DNA from: Epithemia pelagica | Taxonomy: Eukaryota; Protista; Bacillariophyta | NCBI GenBank assembly: GCA_946965045.2 | Contig: OX337239.1 | Span: 1,116,001 to 1,180,000 of the forward strand | DNA: 64,000 nt | Direction: 5' to 3' | Shown here: one piece after another, positions 1 to 64,000 of the stretch | Layout of the letters: every line of letters begins with the position of its first letter | Numbering within the stretch: the first letter of the stretch is position 1 | The notes under the pieces: model-generated | The model's input: only the letters and a program-made list of their open reading frames with translations | What the model was told of the DNA's origin: nothing | The model's database searches: none | Made by a program: the position numbers and the translations under genes

Positions 1-1
1 A

Positions 2-1699
2 GCTCAGGATGGGCAAACTCCGGATGCTGTTATCAATTTCTTGGAATCGGTTTTGGAAGCAGAAGATGCATCAGTTATTCCCAACGTGACATGTCCTGAT
101 GATGAGACAATGGCTGAGCATGACTTTGTGCGAATGAAGAAAGAACGCGCGAGAAGGCGCAAACAGAGAACTGATGCCGACGGTGAAGAGACACCGGCGC
201 CTTGGTTCCCTTATAACTCGGGGACTTTGGTTGCGGATACCTTACTTGCCACATGTCATGTCAACGCATGGCCATCTGTATACACAGATCCAGCGACTGG
301 GGTGACAGTCGAAACGTCTGGAAAGCATCCCGTGACAAAACTCATCGAACTAACTAAGTGTTGGCTGGAATGGGAGCTCTTTCGTGAACGAGTACGCTCT
401 GATATGGAGGGAAAAGAAGGTGAGACATTGGTCGGCGGGAACTGCTTCGACGTTGTTTCAGCTTGTGCCATTGTGGCTTTGGCAAACCTTGTAATGTTGA
501 AGCAGTGCACAACAACAAGTTCCACCCCCAAGTCGAGTGAACAAAGTTTGGACGATGGAGACACCATAGACCAAGTAACGACAGCAGAATATTATGGTAA
601 TATTCTCGACTCAAAGTTCATTTTGAATGATCTTACAAGAGCTGCAGCGGCGCAAGCCTTGACATGCATCTGTTGTGCAGCGGATCGATTTGAGGTGGAC
701 GCTGCGCCAGCTTTGGGGCTGTTGACTTCTCTGGAAATCTTATTGACTCACATTGCAAGTGATGAAACGTCTCCTTCGCTTCGTCAGACATTGGCGCAAA
801 TCATGATGGATGCATGTACAGGGAAAGTCTGTTCCATGCAACGGGTTGGTGCGATCGCGGGACGGAATGATTTGTATTCATCCGCCTCTCGTTTCTTCTG
901 CGGCCCGCTGGGTTCCAGTCATGGTGGCGACAATGGCAGCTCAATGTTAACAACAGTTTCGGCAGCGTCTTCGCCGGCGGCATCCGCTGTTAACGATGGA
1001 GCGAGACGAGGTCTAAAGTTGCTGAATCGAGCTGGTCACCCCCGCGGCGAGGCCGTTAGCCGTGAAGTTGTGGTTCGTGTCGCAATTTTTGCGACTCGTT
1101 TATGGAGGATAATAAATGGAGAAACCCCGGAACCATGTTCAAACGCTTTTACAAGCAGGTATGCTCGACCGAGTATAGGTGTTTGTGCCTACGACGGAGT
1201 CCTTCGGTGTTCTCTACTGTCTTTGTGGTTGTGGCTCTGGCCAAAGGGATGCTTCGCTGTTCTTCAAGTACAGTCTTGGAAGACTATGGAGAATACACCT
1301 GAATACGCGGCCATCGGTGCGGACCGTGTTATGAAGATTACAGAAGAAGAAAAAGCAGCGGCTGCTGTGGAAGAGAACTCATTGAATGAACTAGGGCGCT
1401 TGGTTCAAATGGAAATTGACCGTCAAGCTTGGCGAGGTGAAATGGCTTCCAAATCCTACACCCTGTTCAAGGCGGTCGGTGGAAGTGGAGCAGCTGCATC
1501 GGTTGATACGGGCGCAGCTGAGCAGGGTATTGGTCAACCATTACCACCTATTCAGCGGGATGCAGCATTCAAACAAGGTGGTTGGATTGCATCAGCGGCG
1601 CAGCAACGCAGAGCATTAGCGTTGGACGGAGGAACGGTCGTGACAAAGCTACGTCTCAAGGTTGGAAACAGCAACACTGGTGGAAATGGAACTAAATAA
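2..1699 (+). CDS. 3' part of a large helical-repeat-like protein running in from the left edge; possibly the TFIID subunit TAF2 C-terminal region
   Basis: The frame is open from position 2 (AQDGQTPDAVINFL...) to TAA at 1697-1699. The spacing of VADTLLA / WLEWELFR / DVVSACAIVAL / RAAAAQAL / IASDETSPSLRQ loosely recalls TAF2 C-terminal helices; this is recall only and was not verified. Confidence 0.5.
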   Translation, partial: AQDGQTPDAVINFLESVLEAEDASVIPNVTCPDDETMAEHDFVRMKKERARRRKQRTDADGEETPAPWFPYNSGTLVADTLLATCHVNAWPSVYTDPATGVTVETSGKHPVTKLIELTKCWLEWELFRERVRSDMEGKEGETLVGGNCFDVVSACAIVALANLVMLKQCTTTSSTPKSSEQSLDDGDTIDQVTTAEYYGNILDSKFILNDLTRAAAAQALTCICCAADRFEVDAAPALGLLTSLEILLTHIASDETSPSLRQTLAQIMMDACTGKVCSMQRVGAIAGRNDLYSSASRFFCGPLGSSHGGDNGSSMLTTVSAASSPAASAVNDGARRGLKLLNRAGHPRGEAVSREVVVRVAIFATRLWRIINGETPEPCSNAFTSRYARPSIGVCAYDGVLRCSLLSLWLWLWPKGCFAVLQVQSWKTMENTPEYAAIGADRVMKITEEEKAAAAVEENSLNELGRLVQMEIDRQAWRGEMASKSYTLFKAVGGSGAAASVDTGAAEQGIGQPLPPIQRDAAFKQGGWIASAAQQRRALALDGGTVVTKLRLKVGNSNTGGNGTK

Positions 1700-2608
1700 A
1701 CTATGATCATATCCGATGTTGAGATTGACGGGTTGTATGAGCAGAGCGTCCGAATCACAAAAAGTACATACTTGGGCATCGTCTCTATGGTGACTGGGGA
1801 CACCGCCCGAATGTGCGACATGCATCCTCACGGCGGATCGGTCGCGGTTCACGAAACGACGATGGGCAAAAGGTCCGAGGAGATGATGAGATCCTTCGAC
1901 ATTTTGTTGGTTGTTCCATGGTGCAGTTGGTGATGTCAATATCACTCTATTCTGAAGACGCTTGACCCACGACGAGTGAAGGAAGCAGAAGCAACAGCTG
2001 TGAGGGTATCTTGATCGGCTTTAGGGTGTTGGATCCTTGTTGTTCCTATTCCTAGAACCTGTTCCTTACGCTTCTACATGGTTCCTACCTACCGAGTCTT
2101 TTTTGTTCCTTCTCTTCCCTGAGTGTCCTGTGAAATCACGGTCAACGGTCAACCGATGCTCTGGTTTTTGCATCACTGGCGCTTGACTAATTCCGTTTTG
2201 GAGCATCAAGGAACATCTCCATCTTGTTCAAACGGGCAATTCAGTGTTCATAGAACCACCACCACGAGGACTATTCTTTCGTCTTCGCCAGCCTATCAAT
2301 CCAGAAGGTAGCAATCCAGAAGATCGCTATCACCCCTGTCATCGTTTTCCGGCTTTCCTTGCCGTTCATTTGGCGGTCAAGGATGACTATTGTCGGCAGC
2401 AAGTTTTTGACCACCAGTAGACAAGTTACACTTTGTTCATCTCTCGTCTTCCTGAAACGTCCTTCTTTTCTATTCCAGATACTTCATGATCATGTGTAGA
2501 TACAGCGCAGATTGGCACTGCGTCCAATGGTGTTGATCCTTTCATAAAATAGCCACACTCGAGGACGAAAAGCTCGTACTAGAACCATATTGGCCGACAT
2601 TCAACAAA

Positions 2609-4923
2609 ATGAGTACCATTGGCGAAGAAAGGCACATTGAGGATCAGACAATGGAAAACATTCCTGTGGTCGATTCATTCAATTCTAGCAAGCATGGTTC
2701 CTCATCAACAAACATGGATTCCTCCGTTCTCAAGTTTCAAGATATCAATTTTGTTGTCAAGGGCAGTGGCAGCACCAAAAAGGACAACAGCCAAAAGTAT
2801 ATTTTGTCTGATGTTTCTGGTAGCCTCCGGTCCGGTCATGTTCTTGCCAGTACGTCGTGCCTTTCAAAATCATGAGTAAAGTCCCGACTGCCAACTTGAT
2901 TGATTCTCACATGTAATTTGTGTGACTTTTTTGTTTGTAATATAATGGGATTGTTCAGTCATGGGTCCATCGGGAGCTGGAAAGACGACCTTGATTTCCT
3001 CCTTGACATTGGATGCTCATTACGGCAAGGCCATTGGAAAAGTGACGCTTAATGGCGTTCCATTGACGGATCAAATCTTTAAACAGCACTGTTTTGTCGT
3101 CAAGCAACACGATAAGCATTGGCCCTACTTAACCTGTCGCGAAACGCTCGAGTATGCCGCTCAGCTCTACCATACAGGTGGTTCTGCAGAGGAACGTGAC
3201 GCCTTGGTGTCAAACACCATTGACAAAATGGGATTGCAAGTCTGTGCCGATACACGAAATGCCCGTTTGTCGGGTGGTCAACAACGTCGATTGTCGGTCG
3301 GTATTGCCTTGTTGAAACAACCCCGTGTCTTGTTTTTGGACGAACCCACCAGTGGTTTGGATGCGGCGTCGTCTTCAGCCATTATGCATGAAATTGTTCG
3401 CGTGGCGCGTGATGAGCGCTTGATTATTCTTTGTACCATTCATCAACCTTCCACCAAGGTTTATGAAGGATTTGATCGTATCTTGTTAATGTCGCGTGGA
3501 CGGAGTGCCTATATGGGTGATGTCAAAGAAGCGGAATCTTATTTTGAAAGCATTGGGCATGCACTCCCACCCTCTACCAACCCCGCCGAAGTGAGTATCG
3601 AATGATGCTCAGTTCTTGTAACACCACTCTGGTGCGTCTCTGACAGTGCTGAATTTTTGATTCATGATTGTTTCTTGTTCTTCTTGGCAGTTTTACCTTG
3701 ATTTGGTGAATGCTGATTTTTCCGATGAAAGTGCTGTGGAAAAATTGCTGGATACTTGGGAAGAAAATAGAGATGAGAATGGTAATTCCACACACCATTC
3801 CCGTCTCGGTGCCACGGAACATGAAGGTCATGACGAGGATGATGACGAAACAAATGGTGTCGTCCATCTCGACAAGGCCCCGTTTTGGCAGGAATTTATG
3901 ATCATGCTCCGGCGTGAGGGAACCATGATTGTCCGGGATCCCATTTTGTATACTGGTCGTTGTGGCATGTTTTTGTTGACTTGTATGATGTTTTCCCTGG
4001 TCTATCTGGAAGCTCGTAATTACACGCAGGATCAAGCCCTCAACAAATTTTGGTTGACAGCCTGGTTGGTGGGTGTCCCTTCCAATATGGGCGTTGTAGC
4101 CGTTTACGCTCTCAATGAAGAATTCAAATCCATTTTGAGTGAAACCAAGAATGGCATGGTATCCGGATTGGCCTATGTCGTGGCCAAATCCATCTTGGTG
4201 CTTCCCATTATGATTCTATTTGCCATTTTTGGTCTTGGAATCCCCTTGTTTGCAGTAAGTACTAGTCGGATAAAATTTCCCTCGGAAGATGAGAGAATCA
4301 TTCCTCATCATGTGTGTACAATAACAATGTCATGACACAGGTTCAAGACGTACCGGGCGAAGCGTTTGGAATCATGATTGGCCTTTATGCCGCTCTCATG
4401 TTCACCTTTGAAGCTGTTGCCGAGTGTCTGTCGGTTTGGTTTGACGACCCCATTCTGGGCATGCTTCAATTCATGAACTTTTGGTACGAACGGACCCTGT
4501 TGCGCAAGAACCGCGTGTGAGAATATCCCCATCTCACGACGATTGGATTGTTTCAGGTTTGCCTCCTTTTTGTTTGGTGGTTTCTTGATTCCCTTGGAAG
4601 ATTTGTACTGGCCCTTTGAGCTCTTTTATTATGTAATGCCCTACAGCTACTTTATGCGCTCGGCCATTTACGAACAATACTCGGCCTCCACGTGGGAGGC
4701 GTGTACCAATCCAGACGACAGTCGTGGTGTGTGTGTGGACAGTACTTCGGGTCTCGACGTGTTGGATGGATTGGGTGAGATTCTTCCCCTCTTTTCCTCG
4801 TCGGATGAAACAGCCTTTGATTTGACCATTATTGTCGTGATTGGTGTCGTGTACAAGTTGTTTTATATTGTGGGCGTTCTCTACAAGTCGTCCTTGACGA
4901 CCAAGTTTCACCACCACACCTAA
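2609..4923 (+). CDS. ABCG: ABC transporter G family (White-like half transporter), 5 exons
   Basis: Exons 2609-2849, 2959-3590, 3691-4254, 4341-4483, 4557-4923 joined by GT-AG introns that keep frame. Walker A GPSGAGKTT, signature LSGGQQRR, Walker B LFLDEPTSGLD, H-loop TIHQP, then an ABC2 membrane domain. Confidence 0.93.
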
Positions 4924-4950
4924 GAGAGAGAGAGAGAGAGAGAGAGACGA
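4923..4950 (+). repeat. (GA)n microsatellite immediately after the ABCG stop codon
   Basis: taagagagagagagagagagagagagacgaga read directly. Confidence 0.9.
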
Positions 4951-5297
4951 GACTCTGTATAGGATGCAACGGAATCTACACCAGCATACAAAACACACAC
5001 AAGATCATTCCCTATGTTTCATTGAGAATTTGTGATACGAGCAAGGTAACAAAGTTAAGCTTTTCTTCAATATCCAAAGTGCGTCTTGCGGTCACCCTGC
5101 GGGAGTAGAGTAGCTTGAGTGTTGGCAAGAACATACTGTTGCAGCATTCCATCCACTGTGGCCAATTCCCCATTCTCTAGATCCACAGCTATGGACACAA
5201 CAGGGGGAGTGTCATGTGACTATTTGGATTCCAGCGGCGGGCTGGATCCTGTCAAATCGGTGCAATTGTTGGCCAGCAAGGAGTGCTCCTCATCATG

Positions 5298-5804
5298 TCA
5301 AGTGTCAAGGATTGCGGGTTTCGGACACTTTTCCAGATCCTTGTGTTCGTCGTCGTTGTCGACCGTGGACGAAGCCGCCGTTCCCTGCGATTGGGCATCC
5401 TCGTCGTTTGGCTGTTGCACAGTGTTGGTACGAGAATGGCCCGGGGCTTGTTCCGGTTGTGTTGTTGTTGTTGGTTGTCGTGCCGCGGTCCACTGTCGTC
5501 GTTCTTCCTTGGTTCGACAATAACAACACACGAGTGCGGCAAAGAGGATCCCAACCACAAATACCAGCACGACAATTTTTGTCACCAACGACGAGGAGGA
5601 TGATGATTCCTCGTCGTCCTCATGGTGGTTCCCATGATGCAGTCCGGTCCCACCGCGGACACGTCCTAGACTGCCACCACCGCCACCACTGGCTTTGCGA
5701 CCGTCCGTAACCGGCACCAGTAAGGCCCAGGAAACGAGCCAACAATAATACACGCTGGACGATAGCCGGGGTTCCCAGTGTGAGGTAATGGTCGTGGTCG
5801 TCAT
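5298..5804 (-). CDS. Small single-pass membrane protein of unknown function
   Basis: 168-aa ATG ORF with a hydrophobic N-terminal segment, Gly/His/acidic linker, TM helix KIVVLVFVVGILFAALV followed by CCYC and a Thr/Gln-rich tail. Confidence 0.5.
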   Translation of the reverse strand: MTTTTITSHWEPRLSSSVYYCWLVSWALLVPVTDGRKASGGGGGSLGRVRGGTGLHHGNHHEDDEESSSSSSLVTKIVVLVFVVGILFAALVCCYCRTKEERRQWTAARQPTTTTQPEQAPGHSRTNTVQQPNDEDAQSQGTAASSTVDNDDEHKDLEKCPKPAILDT

Positions 5805-6367
5805 GGTCGATATTCAGCTTTTTTGTTTTTGTGTGAAAGGGACCAGCCGGATACAAGTGTATTCGTAGGAGTATTCGGATCTTTTAGGAGCAACCGATGC
5901 CAATATACACCCTACCAATTAGTGTTTCCCAAGAAGAATGCATCTTTGCGACCTACTCGCGAATATTAAAAGAGCGACCGTGAGTCGCGATTGTACTATT
6001 CCGCAGACGCACACGATGCACGTGGAGCCGACAACACCACCGCCGGTACAACGTCATTCGGAACCCAGTCAGCCACAACGAATCCCCAAAGAAGGGAGAG
6101 AGAATAGAGCGAATTCCATTAGCCATAACACAAATAATTGGGGGAGCAAATCGAGCAACGAGAGACGAGAGAAACCTTTTGTCTTCTCTTCTCTTGGAAT
6201 CTTTATGGGGAGGCAACAACGTCAACCAGTCTCTCCCATCTCCAATCTTCTCCTCTCTCCTCTCCTTGTTGACTCTTCAATCAACAAGGGACGCAACAGG
6301 AAAACGACAACACACAGCAAACCCAAACAAGTCTTGGAAGCTGCAGTATTGAACACAAAACATTAGA

Positions 6368-7735
6368 ATGACATACGTACGACGAGACAGCGGTTCTTCG
6401 TCGTGCCGGCTCTTGCGGGAGCAGTGTGGCAGTATCCTTGTGGTGCTTTGGATGTTGACGTGCTGTTATTGGCAACCATGTTGGTCCCTGGTACTGCCGA
6501 CTACTGTCTTGAGACCCCTGTCGTCGTCCCCAACCACACGAGTGGCGTTCCAGTCACGACAACAACGACAAGGACAACATTCGTCCATGGAACCATCATC
6601 ATTATCATACTCCTCGAGACTGTCGTCGTCAACCACCCGTCTGCGGATGGAAACGGTCGAATACGACGTGGCCATTGTGGGCGGTGGACCGGCCGGGTGT
6701 ACCTGTGCCTTGTACACGTCGCGGGCCGACTTGTCGACCATTATTTTGGACAAGAATCCCGCCGTCGGGGCCTTGGCCATTACCAGTCACATTGCCAATT
6801 ATCCCGGCGTTGATCGGAGCATGTCCGGTGCCGAACTCTTGGAACAAATGAAGCAACAAGCCGTCCAATATGGGACTCGCTACGAACGGGCTCAAGTCTT
6901 TTATATTGACGTGGTGCAAGACGACGACACGCCACCATCCGAGGATCCATCGGCCACCACGGCCGCCAAGACGCCGACAACGGGATACACCAAGGTGGTG
7001 TACACACCGGAATTGACCGTCAAGGCCCGCGCCTTGGTCTTGGCGACGGGTGCCATGGGTCGGTCCATGCCATTTTTACCGGGCGAAGAAGAATTTTTGG
7101 GCAGCGGTGTGAGTTATTGTGCCACGTGCGATGGTGCCTTTTACCGAGACGCGGACGTGGCCGTGTACGGGGCCACCCGGGAGGCCATGGACGAGGCCCT
7201 TTTTTTGACCAAATTTGCTCGCACCGTGCATTGGATCACCCCCACCAATGTCGCGGCCTGTTTGGAACGCAACAAGGAATTGGTCAATATCGAATGCAAT
7301 GCCATGTTTGATGAAGAAGGACTCCGGCAATTGTTGGCCGAACCCAATGTGAAGCATTGGAACAAGAAACGCATGGTCAATGTCGTGGGGGAAAATGGGG
7401 CCGTCACGGGTGTGACAGTCAAGGACATTTCGCAGCCGGACAGCGAACAAGTCATTGCCGTCGAAGGGGCCTTTATCTACAGTGCTGGGGGCGGTAGCAA
7501 ACCCATTACCGACTTTTGCCAATCCACGGTCGACTTGGACGACCAAGGCGGGGTCATTGTCAATGTCGATAGTATGGAAACCTCGGTTCCCGGTATTTTT
7601 GCCATTGGGGACATTCGCAATACCGCCTTCAAACAAGTCGTCGTGGCGGCGGCCGATGGATGCATGGCCGCCATGGCGATTGAAAAATTCCTCAAGGGTC
7701 GGAATCGCGTCAAGGTGGATTGGATTCACAAGTAG
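6368..7735 (+). CDS. Flavin thioredoxin reductase (TrxB fold), FFTR/DTR-like, with bipartite plastid presequence; intronless
   Basis: FAD motif VAIVGGGPAG, LATGA, redox CATCDG, GDIR, C-terminal VKVDWIHK. The ~90-aa N-terminal extension is a hydrophobic signal (...PCWS-LVLP) plus a Ser/Thr/Arg-rich transit region. Confidence 0.92.
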   Translation: MTYVRRDSGSSSCRLLREQCGSILVVLWMLTCCYWQPCWSLVLPTTVLRPLSSSPTTRVAFQSRQQRQGQHSSMEPSSLSYSSRLSSSTTRLRMETVEYDVAIVGGGPAGCTCALYTSRADLSTIILDKNPAVGALAITSHIANYPGVDRSMSGAELLEQMKQQAVQYGTRYERAQVFYIDVVQDDDTPPSEDPSATTAAKTPTTGYTKVVYTPELTVKARALVLATGAMGRSMPFLPGEEEFLGSGVSYCATCDGAFYRDADVAVYGATREAMDEALFLTKFARTVHWITPTNVAACLERNKELVNIECNAMFDEEGLRQLLAEPNVKHWNKKRMVNVVGENGAVTGVTVKDISQPDSEQVIAVEGAFIYSAGGGSKPITDFCQSTVDLDDQGGVIVNVDSMETSVPGIFAIGDIRNTAFKQVVVAAADGCMAAMAIEKFLKGRNRVKVDWIHK

Positions 7736-8782
7736 TAGAACCACAAAAAGAGGTTGAATGTGGCCATGACGATTCGTATTACTCCTACTATACACTTTTT
7801 CACCAGAACAATTCGATAGAGCTAAGGATAGTTTCAAGTTCTAGCTCTATGCAATAGGATGAATGCTTTTCCCTGCGGGTCGTCTCTCGTTGTCATTCGT
7901 CCATACGAATCTAGTCTTCTCCCTATTTTCTGTGAGCGACTCTTGTGTGCGTGTGTCCAGGTTCCAAACAGTCTCAATGTCGGCAAATCTATACAGGACG
8001 CACGCACTTTTTGGTCCACATCATGGCGGGACCACCCGCGGTTGGTCCTCAAGTCCTATTGTATACGAGGGTAGGACGGGGGAAGGGAGGTTCGAAGTTT
8101 AGAGGACAAACCGTTTTCCTCCAGTAACGATATGGATTTAGGAGCATATGATGGTGACTCGAATCAAGACTATGATTGTGGCATCTGGCATGCTTGTGGA
8201 AGCATTAGGGTTATTTCCTATTCCTACTAGGAGTAACAAAATCCGTACCTTACATGCTATGTGTGCTCCGTGTTAGGTAGTTCAAAGAAACGTAATGTAG
8301 CGGCCCGTACGCGCTCTCGTTACTCGCCCGGCGCGAGGGATCGTGTCACCAACCATGTCGGCGGTTTCACGCGCAGGGGTGATGCAGGACACGCTCGGCA
8401 TCCGTGTGAGCGAACAATGAGCGAGGCGGCGAGCATTCGGAACCAAAGCACCCTCGGTTTGGGGATCGGGATTGGCGACCCAGTCGGTGGCAATGGGCTA
8501 TTGGCAATAAACCAACGAACGTGTCCTCCCGTTCTGAATGTTTTTTGGAGAAGAAAAGGTTGTGTCCAACACATTTAAAACGAGTATTATCTATCGTAGT
8601 GCGTCGTCGTCGATCCACAGAAAAAAGCAACCACAAGTGGCTGTTATTATTGTTGACTGTGGATTGTTGCGGTTGTTGATCTTTCAAAATTCATTGTTGT
8701 CCGGTCATCCTCCTTCAATTCAAAGGAACAAAACCACCACACAGACAAGTCTATATCATTATCAGTCATCCATACAACCACC

Positions 8783-11700
8783 ATGGTGTTGAAACAAATT
8801 CGGTTGCAAGATCATGTCACGGGTCAAGCCTTGGGCGAACAATCCTTGCGGGTCGACTCGTGGAATCCTCAATCCAAGACAGCATCGCACGTATCCAAAT
8901 CCTCGTCGTCGTCGTCCACCAATCCTACAACAACGACTCATAAGGAGGAGGAGGAGGAACTTGGTTCGGCGGCTCCCACCACGGTTCGATTGCAGGACCA
9001 TTCGACGGGACAAGACGTGGCCCATGTGTCTCGAGAAACGACCGAGGTGTTGCCCAGCGAAACCTTGGTGAGTCTTCCGCCAGAAGAGACCAACGAAGAA
9101 TTGGAGCAAGATCAAAAGATTTCCAACCTCGTGTTGGCCACACAAGCGTTGCGAGAAGCCACCTTGCGCAACAGCGGCAAGTCACGCGTCCAAGAAACCG
9201 AGAACAGTACTCCTGCAACTACTACTACCACAACCACAACCACAGACAAGGACGAGGAAAAGAAGGACGAGGAAGAGAAGGACAAGGAGACGGACAAGGA
9301 ATTGGAAGACAACCACAAGAATGAAGACAAGCAGCAACCAGAAGAGCCGGCGATTCTAGGACCTCCCACCACGACGGATACCAAAACCGTGTCTCCCTCC
9401 ACCTTGATTGACACTTCGGATGCCACCACGACAATTCCAGCACCGCACACAACGACGAACAAGACGGAGGATGAGCGAGACGATGACAGTGTGTGGGATC
9501 GAGACGACGATATCACGACGACAACAGTTCCGTCGTACAATCAAACGGCATTGGGTCGTGCTCTGGCCGACTTGTCCTCGTCCTCGGCAACCACCACCAA
9601 CAACACCAACAAAACCAAGTCCCTGTTACCCACCTTGTTGTGGAATCGTCAGTCGGCTTCCATCCCTGCCCTCAAGGTGACGACCCGTCATGGCAAACTC
9701 AAACCGCGGTACTTGAGCATGACCGCGGATCGATTGGCCTTGGTCGTGTCGCATAAGCAACCCCCCAAGTCGACCAACAACAACTTTGCCTCGACGACGA
9801 ATCAGGCTGCTCATACCAAATGGATTGATGTGGCCGATTGGGTGTCGTGGCAAGTGGGTGTCGTGGGATCGCAAGTACTGGAACGCGCACGGACCGTCTC
9901 CCGATTGAGTGGTCATGACGATCCCGTCTTGGACGAAGGACGTCGACCCCAAACCTTGGTCACCTTGTGGTATCACAATACGACACCGACAACCAATGAT
10001 GGCAGCGGTCCAACGACCACGACCACGAGTAGTGGTGCAACGTCCACAACCACCCTGGAAACACTCAATGTAGTGATTGCCAAGGAGGAGGATCGGCAGT
10101 CGTTGCTGTACACATTGCAAACCTTGTATCAAACCTATCATGGTCCCGACATTTCTTCATGGGTACCCGATCAAGCCTTGCAATTGCGTCGGGCGTGGTG
10201 TCGTCGGGTCTTGTACAATCCCCACAGTAGCAGTAACCACCAGCAGAAAAAGAAGAACAAGAACAAGAAACACCTCAAAAAGAACCACACCAGCCAACCC
10301 AACGACGAAACGACCATAACGGCCGCCGAGTTTGCCGCCTTGGTGCAAGAAGATTTGGCGTGGCCCGTACCGCAAGTGTACAAGGAATTTCAACTCTTTT
10401 GTCAAGCCTTGGATCAACGACGACAACACGTGACATCCCTGGACCAATCGGACGCCATGATTCAAAAACGACACCAGGGCTCCTCGTCGTCCCACCTCAA
10501 GGCCTCCTCCTCCATGACCATGACGACCAGCACCACAAAGACGACTACTCTAAATTTTGCCCAAACAATGGCGCTCTTGCAACAATTGAAACGACGCTCG
10601 GAATCTCTCCAACTCTTTCAACAACATCAATCGTCGTCATCGACCAAACCAGGCACAACGACGACGACCACGGGCACGGTGACTCCGACCTTGGCCTTGC
10701 CGGCCTGGACCAACAATGGCCGAACGACCAGTACCAAAACGACCGTGGCCAATAGTATTTGGAATGAAGTGTTTGGTCCGCAACGTCAGTCCGTGACGGT
10801 TCAAGAATTTGGCAAGGAATTTTTGCACAAGATTCAAGGCATGACGCACTACTCGCAAGGACAGGTTCGGGAATTGGTACAGTCGCTACAAGTATTGGAA
10901 TGGCACTTGTATGGCAAGGAATCTCGAAAGGCGGCTCAGATCATGAGCGAAATGCCCAAGCAACAACAACAACAACAACAACAAGAAAAACAACAAGATT
11001 CTACCAAAACGAAAAAGCAGGGTGAATCGTTGGAATTGACTCGCAATCGATTTGAATTGTACTTGATGGATGCCACCCTCAACAGTGCGTACAATGTTGT
11101 GGACAGCAGCCAGAGTAGTGATTTGACCCATCCCTTGTCCCATTATTGGATCAATTCTAGTTTTAATACCCACCAGGTAGGAAATGGGGCCATCGCGTCC
11201 GTGGAAATGTACCTCTTGGCCTTGCAACGAGGATGCAAATGCTTGGATTTGACCGTGTGGGATGGACAAGTAACAACCACAACGAAATCATCGACCAAGT
11301 CCTTGTATTGGCCAGTCGTGGTCGACCGTGTGCCGTCTTCCAACGGTGGCGGTATTCTCTTTGTGGATGTCTTGAAGGCTATCAAGGCCTACATTCAACA
11401 TTCCAATCCCCAAACCTATCCAATCATTTTGTCGTTGGAAACCCATTGCAGTGCACCTTTCCAAATGGCCATGGCGAAGAATTTGGAGGACGTTTTGGGC
11501 CAAGACAACACCTTGTACATTCCACCCAAGGACAGTCAAACCAGCACAACCCTACCGTCTCCGCAAGAATTGATTGGCAAAGTTGTGGTCATGGGCAAAC
11601 GTCCTTACGAAGCCAACGATGAGGAAATGACGACCGAAGACGAACCTGTCGGGGAAGATGAAACGAAGGATGATTCATTCCGTTCCGATAAGGATTCTGA

Positions 11701-13165
11701 CGACGACGACTATGATCCCTTTGTCAGTACCACAAAACCCAAGAACAAAAAGAACCTTCCTCCTCTTATTGTTCCTGAACTTGCAGAATTGACCTTGTTC
11801 CATGGAACAAAGTTACATACCTTTGAAAAGTCACTGTTGGATCCAGCCGCACATATGCATTCTCTCAGTGAAACCAAGGTGACCCGACTCTTGGCGGGGA
11901 AAAACAACCCAGACAATACGAAATCCGTTGCAACTGCCCTCACTTTTTCGGCTGGCAGCAAGAAACGTACAAGTGTGACGAATCTTTGGCGCTTGTTCAA
12001 TGGTCAGCATTTAACTAGTATCTTTCCGTCCCCCCGTCGTTTGGATTTGTCAAATTACAATCCCACCCTGGCCTGGTCTGTCGGGTGTCAAATGGTGGCG
12101 CTCAATTCCCAAATGCCTGATACAGCCTTGGTATTGAATGATGGTCGTTTCCGAGAAAATGGTGCTTGTGGCTACGTTCTCAAACCTTCTCCCGTGGTTT
12201 TGCCCGGAACGACCACTACGGATACGGACAAGGACGTCGAAGACGACGACGATGGCATTTTGAATACAACCGACCGATCCAACTTTATCACCAAAATTGT
12301 CATGGGAGCACGAGGCGGTCCCAATGGTACCGCTTCACACAAAGACAAGAAATCCTCCGGAGTCAGAAACACCAACGACCACAACGAGGGAGTGGAAATC
12401 CAGCACAATGGATGCTTTGGTGGAGGTGAGGACGACGAAGAGGTTTCTGGTTTGCACAAGGTTTTGGAAGGATTGTCGTGTGGTCCCATATGTGGTGGTT
12501 CAGACACACCATCCACAGATGTGGAAGAAGCCCAACGGTCGGGTACCACCTTATCGTCCTTGTTGCTTTCACGTGACGGAGGAGGCGCTGGGTCTCGTTT
12601 GGTTGCTCATCGCATGAATAAATTCCAATCCAGCATGACCAATGTTCTTCATCCCATGCGCATTCGTGTCCGTATCTTGTCAGGATCGTGCTTGCCGAAA
12701 CCTCGATCCGCTCCTGCAACCGCCCAACTTAATCCCTATGTGACGGTGACTTTGCATGATGTCAAACAGGGACCCAACACCACAGATGTCAGCAAAGGCG
12801 AGTCCAAGAATAGTTCAAGCGATCGTTTGGTCTATGTCTCCGCCAGCTTCCAGTCCAAGGTGGTGCAACAAAACGGATATTGTCCCGTTTGGAAGAAACC
12901 TGGTCGCGAAATGAAGGAACTACATGTGCTGAGTCCACAAGTGGCCATGTTGCAATTTTCCGTCCTGCACAAAACATCACCATCATCATCACCATCATCC
13001 TCGGATACAAAGCACGACGAGCGGATTGCGGAAGCGGCCATTCCGTGCAATCGGTTGCGCATGGGATACCGTTGCATTCCCTTATACGACACTCATACCA
13101 ATACTCGAACGGGACGACATGGCTTTGCCACCCTCATGGTGGAACTGCAAATTATGAACTTGTAA
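8783..13165 (+). CDS. Phosphoinositide phospholipase C-like protein (PH-like, EF-like, X box, Y box, C2), 1460 aa, intronless; probably catalytically inactive
   Basis: X box PLSHYWINSSFNTH...ALQRGCKCLDLTVWDG...YPIILSLETHCS; Y box SNYNPTLAWSVGCQMVALN...RFRENGACGYVLKP; C2 RVRILSGSCLPKP...NPYVTVTLH...QNGYCPVW. Confidence 0.9.
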   Translation: MVLKQIRLQDHVTGQALGEQSLRVDSWNPQSKTASHVSKSSSSSSTNPTTTTHKEEEEELGSAAPTTVRLQDHSTGQDVAHVSRETTEVLPSETLVSLPPEETNEELEQDQKISNLVLATQALREATLRNSGKSRVQETENSTPATTTTTTTTTDKDEEKKDEEEKDKETDKELEDNHKNEDKQQPEEPAILGPPTTTDTKTVSPSTLIDTSDATTTIPAPHTTTNKTEDERDDDSVWDRDDDITTTTVPSYNQTALGRALADLSSSSATTTNNTNKTKSLLPTLLWNRQSASIPALKVTTRHGKLKPRYLSMTADRLALVVSHKQPPKSTNNNFASTTNQAAHTKWIDVADWVSWQVGVVGSQVLERARTVSRLSGHDDPVLDEGRRPQTLVTLWYHNTTPTTNDGSGPTTTTTSSGATSTTTLETLNVVIAKEEDRQSLLYTLQTLYQTYHGPDISSWVPDQALQLRRAWCRRVLYNPHSSSNHQQKKKNKNKKHLKKNHTSQPNDETTITAAEFAALVQEDLAWPVPQVYKEFQLFCQALDQRRQHVTSLDQSDAMIQKRHQGSSSSHLKASSSMTMTTSTTKTTTLNFAQTMALLQQLKRRSESLQLFQQHQSSSSTKPGTTTTTTGTVTPTLALPAWTNNGRTTSTKTTVANSIWNEVFGPQRQSVTVQEFGKEFLHKIQGMTHYSQGQVRELVQSLQVLEWHLYGKESRKAAQIMSEMPKQQQQQQQQEKQQDSTKTKKQGESLELTRNRFELYLMDATLNSAYNVVDSSQSSDLTHPLSHYWINSSFNTHQVGNGAIASVEMYLLALQRGCKCLDLTVWDGQVTTTTKSSTKSLYWPVVVDRVPSSNGGGILFVDVLKAIKAYIQHSNPQTYPIILSLETHCSAPFQMAMAKNLEDVLGQDNTLYIPPKDSQTSTTLPSPQELIGKVVVMGKRPYEANDEEMTTEDEPVGEDETKDDSFRSDKDSDDDDYDPFVSTTKPKNKKNLPPLIVPELAELTLFHGTKLHTFEKSLLDPAAHMHSLSETKVTRLLAGKNNPDNTKSVATALTFSAGSKKRTSVTNLWRLFNGQHLTSIFPSPRRLDLSNYNPTLAWSVGCQMVALNSQMPDTALVLNDGRFRENGACGYVLKPSPVVLPGTTTTDTDKDVEDDDDGILNTTDRSNFITKIVMGARGGPNGTASHKDKKSSGVRNTNDHNEGVEIQHNGCFGGGEDDEEVSGLHKVLEGLSCGPICGGSDTPSTDVEEAQRSGTTLSSLLLSRDGGGAGSRLVAHRMNKFQSSMTNVLHPMRIRVRILSGSCLPKPRSAPATAQLNPYVTVTLHDVKQGPNTTDVSKGESKNSSSDRLVYVSASFQSKVVQQNGYCPVWKKPGREMKELHVLSPQVAMLQFSVLHKTSPSSSPSSSDTKHDERIAEAAIPCNRLRMGYRCIPLYDTHTNTRTGRHGFATLMVELQIMNL

Positions 13166-13764
13166 GACTGAAATGATGCACACATCTATGTTCATTGAAC
13201 GGGGAAAAGGACCTACCATGAACGCGACCCACCAACCCTCTGATTGCCACCGCACAAGAGACAAAAAAAGAACATTTGTGTTTCATTTTTTACTGTAGAT
13301 GTAAATTGACAATTAGGAATTTGCGGAAGCGCACTGCACCAAATTTCGTCTGTGCTCTCTAGCAGCCTCATCCAGTCGGTGGTTAGCGACACCAACTGCT
13401 TTGCTATTTTCAACATTCTGCAGGAACCAATCCATTGTATTGCTACGAACGAGGGACTCGACAACGTGGCTTTGTCTAATACAGCGCCATCTTTGCCGGA
13501 AACTTCGATGATGTCTCACCCGGCGCAATCTTGGGTGCCTTGCGTTCTCAGTCCGGCCCGTCGTCGATCGGGATCGCGGTCGGTGGCACGAATCTGACTA
13601 GCACCGCACGACCGACGCGCGTTTGTCAATCCCATGACAACGATTGAAAATATTTTTGGAGGATGCATTTCCTCATTTCCTCCCCCACTTTTTCCAGACA
13701 GAACATGATTTATTAAGACATGGTGATTCGTTGGACGGCACAATCTCATAAACAAGATTGGAAC

Positions 13765-15406
13765 ATGAGGAATGAAAAAAAGGTCTTCTACTTGAATCTG
13801 GTTCTGGTTGTGGGTTTGTCTCTTGTGTCACTGGTATTCATCCCAAACTTTCACTCGGTCGTCCGTCGTGCCGAACAAGATGTTTCCCTGTCGTCCATCA
13901 TCACAACAACAGTGCCATCGATTTCAGTGAAAGCGGATGCAACAGAAGAAACAACGTTTGAAAGAGACCAAGATGAGAGGGAAGCTGAAGAACTACTACT
14001 CAATAGTCAATGCAAGCAAGTGGAGCATCTCTGTTATTCCACGGGACGATGGTGGTTCAAGTCCATCTCAAACCTGACGGCAGCAAGCCCACCAAACTTG
14101 GTCATTCAAATCCATAATGGAAAGGTAGCCTTCCCAAGGACAATTGAGATTGGCGGAGAAACTCCAGAATTGTCTGGAATGAACTGCCCCTACTCACCCA
14201 TTGCGAACCATGTGAGCGTGGCTGCCAAGTACAATCATATGCTTGGTGAATTCTACCGACGTGATCTTCTTGGTCTTGCTTCGATGCTTGAGAACTCAAC
14301 CCTTTTGTCAAATGCACAAGTGTACCTTCATTTGTGGAATCTGGATCGAAGCCTGTTAGATAGTCAACGTGCCTTTCTGGCCCCCTTTGTTCGACACCCT
14401 GTTTTGGAGTTTCGTGAACTTCTCCAGTCATCGGGGTGTTCCTGTCTGGAGCGACTCTACCTCTGTGGCTACAGGTTCAAGGATCCACCGCATCCACAAA
14501 ACGAAAAGAATGACACCCAAAGTGACATTTTTTTCCAAAACAAGACAATCGTCACAATCGGTGGGGCCATTAAACTCAGCCAAGCCCAAGTCAGTGCTGC
14601 GGTTCCACAACTGTATCACCGCTTGCAGTCCAAAGTGATCCAGCAGAATCCATTTATAAAACACGACATAACAGCCTTCCGACAAAAAGTTTTGCAGAGT
14701 AGGGGCATCCAATCAAACTTGGATGATTGGAAACTTGTGGGGCTAACGGTAAGTCTCTTGAGTCACCTCTCGAGTGTAGTCTTCAGCAACCTGTTGTTTG
14801 TCTGACAAACACTTCTTATTTTACTTAATAAAGCAACGGACTGGACGACGGAGATGGATTAATTTGGATGCTTCTTTGGAGGAATGTAACAAGAAGTTCA
14901 AAGGTGATCAGATCGTTTGCGTGGAAGTAAATGTTGAAAACGAGGAATTCCATCCCACTCATCACCCTGTGGTTCATGCAAGTTTGGATGGATTGATTGG
15001 TATCCATGGAGCCCAACTCACCGATGCCATTTGGATGAAACCCGGGTCACTCGTGGTAGAAATTCTACCCTTTGTCCCGAATGGCGCCAGGATGGGCACA
15101 TGGACACGAAAAGTCACGGGTCCAACTCCCTTGGGCGTTATTTATTCCGGGACCGACTTGTACCATGTGGGGTTACCCCTGACATTTAGCAGTGTCCCGC
15201 AGTGCACCGATACCAACGGAACTGGGGCACTGAAATGTATCAAAAACAATCCATGGGACAGCCGGGACTTTCTGGTGGAAGAAACATTGGTGGTGGATGT
15301 CATTGCGGGCTTTATCAACAAAGAAAGCTTCCGACCACGATCCTGCACCGAGCAACGAGCTCGTGGGGAAAAGCATCTTGTTTCGTACAACGTCCAATGC
15401 CAATAG
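13765..15406 (+). CDS. Type II membrane glycosyltransferase, GT61/DUF563-like, 2 exons
   Basis: N-terminal TM (VFYLNLVLVVGLSLVSLVFI). Intron 14749-14833 gives LT|QRTGRRRW. GT61 motif GIHGAQLTDAIWMKPGSLVVEILP. Confidence 0.75.
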
Positions 15407-16190
15407 GACAACAACCGCAGCAACATGACCATTGAGCACTTCTACTGGACAAGGGGGCTCAACGAGACGCCGCCCTACAACCTTACTTTTATGGTTTGAG
15501 ATAAAAAGGTAACCACTAGATACTTATTCTTAGAGGAATGTTCGGTAACACGACACTTTAAATTGTAGATTCGAATTACAATTTGTAATGAATTCTCGCC
15601 ATTCATTTCCGTGTCCTTGTTTTATCCTTGAGCAAGAGAAAGAAGAAATGAGATCCTTGCCTCGTCTGGATTGCCTGGAGTCTACCATGCGGTTCATGCT
15701 GTGACAGGAAATCGAGGATAACTTGTGTGGGTGTTTGTGGCACATCTCTGGTGGCGTCCCCAAACCCCTCCTAATTCGCCGCGAGAACCGGGTGGTCGGG
15801 AGATTGACCTGTTGGTTTGTTGGTGCAAATCCATGCGAGGGGGGATGAAATCCGACATTGTTCGTTGTCTGTTCGTCTTTCTGTTACTGCCAGCTACCTA
15901 TCTGTTGATAAAAAAATATGACCACACGCACTGTTACGTTGTTTGGTTTGAGCAAGCAAGTCACAAACTTAACGTCGTATTCTGCACACGTAACAAAGGT
16001 GGATACATCCAACCCTCTGGAATTGGCATTGGTACGAGAATCAGGTGAACAATGACAAGAAAGAAGGAAGGAACCAACTTGATGTGTCCCATACAAAATT
16101 CTTTGTCTTTCGTGCAAAGTGAACGGTTCATGGTACTCCTAACAAAAATGAAGAGAAAACTATCCTCATCACCCAACACATCCAGTGTCG

Positions 16191-19100
16191 TTACGAACCT
16201 GCTCCTTCCGCTCCCGTTGACGCTGAAGGTAGCGAGGTGACCAAGCCTACTCCCCGCACATGCCCGTCTCGAAACATGAGCCGCATTCCAGGTCGAACAT
16301 ACTCTGGACGTTGCAGAAACTCGAAGCGCACCTTGGCACGACTGCCCGGTTCTAACCACAAGACAGGGTTATCCTCCTCTTTCGTATCGGCGTCGTCTCC
16401 AGTGATGTCGTCGTCGTCAGGTCGTAGGGTCATTGGCTCACTGTTTCCATTGATTGTATTCTTGATGCTACTCGTTGGACGATGATCGACCAATTCAATA
16501 TTGCGCACAACGGCCATTTGACGCACATTCAGAACATGTACATAGGTCTCTCGCAACTTTGTTGGCTTGGCACTGGATAGTATCTTTTTGTTGTCCTCTT
16601 CTCCACCTCGGTTACGAGCATTCTGATTTGTGTTCTTATTATTGTGTGAATTCAATGTGGACAACACACAAATTTCGGCGTCAAATTGTCGAGTGGCCGA
16701 CAAGGGTCCTGGAGGATCTTTTAGTACAACCATCCCACGTCGTAATTGCCACCATTGAGAAGGATCCAAGTCGAGGGCCAACGTGGCTGATTGGCCTGCT
16801 GTAATGTGTGTTGTATTGATCCGCGCAAGGTGGGCCGACAACGCCCGTGTCTCCAAGAAGGAACCATCTTGCATGGGTCCAATGTGAACATGGGTACCAT
16901 TGCTACTACTGCTACTCGACGAGGCGTGCCCCCCTCGAGGCCGTGACCGCGCCATGATGGAAGCGGAAGGTGCACCGGACCGTCCACCAGCTCGGCCCCC
17001 CGACACAACATTCAACTCACCGGCATTGACAAAACCCGAAACCACACAACCGACATTGGGTACATCAAACACTTCATCGACCAAAAATTCAAACTTTCTT
17101 CGTGTTTTGGATGCATGTCGGCGACGCTTGGGTAGCGAAAAAAACAGTTTTTGCAATAGTTCAATGCCTTCTCCCGTCACACACGATATATGTATCATGG
17201 GAGCCGTTCCCCCCGCCGCGACCTTGTCCACCACACGAGCCACATCTTGTGCCGTTTTAATGACAAGCGGGCGTTTCGCAACATCTGGCGATCGCAACAT
17301 TTGTGTGATTTCTTGTTCACAGGCTTGCAATGCATGTTTCGGGCAACCATCCATTTTGGTGAAGACCATGATGATTGGGATACTAAAGCTAGAACACAAA
17401 TTCAAGTGATGCCTCGTCATGTGGGTTGGCGGCTGTCGACTGTTGACCAAGACTAGCGCATAATCGGCAAAGCCTGAAGAAACTCCATGAATCCTGAGAC
17501 ACACAATCCAAATACAGCACATGAGGGAATGATATGGACACTGGTCGTCTGATTGTCGGGAAAGGTGTGTTGTTGATCCAAACAATTAGAACCAACAACT
17601 ATAGACCTGTCCCCTCAAGACAAAAAGAAACACAACTCAAAGAATCATCATCTCATTTTCGGTTGAGGCACGTACGTGGTTTTGAGAAATTTTTCATGGC
17701 CCGCTAAGTCCATGAGTGTCACAACGCAATGACTCTCCTTGGCGATTTCATCGGGTCCCTTGATCTTATTGGATCGTACCGAATCTCGTCCCACAATGGG
17801 TTTCCCATTGGAATGGAACCCCATTAAATGAGTCGTTGCCGTCGATGTTCGTCCCGTTTCGATTTCATGTCGATGTCTCATGACAAAAGTCCTGGTCTTT
17901 CCTCGTCCGTCGTCTAAACACGATGTTGTCAAAGTCTGTATTCATACGAAACAAGAAGAAGACCCGGTCTCACATGAGAAAGAAAGGAACACGCAGATAA
18001 AAAGGTTGGTAACAGACACACAATACGTACTCCAATCAGGGTACTTTTTCCAGCATCGACGTTACCCATGACGGCAATGCGTACATTTCGAAAGGATAGG
18101 GTTTCACCAATCGAATGCGTCGTTTGCGTTTTGTTTGCTTCTGAAGATGGAGTACGTGCCAAGAGAGTTTGTTTCGATGACGACAAGTCTTTTTGTATGG
18201 AAGTGTTGTCGTCCAACGTTGGCGACTGTGTACTATTCGGGGTTGGTCGCATCCTTGTCTTTGTAGTTGTCTCCATGGTCCTTTGTTCCATGTGGCTGTT
18301 GGGTAGAGCCTCGCCATGCTCTAATTTCTCCTGATGGGAGTGGTCCGTTGATTGATCCATGCCGTTGCTGTAAACACCACAAGTGTCAAGAGTGTGATTT
18401 GCAGTCGTTTCATTGCGCTTTCCGTTTCGTTGGTCTGGTTGCGGTTCCTCTTGTAGTGGTTGGTCTTGGACAAAATAACACATGGCATGACCATTGTTGT
18501 TGGTTGTTGTCGTCGTTGTTGTTGGAAATACCAAGGTGATACCAATCGGTGGCAAGGCATGGGTTTCAATTCGTTGGATCCGTACAAGAGCACGAGTAAT
18601 GTACTTTCCCGGTTGTCGTCGTTCCTCAAGAATGGTGGGAGAGTGATAAGTAGAAAGAACAGCCAAGTCATTGTTGTCCTTGCTGCCCCATATACTCGGT
18701 TCATCAAATACAAAGGGTTGCCCCTTGGAACAAAATTCATAGGAAATTGTCATCTTCTCCATTGATTGGTTGTTTTCATCATTTCCCTCCTCGTCGTCCT
18801 CAAACACTTCTTGAGTTTCCTCTACAAAGCTGTCGTCATTTGAGCCAAATTTGTTCTCTTCCATGAGTTCTGTCCCACTGGTGCTTGTCTCGTTCGTGGT
18901 TTCCGTGTTGTTTATTAATTCTTCCCCGGATTTGGCGTGTCGTATTCTAGGTTGTGTTGGTTGTTGTCGAGTGGTGGTGCTGGTCGGTTGATCCTCCTTG
19001 TCCCTTGTCTTTGTGTCGACGACCCGCACTGATACAATTTCATCTTGAATCATGGTCCGTTGTACCACAACGGCATTGAGATAGTGACGAGCCAAGTATT

Positions 19101-19729
19101 CCAAAACCTGACACGAATGAGCCATGGTGGAATAATCCAACAGGGAATGACACCCATTGTCTTCGACACCCAGACAGTAGGTGGCACCAGCACCATCCTC
19201 GGCTTGATCCAATCGAAAGGATAATTGTGTGGCCAACGAACGCAATCGAGTTTCACTCAACGGATTGAGCTGCCGCTTGTATTCGACTGGACCTGTCTGT
19301 GTTGCGTGTCATAATCATGCATTTGTGTGCATGGATCCACAGTAGTTGTGGAGATGGCGAATGGAACAGAAAATGTAAATCAAAGGATTTTTCGAAAATC
19401 GCAAGCAATTCGAGAACAATGCAAGATTGCAAAAGATATAGTGAGACGACACATTATTCGTTTGGAAAGAACACAACTCTGTGCTTCCGACTTTGTTGCA
19501 TCCACAAACGGTCCATGATATTGTAGTCTTGGAGTTGTCCAATCAAATGGGGTTATTGTCATCGTACCTCTTGCTCTGGTTCACAGACCGGTAAGGGAAA
19601 CCAATGAGACCAATTGGCCTTTTTCTTCTTTGTTGCTGCCTTGGAGTTTGCAACTAACGGCAGAGAGTTGGCATTGTCGTCGTCGTCATCGTGTCCCAGA
19701 GAAGAAGAAGAAGAAGAATGGTTCATCAT
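16191..19729 (-). CDS. GTPBP2: GTPBP1/GTPBP2-family translational GTPase, 4 exons
   Basis: Exons 19729-19568, 19296-18031, 17935-17676, 17493-16191. PEQE|TGPVEYK, RLRSLATQLSFRL...GVEDNG, P-loop GNVDAGKSTLIG, RHRHEIETGRTS, DLAGHEKFLKTT, TKMD, ISCVTGEG, C-terminal RFEFLQRPEYVRPGMRLMFRDG. Confidence 0.88.
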
Positions 19730-20612
19730 TCTATGGCGTTGTGGAATCTGCTCTTGTTTGGTTGAGCAATTCAAAAACAGACCAATCCAATCCAACACAA
19801 CTCTCGACGCGGCCACCAGAAATCCCAAACTTCTCCCCTTGTTCCAAACAAAGCGTGCACGTTTCGATCTTCCTTTCTTGCAGTGGTCAGACTCTTTGGT
19901 CCCACTCTCTTTGGCGCTTCGTCCCCCACACAACCCTCGACTCACTGGCTTGTCTTGTCGTCGCTTCGTGGCTAGTCACACACGGGTTTGTTGTTGTTGT
20001 TGTTGTCCTCCACAAGAAACGGAATGGAACCATTACCGAAAGAAAGACATGTTTGTTGTGTTCGTCTCGCACCGCATCGAACATGAAGATGGAGCGTGGA
20101 CAGGTTCTATTCCCCATCGCGTAATTCAAAAGGTATAGGGAATAGGGAGTACTTCATCTGTACACGTATATAAGGATCCATTTTATCGATCTATCAGCGA
20201 CTATCTAGCTTTCGGGAGTAAAAAGATGACTGTGTCTTTCGTGCGGGGATTCCTGGTTTGGCATATTAAAAGCGACTTAAAAACGACCGAATATCGTCTG
20301 CCCGACCATCCGTAGAGAACATCTTGCCAACAGGTGGCGCGACGACACCACACTGGGATTTTTTTCTCGCCACCACAAAAAAAAGCGAACGAATCCAAAA
20401 ACAGAGGGCGCACATCACAAATTGGTTCATCATTCCAAGAGAACAAGAGACGAATAGATTCCTTCCATTGCCATCCACGAGAGACTACAGCAAACAACAA
20501 AAGAAGAAAAGGCACCATCACGATAACCACAGATCCATCAGGAAAGAGAAAGACGCTGGGAGAGCTGTAGTCTGCGAGAGCACACCAACATTCAGAGAAA
20601 GATCCAACCCCC

Positions 20613-23279
20613 ATGATGTATCACAATCGAGTGTGGAGTGTTGCCGTCGTGGCCAAATGGTTGGCCTTGTTCGTATCGCTTTCTGGTGAAGATTGCCATG
20701 CTTGGATACCGGCCTCGTCGTCCTCGTTTGGTACACCCAAACGGATCCAAACCACTACTCCTACAAATCCACCTTCTCCAGATTCCCCGAAATGGTCCTT
20801 GTCATCCCTTTCATCGTCATCCTCCTCATCTTCCGAGTCATTTTCTTCCACCACAGCCAGCAGCAACCCATCCGATCCGACAAAGAAGAATGCTGTCACT
20901 CCAAGCAGCAAGGATTGGGTCTCGCAAACCTTTGCAACCAACGACCAGGATGACGATACGACGCCCCTGTCTCTTTCCAGCAACGACAAGGCAGTGGTGG
21001 GCCCCCATCAAGTATTGATTTACGACACAACCTTGAGAGGTAGGTACCCTACAGTGTACACGAAAAATTTGCAGAGCGGTGGTGGTTTTTGTGGGAAGAA
21101 CGGCGCACTACATACTCGAGATGACAACAGGGAGGATGTGTGTGATTGTGTCTGTCGCAGCGCCAAGAGTGCGCTTTCAACCAGTGAATGAGTTTTTGTG
21201 TTGCTCTCTGTATAGAAGATTCTCTCATAATCATTGGATGGCTCTTGGTTTTGTGATGTTCTGTTTGGAAAACATTTGTCGCTTGTTGCATCTCTCTCTT
21301 TTTTTCTCGACTCTGTTTGGCGAATCTTTGACACAAACACACAAAAAATAGACGGCACACAGGGTGAATCGGTTTCAGCCTCGGTCGAAGACAAGATCAA
21401 AATTTGTCATTGGTTGGCGGCCTTTGGTGTAGATTTCATAGAAGCTGGTTGGCCGGGCAGCAATCCCAAGGATCAAGCCTTGTTTGAACGACTCCAAAAA
21501 TCCAGTACCTCACCGGCGATTCGTTCCAAATTAACCGCCTTTGGAAGTACTCGACGCAAACGCATGGCCGTCCAAGACGATGGTCAAGTCCAGGCCTTGC
21601 TGGATTGTGGGGCACCGAACATTTGCATTGTTGCCAAAGCACATGCCTGGCAAGTGACGGATATATTGCAAACCACATTGGAGGAAAATTTACAAATGAT
21701 TCACGATACCGTCTCGTACCTCGTTCAAGCACCCTATCATGACGATGATGATGCTACGGCTGATCGCACGAGTCGTACCGTCTTGGTCGATTTGGAACAT
21801 TATTTTGATGGTCACTCTTCCAACCCGGACTATGCCTGGCAGTGTTGTTATACGGCTGCCAAGGCGGGCGCCTCATGTTTGGTCTTGTGCGATACCAATG
21901 GTGGTACCATGCCCTGGCAGATGGAAGCAGCCGTCCAAGACTTGAGGAATCGTCTGGACCAACACCCCGAATTACCTCCCGTGACACTGGGTATTCATTG
22001 CCACAACGATGTGGGCATGGCTGTGGCGAATTCCATGGTGGCCATTCAAGCCGGAGTTGGATTGGTACAGGGCACCATTAATGGTATTGGCGAACGCACT
22101 GGCAATGCCGATTTGTGTACCATTGTACCCAATTTGGCCTTGAAAGTGAACAGTCAATTGAATTGTCGGACGCAATTGTCAACTCTGACAAAATTGTCGC
22201 GCTTTGTCGACGAAACCTTGAACAAGACACCCAACGCGGCAGCCCCCTATGTGGGTGCCTCGGCCTTTGCCCACAAGGGTGGCTTGCATGTCGCAGCCTT
22301 GAAAAAATCTCCCGACAGTTACCAGCATGCCAATCCCGATGAAGTGGGCAATGCTAGTCGAGTGTTAATTTCCGAACTGTCTGGACGACAAAACATTTTG
22401 GGCAAGGTTCAGGCCTGGATGGACAAGGGACTGGGAAGTGGGAGCAGCAACAGCAACAACAATGACAATGATACTTCGAACCTGACGGACCAAGAACCAG
22501 AACAACAGGACACGGCATTGATGGCGAATCATCGGGCCACGGCCATTTTGAATCGTGTCAAACAATTGGAAGCCAAGGGCTATACCTTTGAAGGAGCCGA
22601 GGCAAGTGTTGATTTGATGATTTTGCATGCCAGTCAAGATTATTGTCCGCCCTTTCAAGTCCTGGATTATTCCGCCCAAGTCTTTGATTCCCGATTGGAC
22701 AGTGCCAGTCGATTTTTGCAGGATGACGACGACGAAGAATGTTGTTCGACCAGCATGGGATTGGGTCCCACGGCGCGCGCCACGGTCAAGGTCCGAACCA
22801 TTGAAACCCGACACTTTGTACATGATCACGACGACATGGAAGAGGAGGATGACGGTGGACGGCTCTTTGAATGCTCCGACGACAAGCACGACGATGATGA
22901 TATTGACGAGACGTCGGTCATTCACGAACGATTGGAGGTCGCCGATGGCAATGGTCCGGTTGATGCCTTGGCCCAAGCCTTGATGCGCGCCTTGCAACCA
23001 GTCCATCCCAGTTTGGTCCATGTGGAATTGATGGATTACAAGGTTCGAATTTTGGATCCGGAATCCGCCACGGGTGCTGCCGCACGCGTCTTGATTGAAT
23101 TTCGCAATGTGGCTAACAAAACCACCTGGACGACCGTCTCGGTGGATACCAATGTGATTTCCGCCTCTGTCAATGCCTTGATTGACGGACTGGAATATGC
23201 ATTGCTCGACTATGCCCACGACAATTGCCTCTTGTTGCCACAAGAACCGACACGAGGAGACACGACTGTGGCGCCATGA
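20613..23279 (+). CDS. cimA: Citramalate synthase (CimA-type, LeuA/DRE-TIM family) with bipartite plastid presequence, 2 exons
   Basis: Intron 21040-21351 restores DTTLR|DGTQGE. Also EAGWPGSNPKD, FGSTRR, DLEHYFDG, LCDTNGG, HCHND, GERTGNA, AFAHKGGLH, GYTFEGAEAS and the regulatory domain GNGPVDAL...DYKVRIL. Signal cleavage motif CHA-WIP. Confidence 0.88.
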
Positions 23280-23548
23280 GGAAACGACCAACGAGTCTGA
23301 AGAGTGATTGGTAATTGTGAAGCTACCCAACTACAACCAAACTGGTTGGGAAGAAAGGGGGAAATTATGCTTTTAAATATATGATCAGTCTATATAGTGT
23401 TACATTCCGGATTGCTCCTAAGCAAAGAAACGTATGCGTTTCTAAGTGTCGGGAAATGAGTGTGCTCATTGTGTGGTTACTCTATCGTGTCCACAAATGA
23501 GAACGTTCGTTACAGTGTCTCATGCGTCATAGTAAGTGAAGGCGGATG

Positions 23549-26137
23549 TTACATGCTCCGACTCAGTTGCAACAAGGCTTCCGCCTTGATCCGACTGGAT
23601 CGTTCTTGGACCTTCAAGGCTTCGCCGGCTTGAACCTGACCCACGCCACCCACCAGTCGATTGTACCGTTGTCGAAAATCCGTCTTTTCTTCCACCAAGG
23701 CCCTCAAGGCAAAGTAGTACTTGGCATAGAGTGAACTGGTAATGTACAAGTCCCATTTCAAAATGCGCAAAAATTGACATTCCAAACAGGAAATGGCCTG
23801 CAAGGAATATTGCGGATACACGTGCGTGAACTCAATGTTCCAACTACTCCAATCTTGCCACACCTTACTCGCCAGAAGCAATCCCGTCAAGACAATGGGT
23901 CGCCACGTGGTGGCCAAGAGTGGTACCTTGCCCTGTTCCATTAATCGTTCCACATAAATTAAACACACGATACTGCATTCCGACGACAATTGGACTGTTT
24001 GAAACAATCGATGGGCAAAGTTGTAAATTTCTTCCTCACTGGGAATCTCGTAGGTGGGTCGTATCCGTTTCTGTGCCATGACCAAACCGGACCGGGCCAT
24101 GGGTACCCGTACCATGGTACATGTATAGGTTGGTGTCAAAAAGGCATCTTCGTGAAAGGCTTTTTCCATGCACGACTTGAACAAACTATCTGTTTGCGGC
24201 GGCGGTGGAACGACTGTTGCCGTCGTCCTTGGTTTTGTGGATTGCGATTGTCTGGGACGCCGACGCGGTCGTGCAGGTTGTTGCAGTGGTGAAGTCTTGC
24301 TGTGGTTGCTGTTGGGAGCGTTCCTACCATTAACAAGGTTGCTTTTGGGGGAGGAATTGGGCGTGGTTCGACCCAGACTGTGTGTGGATTGTCGTCGCTG
24401 AGATGCCGCAGCGGCAGCGGCGGCTCGTGATTTGTTGGCAAATCGCACTTCAATTTTCAAAATGTGTTGATGCAAAATCAATGCCACACGACGAAGGGCA
24501 TGTCGAAAATTGGGACGAACCAGGGTACCACCGGCAGTCGTATGATGTGGAACGGGTGTTCGTTGGGCGGCCGGTTTGTATTTGAGACTCTTGTGGGGAC
24601 GAATGCGTGGTGTATAGGCATCGGATGAGGGACGAAACAATTCCACAATGGGGGCGTTGGCTGTCAAAGTCGATGACGAAGCCGCGGACTTGGTTCTTCG
24701 ACTTGTTGTCGTCGTTGTGGTGGAGCTGGTGCCCTTGCCTTCGTCGTTCTCCTCCTGTGGTGGATGCACAATGACCGGTTCGTGTTGAATTTGTACGCGT
24801 CGTTGAGTTGTTCTGGAAGTATTAGTAGAGCCGGTCAATGGTTTGGAAGGAGCCTGTCGTTCTCCCTTGGCAGTCGTTTTGTGTACCGAGTTCCCCTCCT
24901 CCTCTTCAGGTTGAAGTGGTAGTAACGTGTCGTCTGGTCGCACCGGTGGTGCCGCAGTTGGGGGCTTGCTGTCGTCGTCCTTGTCCACCGATAAAGGTTG
25001 ATTGGGTTCCTGGTGCAAGGGTGGTTCCAAGGTGGGAGTCGTAGTATCGGACAATGAACCTTGGTGCAACCGCCTTGTTCCAGCTGTAGTGGTGATTGTC
25101 TCGCTACTCTTGTTGTCCGATGCTATTCTTCCTGTTGGTGGCAGTTGTTGTTGTGGTTGTGCTACTATCAAGGATGTGGGTGGTTGAAATGGTATCAAAC
25201 TCGTGGTGGTGGTGGTAACGGATTCGTGTGGAAACACTTTGGGTGGTGGTACTGGTTGCGGCTCTTGCGATGGTTGTTGTTGTTTCTGTTGTTGTTGTTG
25301 TTTTTGGGTTTGCAAGGTGGACAAGGGTACGAGGAGCAAGCCGGGTGGCATTTGATAGGGTTTGGGAATGGGCAAACGCGACGACAAGGAGGGTCGTGTG
25401 GTGGTGGTGGACAAGGTGGTGGTTGTAGTACTGGTGGAGGAGGCAGTTCGAGTATTCTGCGTCGTTGTCGTGGAGGATTGCCGTTGTTGTTGTTGTTGTC
25501 GATGGTATCGCCAGTGAGGGTTCCATTCAAACGAGGTACCCGTGGAATCTTCGAGGGATCCAATGGCACTGTACAAGGAAACCGTGGTAGAAGTGTTGGT
25601 ATTGTGGGTAGGAGGTGTGGCAGCGGCCGACGCGCCCCACGAGGGAGAGGGTTGCCGTCGCTCCAACAAGACGGTGGGAGCGGTCGTAGTCGATCGTGGT
25701 TGATGGTGTGGTGCCAGTAACAGCGATGTCGGTGGAGTGGACGACACGGCATTGGAATGGGACGAAAACGAAGAGTTTGTGGGAGCCGCATCGTCCGTGG
25801 CAGTCGCAAAGGCGGCGGAGGTAGAGGGTGGTCCCTGAAACAAATCTTGCAGCAAGGATGACGACGATGAGGAAGGATTGTACGAAACTGGGTCCAAGGC
25901 TGGTCGTTTCACGACTGCTCCTCCTGGTTGAGATGGTGATTGCGGTTGATGCGACGACGACGACAAGTGTTGTTGCAAGTTCGATACATTGGAAGCGGTC
26001 AAGGTAGCTTCATTGGCCCATGAGGTAGCCGAGGAGAAGGATGGTGATGAGGAGGTTGTGGTGTTGGTTGTGGTGGTTGTCTTCCATGGGAACAGCGAAT
26101 CTTGTGGAGTCGGTGCCATGCACGAAGGAGACGACAT
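23549..26137 (-). CDS. CCNY: Cyclin Y-like protein with a very long low-complexity N-terminus
   Basis: C-terminal cyclin box IYNFAHRLFQTVQLSSECSIVCLIYVERL...WRPIVLTGLLLASKVWQD...YAKYYFALR; NFRHALRRVALILHQHI motif. The start (ATG 26137 or an upstream exon via the acceptor near 26210) is uncertain. Confidence 0.85.
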   Translation of the reverse strand: MSSPSCMAPTPQDSLFPWKTTTTTNTTTSSSPSFSSATSWANEATLTASNVSNLQQHLSSSSHQPQSPSQPGGAVVKRPALDPVSYNPSSSSSSLLQDLFQGPPSTSAAFATATDDAAPTNSSFSSHSNAVSSTPPTSLLLAPHHQPRSTTTAPTVLLERRQPSPSWGASAAATPPTHNTNTSTTVSLYSAIGSLEDSTGTSFEWNPHWRYHRQQQQQRQSSTTTTQNTRTASSTSTTTTTLSTTTTRPSLSSRLPIPKPYQMPPGLLLVPLSTLQTQKQQQQQKQQQPSQEPQPVPPPKVFPHESVTTTTTSLIPFQPPTSLIVAQPQQQLPPTGRIASDNKSSETITTTAGTRRLHQGSLSDTTTPTLEPPLHQEPNQPLSVDKDDDSKPPTAAPPVRPDDTLLPLQPEEEEGNSVHKTTAKGERQAPSKPLTGSTNTSRTTQRRVQIQHEPVIVHPPQEENDEGKGTSSTTTTTTSRRTKSAASSSTLTANAPIVELFRPSSDAYTPRIRPHKSLKYKPAAQRTPVPHHTTAGGTLVRPNFRHALRRVALILHQHILKIEVRFANKSRAAAAAAASQRRQSTHSLGRTTPNSSPKSNLVNGRNAPNSNHSKTSPLQQPARPRRRPRQSQSTKPRTTATVVPPPPQTDSLFKSCMEKAFHEDAFLTPTYTCTMVRVPMARSGLVMAQKRIRPTYEIPSEEEIYNFAHRLFQTVQLSSECSIVCLIYVERLMEQGKVPLLATTWRPIVLTGLLLASKVWQDWSSWNIEFTHVYPQYSLQAISCLECQFLRILKWDLYITSSLYAKYYFALRALVEEKTDFRQRYNRLVGGVGQVQAGEALKVQERSSRIKAEALLQLSRSM

Positions 26138-26943
26138 GCTGCTGGAGCGAGACGAGCTACTGCTGTGTTTTGCTATTGGGAGTTTTTCGTTTGGAGCGTA
26201 GATTCGGTGCACCTGTACGTTGGAGAGCCCCAACAGAAAGAACAAACAAGTGTGTGTGTCTCTCAAAAAGAGATTTCTCTGGTCCTTCTTTTTGTTGCTT
26301 TTTGTTGTTGTTGTTGCGTGAAACGCTTTGTCTCTACCACCCGAATCCAATCGACTCTTTCACCGCAAAAAGGTCGTCAATGACTGCTCCAATTCAATTC
26401 GCTGCAGCAACTCGCCCTTTTGTGAGGATTGAGTTTGTTCTTTGGTTTTCGTTCGCGATTGCAAGACCACCACCAAATTCTCGTCCCGATGTTCTGAGAC
26501 CAACTCACACCACAACAGCAAAAACAACCACCACCAAGGGCCTGCTTGCTACAACCACATCCACGAATCTTTGTCCCTCGTTTCTTTGTTGTGTGGATTC
26601 GCTCTCTGTCGTGATGTCGTTGGTCTCTTCTCGAAAAAAAGGGGGATGGACTGGATTCTTGTTTGTCGTCTTGTAGTGGGTCTGCAGTCTGTTGGGTGGA
26701 ATGTGCAAGTGGTGGGAATGTGCGCGAGACGCGAACCCACCTCGTTCCAAAGACACGAGTTGACCCGCATCTGTCGCACGTTCAGGACTCACCGATCACT
26801 GTGAGGACCAAGAGTAGTCGACGGTGCAGTTGCATGCGAGGAACACTCTCTCTCGGGCAGTAGCGCACTGCAGATGGCCCCCAACCAACACGTAACCCAA
26901 CGTGGATCTGACGTGGTGTGTTGCCGCAGATGGCCGCGCGACC

Positions 26944-28546
26944 CACTAGTGCCTCCTCTAGCCGTGTGCCCATTACAGGTCAAAACGACCCTTTGGGCAC
27001 ATGTTTTCAACTAGATATAACATGACCAATATTAGGCCTACGGTAACATGTGGATGCTCAAACTTTTTCTTCAAGACATCCTCTGTCACCATTTGATATG
27101 CCATGACACCCATATATGACATATCTAGGTCATATGAGCGCCTCCATTGGGGGCTTGTGCACCGTGATGGTGCATGTGGGCACAGTTGGGGACACTTGGG
27201 CACATGTGGGCCCACCATTATGGGAGGTCGCATGACAGTCCTATGACCATGATAAGTTTTTGGCAGACGCATTGCAACACTTTTGCGCCATTTTTTGTCC
27301 CATGGTCGACTTTCCCAGCCACGTCCCGGCCATGTCCGGCCTGGCGTGTTCAGGTCGGTGCTGATTCGGAAGTGCGAACCCCACACGGGGACACCCAGAA
27401 GATTCTTTGACAAAAATGTGTACCCCAAAATTTTGAACGCACACACCAATCCAACAATCATACAATGGCAACACATGTTCTTGTGCTATTTGAACAGTCC
27501 CCACTGGGATTGTTCATCAGGATGAGGAATGCTCTATGGAAGCTTTTTGCGTTCAAGTATTTGAACCTTTTTGTAATGGGAATCATTACAAAAAGTGTCA
27601 ATTTCTTGAGCACGACAACAAGACAACGGGAGAACGACAGTGTCGAGGGTAGTGATAACAGCAAGACAAAACAGACGACGACGAAGAAGAAGGAATGGCT
27701 GGAGGAAGTCGGCTTGGTCCTGGGTCCAGGGCTTTCATCAGGGTCAGCAATGAACCTGTGATCATTGTGCAAGCCCGGGGCAGCAAGGCTTGGGAAGTTG
27801 AGCTACTCGACATGAGGGATGGAAGCAGGACACGTGAGCTCTTACACAAGACATCTTGCCAGCTTCGAAAGATAATCAAGATGACAGATTCCCTGGAGAT
27901 GTCTATCGTGCGCCGCACCGTCCAGCAGCAGGAGCACGACAAGTGCAACAGCAGCAGGGACAGCAGCTCCCTCAGACCACTGCAATTACTCACGTGGCCA
28001 CCCAAGAACAACAACCACAACAACGAGAGCAAGATCAACATGAACAAGAAATGGCGGCCTCATCAAATGCACAACAGGTCCTCCTCGTCACCACGCCGTC
28101 TGGAGCCAACGAGAATGAAAACTTGACAGGAATCGACGTTGTTGTTGGTGCTCGTCGTCAACGCCAGCAACCACAACAACCGAATAGCAACCTGTCCTTT
28201 GAGTTCTCTGAGACTCAGGAGCCAAGTGTTGCCTACAAGTTCAAATACTAGGACGTAGTAAGTCTAAAAGCCGAGCTTTACATGAGTTTCTATAATGTGC
28301 CCATAATGTGCCCACACACGTTACACACACCACAAGCTTCTAATAGAGGCACTCCTATGACCCCCATATGTCCTATGTAGGCCAAATGGAGCATCAAATG
28401 GTGACAGAGGATGCCTTAAAGATTGGTAAGATGCATCAGATCACTGCCGTAGGGCTAATATTGATCGAGTTATTCCTAGTTGAAAACATGTGCCCAACGG
28501 TACGTTTTCGCCCGTCATGGGCACACCCGGAGAGAAGGCACTAGGG
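26944..28546. mobile_element. Putative non-autonomous DNA transposon with ~255-bp imperfect terminal inverted arms
   Basis: 26944-~27200 aligns by eye with the reverse complement of ~28290-28546. Examples: gggcacatgttttcaactag / ctagttgaaaacatgtgccc, and catcctctgtcaccatttgat / atcaaatggtgacagaggatg. Repeated TGGGCAC/GTGCCCA motifs occur in both arms. No TSD recognised. Confidence 0.75.
27695..28251 (+). pseudogene. Frameshifted ORF remnant inside the inverted-repeat element
   Basis: The ATG ORF at 27695 (MAGGSRLGPGSRAF...KTSCQLRK) overlaps a Gln-rich ORF in another frame ending at 28251. No catalytic motif is visible. Confidence 0.4.
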
Positions 28547-30227
28547 TGCGATTGGGGGGGTACCTTTGCTCGTCCGTCATCCGAAAGGAAAAAAATTGTC
28601 TCGTATTTTTTCCCAAAGCGCCAGCCGGGTGATATCGCCAGCCTCACTTCGATCGTTCGAAATAGACGCGCCGGTCACGCCTTGTATTGCTGGCACAAGG
28701 GCCAAGAATCGTCTCACTTTTCGAGCAACACCACAAAAGACGACCATGAGCACACCAAAAACCAAAAGAAAACCATCCAGCCGTACGAACGACCACAGTG
28801 ACAACTTTTTGGCCAAAACCATCCACCTAGATCACAAGTGAAGGCGGAATGCAGCAAAGGAAGGATGACAACATGAAACATGACAATCAACCACTGCAAT
28901 GAACCATCAACCACTGCAATGATGAAGCGAAGGTTTGACAGCGTCATCATGGGGTATGTAAGCCCAGGAAGCAGGAAGCCTAAACTAGTAGTGGACTATG
29001 CTTTCCCATAGACAAAGTGCCAGGAGCTTGTATTCATACTCCTAGAGGTGCATTGCACCATGTGTGTGTATTTCATGGTTTGGTGTGTCTGTGTGTGATT
29101 ATTCCGTGAAGCTTGATCCACTACTACGTAAAGCGTAAAGAGTACTCGCTTCTGAAAAAACAGTATAGACTTTAGAGTACAAAATGGGCTTTTAGATTTC
29201 TCTGTGCATGTCTCGTCAAGTCTCACTCCTGTTTCCCATTCATGAGCGCAAGCAGCTACACAGTAGGGCGAAGCCAGTTATTACAGTTGGCTTGGACGTT
29301 ATAATAATGTGCTAAATCAAAAGAAATTTGAAAGAAATAATATTTACATTTTTTAGGAAAATTTGGGAATAACCGTATGGACAGCAGACGGGAGGTACCC
29401 CCGCAACCGGAGGGTTGTCGGCGACTCCACCACTTTTCAGTCGCGCATGGTACTACACAAGCTACCATAAATACACCAACTCTGCCGCTCTACTCCCTCC
29501 TGCTCGAAATTATTGCAACAAGTTTTTTTGTCATAGTAGTCGCACAAAAAGCTCTCGTAGGCCCTGGTACATTTCTACAGGAGGATGGCCGGCTCATTCG
29601 GAGTCGAATTTTAGAGATGAACATTCAACGTGACACGCGCCAAAACCTAACTATCCTTTATTCGCTTGACACTTTTAACCGCTTAGATAACAGTAGGTGA
29701 AGAACACTTAGGAATCCGACCAAGCGCGCGCGCTATGGATGAAATTATGGGGGAATTAATTAAGTCCCTCGCATGCGATTGCTGTGCGCGCTCTCATTCC
29801 CTACTTATGATGGATCGATGAGTACCAAAAATTTTGGCGACGTTCAACAAAACACCTCTGGCAAGGTGCCATTTAAATGGGGAAGGATAGATTAATGTCC
29901 ATAGAACGTCCACAGTCATTAGCCAGCAACTCTTTGTACTTTACCCCCTCGCGGGCCTGGCTGGAGGGTGCCATGGCTTGGGTGCACCTGGGGGGCCAGA
30001 ACCGGTACGCCAAAGTTTGGGTTGCTTTTTTAGCCTCTTTTAGTTCCATGTAGCTCTCCAGGATTGTGAGATGGAACATCCGGAAGCTTTTTGAAATTTC
30101 GCCGCCAAGACGACGAGAATCGAAAAGCTGAAAGATCGAAAGATCTGGTGATCCTCCTCTTCCCTTCCCCCGCGGTAGCCTACAAGTCCAAGCCCAACAG
30201 CGAGTCCTTGTTCCTATTGCCCAATAG

Positions 30228-33200
30228 TTGAAGATGAAGCTCTCCACCTTGTCCATCGCACCTCCTGTTGAAGACGTAGCCGAAGCGGGTACGACCGGAT
30301 CCGGCCAAGAGACGAATAACAACGACCTTAATCGCAGGGAGGAAAAACTGCGATTGCTGGTACAATGCTTGGCCGAAGAAGTCTCGGAAAGGTTCGTGCC
30401 TGCTCCAACTGCAGACGAACGCACTGTTGATGCTATCAACGGCATCGGTGATTTCAAGACCCGTTGCCGATGGGCCGAGTTCTGGAGAAACGATCACAAG
30501 GATCGAGTGGAAACGGAGCAAGCCGTCTGGGCGTGCTACTACCACAACAATCCAACACTTCTCTCAGACGCCCAATGGGACCGCTCCCTCATGGACCCAG
30601 AGTGGCAGTGGCCCGACCCCTTCTCGAAGAAGAACTACGAAGAGGAACTTGAAGAAGAAGAAAAGAACTTATTCACGTCTGGTTTTATGAGCGGCGTGAA
30701 ACCTGAACACAAAAAGAAGAGCGCCCCCATCGGCTCAAACGAACTCAAATGTTTCCTAAAGCAAGTTGAAGAGGCTATCATAGCTGAATCCTTAGCCAAC
30801 AAGAAGAATCGAAACGAGAACAAACTCTCACTCGAGTTCAAGGACCTGCTAACCCAACTGAAAGAGCACGACATGGTCGTAATTCCAACGGACAAAACCA
30901 ACTCCTTTACAATTATGTCTACACGTCAATACGCAAAAGAGATCAAGCTCCACCTCTCCAAAAGCGCCGTAAAAATCCCAAAATCCAAACTCAGCGAAAT
31001 CGTTGAAAACTGCTACGCATTCCTGACCGAACTCGACCCCTACCTCTCCACCAACGAACGAAACTTCCTTAAGGAGAAAATCGAGTCGAAAGCAGTCCCC
31101 AACCCGAAAATCCTCGTTAAGAACCACAAAAAACAAAACGCCGATGGTACATTCCCAACCCGCCTAGTCGTCCCAGCAACAAATTTCACGGCCGGCTTCC
31201 CCAAGATTGGTTACCTTGGAATCAAACACCTCCTCGACAAACACGAAGTCGAGTATGGTTCCAAAAACATAATCCAATCATCCGATCTGAAACAGAAACT
31301 GGAATCTCTCTCCTTCACCATGTCCAACTCCACAATTGTGTCGGTAGACGCCGAAGCTATGTACCCGTCCATAAAATTCCAACTAATTTATGACGCGGTT
31401 CAGTACTACGCTGAGGCTCTACCACCCGAGACACACAAGACAATCAACCTTTGTTTGGATCTAATCTTCTTTGGCATGACCAACACGATTATTGCATTCA
31501 AAGATGAATACTTCCTATACAACGGTGATCTGAAACCGGAGGAAAGGGGGCTCACGATTGGAGGGTACGAGTCAGCCTGGCTAGCCGACCTCGTTATTTC
31601 GTTCCTACTCGAAGCAACCTACGACGCCATGTTCGACCCGATGCACTACTTCGGGATCTACCGAGATGACGGTCTAGCCGTTTTCAAAGGGAAACAATCG
31701 ACTAAAGGAGTTCAAAAGTGGATCGAAGCTTTCCAACAAGACATCAACGACATCGCTGGCAATGATTTCTTGAAATTCACCGCCACCATTTGGGATCCCT
31801 TGAACGAGCACAACCTGGACTCCATCACCAACAAATCAGTGTCAATTGAGAAAACACCAGCCTTTCCCTTCTTGGACATGGAGATGTTTTGGCACGACAA
31901 CGGAAATTTGGCCTACAAAGTCCATCTGAAACCGAACCAACAACTCAAATACCTCAACAGAGGTAGCGCTCACACCCCGGGATGCTTCAAAGCAATCCCA
32001 AACGGGGTGATGAAACGCCTGACGAAACTAACCTTGGTGGACGAAAGCAACCACAACTCCAGACTGGACAAACTCTACCCCGTCCATTTTGCAGCCCTGG
32101 AACACTCCAAGCTTGTCAAACCAAACTCAACCCCCACCCTAGGCGAACTAGCCAAGAAAATGGAATCGGAAAAATTGGACACGGCCTCACAAGCTCTCAA
32201 AAAACGACACGAGAGAGACCGCAAACGAGCGATTTATTTTAAGATTGGGTATTCTGACTTCTGGAAGAAACCAATCCACAAGACGCTCAAAGAAATTAAA
32301 AGCCGGTTCCCGTCGTTGTCCTGGTTGAGGATCTCGATGTCCTATCACCGCTTCACCAACATCCGGGAGCACTTCCAGGGGGATCTCAACTCCAAGTTGA
32401 ATGACGGCCTACGATCCTTGGATTTTGAGGATCTTGTCTGTAACTGTCGGAACCGTGAAGCCTGCCCCTACGGAGGCTTCTGCAGACGTTCTATCGTGGT
32501 CTATAAAGCCACCTGCCTCAAAACCGGCAAACAATATATTGGCAACACTCAACAACACGTAAAGAAGAGAATCCAACAACATGTCCAAGATGTGAAACAG
32601 CTAGTTCTCAAAGACAAGAGTTCCGACTCATTCGCGAGCCACTTCGCTTGCTTCGTTCCCAGAGATACCGAGAAGAAGGAGATCAAGAACCATGTCCGCC
32701 TCAAAGTGGACATTTTGTGGCAAGGAAAACCACTCTCCACAGTAAAAACTTTTGGGACAAAATCCTGCAAACTCTGTGCACGTGAACGCCTAGAAATTCT
32801 CAAATTCACAAGCAAACACCCCAACCTAGCAATCAACAAATGCAACGAAATCTATGGAGCATGCCGCCATAAACCGCGGTTTCACCGGTTCCCACCCAAC
32901 AACAACGCCCCCAGCACTGATGAGTCGACGAACGACGAAAGAGTCCTAGTCTGCCGCCCAGTGTCTACCTCGTCGTCCCAGTCAAACACCTCGTTTTTCT
33001 CGTGGACCTCCTCCCAGTCGCCTACCACTCGACTTTCAACCTCAAATGATGACTTTGATCAAGGATTGGATGGGAGGAGCAGCAGTATCCTAGATACTGT
33101 GCCCCCCATGACCTACCAAGAACGACGGATCGAAGGACTCCGCGCTAGGTTCGGCTTTAGCACACCAAAGGACACACCTCCAGTGGTGGTCTATGGCGAA

Positions 33201-33287
33201 AACGACCTAGAGGAACTAACCCCGACCGACCCCTTGACTACTGATGAGTTTGATACGAGCGACCAGGTGCGAGTGGAGGGAGTCTAG
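30228..33287 (+). mobile_element. Penelope-like retroelement ORF (reverse transcriptase + GIY-YIG endonuclease), 1019 aa uninterrupted
   Basis: RT motifs VIPTDKT, RLVVPA, VSVDAEAMYPSI, GLTIGGYESAWLAD, YRDDGL, PFLDM. Cys-rich linker CNCRNREAC; GIY-YIG VVYKATCLKTGKQYIGNTQQHVKKRIQQH; terminal CRHKPRFHRF. Confidence 0.93.
32914..32954 (+). ncRNA. Minimal hammerhead ribozyme-like motif of the PLE
   Basis: gca-CTGATGA(32917-32923)-GTCG-acgaa-CGAC-GAAA(32937-32940)-gagtccta-GTC-tgc. The core and 4-bp stem II are perfect; stem I is only 3 bp and stem III is non-canonical. Confidence 0.65.
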
Positions 33288-34499
33288 ACTACACCAGGCC
33301 GGCGCGTTAGCGAACGGAAAGTAGAATACTTCCGGAAACCTAGGATGATAGATGAAAACTAAACTAGCCTTCACACTCTTTGCTGTTTCGGTTTTCTGAT
33401 ATAAATTATACATGGAAATTTGAGTCTAAACATAAGCTATCGATCTATATAATTTTTAGCGCTAAAGGGCCAGCGCGTGAGAAGTTACGTCATTTTTTGT
33501 AACTTGTTGCGATAATTTCGAGCAGGAGGGAGTAGTTTTGGAGCAGAGGATGACCATGAGAATAGTTTGTGGGAGAACCGGAGAGATACTGCGCCACGGT
33601 TGTAGTGTTTCTGCCACATTCATTATTACAACACGAAATACTCGACCTAGATCAAGAGTACGCCAATGGCAGTCGTCGCATCACAACCGAGGGCGCCGAT
33701 TCAAAAAAGGTTTCGGACCACCGAAACCGTGACAGGACATGATGTGTGGAATGAGTGTGGGCCATTCTTCGAGTCTCGGGACTTTTTCTATCGGACAAGA
33801 CACTCTTTCGGAAAAAAACTGGCTTTTCCGGACAGTTGCCTACAGCTCTGGCAATCAATCCCCTTTGGACTGTGCTACCGAGATTCTCCCCAAGCACAAT
33901 GGCTTTGTCCCCCGCCGCTCGGACGCCTCTATTCCTTGGGCATGGAAATCTCATTCATGCCAACTCTTGTACCATCCCAATTCCAACAAGACGCATCCGC
34001 AAAAGACTCTCGACAGAGACACAGACACACAGGCATGTACTCGGACTATTCCCACAAGAGGTGAAGGACAAAAGAGAGAAAACAACAAGATTGCAATAAC
34101 CTACCTACTAGAGAGGTGGGACAGCGTTGTAACTGCCATTTTTTCTCGTTTATCATGGTGGCACCGTTTGTATGCTTGCTTCTCGCTCTCCCTGGACCAA
34201 GACTCTTGCTCCTTCCTCGTTTATCGTCGTGTCATGGGGTTGGGATGCTGGATGGTGGTTCACTTGGGTTGGAAACACGTTTCGTATCCTTCACTGGAAT
34301 GTCTCTTTTTACGATTACCCAACAAGTTCAGAGTTCAGAGACATTCTCTAGGTACCTACCTAGTGAGAACCAATGCAGGATTATTTATTGTTTACCCATG
34401 TGCGAATGCCGGTTTTAAGCTACGAACTCGATTTGTTCCTGGTTATTCGTGTGCGAAGCATGGGAAGAACTCAAGAGACACAAGAAGATTGTGCGAAGT

Positions 34500-34534
34500 G
34501 TGTTGCGTGTTGCGTGTTGCGTGTTGCGTGTTGC
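34500..34534 (+). repeat. Tandem repeat (GTGTTGC)x5
   Basis: Read directly; ~570 bp upstream of the GC/PDE start codon. Confidence 0.9.
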
Positions 34535-35107
34535 TCTGTGTTGTTGTTTGTGTCTGCCGGTGGAAGAGTTGGAAGTTGGAACGAAGAGCGGAAAGTGGCA
34601 GGACTCTGCCGCTTCTTCCCCCAAAACGCACGGCGGCCCAAATGGGACCAATCAACACTCTATATAATATAGGCCCATCTGAATACGAGTAAGACACACG
34701 AACTCCACTCTGTAGGTGCGGTACCCCTATATGGATCCCGCCATACGTGTCACCACGTTCCATTCCCGGTTCGCGTTCTTGACACTGCGACATGACTCTT
34801 CCGCCTTCTGGCTGTTCCTCATCAATTTATTGAATGAATTGGTGATAGACTTCAGCAATAGTAATGTAGAAGGCGACGGACTGCAAATGTCAGGGGCATG
34901 TTTCCATTAAGGATTTACGAAGGTCTTGATCTTCAAGATTGGTTGGGTGTAATATCCCGGCATTGTTTGGCCTTGTTCGGCCGCTCTCACAAATCCGGCA
35001 TCGAAACACATTGTGGTGAAAAAAAGAAACACCGAGTGCTGGAAACACTTTTTGTTGCGCTTCCTTTCTGTTCTTTGGTAAAAACACAACAGCATCAACA
35101 AGGAACC

Positions 35108-38100
35108 ATGACGTTGTCTCGTCGAGGACAAGAGCATGTGGGCCGCAACGAAGATGACATGGTGGATATGAACGACGATCACAAGGATCATTCCATGACG
35201 GACTTTACGGAGTTGACTACGGAGCGCGACGAAGTCGTGGAAGTTCGGAAGCGATCGCACAAGGCGACGGCACGAGTTCGTACCTGGCGTTTGTTGGTCA
35301 CCTTGGCCCTGCTTCTCACGGCCGTCACGGTGACCTTGACCACCTATTTCTTGTTGGTGGATCAAGAAGACGAAAACTTTCGCAATGTGGTACGTGGCTT
35401 TTGGGATTTGGTGACCGAAGGGATGGTCATTGATTGTTTCGTTTCCTCTTGGTTCACTAAATGACTGTTTCCTTTTTCCTATTATGTTTGCAGTACGACC
35501 AGTTTGCGCGTGCTGTGGGTGATGCCGCCATCAAGCAACAAGTCGATTTGCGCGATGCCCTGCGCATGCTCTCCGATAGTGTCTCCTTGCAAGCCCAGAC
35601 GCAGGGCAAGTATCAACTTGGTGACGGTTCAAATATGAGTATTATGGATAGTAGTCCGTGGCCCTACTTTGTTCCCGACCGATACGAAACTTTGGCAAAG
35701 GATTTCAAAAAGTTGAGTCGGGCAGAGTTTGTGGCCATTCAAAACTATGTCACACACGACCAACGGCAATCCTATGTGAACTTTATCACGGAACGATACC
35801 AAGACTTCACCAAACAGGGGCACATGATTGATTACGGTAATCTCGACAATCTCGACCAAAATACGTCCATTTACACACCCGATATTTTGCAAAAGTTGGA
35901 CGGAAAATTTGTCCCCGAAGACGTTCATGATTACTACTTTTGCCGTATCATGCAAAGTCCTCCGGCACGCAAGTACTTGTTGGTGAACAATAACTTGTTG
36001 GCCAACGGAATCATTTCGGACTATTTCATGCTATTATGAAAATGCAGACGGAACGGGCCGTGTACACCAACATCAAGCCTATTGCTAACCTTCCCGCAGA
36101 CGAGCACGCCAAGATGCATTCCTCACCGGATGGAGCGAACAATCCTCATTCCTTTACCTTTTCTCCCATCTATCGTCAAGCTGGTAATTCAAGTTCGGAC
36201 ATTGTAGCCATGTTTGCGGTGGCCACAGCATGGGATGTTTCCATGCTCAATCTGCTTCCTGAAAACGTTGAGGGGATGATTTGTGTCATTCAAAACTCGT
36301 GCAATCAAACTGTCTCGTACCGGTACGTCACTGTCAAAGCTGCTTTGGTATTTTCTGTTTTTCTCTTGCTCACCATTTCCTGGTTTCGTTTTGCGCACCC
36401 TACAGCATTGACGGCAGAAATGCTTGGTATCTCGGAGAAGGCGATTTGCACGAGGGATATGAAGACCAAGGCATCTTTGTTGATTTGAACTTGCAGACTC
36501 ATCCAGATGCTCGTACCACTCCCGGCCATTGTATGTACACAATGACTATTTATCCCAGCAAGGACTTTGAAGACGACTACAAAACGTCGACGCCCATTGT
36601 GTTTGCCTCGGTCGTGGCCGCCACTTTCCTTTTGGTCATTCTTGTCTTTCTGACCTACGATTACCTTGTCGCACAACGCAATGAATTCATGGTCCGGTCC
36701 AATGCCCAATCCAATGCCATTGTTAGCTCCTTCTTGCCGGATCACTTGCGAGAACGTGTTTTGAACGATCGTGGTTCGGACAATCCGTCCTCTCTCAAAA
36801 ACTTCATGCTCACCACAGACAACAAGCACAGCAGTATCAACGGTCACAAGGCATTGCCTGGAGGCAGTCCATGGGCTGATTTGTTCTTGTACACGACCGT
36901 CTTGTTTGCCGATATTTCTGGTACGAAATGTCACGAAACTGTCGTTTGAAAGTGCTTTGTACTTTTGTTCCTCTAACCTTGTTTTCTTCTTTTGAACAGG
37001 TTTCACCGCGTGGAGCAGTGTGCGGGAACCTACACAGGTGTTTACACTCTTGGAAACCCTTTTTCGGCCTTTGATCGCACTGCCAAAGGACGAGGAGTCT
37101 TCAAGGTTGAAACAGGTACGAAGATATGATACCCGAAAACATGCACGCTTAGTAACGCCATGCCTAATACGTTCTCATCGCATCGTTTGTTTGTCGGGCT
37201 TTTCTATGTCTTGTTGCGTGCAGTTGGTGACTGCTACGTAAGATCTATCGAGCGATGAGGAAGCCGTTGCCTCCGGCAAGAATTTGTGATTTTTGGTCAC
37301 CCTAATCATGTTTTTCTTTTCTCTTTAAACACAGGTGGCCGTGTGTGGATTGCCTGATCCTCGTCCGGACCATGCTGTGGTCATGGCCCGATTTGCTCGT
37401 GAAATTCTCATCCGTATGAAAGTCTTGACGAAGCAATTGGAGGTCTTGTTGGGACCCGACACTGGAGACTTGGAACTTCGAATTGGTATTCATTCTGGTC
37501 CCGTGACAGCCGGTGTATTGCGTGGAGACCGAACGAGATTCCAGCTGTACGTTTGTTTCAAATTATCGTCCGCGACGTGGTTTTTTTCACTCGCAGGTTT
37601 GGTGACACTGTGGTAAGAATGGAGAAATGGTTGCGTTTCGAATGATGTTCGTTTTCTTATAGTAACTCACCCTGAAATTATGATGGACCTCATAGAATAC
37701 ATGCTCACGGTAAGCTTTGTCATGCGACAGTTATCGAGGCATCGCACGAAGACCGTATATCTCACAAAATCTGCTTCATTATATCGACAGACTTGAAAGT
37801 ACCAGTGAGCAAGGCCGTATCCACTGCTCCAAGGAAACTGCCGATGAGATTATCAATAGTGGATATCCTGAGTGGATTTACAAGAGGAACTATATCGAGG
37901 CCAAGGGTAAAGGGAGTCTTGAAACATTTTGGATTATTATGGATGGCGAGAAGGATGGGTCGGTTGGTTCCGCCATTTCTGCGACGGAAATGACTCTACT
38001 CCAAAGAAATGGATCTTCACCGGACTTGGGCGCCCGAACAAGTCGGTTGATTGACTGGAATGTTGAAATGCTCATCACCCTTTTGCGGCAGATTGTAGCC

Positions 38101-40140
38101 AAGCGGTGTGCCGTTGGAAAGGAGCAAATGCTCAAGTCTTCTCGTACCATCGGCAAGACAGGTGGATCATTTTCGAGCACACAAGCATCCAAACCCCTGG
38201 ACGAAGTTCGTGAGATTATCAGGCTTCCAGAGCTCAGCGAGAAGCAGGCGAAGCAACAACAAAAGCCCGAGGAAGTCTCCATCCCTAAGGAAGTAGAAGG
38301 CGAGTTGAAGGAACTTGTCAGTACGATTGCTGGCATGTACAATGACAATCCTTTCCACAGTAAGTGCACCGAAAAGCTCAAATCTCCTTGTCCCCACAAC
38401 CACCTGTCTCATGAAACCGATCCTTTTCGCCTTGTTTTCCAGATTTTGATCATGCCTCTCATGTTGTTATGAGTGTGATTAAGCTCATGAGTCGTATTGT
38501 GGTAAGTCTTGGCCTGGCTGGAGGCCATTGGCGCCGCACCCTCTCGATCACCCTCCATATGATCTCATGGTCCTCTTTTGTTATGAACAGGCTCCTTCCC
38601 ATTTGGAGCATTTGGACAAGGATTCACATGCCCTGCATGATCATACGTATGGTATTACCAGTGATCCCTTGACCCAGTTTGCCTGTGCCTTTTCGGCGTT
38701 GATTCACGATGTGGATCACGTGGGTGTTTCCAACGCCCAGCTGGTTAAGGAAGCGTGTCCACTTGTGGATCGTTACGGAGAGCGCTCGGTGGCCGAACAA
38801 AATTCACTGTAAGTAGAGATTTGCTTGAAGCCGGGTTACTGACAGTCCCTCCTCTCATAGCTTCCTTGCCTTTCTTGACAGTGACTTGAGTTGGAATTTG
38901 CTCATGCAACAAAAGTTTGCCACATTGCGAGCTTTCCTTTTCCCAACGGGCGAGGATATGAATCGATTCCCTCAATTGGTGGTCAATGTAAGCACCCTAT
39001 CTCCACATTGTATACGACACCGTTGCGATCTCGTTCTCACCCTTATTTCCCTATGATGATTATTAGGCGGTCATGTCAACCGATATCGTTGACAAGGATT
39101 TGAAGAATTTGCGAAATGCTCGTTGGGACAGAGCATTTAAGAAGGAGGAAGCCGCTGAACAGGATGACAACGAGGAAGATGCCGTTCACCGAAAAGCCAG
39201 TACGTCCGAGAAAGCGGATGGTGTTTTCCTTGTTAACAAAACTCGTGATGACTTACCTTTCTTTGAACTTCTCTTCTACGACAGCTATTGTGATTGAACA
39301 CATTATCCAAGCGTCTGATATTTCTCACACTATGCAGCACTGGCATGTGTACCGGGTAAGAAGAGCATGGAGTGAAGGAGTGGCGTTTTTCATTTACATG
39401 ATTGTATACTGATGTTTTTTTCTCTTGTGCTTACCGCGCTATAGAAATGGAACCAAAACTTGTTTGAAGAGCTCTATGTGGCCTACCTCAATGGACGTAT
39501 GGAGAAAGATCCCGCGTCGTTTTGGTACAAGGGTGAGATTGGGTTCTTTGACTTTTACATTATTCCCTTGACTGAGGTACGCCTTCGAGACAATTGAAAT
39601 GGTCCAATGAAGTTGCTGAGCCTTAATCGTCCGCGTCTTACCCTTTGCGATCTGGTCTTCGGTTTGTCGTGACTACAGAAACTTAAGGAATGCGGAGTCT
39701 TCGGTGTATCGAGGTAAGTCTCTCTGTGTTGTGAATTTTACGGTTGTCCAAAGTTCGGTATCTGACCCCGATTGTGAATGTCTATCTTGTTGCTACAGTG
39801 GTGAGTATTTGGACTATGCCCAAAGAATCGAGCCATGTGGGTTCGCGATGGAGAAGAAGCCGTTGCGCAAATGATTGTGGATGTGCGGGAAAAGTATGGT
39901 ACGAAAGAGAATCTGATTGTCCCACGACAGACGCCCTCGGCGTCGGATACGAGAAGTACTCCCAAGGTTCAATTTTCGCAGGACCTCAACAAGTCCAAGG
40001 AAGTTGTCATGGCTGAACAAGCCCCTCCTCGCCGCATTTCGCACAGTGGCAACGGTGAAGGAGACAACGAGGTCTTTGCGGACGAACAAGAGGAACAACT
40101 TGTTCGAGGTCGAATGAGCAATGGCGAAGTTCGACTTTAA
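35108..40140 (+). CDS. Membrane-bound bifunctional nucleotide (guanylate) cyclase / cyclic-nucleotide phosphodiesterase; many introns; three apparent 1-nt frameshifts in this sequence
   Basis: Two TM helices flank a ~350-aa extracellular domain. Class III cyclase: TVLFADIS|GFTAWS, FKVET|VGDCY|VAVCGLP, LRIGIHSGPVTAGVLRG..RFQL|FGDTV|NTCSR|LES. PDE: NPFH|NFDHASHV, ALIHDVDH, EQNS, MSTDI, QASDISHTMQ, WYKGEIGFFDFYIIPL. Confidence 0.9.
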
Positions 40141-41972
40141 GATTGCAAACCAATCGGGCACACCAACAAAAAAAGAGATATACAACGAAAAAGGAACGTA
40201 TGGGGGAAGCCATACTATCCAAGATCAACTAGCCAAATATTACATATAGGGGACATTAACACTTTTACTCGATTTAGACCAAGTAATAGTCGTACTGGCA
40301 AGTCTCGTCTTCTATAGGTACCAATCGTATAATCCGGTACCGCCCATTGGTTGCAAGAGTCTCATCCTTTCAACAAGAAAACACGTCGCACACGAAAGAC
40401 GTGTTGGGGTGGTCCCCTTTTTGTTTGACGCCCGTTGCTGTGGCGAACATCGACAACCATTGTATCGTATGATGATTCAACATATGGGAAAGTCGGCACA
40501 CCATGAACTCAAGGGATCTTGAAAATTGAAATGACGGGACTACCTAGATAACGCGAGAGAACGAGCCATTGCAAGGACGGCAATTTGAATGCAAGGAGAA
40601 CGGGAATGGAAATCGAGGCTTGGGGTAGCAGTATGGAAAAATGATATCTCATTTTTATTGGTCGCTTCTGTGTCGCTTTGGTGGTTTTGGATATTTTATC
40701 ACAATCATATCTTTAGGGTAGAAGCAAGTGGCAACGTTCTTAGTTGCAATGACGACAACCAGTTTGCGACTCTGAAGGCGTCACTCCATCACGTGACTGT
40801 CCAAGCTTTATCAGGTCATTGGCCCTTGCCAATCGTCAAACCAAGAGTCGCCAATGGCACATGAAAGGGACATTATGAAATCCAAGCAATCTACCCAGAC
40901 AAACGCCATGACCAGAACATACATTGGCGCCCTCTACTATGCCCTGTACCTGATTTTCCACGTATCTTGTCGTTGTCAGGGAAAAGAATGAGTGCGGATC
41001 TTAGTACGTGAACACCCATTCCAAACGGGCAAACCTAAAAGGGCTATGACGGGACTGGTCACCCATACACACAAGCTCGGTGCTCGGCTTTGTATAGCGT
41101 TACCCATAATCCACCAATCAAGGATAACCCTCGAGTTGTGAATGTGTGGAGAAAACTTGGCGACATGTTTCTTCTTTGTCTGAATGTGGAGCGGAATCGT
41201 TTCCTTGGTTTCTGTCGGCATGAATGCAGTCGTGGCCTATGAGAAGGACTCGGCTATGATCGTACATCTCGACGCTGGGTGTCTCGAGTCTCTAGTAGAG
41301 ATCCTCTCGGACGCTATCTTGGGTACTATGGTGGTATTGACTTGTATTCGATGCTTCCCTACTACTATGAGTTGTTGCTTTTTATGTGGTTCGACTATTT
41401 GGACCTATCGGAGGGTTTTAGCTATGCGTCCCGACTTAACACGATCCAAAGGCGACCATATAAACCATCACTGTTTCTGGACGCACCTACCTACTTCTCT
41501 TGGACTGACGTATGCGACCCCGAGTGGTTGTAGTGTGTAGATTCATCCCAGAAACCGTGGATCGTTGGGATAGGTAGTTTTATAGAACGGCTTGGGTGTA
41601 TCATTGCCCTTGCATTTGCGTGTTTCTCTGTGGTGCGACCACGACCACACGAGAAAAGAGGGAATCTCAGCGTCGCTGTCTGTCGGTTTGCCTCGTCCAT
41701 TCGTCGCCTCTCATCTTTTTCATTCGAGGTCGTCTGTCGTGCTCTTGTTTGGGTGTTTCTTGTTTTCTCGTTCATCAAACCTCAATCACACAATTTTCTT
41801 CACCACCGCAACAACCACCGTTCAAACACCAAAGAGCAGTATTGCTTCCGTTCCAGCCCGTTTTCCCTTTTTCTTCATCTTTTCTCTTTCCCCGCTCTTG
41901 AATATTTTTTGAGAGTGTTTCCATAAGAGAGAGAGAAGAAGAAGGAAGAACAAAGAGTAGAGAAAAAGTTTT

Positions 41973-44900
41973 ATGTCGTCCCAGCAGCAAGGTTCACAGT
42001 CTGCACCGCCCAAACCACCCCAACAACCTCCACAATCTCATCCTCATGTCGTCGCTGCCTCCACAGCGACTACCGCCGCAGTGGGAGGAGGACCATCCAC
42101 CATGAATGTGGCTGGAGGTGGTGGTAGTGGTGGTGTTGTCAATGGCTCGTGGCATGCCGCCGCGCAACAACGTCCACAACAACAACAACAACATGTCCAA
42201 CAACAACGACCACCGCATGGTTATCCTCAGCAAGCACAACAAGGCCATCATCGTGGTCCTCCTAATCCTCACATGTCAGCACCAGGTGTTGGTGGTGGAA
42301 GAGGTGGTGGTCCCAATTCTTCCTATGGTGGTGGACGAGGTGGTGGTCGAGGGGGTCCACCTCCGTATGCAATGCAACAGCAACCACCACCGCAAGGCTA
42401 TCCTCATCCGTCTCAGCAACGCGGTAGTGCTGGTGGTCCTACCGGAGCTTGGCAACCGGCGCAACCTACTTCGGCATCCTTGCAACATGCGCAACCAGGC
42501 ATGGTACCCCCGCAACAACAGGGACAACCACCTCATAGTCGAGGAGGAGCAGGAGGAGGACCTTATGGTCAACCTCCTCCTCCCTACCACACGCATCCGG
42601 CCTACAATCCCTATCCTGCGGCCTATCATCATCCACAGCAGCAGCAACAACAACAACCGCCACCACAACAACAGCAACAACAACAGCATTCGGCGTGGCA
42701 ACCCGCGTATACCGGTACAATGCGCGGAGGAGTCTTTTATCCACCACCACAACAACAACAGCAGCAACAACAGCCTCCTCATGCGGGAGGAGGCTTGCAA
42801 CCTCATCCTCCTCACGCACCACAAGGCAATCGTGGAGCCGCAGCGAATGTCAACACCAAGGTGGGTCGACCATCGACTAGCGCGGCACCCGTCTTGGGTG
42901 CCACAACGTCCTTGTATGCACCACCCAAACAAACCAAAAAGCCCTTGGTCATTACCGACAAGCATGGCAATGTCTTGGATTTCTCCTCCATCAAGGGCGG
43001 CGGTAGTGCCAGCAGCAGCAGCAGCAGCGCGAGTAAAGCCAAGGTGGTGACGCCGACGGAACCGTCCAAACCCACCACCACAGCCAGCAGCACCACCGCC
43101 GCAGCGACGACGACGGCACCTGCCACGGCCGCTCCGAGTACCTTGACAGCCAATGAAGCGGGAGAAAATTTGCGACAAGCGGTCTTGGAACGTCTCCAAG
43201 CGGATACGAAAAAGAAGACTTCGACGAATGGAGCCACGGAAGAGGAACCGGCCAAGGCCACAGAACCAAAGGAAAAGAAGGAAGAAGAAGGAGAAATTAA
43301 GCAAAAGGAAGAAGAGGAAAAGGCACCAGAGAAGCAAGAACCAGCCGAGGCAAAACAAGCCGAAAAGGAACCAGCACCCAAGGCACCAGCCCAAAAAGAA
43401 GAGGAAAAGGCCCAGACAGAAGCTCCAGCTGCCGAGACGAAACCGGCCGAGAAGGAACCAAATGGGGCAAAGCCAAAACCAGCGACAGGACGTATTGTCT
43501 TTACGAAAGAAGCCTTGCTAAAGTACGTGTTATCGGGTTTGGATCGCGAGAGTGCACCAAAGTATCGTCACTCACTCACTCTTGCAATTGCTTTGTTTTG
43601 TTTGCCTTGTGTTTTCTCATAGATTCTGCACGGATGCCCTTTGTCAAGAACGTCCTCAGGAACTTCCGGATATGACCATTGTCAAGGGCATGTCGCGCGG
43701 TCGCAGTACGGGCAATACCGGAGGAGGCGGCGGCGGTGGTGGCGGCGGCCGTCGTGGAGCAGGTGGAGGCGATCAAGGTGGAGGAGATGGTGAATGGAAA
43801 CGAGGCAATGCTCCCCCACGACGTCAATCATCCAAGACCATGAGTGGAGGCGGAGGAGGAGGCCCTGGTGGAGGTGGTGGCGGAGGCGATTGGGTTCGTG
43901 GCCAAGCCATGCCGCCACAAAAGCAGGGCAACAATGCCAATAATAACAATCCTCGTAACACTCGAGGAGGACGAGGAGGTCGTGGAGGTGGTCCCAACCA
44001 GCAACCCCAATTTGATGGTCCCATTGTTCCTCTGGTCAAGACGGAGAATCATTGGCGTCCCAAAAAGAATTCCACGCCCTTGGTGGTGGCAGAGAAGTTG
44101 GTCAAGTCCATTCTCAATAAAATGACCAAGGAAAAGTTTGAACGACTGTCTCAACAAATGATTGAAATTGAAATCTTGTCCTACGACATGTTGACCATGA
44201 TGATTGAAAATGTCTACGACAAGGCCATTGACGAACCGGCGTTTGGTGACATTTATGCCGATTTATGCGTCAAGATTTCTCAATCCGTCAGCACCAAGGG
44301 GGCGACCTTTGTCCATATCATTGAATCTGACGAGGAGCCACCGACCGAGTCGGGAGAACCTGGAGGCTCTGCCCCTGGCAGTGGTGGGGGAAGCAACGAA
44401 GCCAGCCACAACACGGTATACCGATGGAGCAATGACGTGAGCACCACCGATTCGGAAGTTATTGGTCCTTTTGACAGTGAAGAGGCCTGTCGCGACGCTG
44501 CGCAACGTGCCAATGACGGAGACCAAACTGATACCACGCCCATTCCACGTGACGAAATGGCCTTGGAATTGGTCAGTGTCGTGATTCGCAAGAATATGTT
44601 TATCAAGGTCATGAAGAAAAAGAATCCAGTTGAAGAAGATGGGGGAAAGATTTACTACACGGTTTTCTTCCCCGTCTCGGAAGCGACGGAATGTGGTCAG
44701 CAACTGTCTGACATTCATTTGAGTGAGGTAGAAGCCGTTTCCGATGCCAACAAGAAGAATAGCTTCAAGCGCTCCTTGTTAAACAAATGCGAAGAAGAAT
44801 TCAACAAGCAAGATATCTACAAAGAATGGAAAGAAGAAAAGGCAGCATATGAACAGTCCAAGAGCTCCTTGAGTGAAGCAGAACAATCGGAAAAGGCAGG

Positions 44901-46317
44901 GGAACTTGAATTCCGACGTATCCGTATCAAGAAACAAATGCTTGGGAACGTTAAGTTCATTGGCCAATTGTTCAAAAAGAACATGCTCAAGGAAAAAATT
45001 ATGCGTTATTGTATTGGCTCCTTGCTCAAGCTGGAGGAGATTGACGTCAAGAGCAAGAATCCCGAGTACGAGGATAAAGGTAACATGGATATGGACGAAG
45101 AAGATCACGAAGCGATTTGCAACATGTTTACCACAATTGGTTCAACGATTGACAAACCATCTGCCACCACCTTTATGGATGTTTGTTTTGGTAAGATTCG
45201 GAATTTGTCCCAAGACACGGCATTGCCGGCCCGATCTCGATTTATGTACAAGGATTTGATTGATTTGAGAAAAAATTCCTGGGTCCCCCGCCGAAAGGAA
45301 GAAAAGGCCAAGACCATTGACGAAATCCGAAAAGACTTTGAACAAGAAGAACGAAAACAGGCGGAGCAGTCACAACGAGAAAATGCTCGAAGCAACATGA
45401 ATCAGTCCTTTCGCGGCGGTGGAGGTTCTCGGAACGACTATCGACAGCAAGGAGGACCTCGTGGTGGTGGAACAAGGGATGCTCGATCCAGAGCATCCAA
45501 AGCTACGCCAGAAACCGACGATGAAGGCTTTACCACTATTGCATCTGGAAAAGGGGGTGGCAGTGGTGGTTTTGGATCATCTGGTCGAGGATCGCGAGGA
45601 GAAAGCGGTACCGCGAGTCGATCGTCCATGGCTCCTCCTCCAGTCACGACGAAACAATCGGCTTTTGCCTTGTTGGCTGACAATGATTCCTCCAAACCCT
45701 TTTCCGCTTCGGATGACAATAACAAGTCGGGGGCAACTAGCGGCAAGAAGGCCAAGGTATTGGACGAGGATCAATTGAAGCGACGCATCAAGAGTATCCG
45801 CAATGAATTTATGGGCGATGGTGGCAATGTTGCGGAACTGACCTTGTCGATTCAAGAATTGGAAGCTACTCCGAATGGCCCCATGGAGTTTATTCAACAA
45901 AGTTTGGATGGTCTAATTGATGCCAAGGAATCGGAGCGGGTGGCCATTGTCAAGATATTGACCATTTTGGTCGAACAAAAGTTGGTCCCCTTTGCCGATG
46001 CCAAGGCTGCGTTATTGGATTGTATTGAGTTTATTGATTCCTTTGTCATGGATTGTCCCAAAATCTACGACTATTGGGCCGATTTGTTGGCCTCCTGGAT
46101 GAGAATAAATGCCCTGACGGTACAAGTCTTGTGCGAATTGCTGGAAAAACCTCGATCGGACGATCCCCAAAGCAAGGCTCCTCTTTCCATTGTCCGTCCC
46201 TTGATTCCTTTGTTGGGACCTCAAAAGAAGGAATTGTTGGGGACGGCCCAGGCAACCACATGTTTGACCCAACTCTTGGGCAAGGCGGAATGGAATGCCT
46301 TGGCTTCGTCATTGTAG
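41973..46317 (+). CDS. EIF4G: Eukaryotic translation initiation factor 4G, 2 exons
   Basis: Q/P/G-rich N-terminus; intron 43523-43622; eIF4E-binding-like FTKEALL; RGG boxes; MIF4G VKSILNKMTKEKFERL...YADLC...FKRSLLNKCEEEF...MLGNVKFIGQLF...RFMYKDLIDLR; C-terminal MA3-like domain. Confidence 0.93.
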
Positions 46318-46983
46318 CAGGATCCACGCACACAAACGCACTCTTGTGGTATCTTGCTATTGGATATTTTCCCGGAACGCGAGGACCCGTACGCAACAGC
46401 ATTGACCGTTCCGTCGTCCATGTGTCACATTGGTACAATTCGCGTTTCTCTTTACCATCGCATATATGATATAACGAAGAATATTTCTAGAGACGAACCA
46501 AGCATACTCCTTTGGAATAGCCGTAGGTGGTGATATGAGTAGCTCCTTGTGAGGCGCTGTCTCGGTCCTTGTCCACAATTCTGGTTGTGTCGCGTAATGA
46601 AGGCACATTTGCCACTGTGTTTTCCTCGACGGACAGGGCGTTGTACCATGACACGTGCATGCTTGGTCGTCTCACTTAATTCGTTCCCGAGTGACAATCA
46701 CTGCACCATGAGGAATGAAACATAAAGCAACGTAAAGTTCTATTACCACGTTTTTCTTTTTTCACCCTTTCCAACGAGAAATGAGTGGTGACTCTTACTA
46801 GTACTACTATACCTCTACCAAAATTAAAAACACCAAGTATCAAGTACTAGAGAGTACCAAGTTCCTGGAAATGGGACGTAGGACTTTGTGTGAAACCAAT
46901 CAATATCAACTTTCCAGAGTAGTTGGATGGCAATCTGTTTGGTACAGACACTAGTGTTTTTGAGATTCCAAGTAACCATGGAT

Positions 46984-47745
46984 TTACAACAAGGGTTGTT
47001 CTTCGACCAGCAATTGATCCTCGAGGGTTTGTGATTCTTGCAACCAATCGTACAAGATTTGGACATTGGATCGCAACGACTTGGCATGGTATTGCACCAT
47101 GTCCGCCTCTTCTTGTCCTGGTCGACTAAACTTGTTGATCCCAATGAGATCAAAGGTGACATTGTTGCAAATTTGGGTCGGATTGGTATCCAGTGTGGCA
47201 TAGACTTGAGCCGTCAAAAAGGGTTTGGTCGGACTCAGCACTTGTTTGCGCAGGGTTTGGTCCATTTGTTTGGTCAATTCCAACAGGCGAGTGTAATCTT
47301 GCGTTTCCACCGCACGTTCCAATTGCGCCAATTGACTGACGGGGCCCGTCAATTCCTCCGCCACGGCGTCCAGGGCATTTTGACGAGTCGCATATTTCGG
47401 AGTCGATGCCCAGGCCGGTACGGGTGTCGTCGCCACCACCAGACTGGATGCCAAGGCGTGGATGCAAAAGTCACGGCGGTGAAACGGCATTTTCCAAGAA
47501 GAAAACCTTGATGTGTCACTTTGTGTTTCATCATCATCTGGATGCTCTTGTTCTTGTTGTTGTTGTGGCGTTGCTGCCAAGGAACAAATCTGTGACTGTT
47601 GCAGTATTGGTTGCCGTTGTTGTAGTTTTGGTTGTGGTACAAGCAGGGCCGTCACTTCCACATGGAGATGGAATGGATCCAAAAGCAAGAACAAGAGAAC
47701 TGCAGCCAACCAGATCATTTTACATCCAATCGTTGTTGTCCTCAT
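46984..47745 (-). CDS. Plastid-targeted, probably thylakoid-lumen (Tat) helical protein, PsbQ-like fold suspected
   Basis: Signal peptide (IWLAAVLLFLLL...VTA-LLVP), transit region, then a twin-arginine RRDFC + hydrophobic stretch + AWA cleavage, followed by ~130 aa of amphipathic helices. Confidence 0.65.
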   Translation of the reverse strand: MRTTTIGCKMIWLAAVLLFLLLDPFHLHVEVTALLVPQPKLQQRQPILQQSQICSLAATPQQQQEQEHPDDDETQSDTSRFSSWKMPFHRRDFCIHALASSLVVATTPVPAWASTPKYATRQNALDAVAEELTGPVSQLAQLERAVETQDYTRLLELTKQMDQTLRKQVLSPTKPFLTAQVYATLDTNPTQICNNVTFDLIGINKFSRPGQEEADMVQYHAKSLRSNVQILYDWLQESQTLEDQLLVEEQPLL

Positions 47746-48028
47746 GGTGTGGTTGAGAAAGAGAAAGAGAGTATCTTTTTTGGCTCATGGTAATGGTAGC
47801 AATGGGAACTCGGCGGCGCGAGCGCAGGTCGACACACGGACTTTTCCAACGATCTATCCACGACCTTATTAAGAACGACTTATAAGCGACTAGTGATGCT
47901 CTACGCTCCACGTGGCACAAGGACCATCGCTTACGCACACCCCCAGACAGAGTGCCATGGCGCGATCTCGGCCATGACAAATGACAACTGACAACCGAGA
48001 TTGAACAACGTAGCGAGAACAAGAGAAG

Positions 48029-49666
48029 ATGAACCCAAGAACAATGCCACTAACAATAACAACAACCGCACAACCTCACGACAGGGACACGTTGGACTTG
48101 TCGGATCGCCGTACCAATTCACCAGTTATTACCATGAAACACCACACACCAACAAGCAACACTCGTTCCACCAAGCACCACCACCAACCCCATGCAACGG
48201 GCATGTGGTGGTTGTGCGTGTTGTTGGGGAGCCTTTGGATCCAGGTGGATACTGTATGGGCGTTTTCGTCCAGTACTGCTGCCAAAACTCCCTTGTCGCT
48301 GTCCTCATCCTTCCTTGGTCGGTATTCGTCTGTGGAATCGGCCACCACCACACCACGAATCCATGCCCATTTCTCCATCCGATCCACACAATCCACAGTA
48401 TTCCTCACTTCCACTCCGACAGATACGACTCGAGTTGGGTCGGGTCGTCCACGAAATAGATGGACGCCCTCGTCCACGACGACGACAACAAAATTTGCCA
48501 CCAGTCTTTTTGGGAGCAAGGATCCGGAGGGCAAGAAACACACTCCAGTATTGCTACAGTGGATGAGAAACGTATGGAGTCGTGTCCAACAATGGTGGTG
48601 CTCGCTTGGAAAGGAACCACAATGGTGGTGGAGACACTCCGGAATCCAAGAAACGCATGGTGTTCCACAATCACAACAACTGCAACCACCACAACGGTGG
48701 TCTCGGATCCGTTCCCTGTCTCGTGCCACGGTTCGAATGGCGCTGGCCGTAGTGGTAGCCTGGCATGCCACGACGGTGGCCCTTCCACCGGCCACTGCGG
48801 CGGCACCTCAAGTGGCTGTGGAACAATCCTCGACGCAAACCGCCACCTCCTTGCGTCCGGGTATGACACAATCGCAAGCCCAAGCCTTGGAACAAGGAGA
48901 TTTGACACGCGAACAAGTCGTCACAACCGAAAGCACTGCAGCCGCATCTCCCTTTGTTACCAACACCGAACTGTCGTCGTCATCATCATCCACTTCCAAA
49001 CCGAAACAAGCAACCATGGATGACGACTATGATGAGGAAGACGACGAGGACGAGTATTATGGTTCCTCAACGACAACAAAGAGTCGCCAATCTCCCCTCC
49101 GTTCCAATCCGAATTCCAAGACAACGGCAGCCGCAGCGGCTGCTTCGGCGGCATCCTTGCAAACCGTTTCGGAATTTGCCAATCCCAATCAAGTCCGTCT
49201 CTCGTCGGCCCAACGGGCGGCCAGTAAATTTTATGTCAGCATGGCCGTTGCGGTGCCCTTGTTTGGAGGTACCGTCTTGCGCGAACAAGTACGTCGTCGC
49301 CGGGAAGCGGCCTATGTCAAGCGGGGATTGGAATTGCAGCGCGATCAATACAAGGAATACTTTAATATTACCACAACGCAAGAGGATTTGGATCAAGAAA
49401 TTGAAGATTTGAAGAAACAACAACAACAAAATGAAACCAACACTGAAGAGGAGGACGACGATGAGGATGACGACGACGACGATGGAGAGGATGACGACGA
49501 CAAGGATCCTCGAGGTCTTCGTCGACGAACCCCACGAGGTCCTACCAAGCCACCGTCTCCGGATGACCAGGATGGAAGTGGTGGGGCCGACAGCGGTGAC
49601 AATACGCCCAATCGTATGAGTGACAACGATTTGGATCGGTTGAATCAAATGTTTCGTAAATCGTAG
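48029..49666 (+). CDS. Plastid-targeted membrane protein of unknown function
   Basis: Signal MWWLCVLLGSLWIQVDTVWA-FSS matches the diatom ASAF(AP) cleavage motif (real start probably this Met near 48200). A second signal-like segment ...ALPPATAA and a TM (FYVSMAVAVPLFGG) are followed by a coiled acidic tail. Confidence 0.65.
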   Translation: MNPRTMPLTITTTAQPHDRDTLDLSDRRTNSPVITMKHHTPTSNTRSTKHHHQPHATGMWWLCVLLGSLWIQVDTVWAFSSSTAAKTPLSLSSSFLGRYSSVESATTTPRIHAHFSIRSTQSTVFLTSTPTDTTRVGSGRPRNRWTPSSTTTTTKFATSLFGSKDPEGKKHTPVLLQWMRNVWSRVQQWWCSLGKEPQWWWRHSGIQETHGVPQSQQLQPPQRWSRIRSLSRATVRMALAVVVAWHATTVALPPATAAAPQVAVEQSSTQTATSLRPGMTQSQAQALEQGDLTREQVVTTESTAAASPFVTNTELSSSSSSTSKPKQATMDDDYDEEDDEDEYYGSSTTTKSRQSPLRSNPNSKTTAAAAAASAASLQTVSEFANPNQVRLSSAQRAASKFYVSMAVAVPLFGGTVLREQVRRRREAAYVKRGLELQRDQYKEYFNITTTQEDLDQEIEDLKKQQQQNETNTEEEDDDEDDDDDDGEDDDDKDPRGLRRRTPRGPTKPPSPDDQDGSGGADSGDNTPNRMSDNDLDRLNQMFRKS

Positions 49667-49982
49667 CAACGTTCCAACCAACTAACTATACGGTTGAAAA
49701 AATAGAAAGAGAAGATCTATCTGTTGGTTAGTTCTAGCTGGATTCTCGCGAATCGGGCCCATCGCATAGGTGGAACACGAGGAAGGATTCGCATGGAAAG
49801 AAACATTTCTGCTCACAAGTCCAAAAGAGGACAACTGTATGAGAAAGCACCATCTCTATTCTGAGACGGCTCACTCCATCGTCACCACGGTTCAGCGCTT
49901 TTCTGAGAGCCCACCAAGTAACCCCATGCCAAACGTAGATGTAAGACAAACCATGAAAGAAAACTTGTTCTCGTTTCTCTTG

Positions 49983-50342
49983 TTATAGCCGAGAAGTATT
50001 CGCCAGTTGCAATTGCTTCCGTGTGGCATCCAACACCACTTTGAGTTTGAGTGCCAAAGCCATTTTGCCCTTGACCTTTAATTTCTTTTTCAGAAAGGCC
50101 TGTTGGGGTGTCACGCGTTGTTGAATCAAGTCTTGCAACACGGCAGACGGTAAGATGACCGTCAAGTCGGCCTTTTCTTTTTCCGAGGATCCCTTTTTGC
50201 GAGCATCCAAATACCATTCCTCCTGATCCAATTGGAAAACGACAATGGCATTGAATTTTCGACGCACCATGGCATCTTTCTCCAGAGCATCCATCATGGC
50301 GGCTCGAATTTGTTCGTTGCTATACGAAGGCGACGAGGACAT
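49983..50342 (-). CDS. SCP2: Stand-alone SCP2 sterol/lipid-binding domain protein with peroxisomal PTS1
   Basis: ADLTVIL...TPQQAFLKKKLKVKGKMALALKL is the SCP2 signature; the C-terminus is -SRL. Confidence 0.85.
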   Translation of the reverse strand: MSSSPSYSNEQIRAAMMDALEKDAMVRRKFNAIVVFQLDQEEWYLDARKKGSSEKEKADLTVILPSAVLQDLIQQRVTPQQAFLKKKLKVKGKMALALKLKVVLDATRKQLQLANTSRL

Positions 50343-50957
50343 TTTGTTTGGTTCTATTCTCGCAAGATACGATGCTTTGGTGTCTTGAGGGTATCTTGAA
50401 GGTCTTCGGGTAATACGCTCCCTGTTCCCACTATTCTCCGCGTTACCTAACCTTGCGCATTGCCATTGTTGTCCAGAACAAGCTGACGTGAGTCGGTGCA
50501 TGGTACAGCGACCTTTACGCGATTAAAACCTTCATTCCACGTGGACACGTTTCGAGCCAAAACGATGCGGCAGACACGCACACACGTTCAACCATCAACA
50601 AGGGAGATCCTTACGCGGAATTTTGATCATTCTCACAACCAAACTTGGGGAGGAGATTGCAACGTATCTCACGCATCGAACGACAGCTTGTCTCGCACAA
50701 GCAGCAGCGGCAGATCTGAGCAACTAACGTTCAACGACCAACGAAGAAGGTGTCGTTGTCGCGGTTTGGAAACTTGTTCTTCTTCCTGAATCGATTGGGT
50801 CTTTGCGGGTTCCAAGATTCGTCGTCGTCCCCCTTTACCACAATTCCTTGCTGGTCGTTCGTTGTCCTCTTTTACGAGTGATCTTTTCAATCGCCACTCT
50901 CTTGCTTCCTTTCGTGGTCATTTTCGTCCTCCGTTCCATTTGACTACCTTGGCTACC

Positions 50958-53900
50958 ATGAGTTCCGACGACAAGCCAGAACTGAAATGGCCCATGACCA
51001 AGGTGCGACAAACCTTTATTGACTTTTTCGTCAAGCAACATGAACATACGTTTTGGCCTAGCAGTCCCTGTGTCCCCGTCGACGATCCTACATTGCTGTT
51101 TACCAATGCTGGCATGAATCAATACAAGCCCTTGTTTTTAGGTAAAGATGACTTGATTGTTGAGTGCAGCGGTTTTGCCGTAGCTTGTCCCTCACCCAGT
51201 TTGCTCGATGATCTTGCTGGTTGCTGATCGTTCTCCCAACAGGCACGTGCGATCCCAATTTGGAAATGTCGACTTTGAAACGGGCCGTCAATACCCAAAA
51301 ATGCATTCGTGCTGGAGGCAAACACAATGATTTGGACGACGTAGGAAAGGATGTCTATCATCATACATTTTTTGAAATGTTGGGAAATTGGTCCTTTGGC
51401 AATTATTTTAAGAAAGAGGCCATTGCCATGGCGTGGCAGTGCTTGACGCAAGAGTTTCAATTGGACCAAAGTCGCTTGTATGCCACGTATTTTGAAGGCA
51501 ATGAACAAACACCTGCCGATAACGAAGCCAAGGAAATTTGGCTTCAATTCTTGCCACCGGAACGTGTCTTGCCCTTTGGAGCCAAGGATAACTTTTGGGA
51601 AATGGGAGCAACTGGCCCCTGTGGCCCCTGTACGGTACGTTTGGTGTCGTTCTATGTTTGGTCGTTGTTCTGGGAATTTTGTGCGACAAGACCAAAGAAA
51701 TACTCTACTCTAACCTTGGTTTCGTTTGTGTCATGATTTCTTTTGTTCGCTTGCATATCGTTGGGCGGTGGGATTCCTTGTCTCCTATCTACAATGGATG
51801 TACTATAGGAAATTCATTACGATCGCATTGGAGGTCGCGATGCCGCCACCTTGGTCAATGCCGATTTGCCCGATGTCATTGAAATTTGGAACAATGTCTT
51901 TATCCAATACAATCGCGAAGCCGACGGATCTTTGCGTCAATTGCCGGCCCAACATGTGGACACAGGCATGGGCTTTGAACGATTGACAAGTATTTTGCAA
52001 GGTGTTGATAGTAATTATGATACGGATATCTTTCAACCCATCTTCGCCGCCATTCAAAAAGAAACAGGCGCTCGACCCTATCAAGGAAAGGTGGGCCCTG
52101 TCGATGATCCCCAGTTCATTGATATGGCCTATCGTGTTGTGGCCGATCACATTCGGACCCTGTGTTTTGCCATTGCCGATGGGGCTGTTCCTAGTAACGA
52201 TGGACGCGGTTATGTGTTGCGACGAGTCCTGAGACGAGCCGTCCGATTTGGTCGACAAAATTTGGGTGCCGAATTGGGCTTTTTTACAAAACTAGTACCA
52301 ACGGTAGTTCAACTCATGGGTGAGACCTTTCCTGAATTGGTGGAAAAGCAAGCTCACGTGACGGCTATTTTGCTGGATGAAGAGCAAAGTTTTAATCGAA
52401 CCTTGGACAAGGGTGTACAGGCTTTCACGCAAATGGTGGAAAAGGTTACTGCCACTGGCGATGACAAGACACCCAAAGAATTTTCGGGTACTGATGCCTT
52501 TTTCTTGTACGATACCATGGGATTTCCTATTGACTTGACGGAACTCATGGCAGAAGAAAAGGGCTTGACGGTGGATCGACAAGGCTTCGAGGCCAAATTG
52601 GAGGAAGGTCGTGAGTTGTCCCGCCAAGAATATTCCAAGAGACAAATGGCTGGAATGTCCGGGAAAGACATGCGATTGGTGGCGGAACAAACGGCACACT
52701 TGGTCAATGTTTTGTCAGCACCCCCCACGGACGATGTGCACAAGTACACCTGGAATCAAGATTTAACCGATTGCACCGTCAAGGCCTTGTTTTTGGGACG
52801 CAACGAAACCGAAGATAAGATTGGATTTGTCAACCAAATCACGGCAGAGTCTGGCACTGTGGGAATTCTCTTGGACAAAACTAGTTTCTACGCCGAATCC
52901 GGAGGACAGGTTTATGACACCGGATCAATTGTTCCATCCAATGCTGACGAATGTGGTCTGTCGATTCAAGTTAACAATGTCCAGTTGTATGGACAATTCG
53001 TGCTGCATGTAGGGCAAGTGGTGGTGACCGAAGGGTGTGATGAGTCCAAGGCGGTTTGGAATGTGGACGACAAGGTCACTTGTCGTGTTGACTATCAACG
53101 TCGCGCACCAATTGCCGCCAACCACACCATGACGCATGTCCTCAATTATGCGTTGAAGAAGGTCTTGATCCAAGATGCCGAGTCCACCAGTGCTACAAGT
53201 ACCTTGACCGATATTGATCAAAAGGGCTCGTATCAAGATGAAACAAAGTCAAGGTTTGACTTTTCCTGGAATGCGGCCTTGACTTCAGATCAATTGCAGG
53301 CGGTGGAGCAAGTTTGTGTTGAACGTATTGAAGGCGCGTTTCCCGTTGAATCGTACGTTGCACCGTTGGCCGAGGCTGAGAAAGTTTCGTCTCTCCGTGC
53401 CGTTTTTGGAGAGAAATATCCCGACCCGGTTCGTGTGGTAGCTGTTGCGCACCACTCCATTACAGACATGTTGGCAAATCCCCAGGACTCACAGTGGTAC
53501 AATTACAGTGTGGAGTTTTGCGGTGGTACACATTTAACCAATACCAAGGAAGCACAGGCGTTTTGCTTGCTCAGTGAGGAGGGTATTGCGAAAGGAATTC
53601 GTCGTATCGTGTTCGTCACTCAAGACGATGCAAAACGCGCTATTGCCGAGGCCAATGCCTTTGAAGCAAAACTTAAGGAGGCTTCTAGTTTGGAAGGCGA
53701 AGCTTTGGACGGAAAGGTTAAGACCCTGAGTCAAGAGCTTAGCACTTTGTCAATTTCGGCTGCTCGCAAGGCTCAATTCCGAGATGGTATGGAAGAGCTG
53801 ACCAGAAAGGTTATCGCCTACAAGAAGCAGCGCATGGCGGCAATGTCTGAGGAGGTTGTTGCGAAGGCGGTCGAGCTTGCGGCAACTACCGAAGGGGACA

Positions 53901-54214
53901 AGGTGGTTTTGCGGTCTGATTTTGGTGTGGATGGCAAAGTGGGCAAACAAATCATGATTGGCTTCTGTAAGAAAGTGAAGGATAAGGCCTTGTTCTTGGT
54001 CTCGGCTGGTGACAAAGATATCGATGGTAACAAGTTTTTGGTCGTGGCTGGTGCCCCCAAGGCAGTTTCCAAATCGGTGGATTGCAAAGCATGGGCCACG
54101 GCGGCCACAGTTGGTACGGATGGAAAAGGTGGCGGAAAACCAGAGATGGCCCAGTTTCATGTTGCCGGGCTCCAATCCATCGACATAGTACTGGAACAGG
54201 CAAGGAAATTCTAG
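50958..54214 (+). CDS. AARS: Alanine--tRNA ligase, 3 exons
   Basis: Introns 51142-51242 and 51635-51808. [61 protein letters not shown]; editing HTMTH and VEFCGGTH; C-Ala GKGGG. Confidence 0.96.
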
Positions 54215-55375
54215 TGACATGGTCGTAATATAGCCAATATAGCCGTAGTTTTCAACGAGAAAAGAAGAGCTGAAATGGGAGTGTGTATTCCAGTGAAAAC
54301 ACCAGTGGACGACAAGGAGCACACGACATTCAACAGGTCAAATGTTGAGTTTGCTCATCTTAAGCAGAACTCAAACATAACAATATGGTTCATCATTTTG
54401 GACTCATCCGCGCAACGCTAAAGTGGATTCCCCGTTGTTGGTTGAAGCACGATGCATTTCTGGTTTGAAGGAGAAAGATTGGTCGTTTGTCTTCTTCAAA
54501 TGGTGGTATTTCGACCACCTGGACGACCATTTGATGATTCTTTCCCCATTAGTTGGACTTGGAATGACTGGCCAATCCCTACTAGTAGTTCATTTTGTCA
54601 ACGCCTCTTTGGGACAATCTACACCATTAGTACTCCTAGTAAGTACTCCAAGCAAGGAATAGCTCATCTTTCTCCGGTCGCTGATTAGGTAGGTGGTGTT
54701 TCTCTGGAATTTGGAAAGTAAAGTTTGCAAGTCTCAAGTCCCGAATGCCTTCTCATTCGCCATAACTGGGGGACTGGGGGCTCGTTGTTTGTTGGCGCAA
54801 TTTGCAATTTTTTGTTATCACCATCTGAGACCTGAGACATCTGACTGATGTATTATTATTTTTTGTTAGTGTTTCGGATGGGGGCATAGGCATGGCGGGG
54901 AGCCTTCTTCTCATTATTCTTCATGCTTTTTTCTACTTTGGTAATAAAAAGTAAAAAGAGAGTTAAAAAGGCAAAACGCATCAAATACTTGGAATGGGAT
55001 CTGGACTCCGGAGTAGTAGTGCTACCCGATCAAAGATTGGCGACTCAAAGTTTACTCCTGTGGCTGTGGGACTTAGAATACGAGTATCGGGAGTCGGGAG
55101 CGGTCATGAGTAAGTACTACCTACCTATAGAGGCAGGAGTCAATTGTTCCAGACAGGATCAAGAATCCAGACTAGGGACTAGAGGGGCAACATTACGATG
55201 ATTTGGAAACGAAATGGTCAATGCAAAAGAAATGGGAGTTGTCGTTTATCGTTTCCCCATCAGATTTTCTTGCGTCTGGGAGGTTTGTGCAAGATACATG
55301 CGAAATGAAAGATGTAATTGTTCCCATTCCCAAGCCATGAATCATCTGATTCGTTTGGTCAAGCATGTGTGCAAT

Positions 55376-55459
55376 GACCATTGACTCCCATTAGAAATGT
55401 CCTTAGTCCTTAGACCGTTGACTCCCAATTGAATTGGCCTTAGACCATTGACTCCCATT
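55376..55459 (+). repeat. Three copies of GACC(A/G)TTGACTCCCA(A)TT
   Basis: Copies at 55376, 55413 and 55443, read directly. Confidence 0.8.
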
Positions 55460-56038
55460 CAGACAAGGTTCATAGCTCGTCTCATTTCTCATTTGCACCT
55501 TCCATCTGTCAACAGTGCTAGTCCATAGTCCATACGCCTCTATGGTCATAGTCCAAGCATACGTCCAAACTCACCATTTCCGTAGATTAAATTATTTTGT
55601 CAACCTAGGAGTAGGATTACTAGGTACTCCTGGTACTACCTAGTAGGTAGGCAGCTCACTCCCTAGAACACATCTCACATCCAATAATTTTATTATCAAT
55701 TTTTGTTGTCTTCTTGTCGTTTTCCGCTCTGTCTTTCGTTTATGCCGGCTCCCTCACCCCAAACCCCAAACCGAAGAAACGAAAAACGAAGTTGCATTAG
55801 TCTGTCAAGTGTCAAGTCTCAAGGCAAAGTTCGGGAAGATGGAGTCCGGGGCTTCGCCACAAAATTTTGACTTTCCCATTTCCCATATCTACTGGGTGTT
55901 TACTGAAAGTGCAATAGACACAAACATAAACACAAACTAAACCATTAGGTTTAAGTTTAAGTTTATCTAATGTCCTGAATACAAAATAGGTCAAACCCAA
56001 CAAAAACACAACCTATCTTTGGATACACGTGTACACGC

Positions 56039-57265
56039 ATGCCTCATCTCCCCCAATGCTCATTCGTCTCCCTCCACCATACAAGAACTAATACAATGGA
56101 GGAAGCTTCCATTCTGATGATGTTGCTTCTCCAGCAACAGAACAACAACACCAATCACGAAGTAGACGAATACAACCAACTGCGTAGGTCCGTGATCCGC
56201 AGAAATGCATTACATGACCCTCTTAACTCTGCATTTATGCACCTCTATAGGTCAATGCAGGATGACGCATTAATCACCCTTTGTGGTTTTGATCATGCAG
56301 CGTTCAATCGGCTTCTAACCCTGTTCAGACCGATGTTCAAAGCCTACACTCCTTACCCACAGTCACATAACAATCGTGGACACATGCGACGACTCAAAAG
56401 GAGGAATCATGGAAGGCGCAGGAAAATTACAGCAGTCATGTGTCTAGGACTTGTGCTGGTATGGACCCGTACTCCAGGATCCAGGAAAGTGCTGCAATTG
56501 ATATTTGGGTTCACAGCCAACCCCTTATCAGTGTGGCTTAGATTCACAAGGAGGATCCTAGTCAAGGTCCTTGCCAAGCACCCAGACGCCAAGGTTGAGC
56601 TTCCAACTCCTGAAGAAATTGCTGTATTCAAACAGTCAATCCAATCCAAGTACCCCTGTCTCGCCAACATTTGGGCAGCCATGGATGGTTTGAAGCTCTG
56701 TGTTGCCGCAAATCCATTGACACAAAACATGTTTTACAATGGATGGACTCATGACCACTATGTGTCCAATCTCTTTCTCTACTCACCAGATGGCAAAATC
56801 CGTGCTTGTTTTATAAACGCTCCAGGTTCATGGCATGACTCTACACTTGCCTCTATTTCAAATATCTACAACAAGTTAGATGAACTACATGAGCGGGAGA
56901 GAGATAATGGTGGAGCCCGTGTGGTAGTCGATTCTGCCTTTGGAAGGGAAAACCGTCCTTCGTTGCTTAAGTCGCATCAGTCAAATTTTGACAACGATGG
57001 TAATGTTCGGATGAGACGCGTAGTGTTCCGTGCCGCAACTTCTGTTCGGCAATTGACGGAGTGGGGAATGAGAGGTCTACAGGCATCTTTCCCTCGCCTC
57101 AAAGACCGTCTCCCCTATGAAGAGGTTGGAGAGCGACGAGTCATTCTACGGTTGATTGTTCTTCTATACAACTTTAGAGCATCAACTGTTGGATTTAATC
57201 AAATCCAGACGACATACATGCCACAACTTCGTCAAAATGCTGCTCGTGCCACTAGTAATTTCTAG
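56039..57265 (+). CDS. Harbinger-type DDE transposase (DDE_Tnp_4-like)
   Basis: HTH-like region, then AAMDGLKL, FYNGWTHDHY, NAPGSWHDS, VVVDSAFG, VRQLTEWGMRGLQASFPRL. No stops. Likely start is ATG 56096. Confidence 0.9.
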   Translation: MPHLPQCSFVSLHHTRTNTMEEASILMMLLLQQQNNNTNHEVDEYNQLRRSVIRRNALHDPLNSAFMHLYRSMQDDALITLCGFDHAAFNRLLTLFRPMFKAYTPYPQSHNNRGHMRRLKRRNHGRRRKITAVMCLGLVLVWTRTPGSRKVLQLIFGFTANPLSVWLRFTRRILVKVLAKHPDAKVELPTPEEIAVFKQSIQSKYPCLANIWAAMDGLKLCVAANPLTQNMFYNGWTHDHYVSNLFLYSPDGKIRACFINAPGSWHDSTLASISNIYNKLDELHERERDNGGARVVVDSAFGRENRPSLLKSHQSNFDNDGNVRMRRVVFRAATSVRQLTEWGMRGLQASFPRLKDRLPYEEVGERRVILRLIVLLYNFRASTVGFNQIQTTYMPQLRQNAARATSNF

Positions 57266-57269
57266 AATG

Positions 57270-57480
57270 AATGGAAACCGTGGTAAAGTGAATGGAGTAA
57301 ATGGAAACCGCGGTAAAGTGAATGGAGTAACTGTAAACCGCGGTAAAGTAAATGGAGTAACTGCTAACCGCAGTAAAGTAAATGGAGTAACTGCTAACCG
57401 CAGTAAAGTAAATGGAGTAAATGTAAACCGCGGTAAAGTAAATGGAGTAAATGTAAACCGCGGTAAAGTAATTGGAAACC
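57270..57480 (+). repeat. 30-bp minisatellite, ~7 copies, between the two transposon stop codons
   Basis: Unit approximately (g/t/c)aaaccgcggtaaagtaaatggagtaa(a/c)tg, head-to-tail with no spacers. Confidence 0.95.
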
Positions 57481-57524
57481 ACCTTACTAAATGTTATTCA
57501 ATTCTTGTCCTTAAATTCTTGTCC

Positions 57525-58583
57525 TTAATCATCAAGATCATGATCTTGATAGTCGTTGTGTCCTCCATGGTCATTGTGCTCATTTTCTCCTTCTCCTTCA
57601 CGGCTTCGTTTCTTCTTTGAACTTTGATTGTTGTCGGCATTCTTTCCAAACATACCAGCCATAAACATCATGATCTGTTGTTGATCTTGTTGGCGCTGTT
57701 GTGCCGCAAGTGTGGCCTGTTGTTGGGCCATTGCTGCTTGCTGCTGCATCTGTTGGAAGAGCAGTTGTTGCATCGTTGCATTTTGTTGGGTCTCTTTTGC
57801 ACGCTCTTTCCTGTCTTTGTCGTCTGCCTCCTGCTTTTTGTTCATGCTCATGATGAGCCAGGTCATGATGTCCTTCTGCTCTTGGGCCTGTTCTTGTTTG
57901 GGTGACCTCCTACGTGGAGTTCGTCCGGATTTAAGGGAACGTACCGTGGAAATTGAAGATTCCGTAATGTTGGTGGCTTCTGCGACACCATTCTTGAATA
58001 AGTTTGTCGGGATCCTCGACGGTTGTTCGTCCTCTTCGTCTTCGTCTTCTTCTATTCCAAGGTCGTCTTCATCAAAATCACCCCCAGCATCAACTTTTGC
58101 ACAGATCAAACCAATGACCATCTTGGCCCTTTCGACATCCTCGGGCATTGTGGGGTTTCCTGTGGGTACCTTCTTATTGTGTAAGGTGTTGAATTTTCGT
58201 CGTAACGAATCTCTGTCTCGTTCACGACCCGGAAACTGCTTGTTGTACTCTTGAGTGACAATGTCCCATTCGTCAGAACAGGCCGGCTTCAGGTCTTCTA
58301 ACAGATCTAGGAGAAAGTCGACTTCCCCTTTCTTGTAGGTTGGTCCTTTGCTCCGTCCTGCCCCACCATTTCCTCCTTGTTTCTTGTTTGCCGCCATAGG
58401 GGGTGGTTTGGTCGTCTTGGTACTTGTCTTCACAGGTTGTGTTGTCCTCGCAGGGTGTGTTGTCGCCTTCAAGTTAGTTGGATTGTTGCTGCGCTTGGAT
58501 TTCTTGATAGCCACAGCGGCCAAAGCAGCTATATCCTCACGCTTTTTTGCAAGACGGGGAGACTCACGGCGCCTCATAGGCAA
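57525..58583 (-). CDS. Harbinger accessory Myb/SANT-like DNA-binding protein
   Basis: GRSKGPTYKKGEVDFLLDLLEDLKP...EWDIVTQEYN...RDRDSLRRKFNTL...PTGNPTMP, then a Gln-rich coiled coil. Lies within the TIRs, convergent with the transposase. Confidence 0.85.
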   Translation of the reverse strand: MPMRRRESPRLAKKREDIAALAAVAIKKSKRSNNPTNLKATTHPARTTQPVKTSTKTTKPPPMAANKKQGGNGGAGRSKGPTYKKGEVDFLLDLLEDLKPACSDEWDIVTQEYNKQFPGRERDRDSLRRKFNTLHNKKVPTGNPTMPEDVERAKMVIGLICAKVDAGGDFDEDDLGIEEDEDEEDEQPSRIPTNLFKNGVAEATNITESSISTVRSLKSGRTPRRRSPKQEQAQEQKDIMTWLIMSMNKKQEADDKDRKERAKETQQNATMQQLLFQQMQQQAAMAQQQATLAAQQRQQDQQQIMMFMAGMFGKNADNNQSSKKKRSREGEGENEHNDHGGHNDYQDHDLDD

Positions 58584-60125
58584 GTTTCCTTCTTCTGTAG
58601 AGGATCGAAGCTCGTCCTATCGTCGCATCTCTGCCGAGACATCAATTTCTTTGTTGTCATCTACCACTTGCTCTTCTTCAACCCCTTCTTCAGCTGCGAC
58701 TGGTGTCAGCATGAGGGTAGATTCATCAGAGGAAGAGTCTGGAGACAAGGAAGCCGGACGAAACTCCTCCATGGTGATTCAACCATGAGAGAGAGAAGGA
58801 GGAGGTTGGAGGCGGAGGTGCAAACCACAAATAAGGAATCTCTTTGTTTGGGGGGTTGCAAGATGTATATCTTCTACGAATCCATATATATCTACAGAGA
58901 TGGCAAGGTGTCATACGTGCGTTGAGGATGTTGTGTTTAGGATATTTCGTTTGCCCGGCAGTCCGAGGTGCCGAGCATTTCTTGGCTGTATCTTAACATG
59001 GGCATCCAATGAACAGGTTATGGGCACAAAATGTTTGAGCTTGTGTTCGTTCATTAAGTCTGTTAACTACTTTCAGTAAACACCCACTATCTACTACAAT
59101 CTACAATAGAGAAATAAGAAATAAGATGATATTATGAATACTCGTAGCTCGTAGCATGATTTCGAATAAGTAGTATTGTTTCGTATCGTTTCATGTTTCC
59201 GTCATCTGCGACTGGGCCTATATACCTTATGATGATGACTATACTCGTACTCGTACTGGTACTCGTATCAATGATGTGTTGATTAACGCCAAGCCTAGAA
59301 AGCCCATATTCCATTATCTTCTTCATATTCACTTTGGAACTCATGGTCTCTTTTCTTTGTTTCTTAAGGGGTTATTGGTCGCCCCACGACCTACCGTCTA
59401 CCCATGTTTGACGCTGTATCGGGTATCGGGTATCGGTCGTTTGTGCCAGCAGAAGCGGAACAAGAATACGCGAACAAGAACATCGGACAGATGCGCTTAG
59501 GATAATACTATATTATCTTCTACGACTTGACAAATCTCGGTGTTAGCTGCTCATAGTTTTTCTTCTTTCTAATTATTTCTCTTCTGGAGTTTGAGTAGGA
59601 GTCGCTACCTTCTACCTTGTCTCTCGACTCTAGTAGCTAGCTAGCTAGACAATTTACTCTCTAGTAACTCTACTAAAACTAAGGGAGATCTCTGAAGAGT
59701 TCTACCTTAGCTACTCATAGGAGTAGTACAGAGAGGTAGAGAGAGCTAGCTAGGAGTACTACTTTTATCTCGTCATCTCTAGCCTCCCTAACAACTCTTA
59801 TTACCAGAGTATTATTCGAAAAGAATCATGGTCTGCTATTGCCCATGTCCTCCAGTAAACGGGACACTTGAGGTTTCCATTCCCCCTCTTTTGACAAGGG
59901 ACAAGGGACGCCCCAATAGTTATTGTTATTGGTCAGAAGAAGAGCGCATTGGGGCCTGCCGTAGTTTGTAGACTTCGTCGCTTACTGGCTAAAGAAGAGG
60001 CAGATCGGGGATGACGACAATCAATAATATACGGAGAGATTCGCAAATCCCAAAGTTTGATCAGTCGATTCATTCCACAAGTCATATCTCAACACTTCTT
60101 TCACCAAAAAAAGAGAGGACCAACC

Positions 60126-61508
60126 ATGTTCCCATCTACTAGCAGTTCATCAAACAAACTGCTCTTGCGAGAGATTCTAAACCAATCTTTGCAGGAGTCC
60201 CTGCTTAAAGTGCCATCTTCGTCTTCTCTGGAGGCTCAACTTCCTCACCAAGCGGGAGTGGCACATGCAATGGCCTCAGGAGTGGATGCGAGGCTCTTGT
60301 TACAGAGAAACGCCTCAACTGGTAATACCATCTCGTCGAGCCTTGCTGCAGGAACAACTCCCTCTACCGGATTTCCGAGTATCCCTGTATATGCTCAAAC
60401 TCCATTTGTGGGCACCCGCCCTCCTCTCCATGAGCAGAACTCCACGGGAGTAAATATCGCAAGTTGCTCTTCCTCCCTTTTATTAAGACAGTTGAGAGCA
60501 GCAAATGCTCTGAAGCAACATCAACTGCTTCTAGAGGAAGAAGAGCGACAAAAGCTCCAACGGGATTCATACCTGGCGCTCCTTCACGCTGGTAGTCATG
60601 AATCCTTACGATCCAAGGCAGCGGCGATGGCATACCAACTTCCTTCTCCGCCTCAACAGCCAGCAATGGCCTTGGAAGGCCTCCTCCTGGCCAACACGAA
60701 TAGAGCAGCTTCTAGTGGTACGGGTAGCCTAGTTCCTCAGAGTACCAACGTTATGTTGAGAGATCAAACAGCTCCGGTGCTTGTCAGTGCTCGTGGTGTT
60801 AGTCGTAAAACAATCTCACCGCCTCCTTCTCCCAATCCATCGACACCAACAACAACACGACCGCCAAACAATGCTTTACAGGCGCTGGGTGGTAGCCTGC
60901 GCAAACGAAATGATCCCTACATTGATGTCTCGGCCTTGCAAGATCCGGATCCACACGATACATCGGTGCGCCGTACCCGAGGGGGTGTTTCTACTCCCTT
61001 CCCGGAAAAGCTTCATCAAATGCTCGTTGAAGTGGAGAAAGAAGGCAAGACCGACATTGTCTCGTTCTTTTCGCATGGTCGAGCCTTTGGAGTTCATGAT
61101 ATGGATCGATTTGTGACCGAAATCATGCCCCTCTATTTCAAACAAAGCAAGTGGAATAGCTTTGCGCGACAACTCAATCTATATGGCTTTATTCGAATTA
61201 ATCAAGGTCCCGACGATGGTACGTACACGTGCAGTTGTATCCTCTTTACTCCCGTTCGATCATTCGTAACACTTCTCTCATGTCATGTCATTCCTTCTTT
61301 CTGTTTGCTGCTTTCACGATTAACAGGTGGATACTACCATGAATTGTTTCTCAAGGGTCGCCCCAATTTGTGTTTTCATATGAGAAGAGTGGGAGTACCT
61401 CATGGACAACAAGATCGAAGAAAAATCAAAGCGAAACAAGAAACTCCCGATCCAGACTTTTATGCCATGAAACCACTTCCACCCCCAAATGACTTTTCTC
61501 GTCCATAA
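60126..61508 (+). CDS. HSF: Heat-shock-factor (HSF) DNA-binding-domain transcription factor, 2 exons
   Basis: PFPEKLHQML...HGRAFGVH...YFKQSKWNSFARQLNLYGF...YYHELFLKGRP. A 108-nt GT-AG intron lies at 61219-61326. Confidence 0.9.
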   Translation: MFPSTSSSSNKLLLREILNQSLQESLLKVPSSSSLEAQLPHQAGVAHAMASGVDARLLLQRNASTGNTISSSLAAGTTPSTGFPSIPVYAQTPFVGTRPPLHEQNSTGVNIASCSSSLLLRQLRAANALKQHQLLLEEEERQKLQRDSYLALLHAGSHESLRSKAAAMAYQLPSPPQQPAMALEGLLLANTNRAASSGTGSLVPQSTNVMLRDQTAPVLVSARGVSRKTISPPPSPNPSTPTTTRPPNNALQALGGSLRKRNDPYIDVSALQDPDPHDTSVRRTRGGVSTPFPEKLHQMLVEVEKEGKTDIVSFFSHGRAFGVHDMDRFVTEIMPLYFKQSKWNSFARQLNLYGFIRINQGPDDGTYTCSCILFTPVRSFVTLLSCHVIPSFCLLLSRLTGGYYHELFLKGRPNLCFHMRRVGVPHGQQDRRKIKAKQETPDPDFYAMKPLPPPNDFSRP

Positions 61509-61818
61509 TACGGACCAAAAGGACAAAGGGAACAACCACAAGGATAGCCACCACTTGTGTATTACTAGTAGTTGTAAGAACATGTTCGACAGGGAGAGAA
61601 TGTTCCATCAAGAAGAAAGTTCTATTTGTGTTGTTTATCTTATTTACAAATTGTACCTACTAGCTATTTGTTACAAAAGAACGATCGTCTCACCCAAAAC
61701 CTGCTGTACTTTGTGGCGCTTGCCCAAGTGTGTTTGGAATCCCCTTTTTTTGATCACGGAGGGCGATGCTATACAGGTTCTTTAGAAGTATAAAACAATG
61801 ATACCCAACTCTTCATGG

Positions 61819-63942
61819 TCAGAAGAACCACATTCGGTCGGGTATGGGTTGAGAGGATGATCTGGCAAGTGGCTGTCTGGAAGACGAGTGATGGTGATGA
61901 AGCGTCTCATGGTCTTCTTCATTTTCATCGTGGCTTCGGTTCCGGTAGTAATGGTCCTCCGGATTTTCGTCATCATCGGCACTGTTGCTCGATGTAAAGG
62001 AAAAATGATTCGAGTCATAATCCGTCCAGAACCATGGAAAGGTTGTGCTTGGTTTTGCAGTGGATGCTGATGAACTGGCCGTTTTGGACGACGAAGAGGT
62101 CGACACATGCTTGTCCGAAGGAGTCTTGGTGGAAGATCGTCGACTTCGTCGGCGGGACGATGACAAAGAACTCGGTTTGGTGGAAGATATTGATTCTTGT
62201 TCTTGCGAGGATGGTCGTCGTTTCTGCCTCCATTGCGTTGGCAAAAAGGCACCATCAGCATCTTCAACGTAATTGCGCAATCGATAATTCTTTTGCGGAT
62301 GTCTCAATTTGTTCAACGCTCTAGCTTCCACCAACCGTACCCGATCTCGCGACATGTTCAAGGCCCGTGCGGTATCTGCCACAGTAGTACCCAAACTAAA
62401 CGGACCAGGCGTTTTGTGTGATGGTTGCTGTTGTTGCAAGCCTCCGGTCGACTGACAAAATCCAAAACGATGCCATATCACTTGGCGTTCGATCGGGGAC
62501 AGTTCGGTTTCCATGACGTGCCAAATATCTTGTTGCATGGCATCGTATTGGGCCGCTTCTTCGGGTGTAGGACAATCACTGGCCACCAGGTCACCCAGTG
62601 TCGTGGTCGTCGTACTACTAGACGCAGTGGCACTGGCGGATGTGGAACTGCTGCTTGAAGTCGCCGAGCTACCACGTACAGCACCGGAACTGCTGCCACC
62701 ACCACTGCTTGACTGTTTCGGTCCAGCAGGAAGTGGAGCTTCGAGGGACACAACATTGCGGGACGATTCTTGGTACCGACGAAGACGTTCTTCAGATAAT
62801 CCAACACGTTGGGCCACAAGAGCCGAAAAAGACTCCGCCGAATGTTCATTCTTGTTGTCGTTGTTTTTCGGGCCGCGCCGAGAGGATTGTTGTTGCTCTT
62901 GCAAGAGTTCCAATCGAGCGCGTCGAACTTTGCGCAACAACCCATGAACATGAGCGGGTAACCGAATGGCCCTTCCAATATCGCAGGCGGCTCGTCCAAT
63001 GCGTTGTCGAATCCAGTAGACGGCATAGGTGGAAAATCGAACGCCCTTGGTCGGACAAAACCGTTCGGCCGCTTCCAGTATACCGAGATTGCCCTCCTGA
63101 ATCAAATCGTGAACCGTCAAAATGGTTCCGACACTACCGGGTTCCATGCGCATGGCGTGTTGGAGATTGGAATAATGCTTCTTGGCCAAACTGGTGACCA
63201 ATCCGCCATTGGCAGTACACAAGGCCGTTCGGGCCGCTTGTCCCTTGTGCAAGACCAAGCGCAACTGGATAACCAAGGCGCGGTCCGTCGGGGTTGTCGA
63301 GGACGTCAAGGTGGCATTCGCCTCTTGCGCTCGTCGCCAGGCCTGAGCCCATTGTAACTCTGAAAGAGTTGTCATTGGTTTTTCTTGTTGCTGGACCAAC
63401 TCGTCACGCAGCCGAATGGCTTGTCGCATGGTTCTCAAATCTAAAACATATTGCACTTCTTGCTCACGTGTCAAAAATTTGGTCTTCTTCTGTGTCCTTG
63501 CTTTCTTTTGATTAATGCTGTTGGATGACAAGGATTGGACGCGCATGGTTTGCTTCTTCTTCCTCAAAGAACTTGATGACACCGCACTTTTCGTCGTAGT
63601 TCTTCTTGGTCTTGTTGTCGTGGTCCACTCTGGACTGGAAGAAAACTGGGAGGACGGTCGCGATTGTCCCGGTTGCAAGGGTTGAATTTGTCGAATCACC
63701 TGCACATCTCCAGCATCGTCGATCGGAGAGGTAGGCGAAGTCTTGGTTGTGGGAGAAGAAGAAGAACAAGATGACGGATCAATCAAGACATTGTTTGCCA
63801 AGAGAGGTGTCGTTTGAGGCGATTGAAAAGCAAGACTGGAGCTCGCCAGTAGGTGCAGTAGAAACAAGGAAATAGCCAAGCTTTTACCAGGACGGATATT
63901 GATTGCTATGGTTTGGGAGACTCTTGCTTGACAGGAAGTCAT
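61819..63942 (-). CDS. sig: Nucleus-encoded plastid RNA polymerase sigma-70 factor
   Basis: Signal ...LLASSSLA-FQS. Region 2 DLIQEGNLGILEAAERF...FSTYAVYWIRQRI...AIRLPAH; region 4 LSPIERQVIWHRFG...SRDRVRLVEARALNKLRHP. Confidence 0.92.
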   Translation of the reverse strand: MTSCQARVSQTIAINIRPGKSLAISLFLLHLLASSSLAFQSPQTTPLLANNVLIDPSSCSSSSPTTKTSPTSPIDDAGDVQVIRQIQPLQPGQSRPSSQFSSSPEWTTTTRPRRTTTKSAVSSSSLRKKKQTMRVQSLSSNSINQKKARTQKKTKFLTREQEVQYVLDLRTMRQAIRLRDELVQQQEKPMTTLSELQWAQAWRRAQEANATLTSSTTPTDRALVIQLRLVLHKGQAARTALCTANGGLVTSLAKKHYSNLQHAMRMEPGSVGTILTVHDLIQEGNLGILEAAERFCPTKGVRFSTYAVYWIRQRIGRAACDIGRAIRLPAHVHGLLRKVRRARLELLQEQQQSSRRGPKNNDNKNEHSAESFSALVAQRVGLSEERLRRYQESSRNVVSLEAPLPAGPKQSSSGGGSSSGAVRGSSATSSSSSTSASATASSSTTTTTLGDLVASDCPTPEEAAQYDAMQQDIWHVMETELSPIERQVIWHRFGFCQSTGGLQQQQPSHKTPGPFSLGTTVADTARALNMSRDRVRLVEARALNKLRHPQKNYRLRNYVEDADGAFLPTQWRQKRRPSSQEQESISSTKPSSLSSSRRRSRRSSTKTPSDKHVSTSSSSKTASSSASTAKPSTTFPWFWTDYDSNHFSFTSSNSADDDENPEDHYYRNRSHDENEEDHETLHHHHSSSRQPLARSSSQPIPDRMWFF

Positions 63943-64000
63943 TGTAGTGATAATTTCTGCTTGATGCAATAATGTGAAACAGATATGTGAAGTCAAGAAA

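Follow-up and report, generated by a model that had tools for sequence, protein, structure and literature searches.

Flavin thioredoxin reductases of the FFTR or DTR family are known from biochemical and structural work on the enzyme of the cyanobacterium Gloeobacter violaceus, referred to as GvDTR or GvFFTR (structure 5J60, and 6XTF for the complex with the ferredoxin Fdx1) (PMC8154056, PMC12796991). This enzyme makes no use of pyridine nucleotides; its C-terminal tail is what binds the plant-type Fdx1, and ferredoxin binding requires the tail residue W315, which is stacked against the partner subunit's FAD (PMC8154056). In Prochlorococcus, FFTR is the sole thioredoxin (Trx) reductase (PMC9025218), and published work already records the family from "a few marine algae" (PMC8154056, citing Buey et al. 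2017, Mol Plant).

Several other enzymes resemble the protein described below, either in their architecture or in the job proposed for it. The clostridial FFTR (6GNA/6GNC/6GND) likewise combines a flavin with a CxxC disulfide, and is ferredoxin-driven and NADPH-independent; it differs in lacking the C-terminal aromatic tail and in using 2x[4Fe-4S] ferredoxins, and its match to our protein is partial and weak (E 7e-21). The NADPH thioredoxin reductases (NTRs), such as Escherichia coli TrxB (1TDE/1F6M), and NTRC share with it the two-domain fold, the CATC disulfide, and the FAD site. Unlike it, NTRs possess the GGGxxA and HRRD motifs and no Trp tail, and the NTRC of plants and algae bears a fused Trx domain that is absent here. 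DDOR (5JRI, 5N0J) is a TrxR-like cyanobacterial flavoprotein with a C-terminal extension and no NADPH site; it has two flavin cofactors per subunit, and no thioredoxin-reductase role is named for it (PMC9025218). Finally, FTR (FtrB/FtrA) passes electrons from ferredoxin to thioredoxin in the photosynthetic compartment, the same job as proposed here, and differs in having an unrelated fold and a 4Fe-4S iron–sulfur cluster in place of a flavin.

The window, i.e., the whole stretch of 64,000 nucleotides of Epithemia pelagica DNA that was analyzed, contains at 6368..7735 (+) the complete CDS of a putative FFTR/DTR-type flavin thioredoxin reductase precursor of 455 amino acids; all the features discussed below lie on this same strand. 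The initial annotation took the gene to be intronless, and the CDS is a single unbroken ORF, crossed without any joint by a transcript-like contig of run X5 that spans 6145-7744. Run X5, whose type is not recorded, was taken as RNA on account of its patchy coverage, and the gene appears to be both expressed and intronless; in marine metatranscriptome runs, only a conserved 169-nt piece matched. The probable 5′ UTR occupies 6145..6367: the X5 contig starts at 6145, where it bears an adapter remnant, and the depth upstream is ∼0, from which we infer that 6145 is the 5′ end of the transcript, with the proviso that contigs are no proof of a transcript start. Within this region, a uORF of 54 codons (6205-6366) ends in a TAG stop one base 5′ of the main ATG. 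The region is 100% identical in locus L001, which comes from a 99% haplotype or strain, and the coding identity to L001 is 99.4-99.6% vs 87-89% downstream, with 5 of the 8 coding changes being synonymous.

M1 is the earliest possible start, as an in-frame TGA lies upstream of it at 6350-6352. A public model of 362 amino acids (P0001) begins at M94 instead, and this start was rejected because the ORF is open from M1, because the presequence is kept between the haplotypes with one synonymous change alone, and because the transcript-like contig begins ∼220 nt upstream and the orthologues have presequences as well.

The predicted mature enzyme, residues 94-455 (6647..7732), is composed of an FAD domain, a redox-active disulfide (pseudo-NADPH) domain, and a C-terminal tail. 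Pfam Pyr_redox_2 (PF07992) matches residues 99-431, and a TrxR-like two-Rossmann fold with the FAD GxGxxG motif is found by Pfam, AF2, and Foldseek alike. The initial annotation had tentatively identified the protein as a cyanobacterial-type FFTR/DTR, and its membership in this family is strongly supported by sequence comparison, namely by phmmer, the tree, the HMM scores, and the states of the motifs. In the phmmer search of the PDB, 5j60/6xtf of Gloeobacter gave an E of 2.1e-105 vs 4.6e-50 for the best canonical NTR, and a sequence resemblance to 5J60 of this order (E 2e-105) is far beyond chance. DDOR (6e-16 and 1e-15) and the clostridial FFTR (6.6e-21) gave far weaker matches and were rejected, as was NTRC, given that there is no fused Trx domain. 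HMMs built from prokaryotic sequences only scored the mature protein at 434.5 bits for cyanobacterial FFTR, 328.4 for Chloroflexota FFTR-like proteins, and 281.1 for NTR. A phylogeny had been suggested as a check in the initial annotation, and in a maximum likelihood tree (IQ-TREE, LG+C20) of 80 rows, with Gloeobacter not among its sequences, the window protein is placed within the FFTR clade and away from the NTRs: support is 100/99 for the diatoms, 100/100 for diatoms plus cyanobacterial FFTR, and 100/99 for FFTR-like proteins vs NTRs. The nearest prokaryotic sequences, forming the sister clade (100/100), are the FFTRs of Prochlorococcus and marine Synechococcus (L003-L012), whose tails read ..R(V/P)DW(I/V/D)H. 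Identity to cyanobacterial FFTR loci amounts to 57-62% in the A2 alignment and 51-55% by tblastn, and that to the Gloeobacter enzyme is 51-52% over the entire mature protein.

An AF2 model of the monomer, with no cofactor, has a pLDDT of 88 (49-71 in the tail), and Foldseek gave 5j60/6xtf the best E-value, with a probability of 1.0 both to these structures and to NTRs. The model adopts a closed, FO-like pose, with a TM of 0.51 to the open 5J60 and of 0.74-0.77 to FO-state NTR structures; judging from the model, the value of 0.51 reflects the domain pose, not the fold.

Regarding the motifs, the initial annotation had reported an intact FAD site and disulfide, the loss of both pyridine-nucleotide motifs, and a Trp-bearing tail, and each of these was recovered at its place. 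The FAD-binding GxGxxG is GGGPAG (residues 105-110, 6680..6697; present in 119/121 homologues), and the redox-active disulfide is the CATC of C251/C254 (7118..7129; in 116/116 scorable homologues), equivalent to C135/C138 of GvFFTR (PMC12796991). In the alignment with NTR ORFs, GGGxxA is replaced by the degenerate NADPH-site motif GATREA (7169..7186), part of the VYGATREA that had been located at ∼7160-7190 and is formed by residues 266-273 (7163-7186). Likewise, the alignment places HWITP (residues 288-292), at exactly the 7229..7243 first assigned to it, in the position of the 2′-phosphate-binding HRR(D). The same columns read GGG(D/N)xA and HRR(D) in the 43 canonical NTR ORFs. Of the 107 scorable diatom homologues, 100 have VHW(I/V)T, and VHWITP is identical in GvDTR, with which the protein also has in common GGGPAG, CATC, the lost NADPH GGG motif, and GDIRNT.FKQ. 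Four segments that the initial annotation held to be typical of the clade, i.e., GCTCALYT, LDKNPA.GALAIT, VHWITP, and GDIRNT.FKQ, are indeed common to Gloeobacter DTR and the cyanobacterial loci L002-L013.

Public databases tell a different story, because orthologues are named "thioredoxin reductase (NADPH)" or "thioredoxin-disulfide reductase" by JGI and NCBI, a labeling that had been anticipated, and TIGR01292 (TRX_reduct) is the top NCBIfam match. Nevertheless, the reading that such names imply, namely an ordinary thioredoxin reductase dependent on NADPH, is hardly credible. The TIGR01292 match reaches 254.8 bits, below the cutoff of 343.45, the placement is in the FFTR clade (100/99), both NADPH motifs are missing while being kept in 43/43 NTR ORFs, and GvDTR, with an identical VHWITP, uses no pyridine nucleotides (PMC8154056); a canonical NTR was thus rejected. 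To judge from their sequences, more than 100 public diatom proteins that bear the name "thioredoxin reductase (NADPH)" are probably not NADPH users, a point of consequence for metabolic models and for the reading of transcriptomes.

The protein assigned here to the FFTRs ends in a basic C-terminal tail, GRNRVKVDWIHK (7697..7732), which includes the VKVDWIHK of the initial annotation (residues 448-455, 7709-7732) and, like that of Gloeobacter DTR, terminates in ..K.DW.H. The tail Trp, here Trp452 (7721-7723), is found in 120/121 homologues; W452 is aligned with the DW of GvDTR in the 5J60 alignment, which identifies it as the counterpart of GvFFTR W315. The last 16 residues carry a net charge of +5 in the diatom proteins, against +2 in the cyanobacterial FFTRs and −1 in the NTRs.

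Unlike that of Gloeobacter DTR, the diatom gene is eukaryotic and nuclear, and it specifies a 93-residue bipartite plastid presequence (pI 10.3 vs 4.8 for the mature part), a feature already recognized in the initial annotation. Its first portion, residues 1-40 (6368..6487), is a predicted ER-type signal peptide, judged by Kyte-Doolittle hydrophobicity, charge, and the −3/−1 residues: the n-region is positively charged, the h-region SILVVLWMLTCC has a mean Kyte-Doolittle value of 2.4 over 12 residues, and small residues stand at −3/−1 of the cleavage predicted between CWS and LVL. Cleavage is predicted at the matching place in P0003 (between SS and FVLV) and in an Epithemia orthologue (between TAS and LIL). 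Residues 41-93 (6488..6646) make up a transit-peptide-like region, rich in Ser and Thr (S+T 33%) and net positive (R/K 7 vs D/E 3), which differs from that of L001 by one synonymous change and nothing else. Among the diatom orthologues with full N-termini, 76/85 combine a signal peptide with small-x-small followed by Phe, the ASAFAP plastid signature, so that the canonical ASAF-type motif is present in orthologues.

The residue at +1 deserves attention. In the window protein it is L41, or Y34 if cleavage took the alternative course between TCC and YWQ; Leu is noncanonical though tolerated, and F, Y, W, and L are all allowed at +1 by the high-confidence rule of ASAFind (PMC12136025). Phe is present in 76/78 scored orthologues, the exceptions being the window protein and Epithemia, and Phe at +1 has been called crucial for import (PMC4329603); because of the Leu, the localization call is weaker for this species. 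The FFTR might consequently be stuck in the ER or in the periplastidic compartment here, the latter being where an NTRC-type reductase resides in P. tricornutum (PMC8211711, PMC3101018), and yet we regard such an arrest as very improbable, given the class to which the +1 residue belongs, the transit-peptide-like composition of the region after the cleavage site, and the conservation of the presequence between haplotypes. Moreover, we know of no donor outside the stroma for a ferredoxin-dependent enzyme. The mature enzyme is therefore expected, on the basis of its presequence, to be stromal, a matter on which the plastid proteome of T. pseudonana provides no evidence, since the stroma had been lost from the fraction analyzed (PMC6683858).

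All in all, we consider it probable that the gene encodes a plastid-targeted, ferredoxin-driven flavin thioredoxin reductase that operates alongside the Fe-S FTR. The signal peptide would bring the precursor into the ER and the transit peptide would take it across the inner plastid membranes, after which the mature protein (∼39 kDa) would assemble into a homodimer containing flavin. On the model of the Gloeobacter enzyme, photosystem I would, by way of two reduced [2Fe-2S] ferredoxins, pass single electrons to the FAD, the semiquinone of which would be stabilized by Trp452, stacked on it from the basic tail of the partner subunit; the tail would then swing off, the CATC disulfide domain would turn onto the flavin and be reduced, and, having turned back, it would reduce a plastid thioredoxin. 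With both pyridine-nucleotide motifs lost, NADPH would play no part. Diatoms encode a nuclear FtrB (PMC6367104), which fits the route parallel to the Fe-S FTR that the initial annotation had envisaged: the enzyme would work beside the diatom FTR, and both routes would be present together, as they are in Trichodesmium, unlike the situation in Prochlorococcus.

The diatom proteins also depart from their prokaryotic relatives. G-R/K-G and FF are Trx-binding motifs said to be common to all cyanobacterial FFTRs, the R/K of the former being reported to belong to the Trx-binding site in NTRs as well (PMC9025218), and the alignment shows G-S-G (residues 245-247, 7100..7108) at the place of the former in the window protein, GQG in most diatoms, and GRG in Gloeobacter DTR. 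Between the two glycines stands Q or S in 110/116 diatom homologues and R/K in 76/79 prokaryotic FFTR/NTR ORFs. In place of FF, the window protein has AF after CDG, which is also the state in cyanobacterial FFTRs. The change from GR/KG to GQ/SG is a clade-wide variation of a contact residue, not of a catalytic one; because it replaces the Trx-contact R/K by Gln or Ser, the acceptor may differ in diatoms or have coevolved. In addition, the alignment reveals after VHWITP a diatom-specific insert of ∼17 residues, C298-F314 (7259..7309), in the pseudo-NADPH domain, which was not found in any of the cyanobacterial, Chloroflexota, or NTR rows. E309, N311, and D315 are invariant across 11 diatoms, and in the AF2 model V295-E304, just before and within the insert, forms an additional helix, after which comes a loop of lower confidence.

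It is conceivable that the FFTR fold and its flavin-disulfide chemistry serve other partners in diatoms, the donor being flavodoxin or another low-potential carrier, or the acceptor a CxxC protein other than Trx-m/f/y. Under iron limitation, diatoms swap ferredoxin for flavodoxin, and the insert that only diatoms have in their disulfide domain, together with an extra-basic tail, would accord with a change of partners, as would the Q/S that the whole clade carries at the Trx-contact residue (for the role of the motif, see PMC9025218). We nonetheless judge it unlikely, given the 57-62% identity to cyanobacterial FFTR loci and 51-52% to the Gloeobacter FFTR, the retention of the CATC, the flavin-site motifs, and the tail that in Gloeobacter binds plant-type Fdx1 (PMC8154056), and the AF after CDG, a state found also in Trx-m-reducing cyanobacterial FFTRs.

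Diatom orthologues number at least 120. The diatom members of the FFTR family seem never to have been studied before, and no biochemical or localization data were found for any of them in the literature searched; the diatom-wide conservation, the plastid presequence, the GR/KG to GQ/SG change, and the diatom-only insert are apparently new here. A sizeable part of ocean photosynthesis is due to diatoms, often in iron-scarce water. Iron would be saved if a flavin enzyme did the work of the 4Fe-4S FTR, as has been argued for Prochlorococcus, in which FFTR was retained and FTR lost (PMC9025218). According to the same review, only FTR spread into chloroplasts, a statement that an FFTR with a plastid presequence, present diatom-wide, qualifies. 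How thioredoxins are reduced in diatom plastids, and how far light-driven redox regulation extends there, is still debated (PMC6683858, PMC7378808). As a tentative idea, which we think has less than an even chance of being right, all diatoms may keep an anciently acquired plastid FFTR as a second, iron-free route from photosystem I carriers to thioredoxin, the main one if iron is limiting, with the GQ/SG change, the insert, and the tail representing a re-tuning to diatom partners, possibly flavodoxin. If true, this would contradict the view that plastids inherited only FTR and would open a concrete way into the old dispute over how far light-driven redox regulation reaches in diatom plastids.

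Some further structural details can be recorded. The domain in which the 17-residue insert sits is the one whose loops touch ferredoxin in 6XTF. Compared with Gloeobacter DTR, the diatom protein also has a GG insert before SKPITDF, a more basic tail, and a variable acidic loop that can reach ∼23 residues. In the window protein, this variable acidic, Thr-Pro-rich surface loop spans residues 184-206 (6917..6985; pLDDT 61-70); its length differs among diatoms, with the longest in this species, and prokaryotes have none.

The interval from 6368 to 7735 on the forward strand is a single 455-codon ORF, and M1 is its earliest possible start because an in-frame TGA lies at 6350-6352, five codons upstream. 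The initial annotation had tentatively taken the product for a diatom flavin thioredoxin reductase that depends on ferredoxin (FFTR, also termed DTR), and every feature that it listed is present in the translation at the place it gave: the FAD motif GGGPAG (residues 105-110, 6680-6697), CATC (C251/C254, 7118-7129), VYGATREA (7163-7186), HWITP (7229-7243) and the tail VKVDWIHK (7709-7732, with W452 at 7721-7723), all on the forward strand. Canonical NADPH thioredoxin reductases (NTRs), represented by 43 ORFs from prokaryotic genomes, carry GGG(D/N)xA and HRR(D) in the aligned columns, and their C-terminus has no aromatic tail. Four further segments, named as characteristic of the FFTR clade, are indeed common to the Gloeobacter enzyme, as seen in the alignment, and to the cyanobacterial loci L002-L013.

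Regarding profile searches, Pfam recovers only the generic pyridine-nucleotide-disulfide oxidoreductase fold, and the top NCBIfam model, the thioredoxin-disulfide reductase equivalog, gives 254.8 bits, far under its cutoff of 343.45. Searched against the whole of the PDB, the protein matches 5J60/6XTF most strongly (E 2.1e-105); the best canonical NTR reaches 4.6e-50, the clostridial FFTR 6.6e-21 and DDOR 6e-16. These top entries are the DTR of Gloeobacter violaceus and its complex with ferredoxin 1, an enzyme since renamed cyanobacterial-type ferredoxin-dependent flavin thioredoxin reductase (PMC8154056). With HMMs built exclusively from prokaryotic sequences, the mature protein (residues 94-455) scores 434.5 bits for cyanobacterial FFTR, 328.4 for Chloroflexota FFTR-like and 281.1 for NTR. 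An AlphaFold2 model (pLDDT 88, 41-row alignment) also has 5j60/6xtf as rank 1 by Foldseek E-value, at 51-52% identity. The model adopts the closed, flavin-oxidising pose: TM is 0.74-0.77 against NTR structures sharing this pose and 0.51 against the open-pose 5j60/6xtf crystals, and the latter value reflects a different domain pose, not a different fold.

The phylogeny drew on ORFs extracted from 80 prokaryotic loci that were fetched using the diatom-orthologue alignment. The careful IQ-TREE analysis (LG+C20 PMSF over 80 rows by 323 columns; ultrafast bootstrap/SH-aLRT) omitted five near-duplicates (four Prochlorococcus, one Caldilineaceae), one of two Cetobacterium, four long-branch rows and a truncated one. 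In this tree, whose rows are diatoms and prokaryotes other than Gloeobacter, the diatoms form a single clade (100/99), as do the cyanobacterial FFTRs (98/90), and the two are united at 100/100 on a branch of length 0.52. A 33-row FFTR-like group, composed of diatoms, Cyanobacteria and Chloroflexota plus a single row from each of Omnitrophota, Bacillota and Fusobacteriota, is split from all NTRs at 100/99, in agreement with the proposed FFTR/DTR membership. GGG and HRR are missing from every member, and each FFTR-like row in the careful tree finishes with DW, DY or QY, an end that the omitted long-branch L026 lacks. The position of the diatoms as sister to the sampled cyanobacteria is compatible with both ancient endosymbiotic inheritance and with early transfer.

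FFTR-like proteins without GGG/HRR and ending in ..DW(S/T)(K/H) are found in many Anaerolineae/Caldilineae genomes (Chloroflexota L014, L016-L022, L024, L025, L032, L043), and QY or DY ends occur in Cetobacterium, one Bacillota MAG and one Omnitrophota MAG. Since these carriers are non-photosynthetic lineages, the tail-bearing class is broader than "cyanobacterial".

Word-based searching recovered at least 120 homologues with 59-99% identity. Those that are named are all diatoms (Epithemia, Nitzschia, Seminavis, Pseudo-nitzschia, Entomoneis, Attheya, Cyclotella, Thalassiosira, Detonula and Skeletonema), spanning raphid pennates, polar centrics and radial-type centrics, and the ESM Atlas cluster is for the most part Bacillariophyta. 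Across 121 sequences, CATC is present in all 116 that can be scored, GGG never occurs at the GxGxxA site, VHW(I/V)T is found in 100/107, and the tail Trp in 120/121. As the initial annotation foresaw, public names read "thioredoxin reductase (NADPH)", "thioredoxin-disulfide reductase" or something generic.

The FFTR family, its structure and its electron donor are already published; PMC8154056, citing Buey et al. 2017, also places the family in a small number of marine algae. The protein, or really the whole diatom clade, is an uncharacterised member of this known enzyme kind. A search of 8 million papers (the 2017 letter and the 2009 article of Weber et al. about diatom thioredoxins not among them) found none tying FFTR or DTR to diatoms. 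A 2022 review has only the Fe-S enzyme FTR spreading into chloroplasts (PMC9025218), nuclear FtrB is present in diatoms (PMC6367104), and diatom NTRC is reported as periplastidic (PMC8211711, PMC3101018). A testable physiological implication is that the diatom plastid may possess two routes from ferredoxin to thioredoxin, one of them iron-free.

In the Gloeobacter enzyme, reduced [2Fe-2S] ferredoxin docks in the interdomain groove and against the tail of the partner subunit, FAD receives electrons singly, its semiquinone being stabilised by the tail Trp, and once the flavin is fully reduced the disulfide domain moves over it and then outward to thioredoxin (PMC8154056; PMC12796991). The sequence elements of this scheme, namely the FAD site, C251/C254, W452 and the basic tail, are all kept in the diatom protein. 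By homology, we infer that reduced ferredoxin would dock at the groove and partner tail and pass single electrons to FAD, with the semiquinone stabilised by the tail Trp, before the disulfide domain moves over the flavin and out to thioredoxin. Counted over the final 16 residues, net charge is +5 for diatoms, against +2 for cyanobacterial FFTRs and -1 for NTRs, and such a basic tail fits the docking of an acidic ferredoxin.

The main rival reading is altered partner specificity, for which several differences leave room. The R/K of the G-R/K-G just upstream of CxxC is listed as part of the thioredoxin-binding site common to NTRs and all cyanobacterial FFTRs (PMC9025218); this middle residue is Ser246 here, and Gln or Ser in 110/116 diatom homologues against R/K in 76/79 prokaryotic ORFs. 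All diatoms, and no prokaryote, carry a 12-19-residue insert after VHWITP, about 17 residues here (C298-F314), and E309, N311 and D315 are invariant in this region; in the AlphaFold2 model, the insert start and the residues just before it add a helix to the former NADPH domain. Further differences from the cyanobacterial FFTRs are an acidic loop that varies (residues 184-206 in this protein) and two added Gly residues preceding SKPITDF. Two insert cysteines, C298 and C310 (7259-7309; ..SC.ER....VECN..), are shared by Epithemia pelagica, Epithemia, the homologue P0003 and Seminavis, and are missing from Nitzschia and Thalassiosirales; they could form a lineage-specific regulatory disulfide or be meaningless.

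Orthologue presequences are of the textbook diatom bipartite type (ASA|F, TCA|F, STA|F, TSA|F, SS|F). Of the 85 homologues with a starting Met and an N-terminal stretch of 45 residues or more before the FAD motif, 78 satisfy a simple in-house rule (a hydrophobic h-region, then small-x-small plus F/Y/W/L), with Phe in 76 of the 78. The two exceptions are the present protein (CWS|LVL) and its nearest named relative from Epithemia (TAS|LIL); P0003 shows SS|FVL at the corresponding position. Phe at +1 has been called crucial for import (PMC4329603), and the high-confidence class of ASAFind takes F, Y, W or L (PMC12136025). The 53 residues after the cleavage site are 33% Ser/Thr and net positive, and the pI is 10.3 for the presequence versus 4.8 for the mature part. 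Given these features and a rule that allows Leu, stromal targeting has good support for the family; for this copy, whose +1 residue is non-canonical, it is plausible.

Four sequencing runs of "organism A" contain the stretch. X4 and X6 have even, DNA-like coverage over all 30 bins. X5 instead yields a single contig at 6145-7744 (depth ~1449, no joints, no differences), with depth ~0-2 over 5868-6101, a drop to 62 at 7740-7856 and then zero, an Illumina adapter remnant adjoining position 6145, and a distinct contig on the neighbouring gene (5400-5816). From this coverage pattern X5 behaves as a transcriptome, and the FFTR gene would be expressed and intronless with a 5' UTR of ~220 nt; these calls are inferred, as the run type is not on record and contigs are no proof of transcript ends. 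If the transcript begins near 6145, it holds a 54-codon uORF (6205-6366, forward strand, MGRQQRQPV...) in a frame other than that of the main ORF; the TAG of the uORF ends one base upstream of the ATG at 6368, a layout that would suit termination-reinitiation.

Another haplotype or strain is seen in X6 and in L001, an ENA contig that is 99% identical and the source of P0001. Compared with L001, the putative 5' UTR is 100% identical, the presequence 99.6% (a single change, synonymous) and the mature part 99.4% (four of its seven changes synonymous), against 87-89% for the downstream DNA, which indicates purifying selection, presequence included. This conservation speaks against the short public model (P0001, 362 residues) starting at M94. 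Sharp divergence between the two haplotypes or strains sets in immediately past the stop codon: contigs of all runs break at 7744, and small insertions occur in about half of the DNA depth behind 7786, 7795, 7890 and 7908; in 7990-8205, 17 of ~215 bases are different in X6.

Just downstream, a forward-strand ORF of 1460 aa (8783-13165) combines low-complexity stretches rich in Thr/Ser with a middle part resembling phospholipase C; X5 depth is absent from its first 100 bases. On the other side, the reverse-strand ORF at 5298-5804 codes for 168 residues, including a hydrophobic segment and a tail that is acidic and rich in Ser. It is overlain by the high-depth X5 contig at 5400-5816 and is probably an expressed gene for a small membrane protein, divergent from the FFTR gene.
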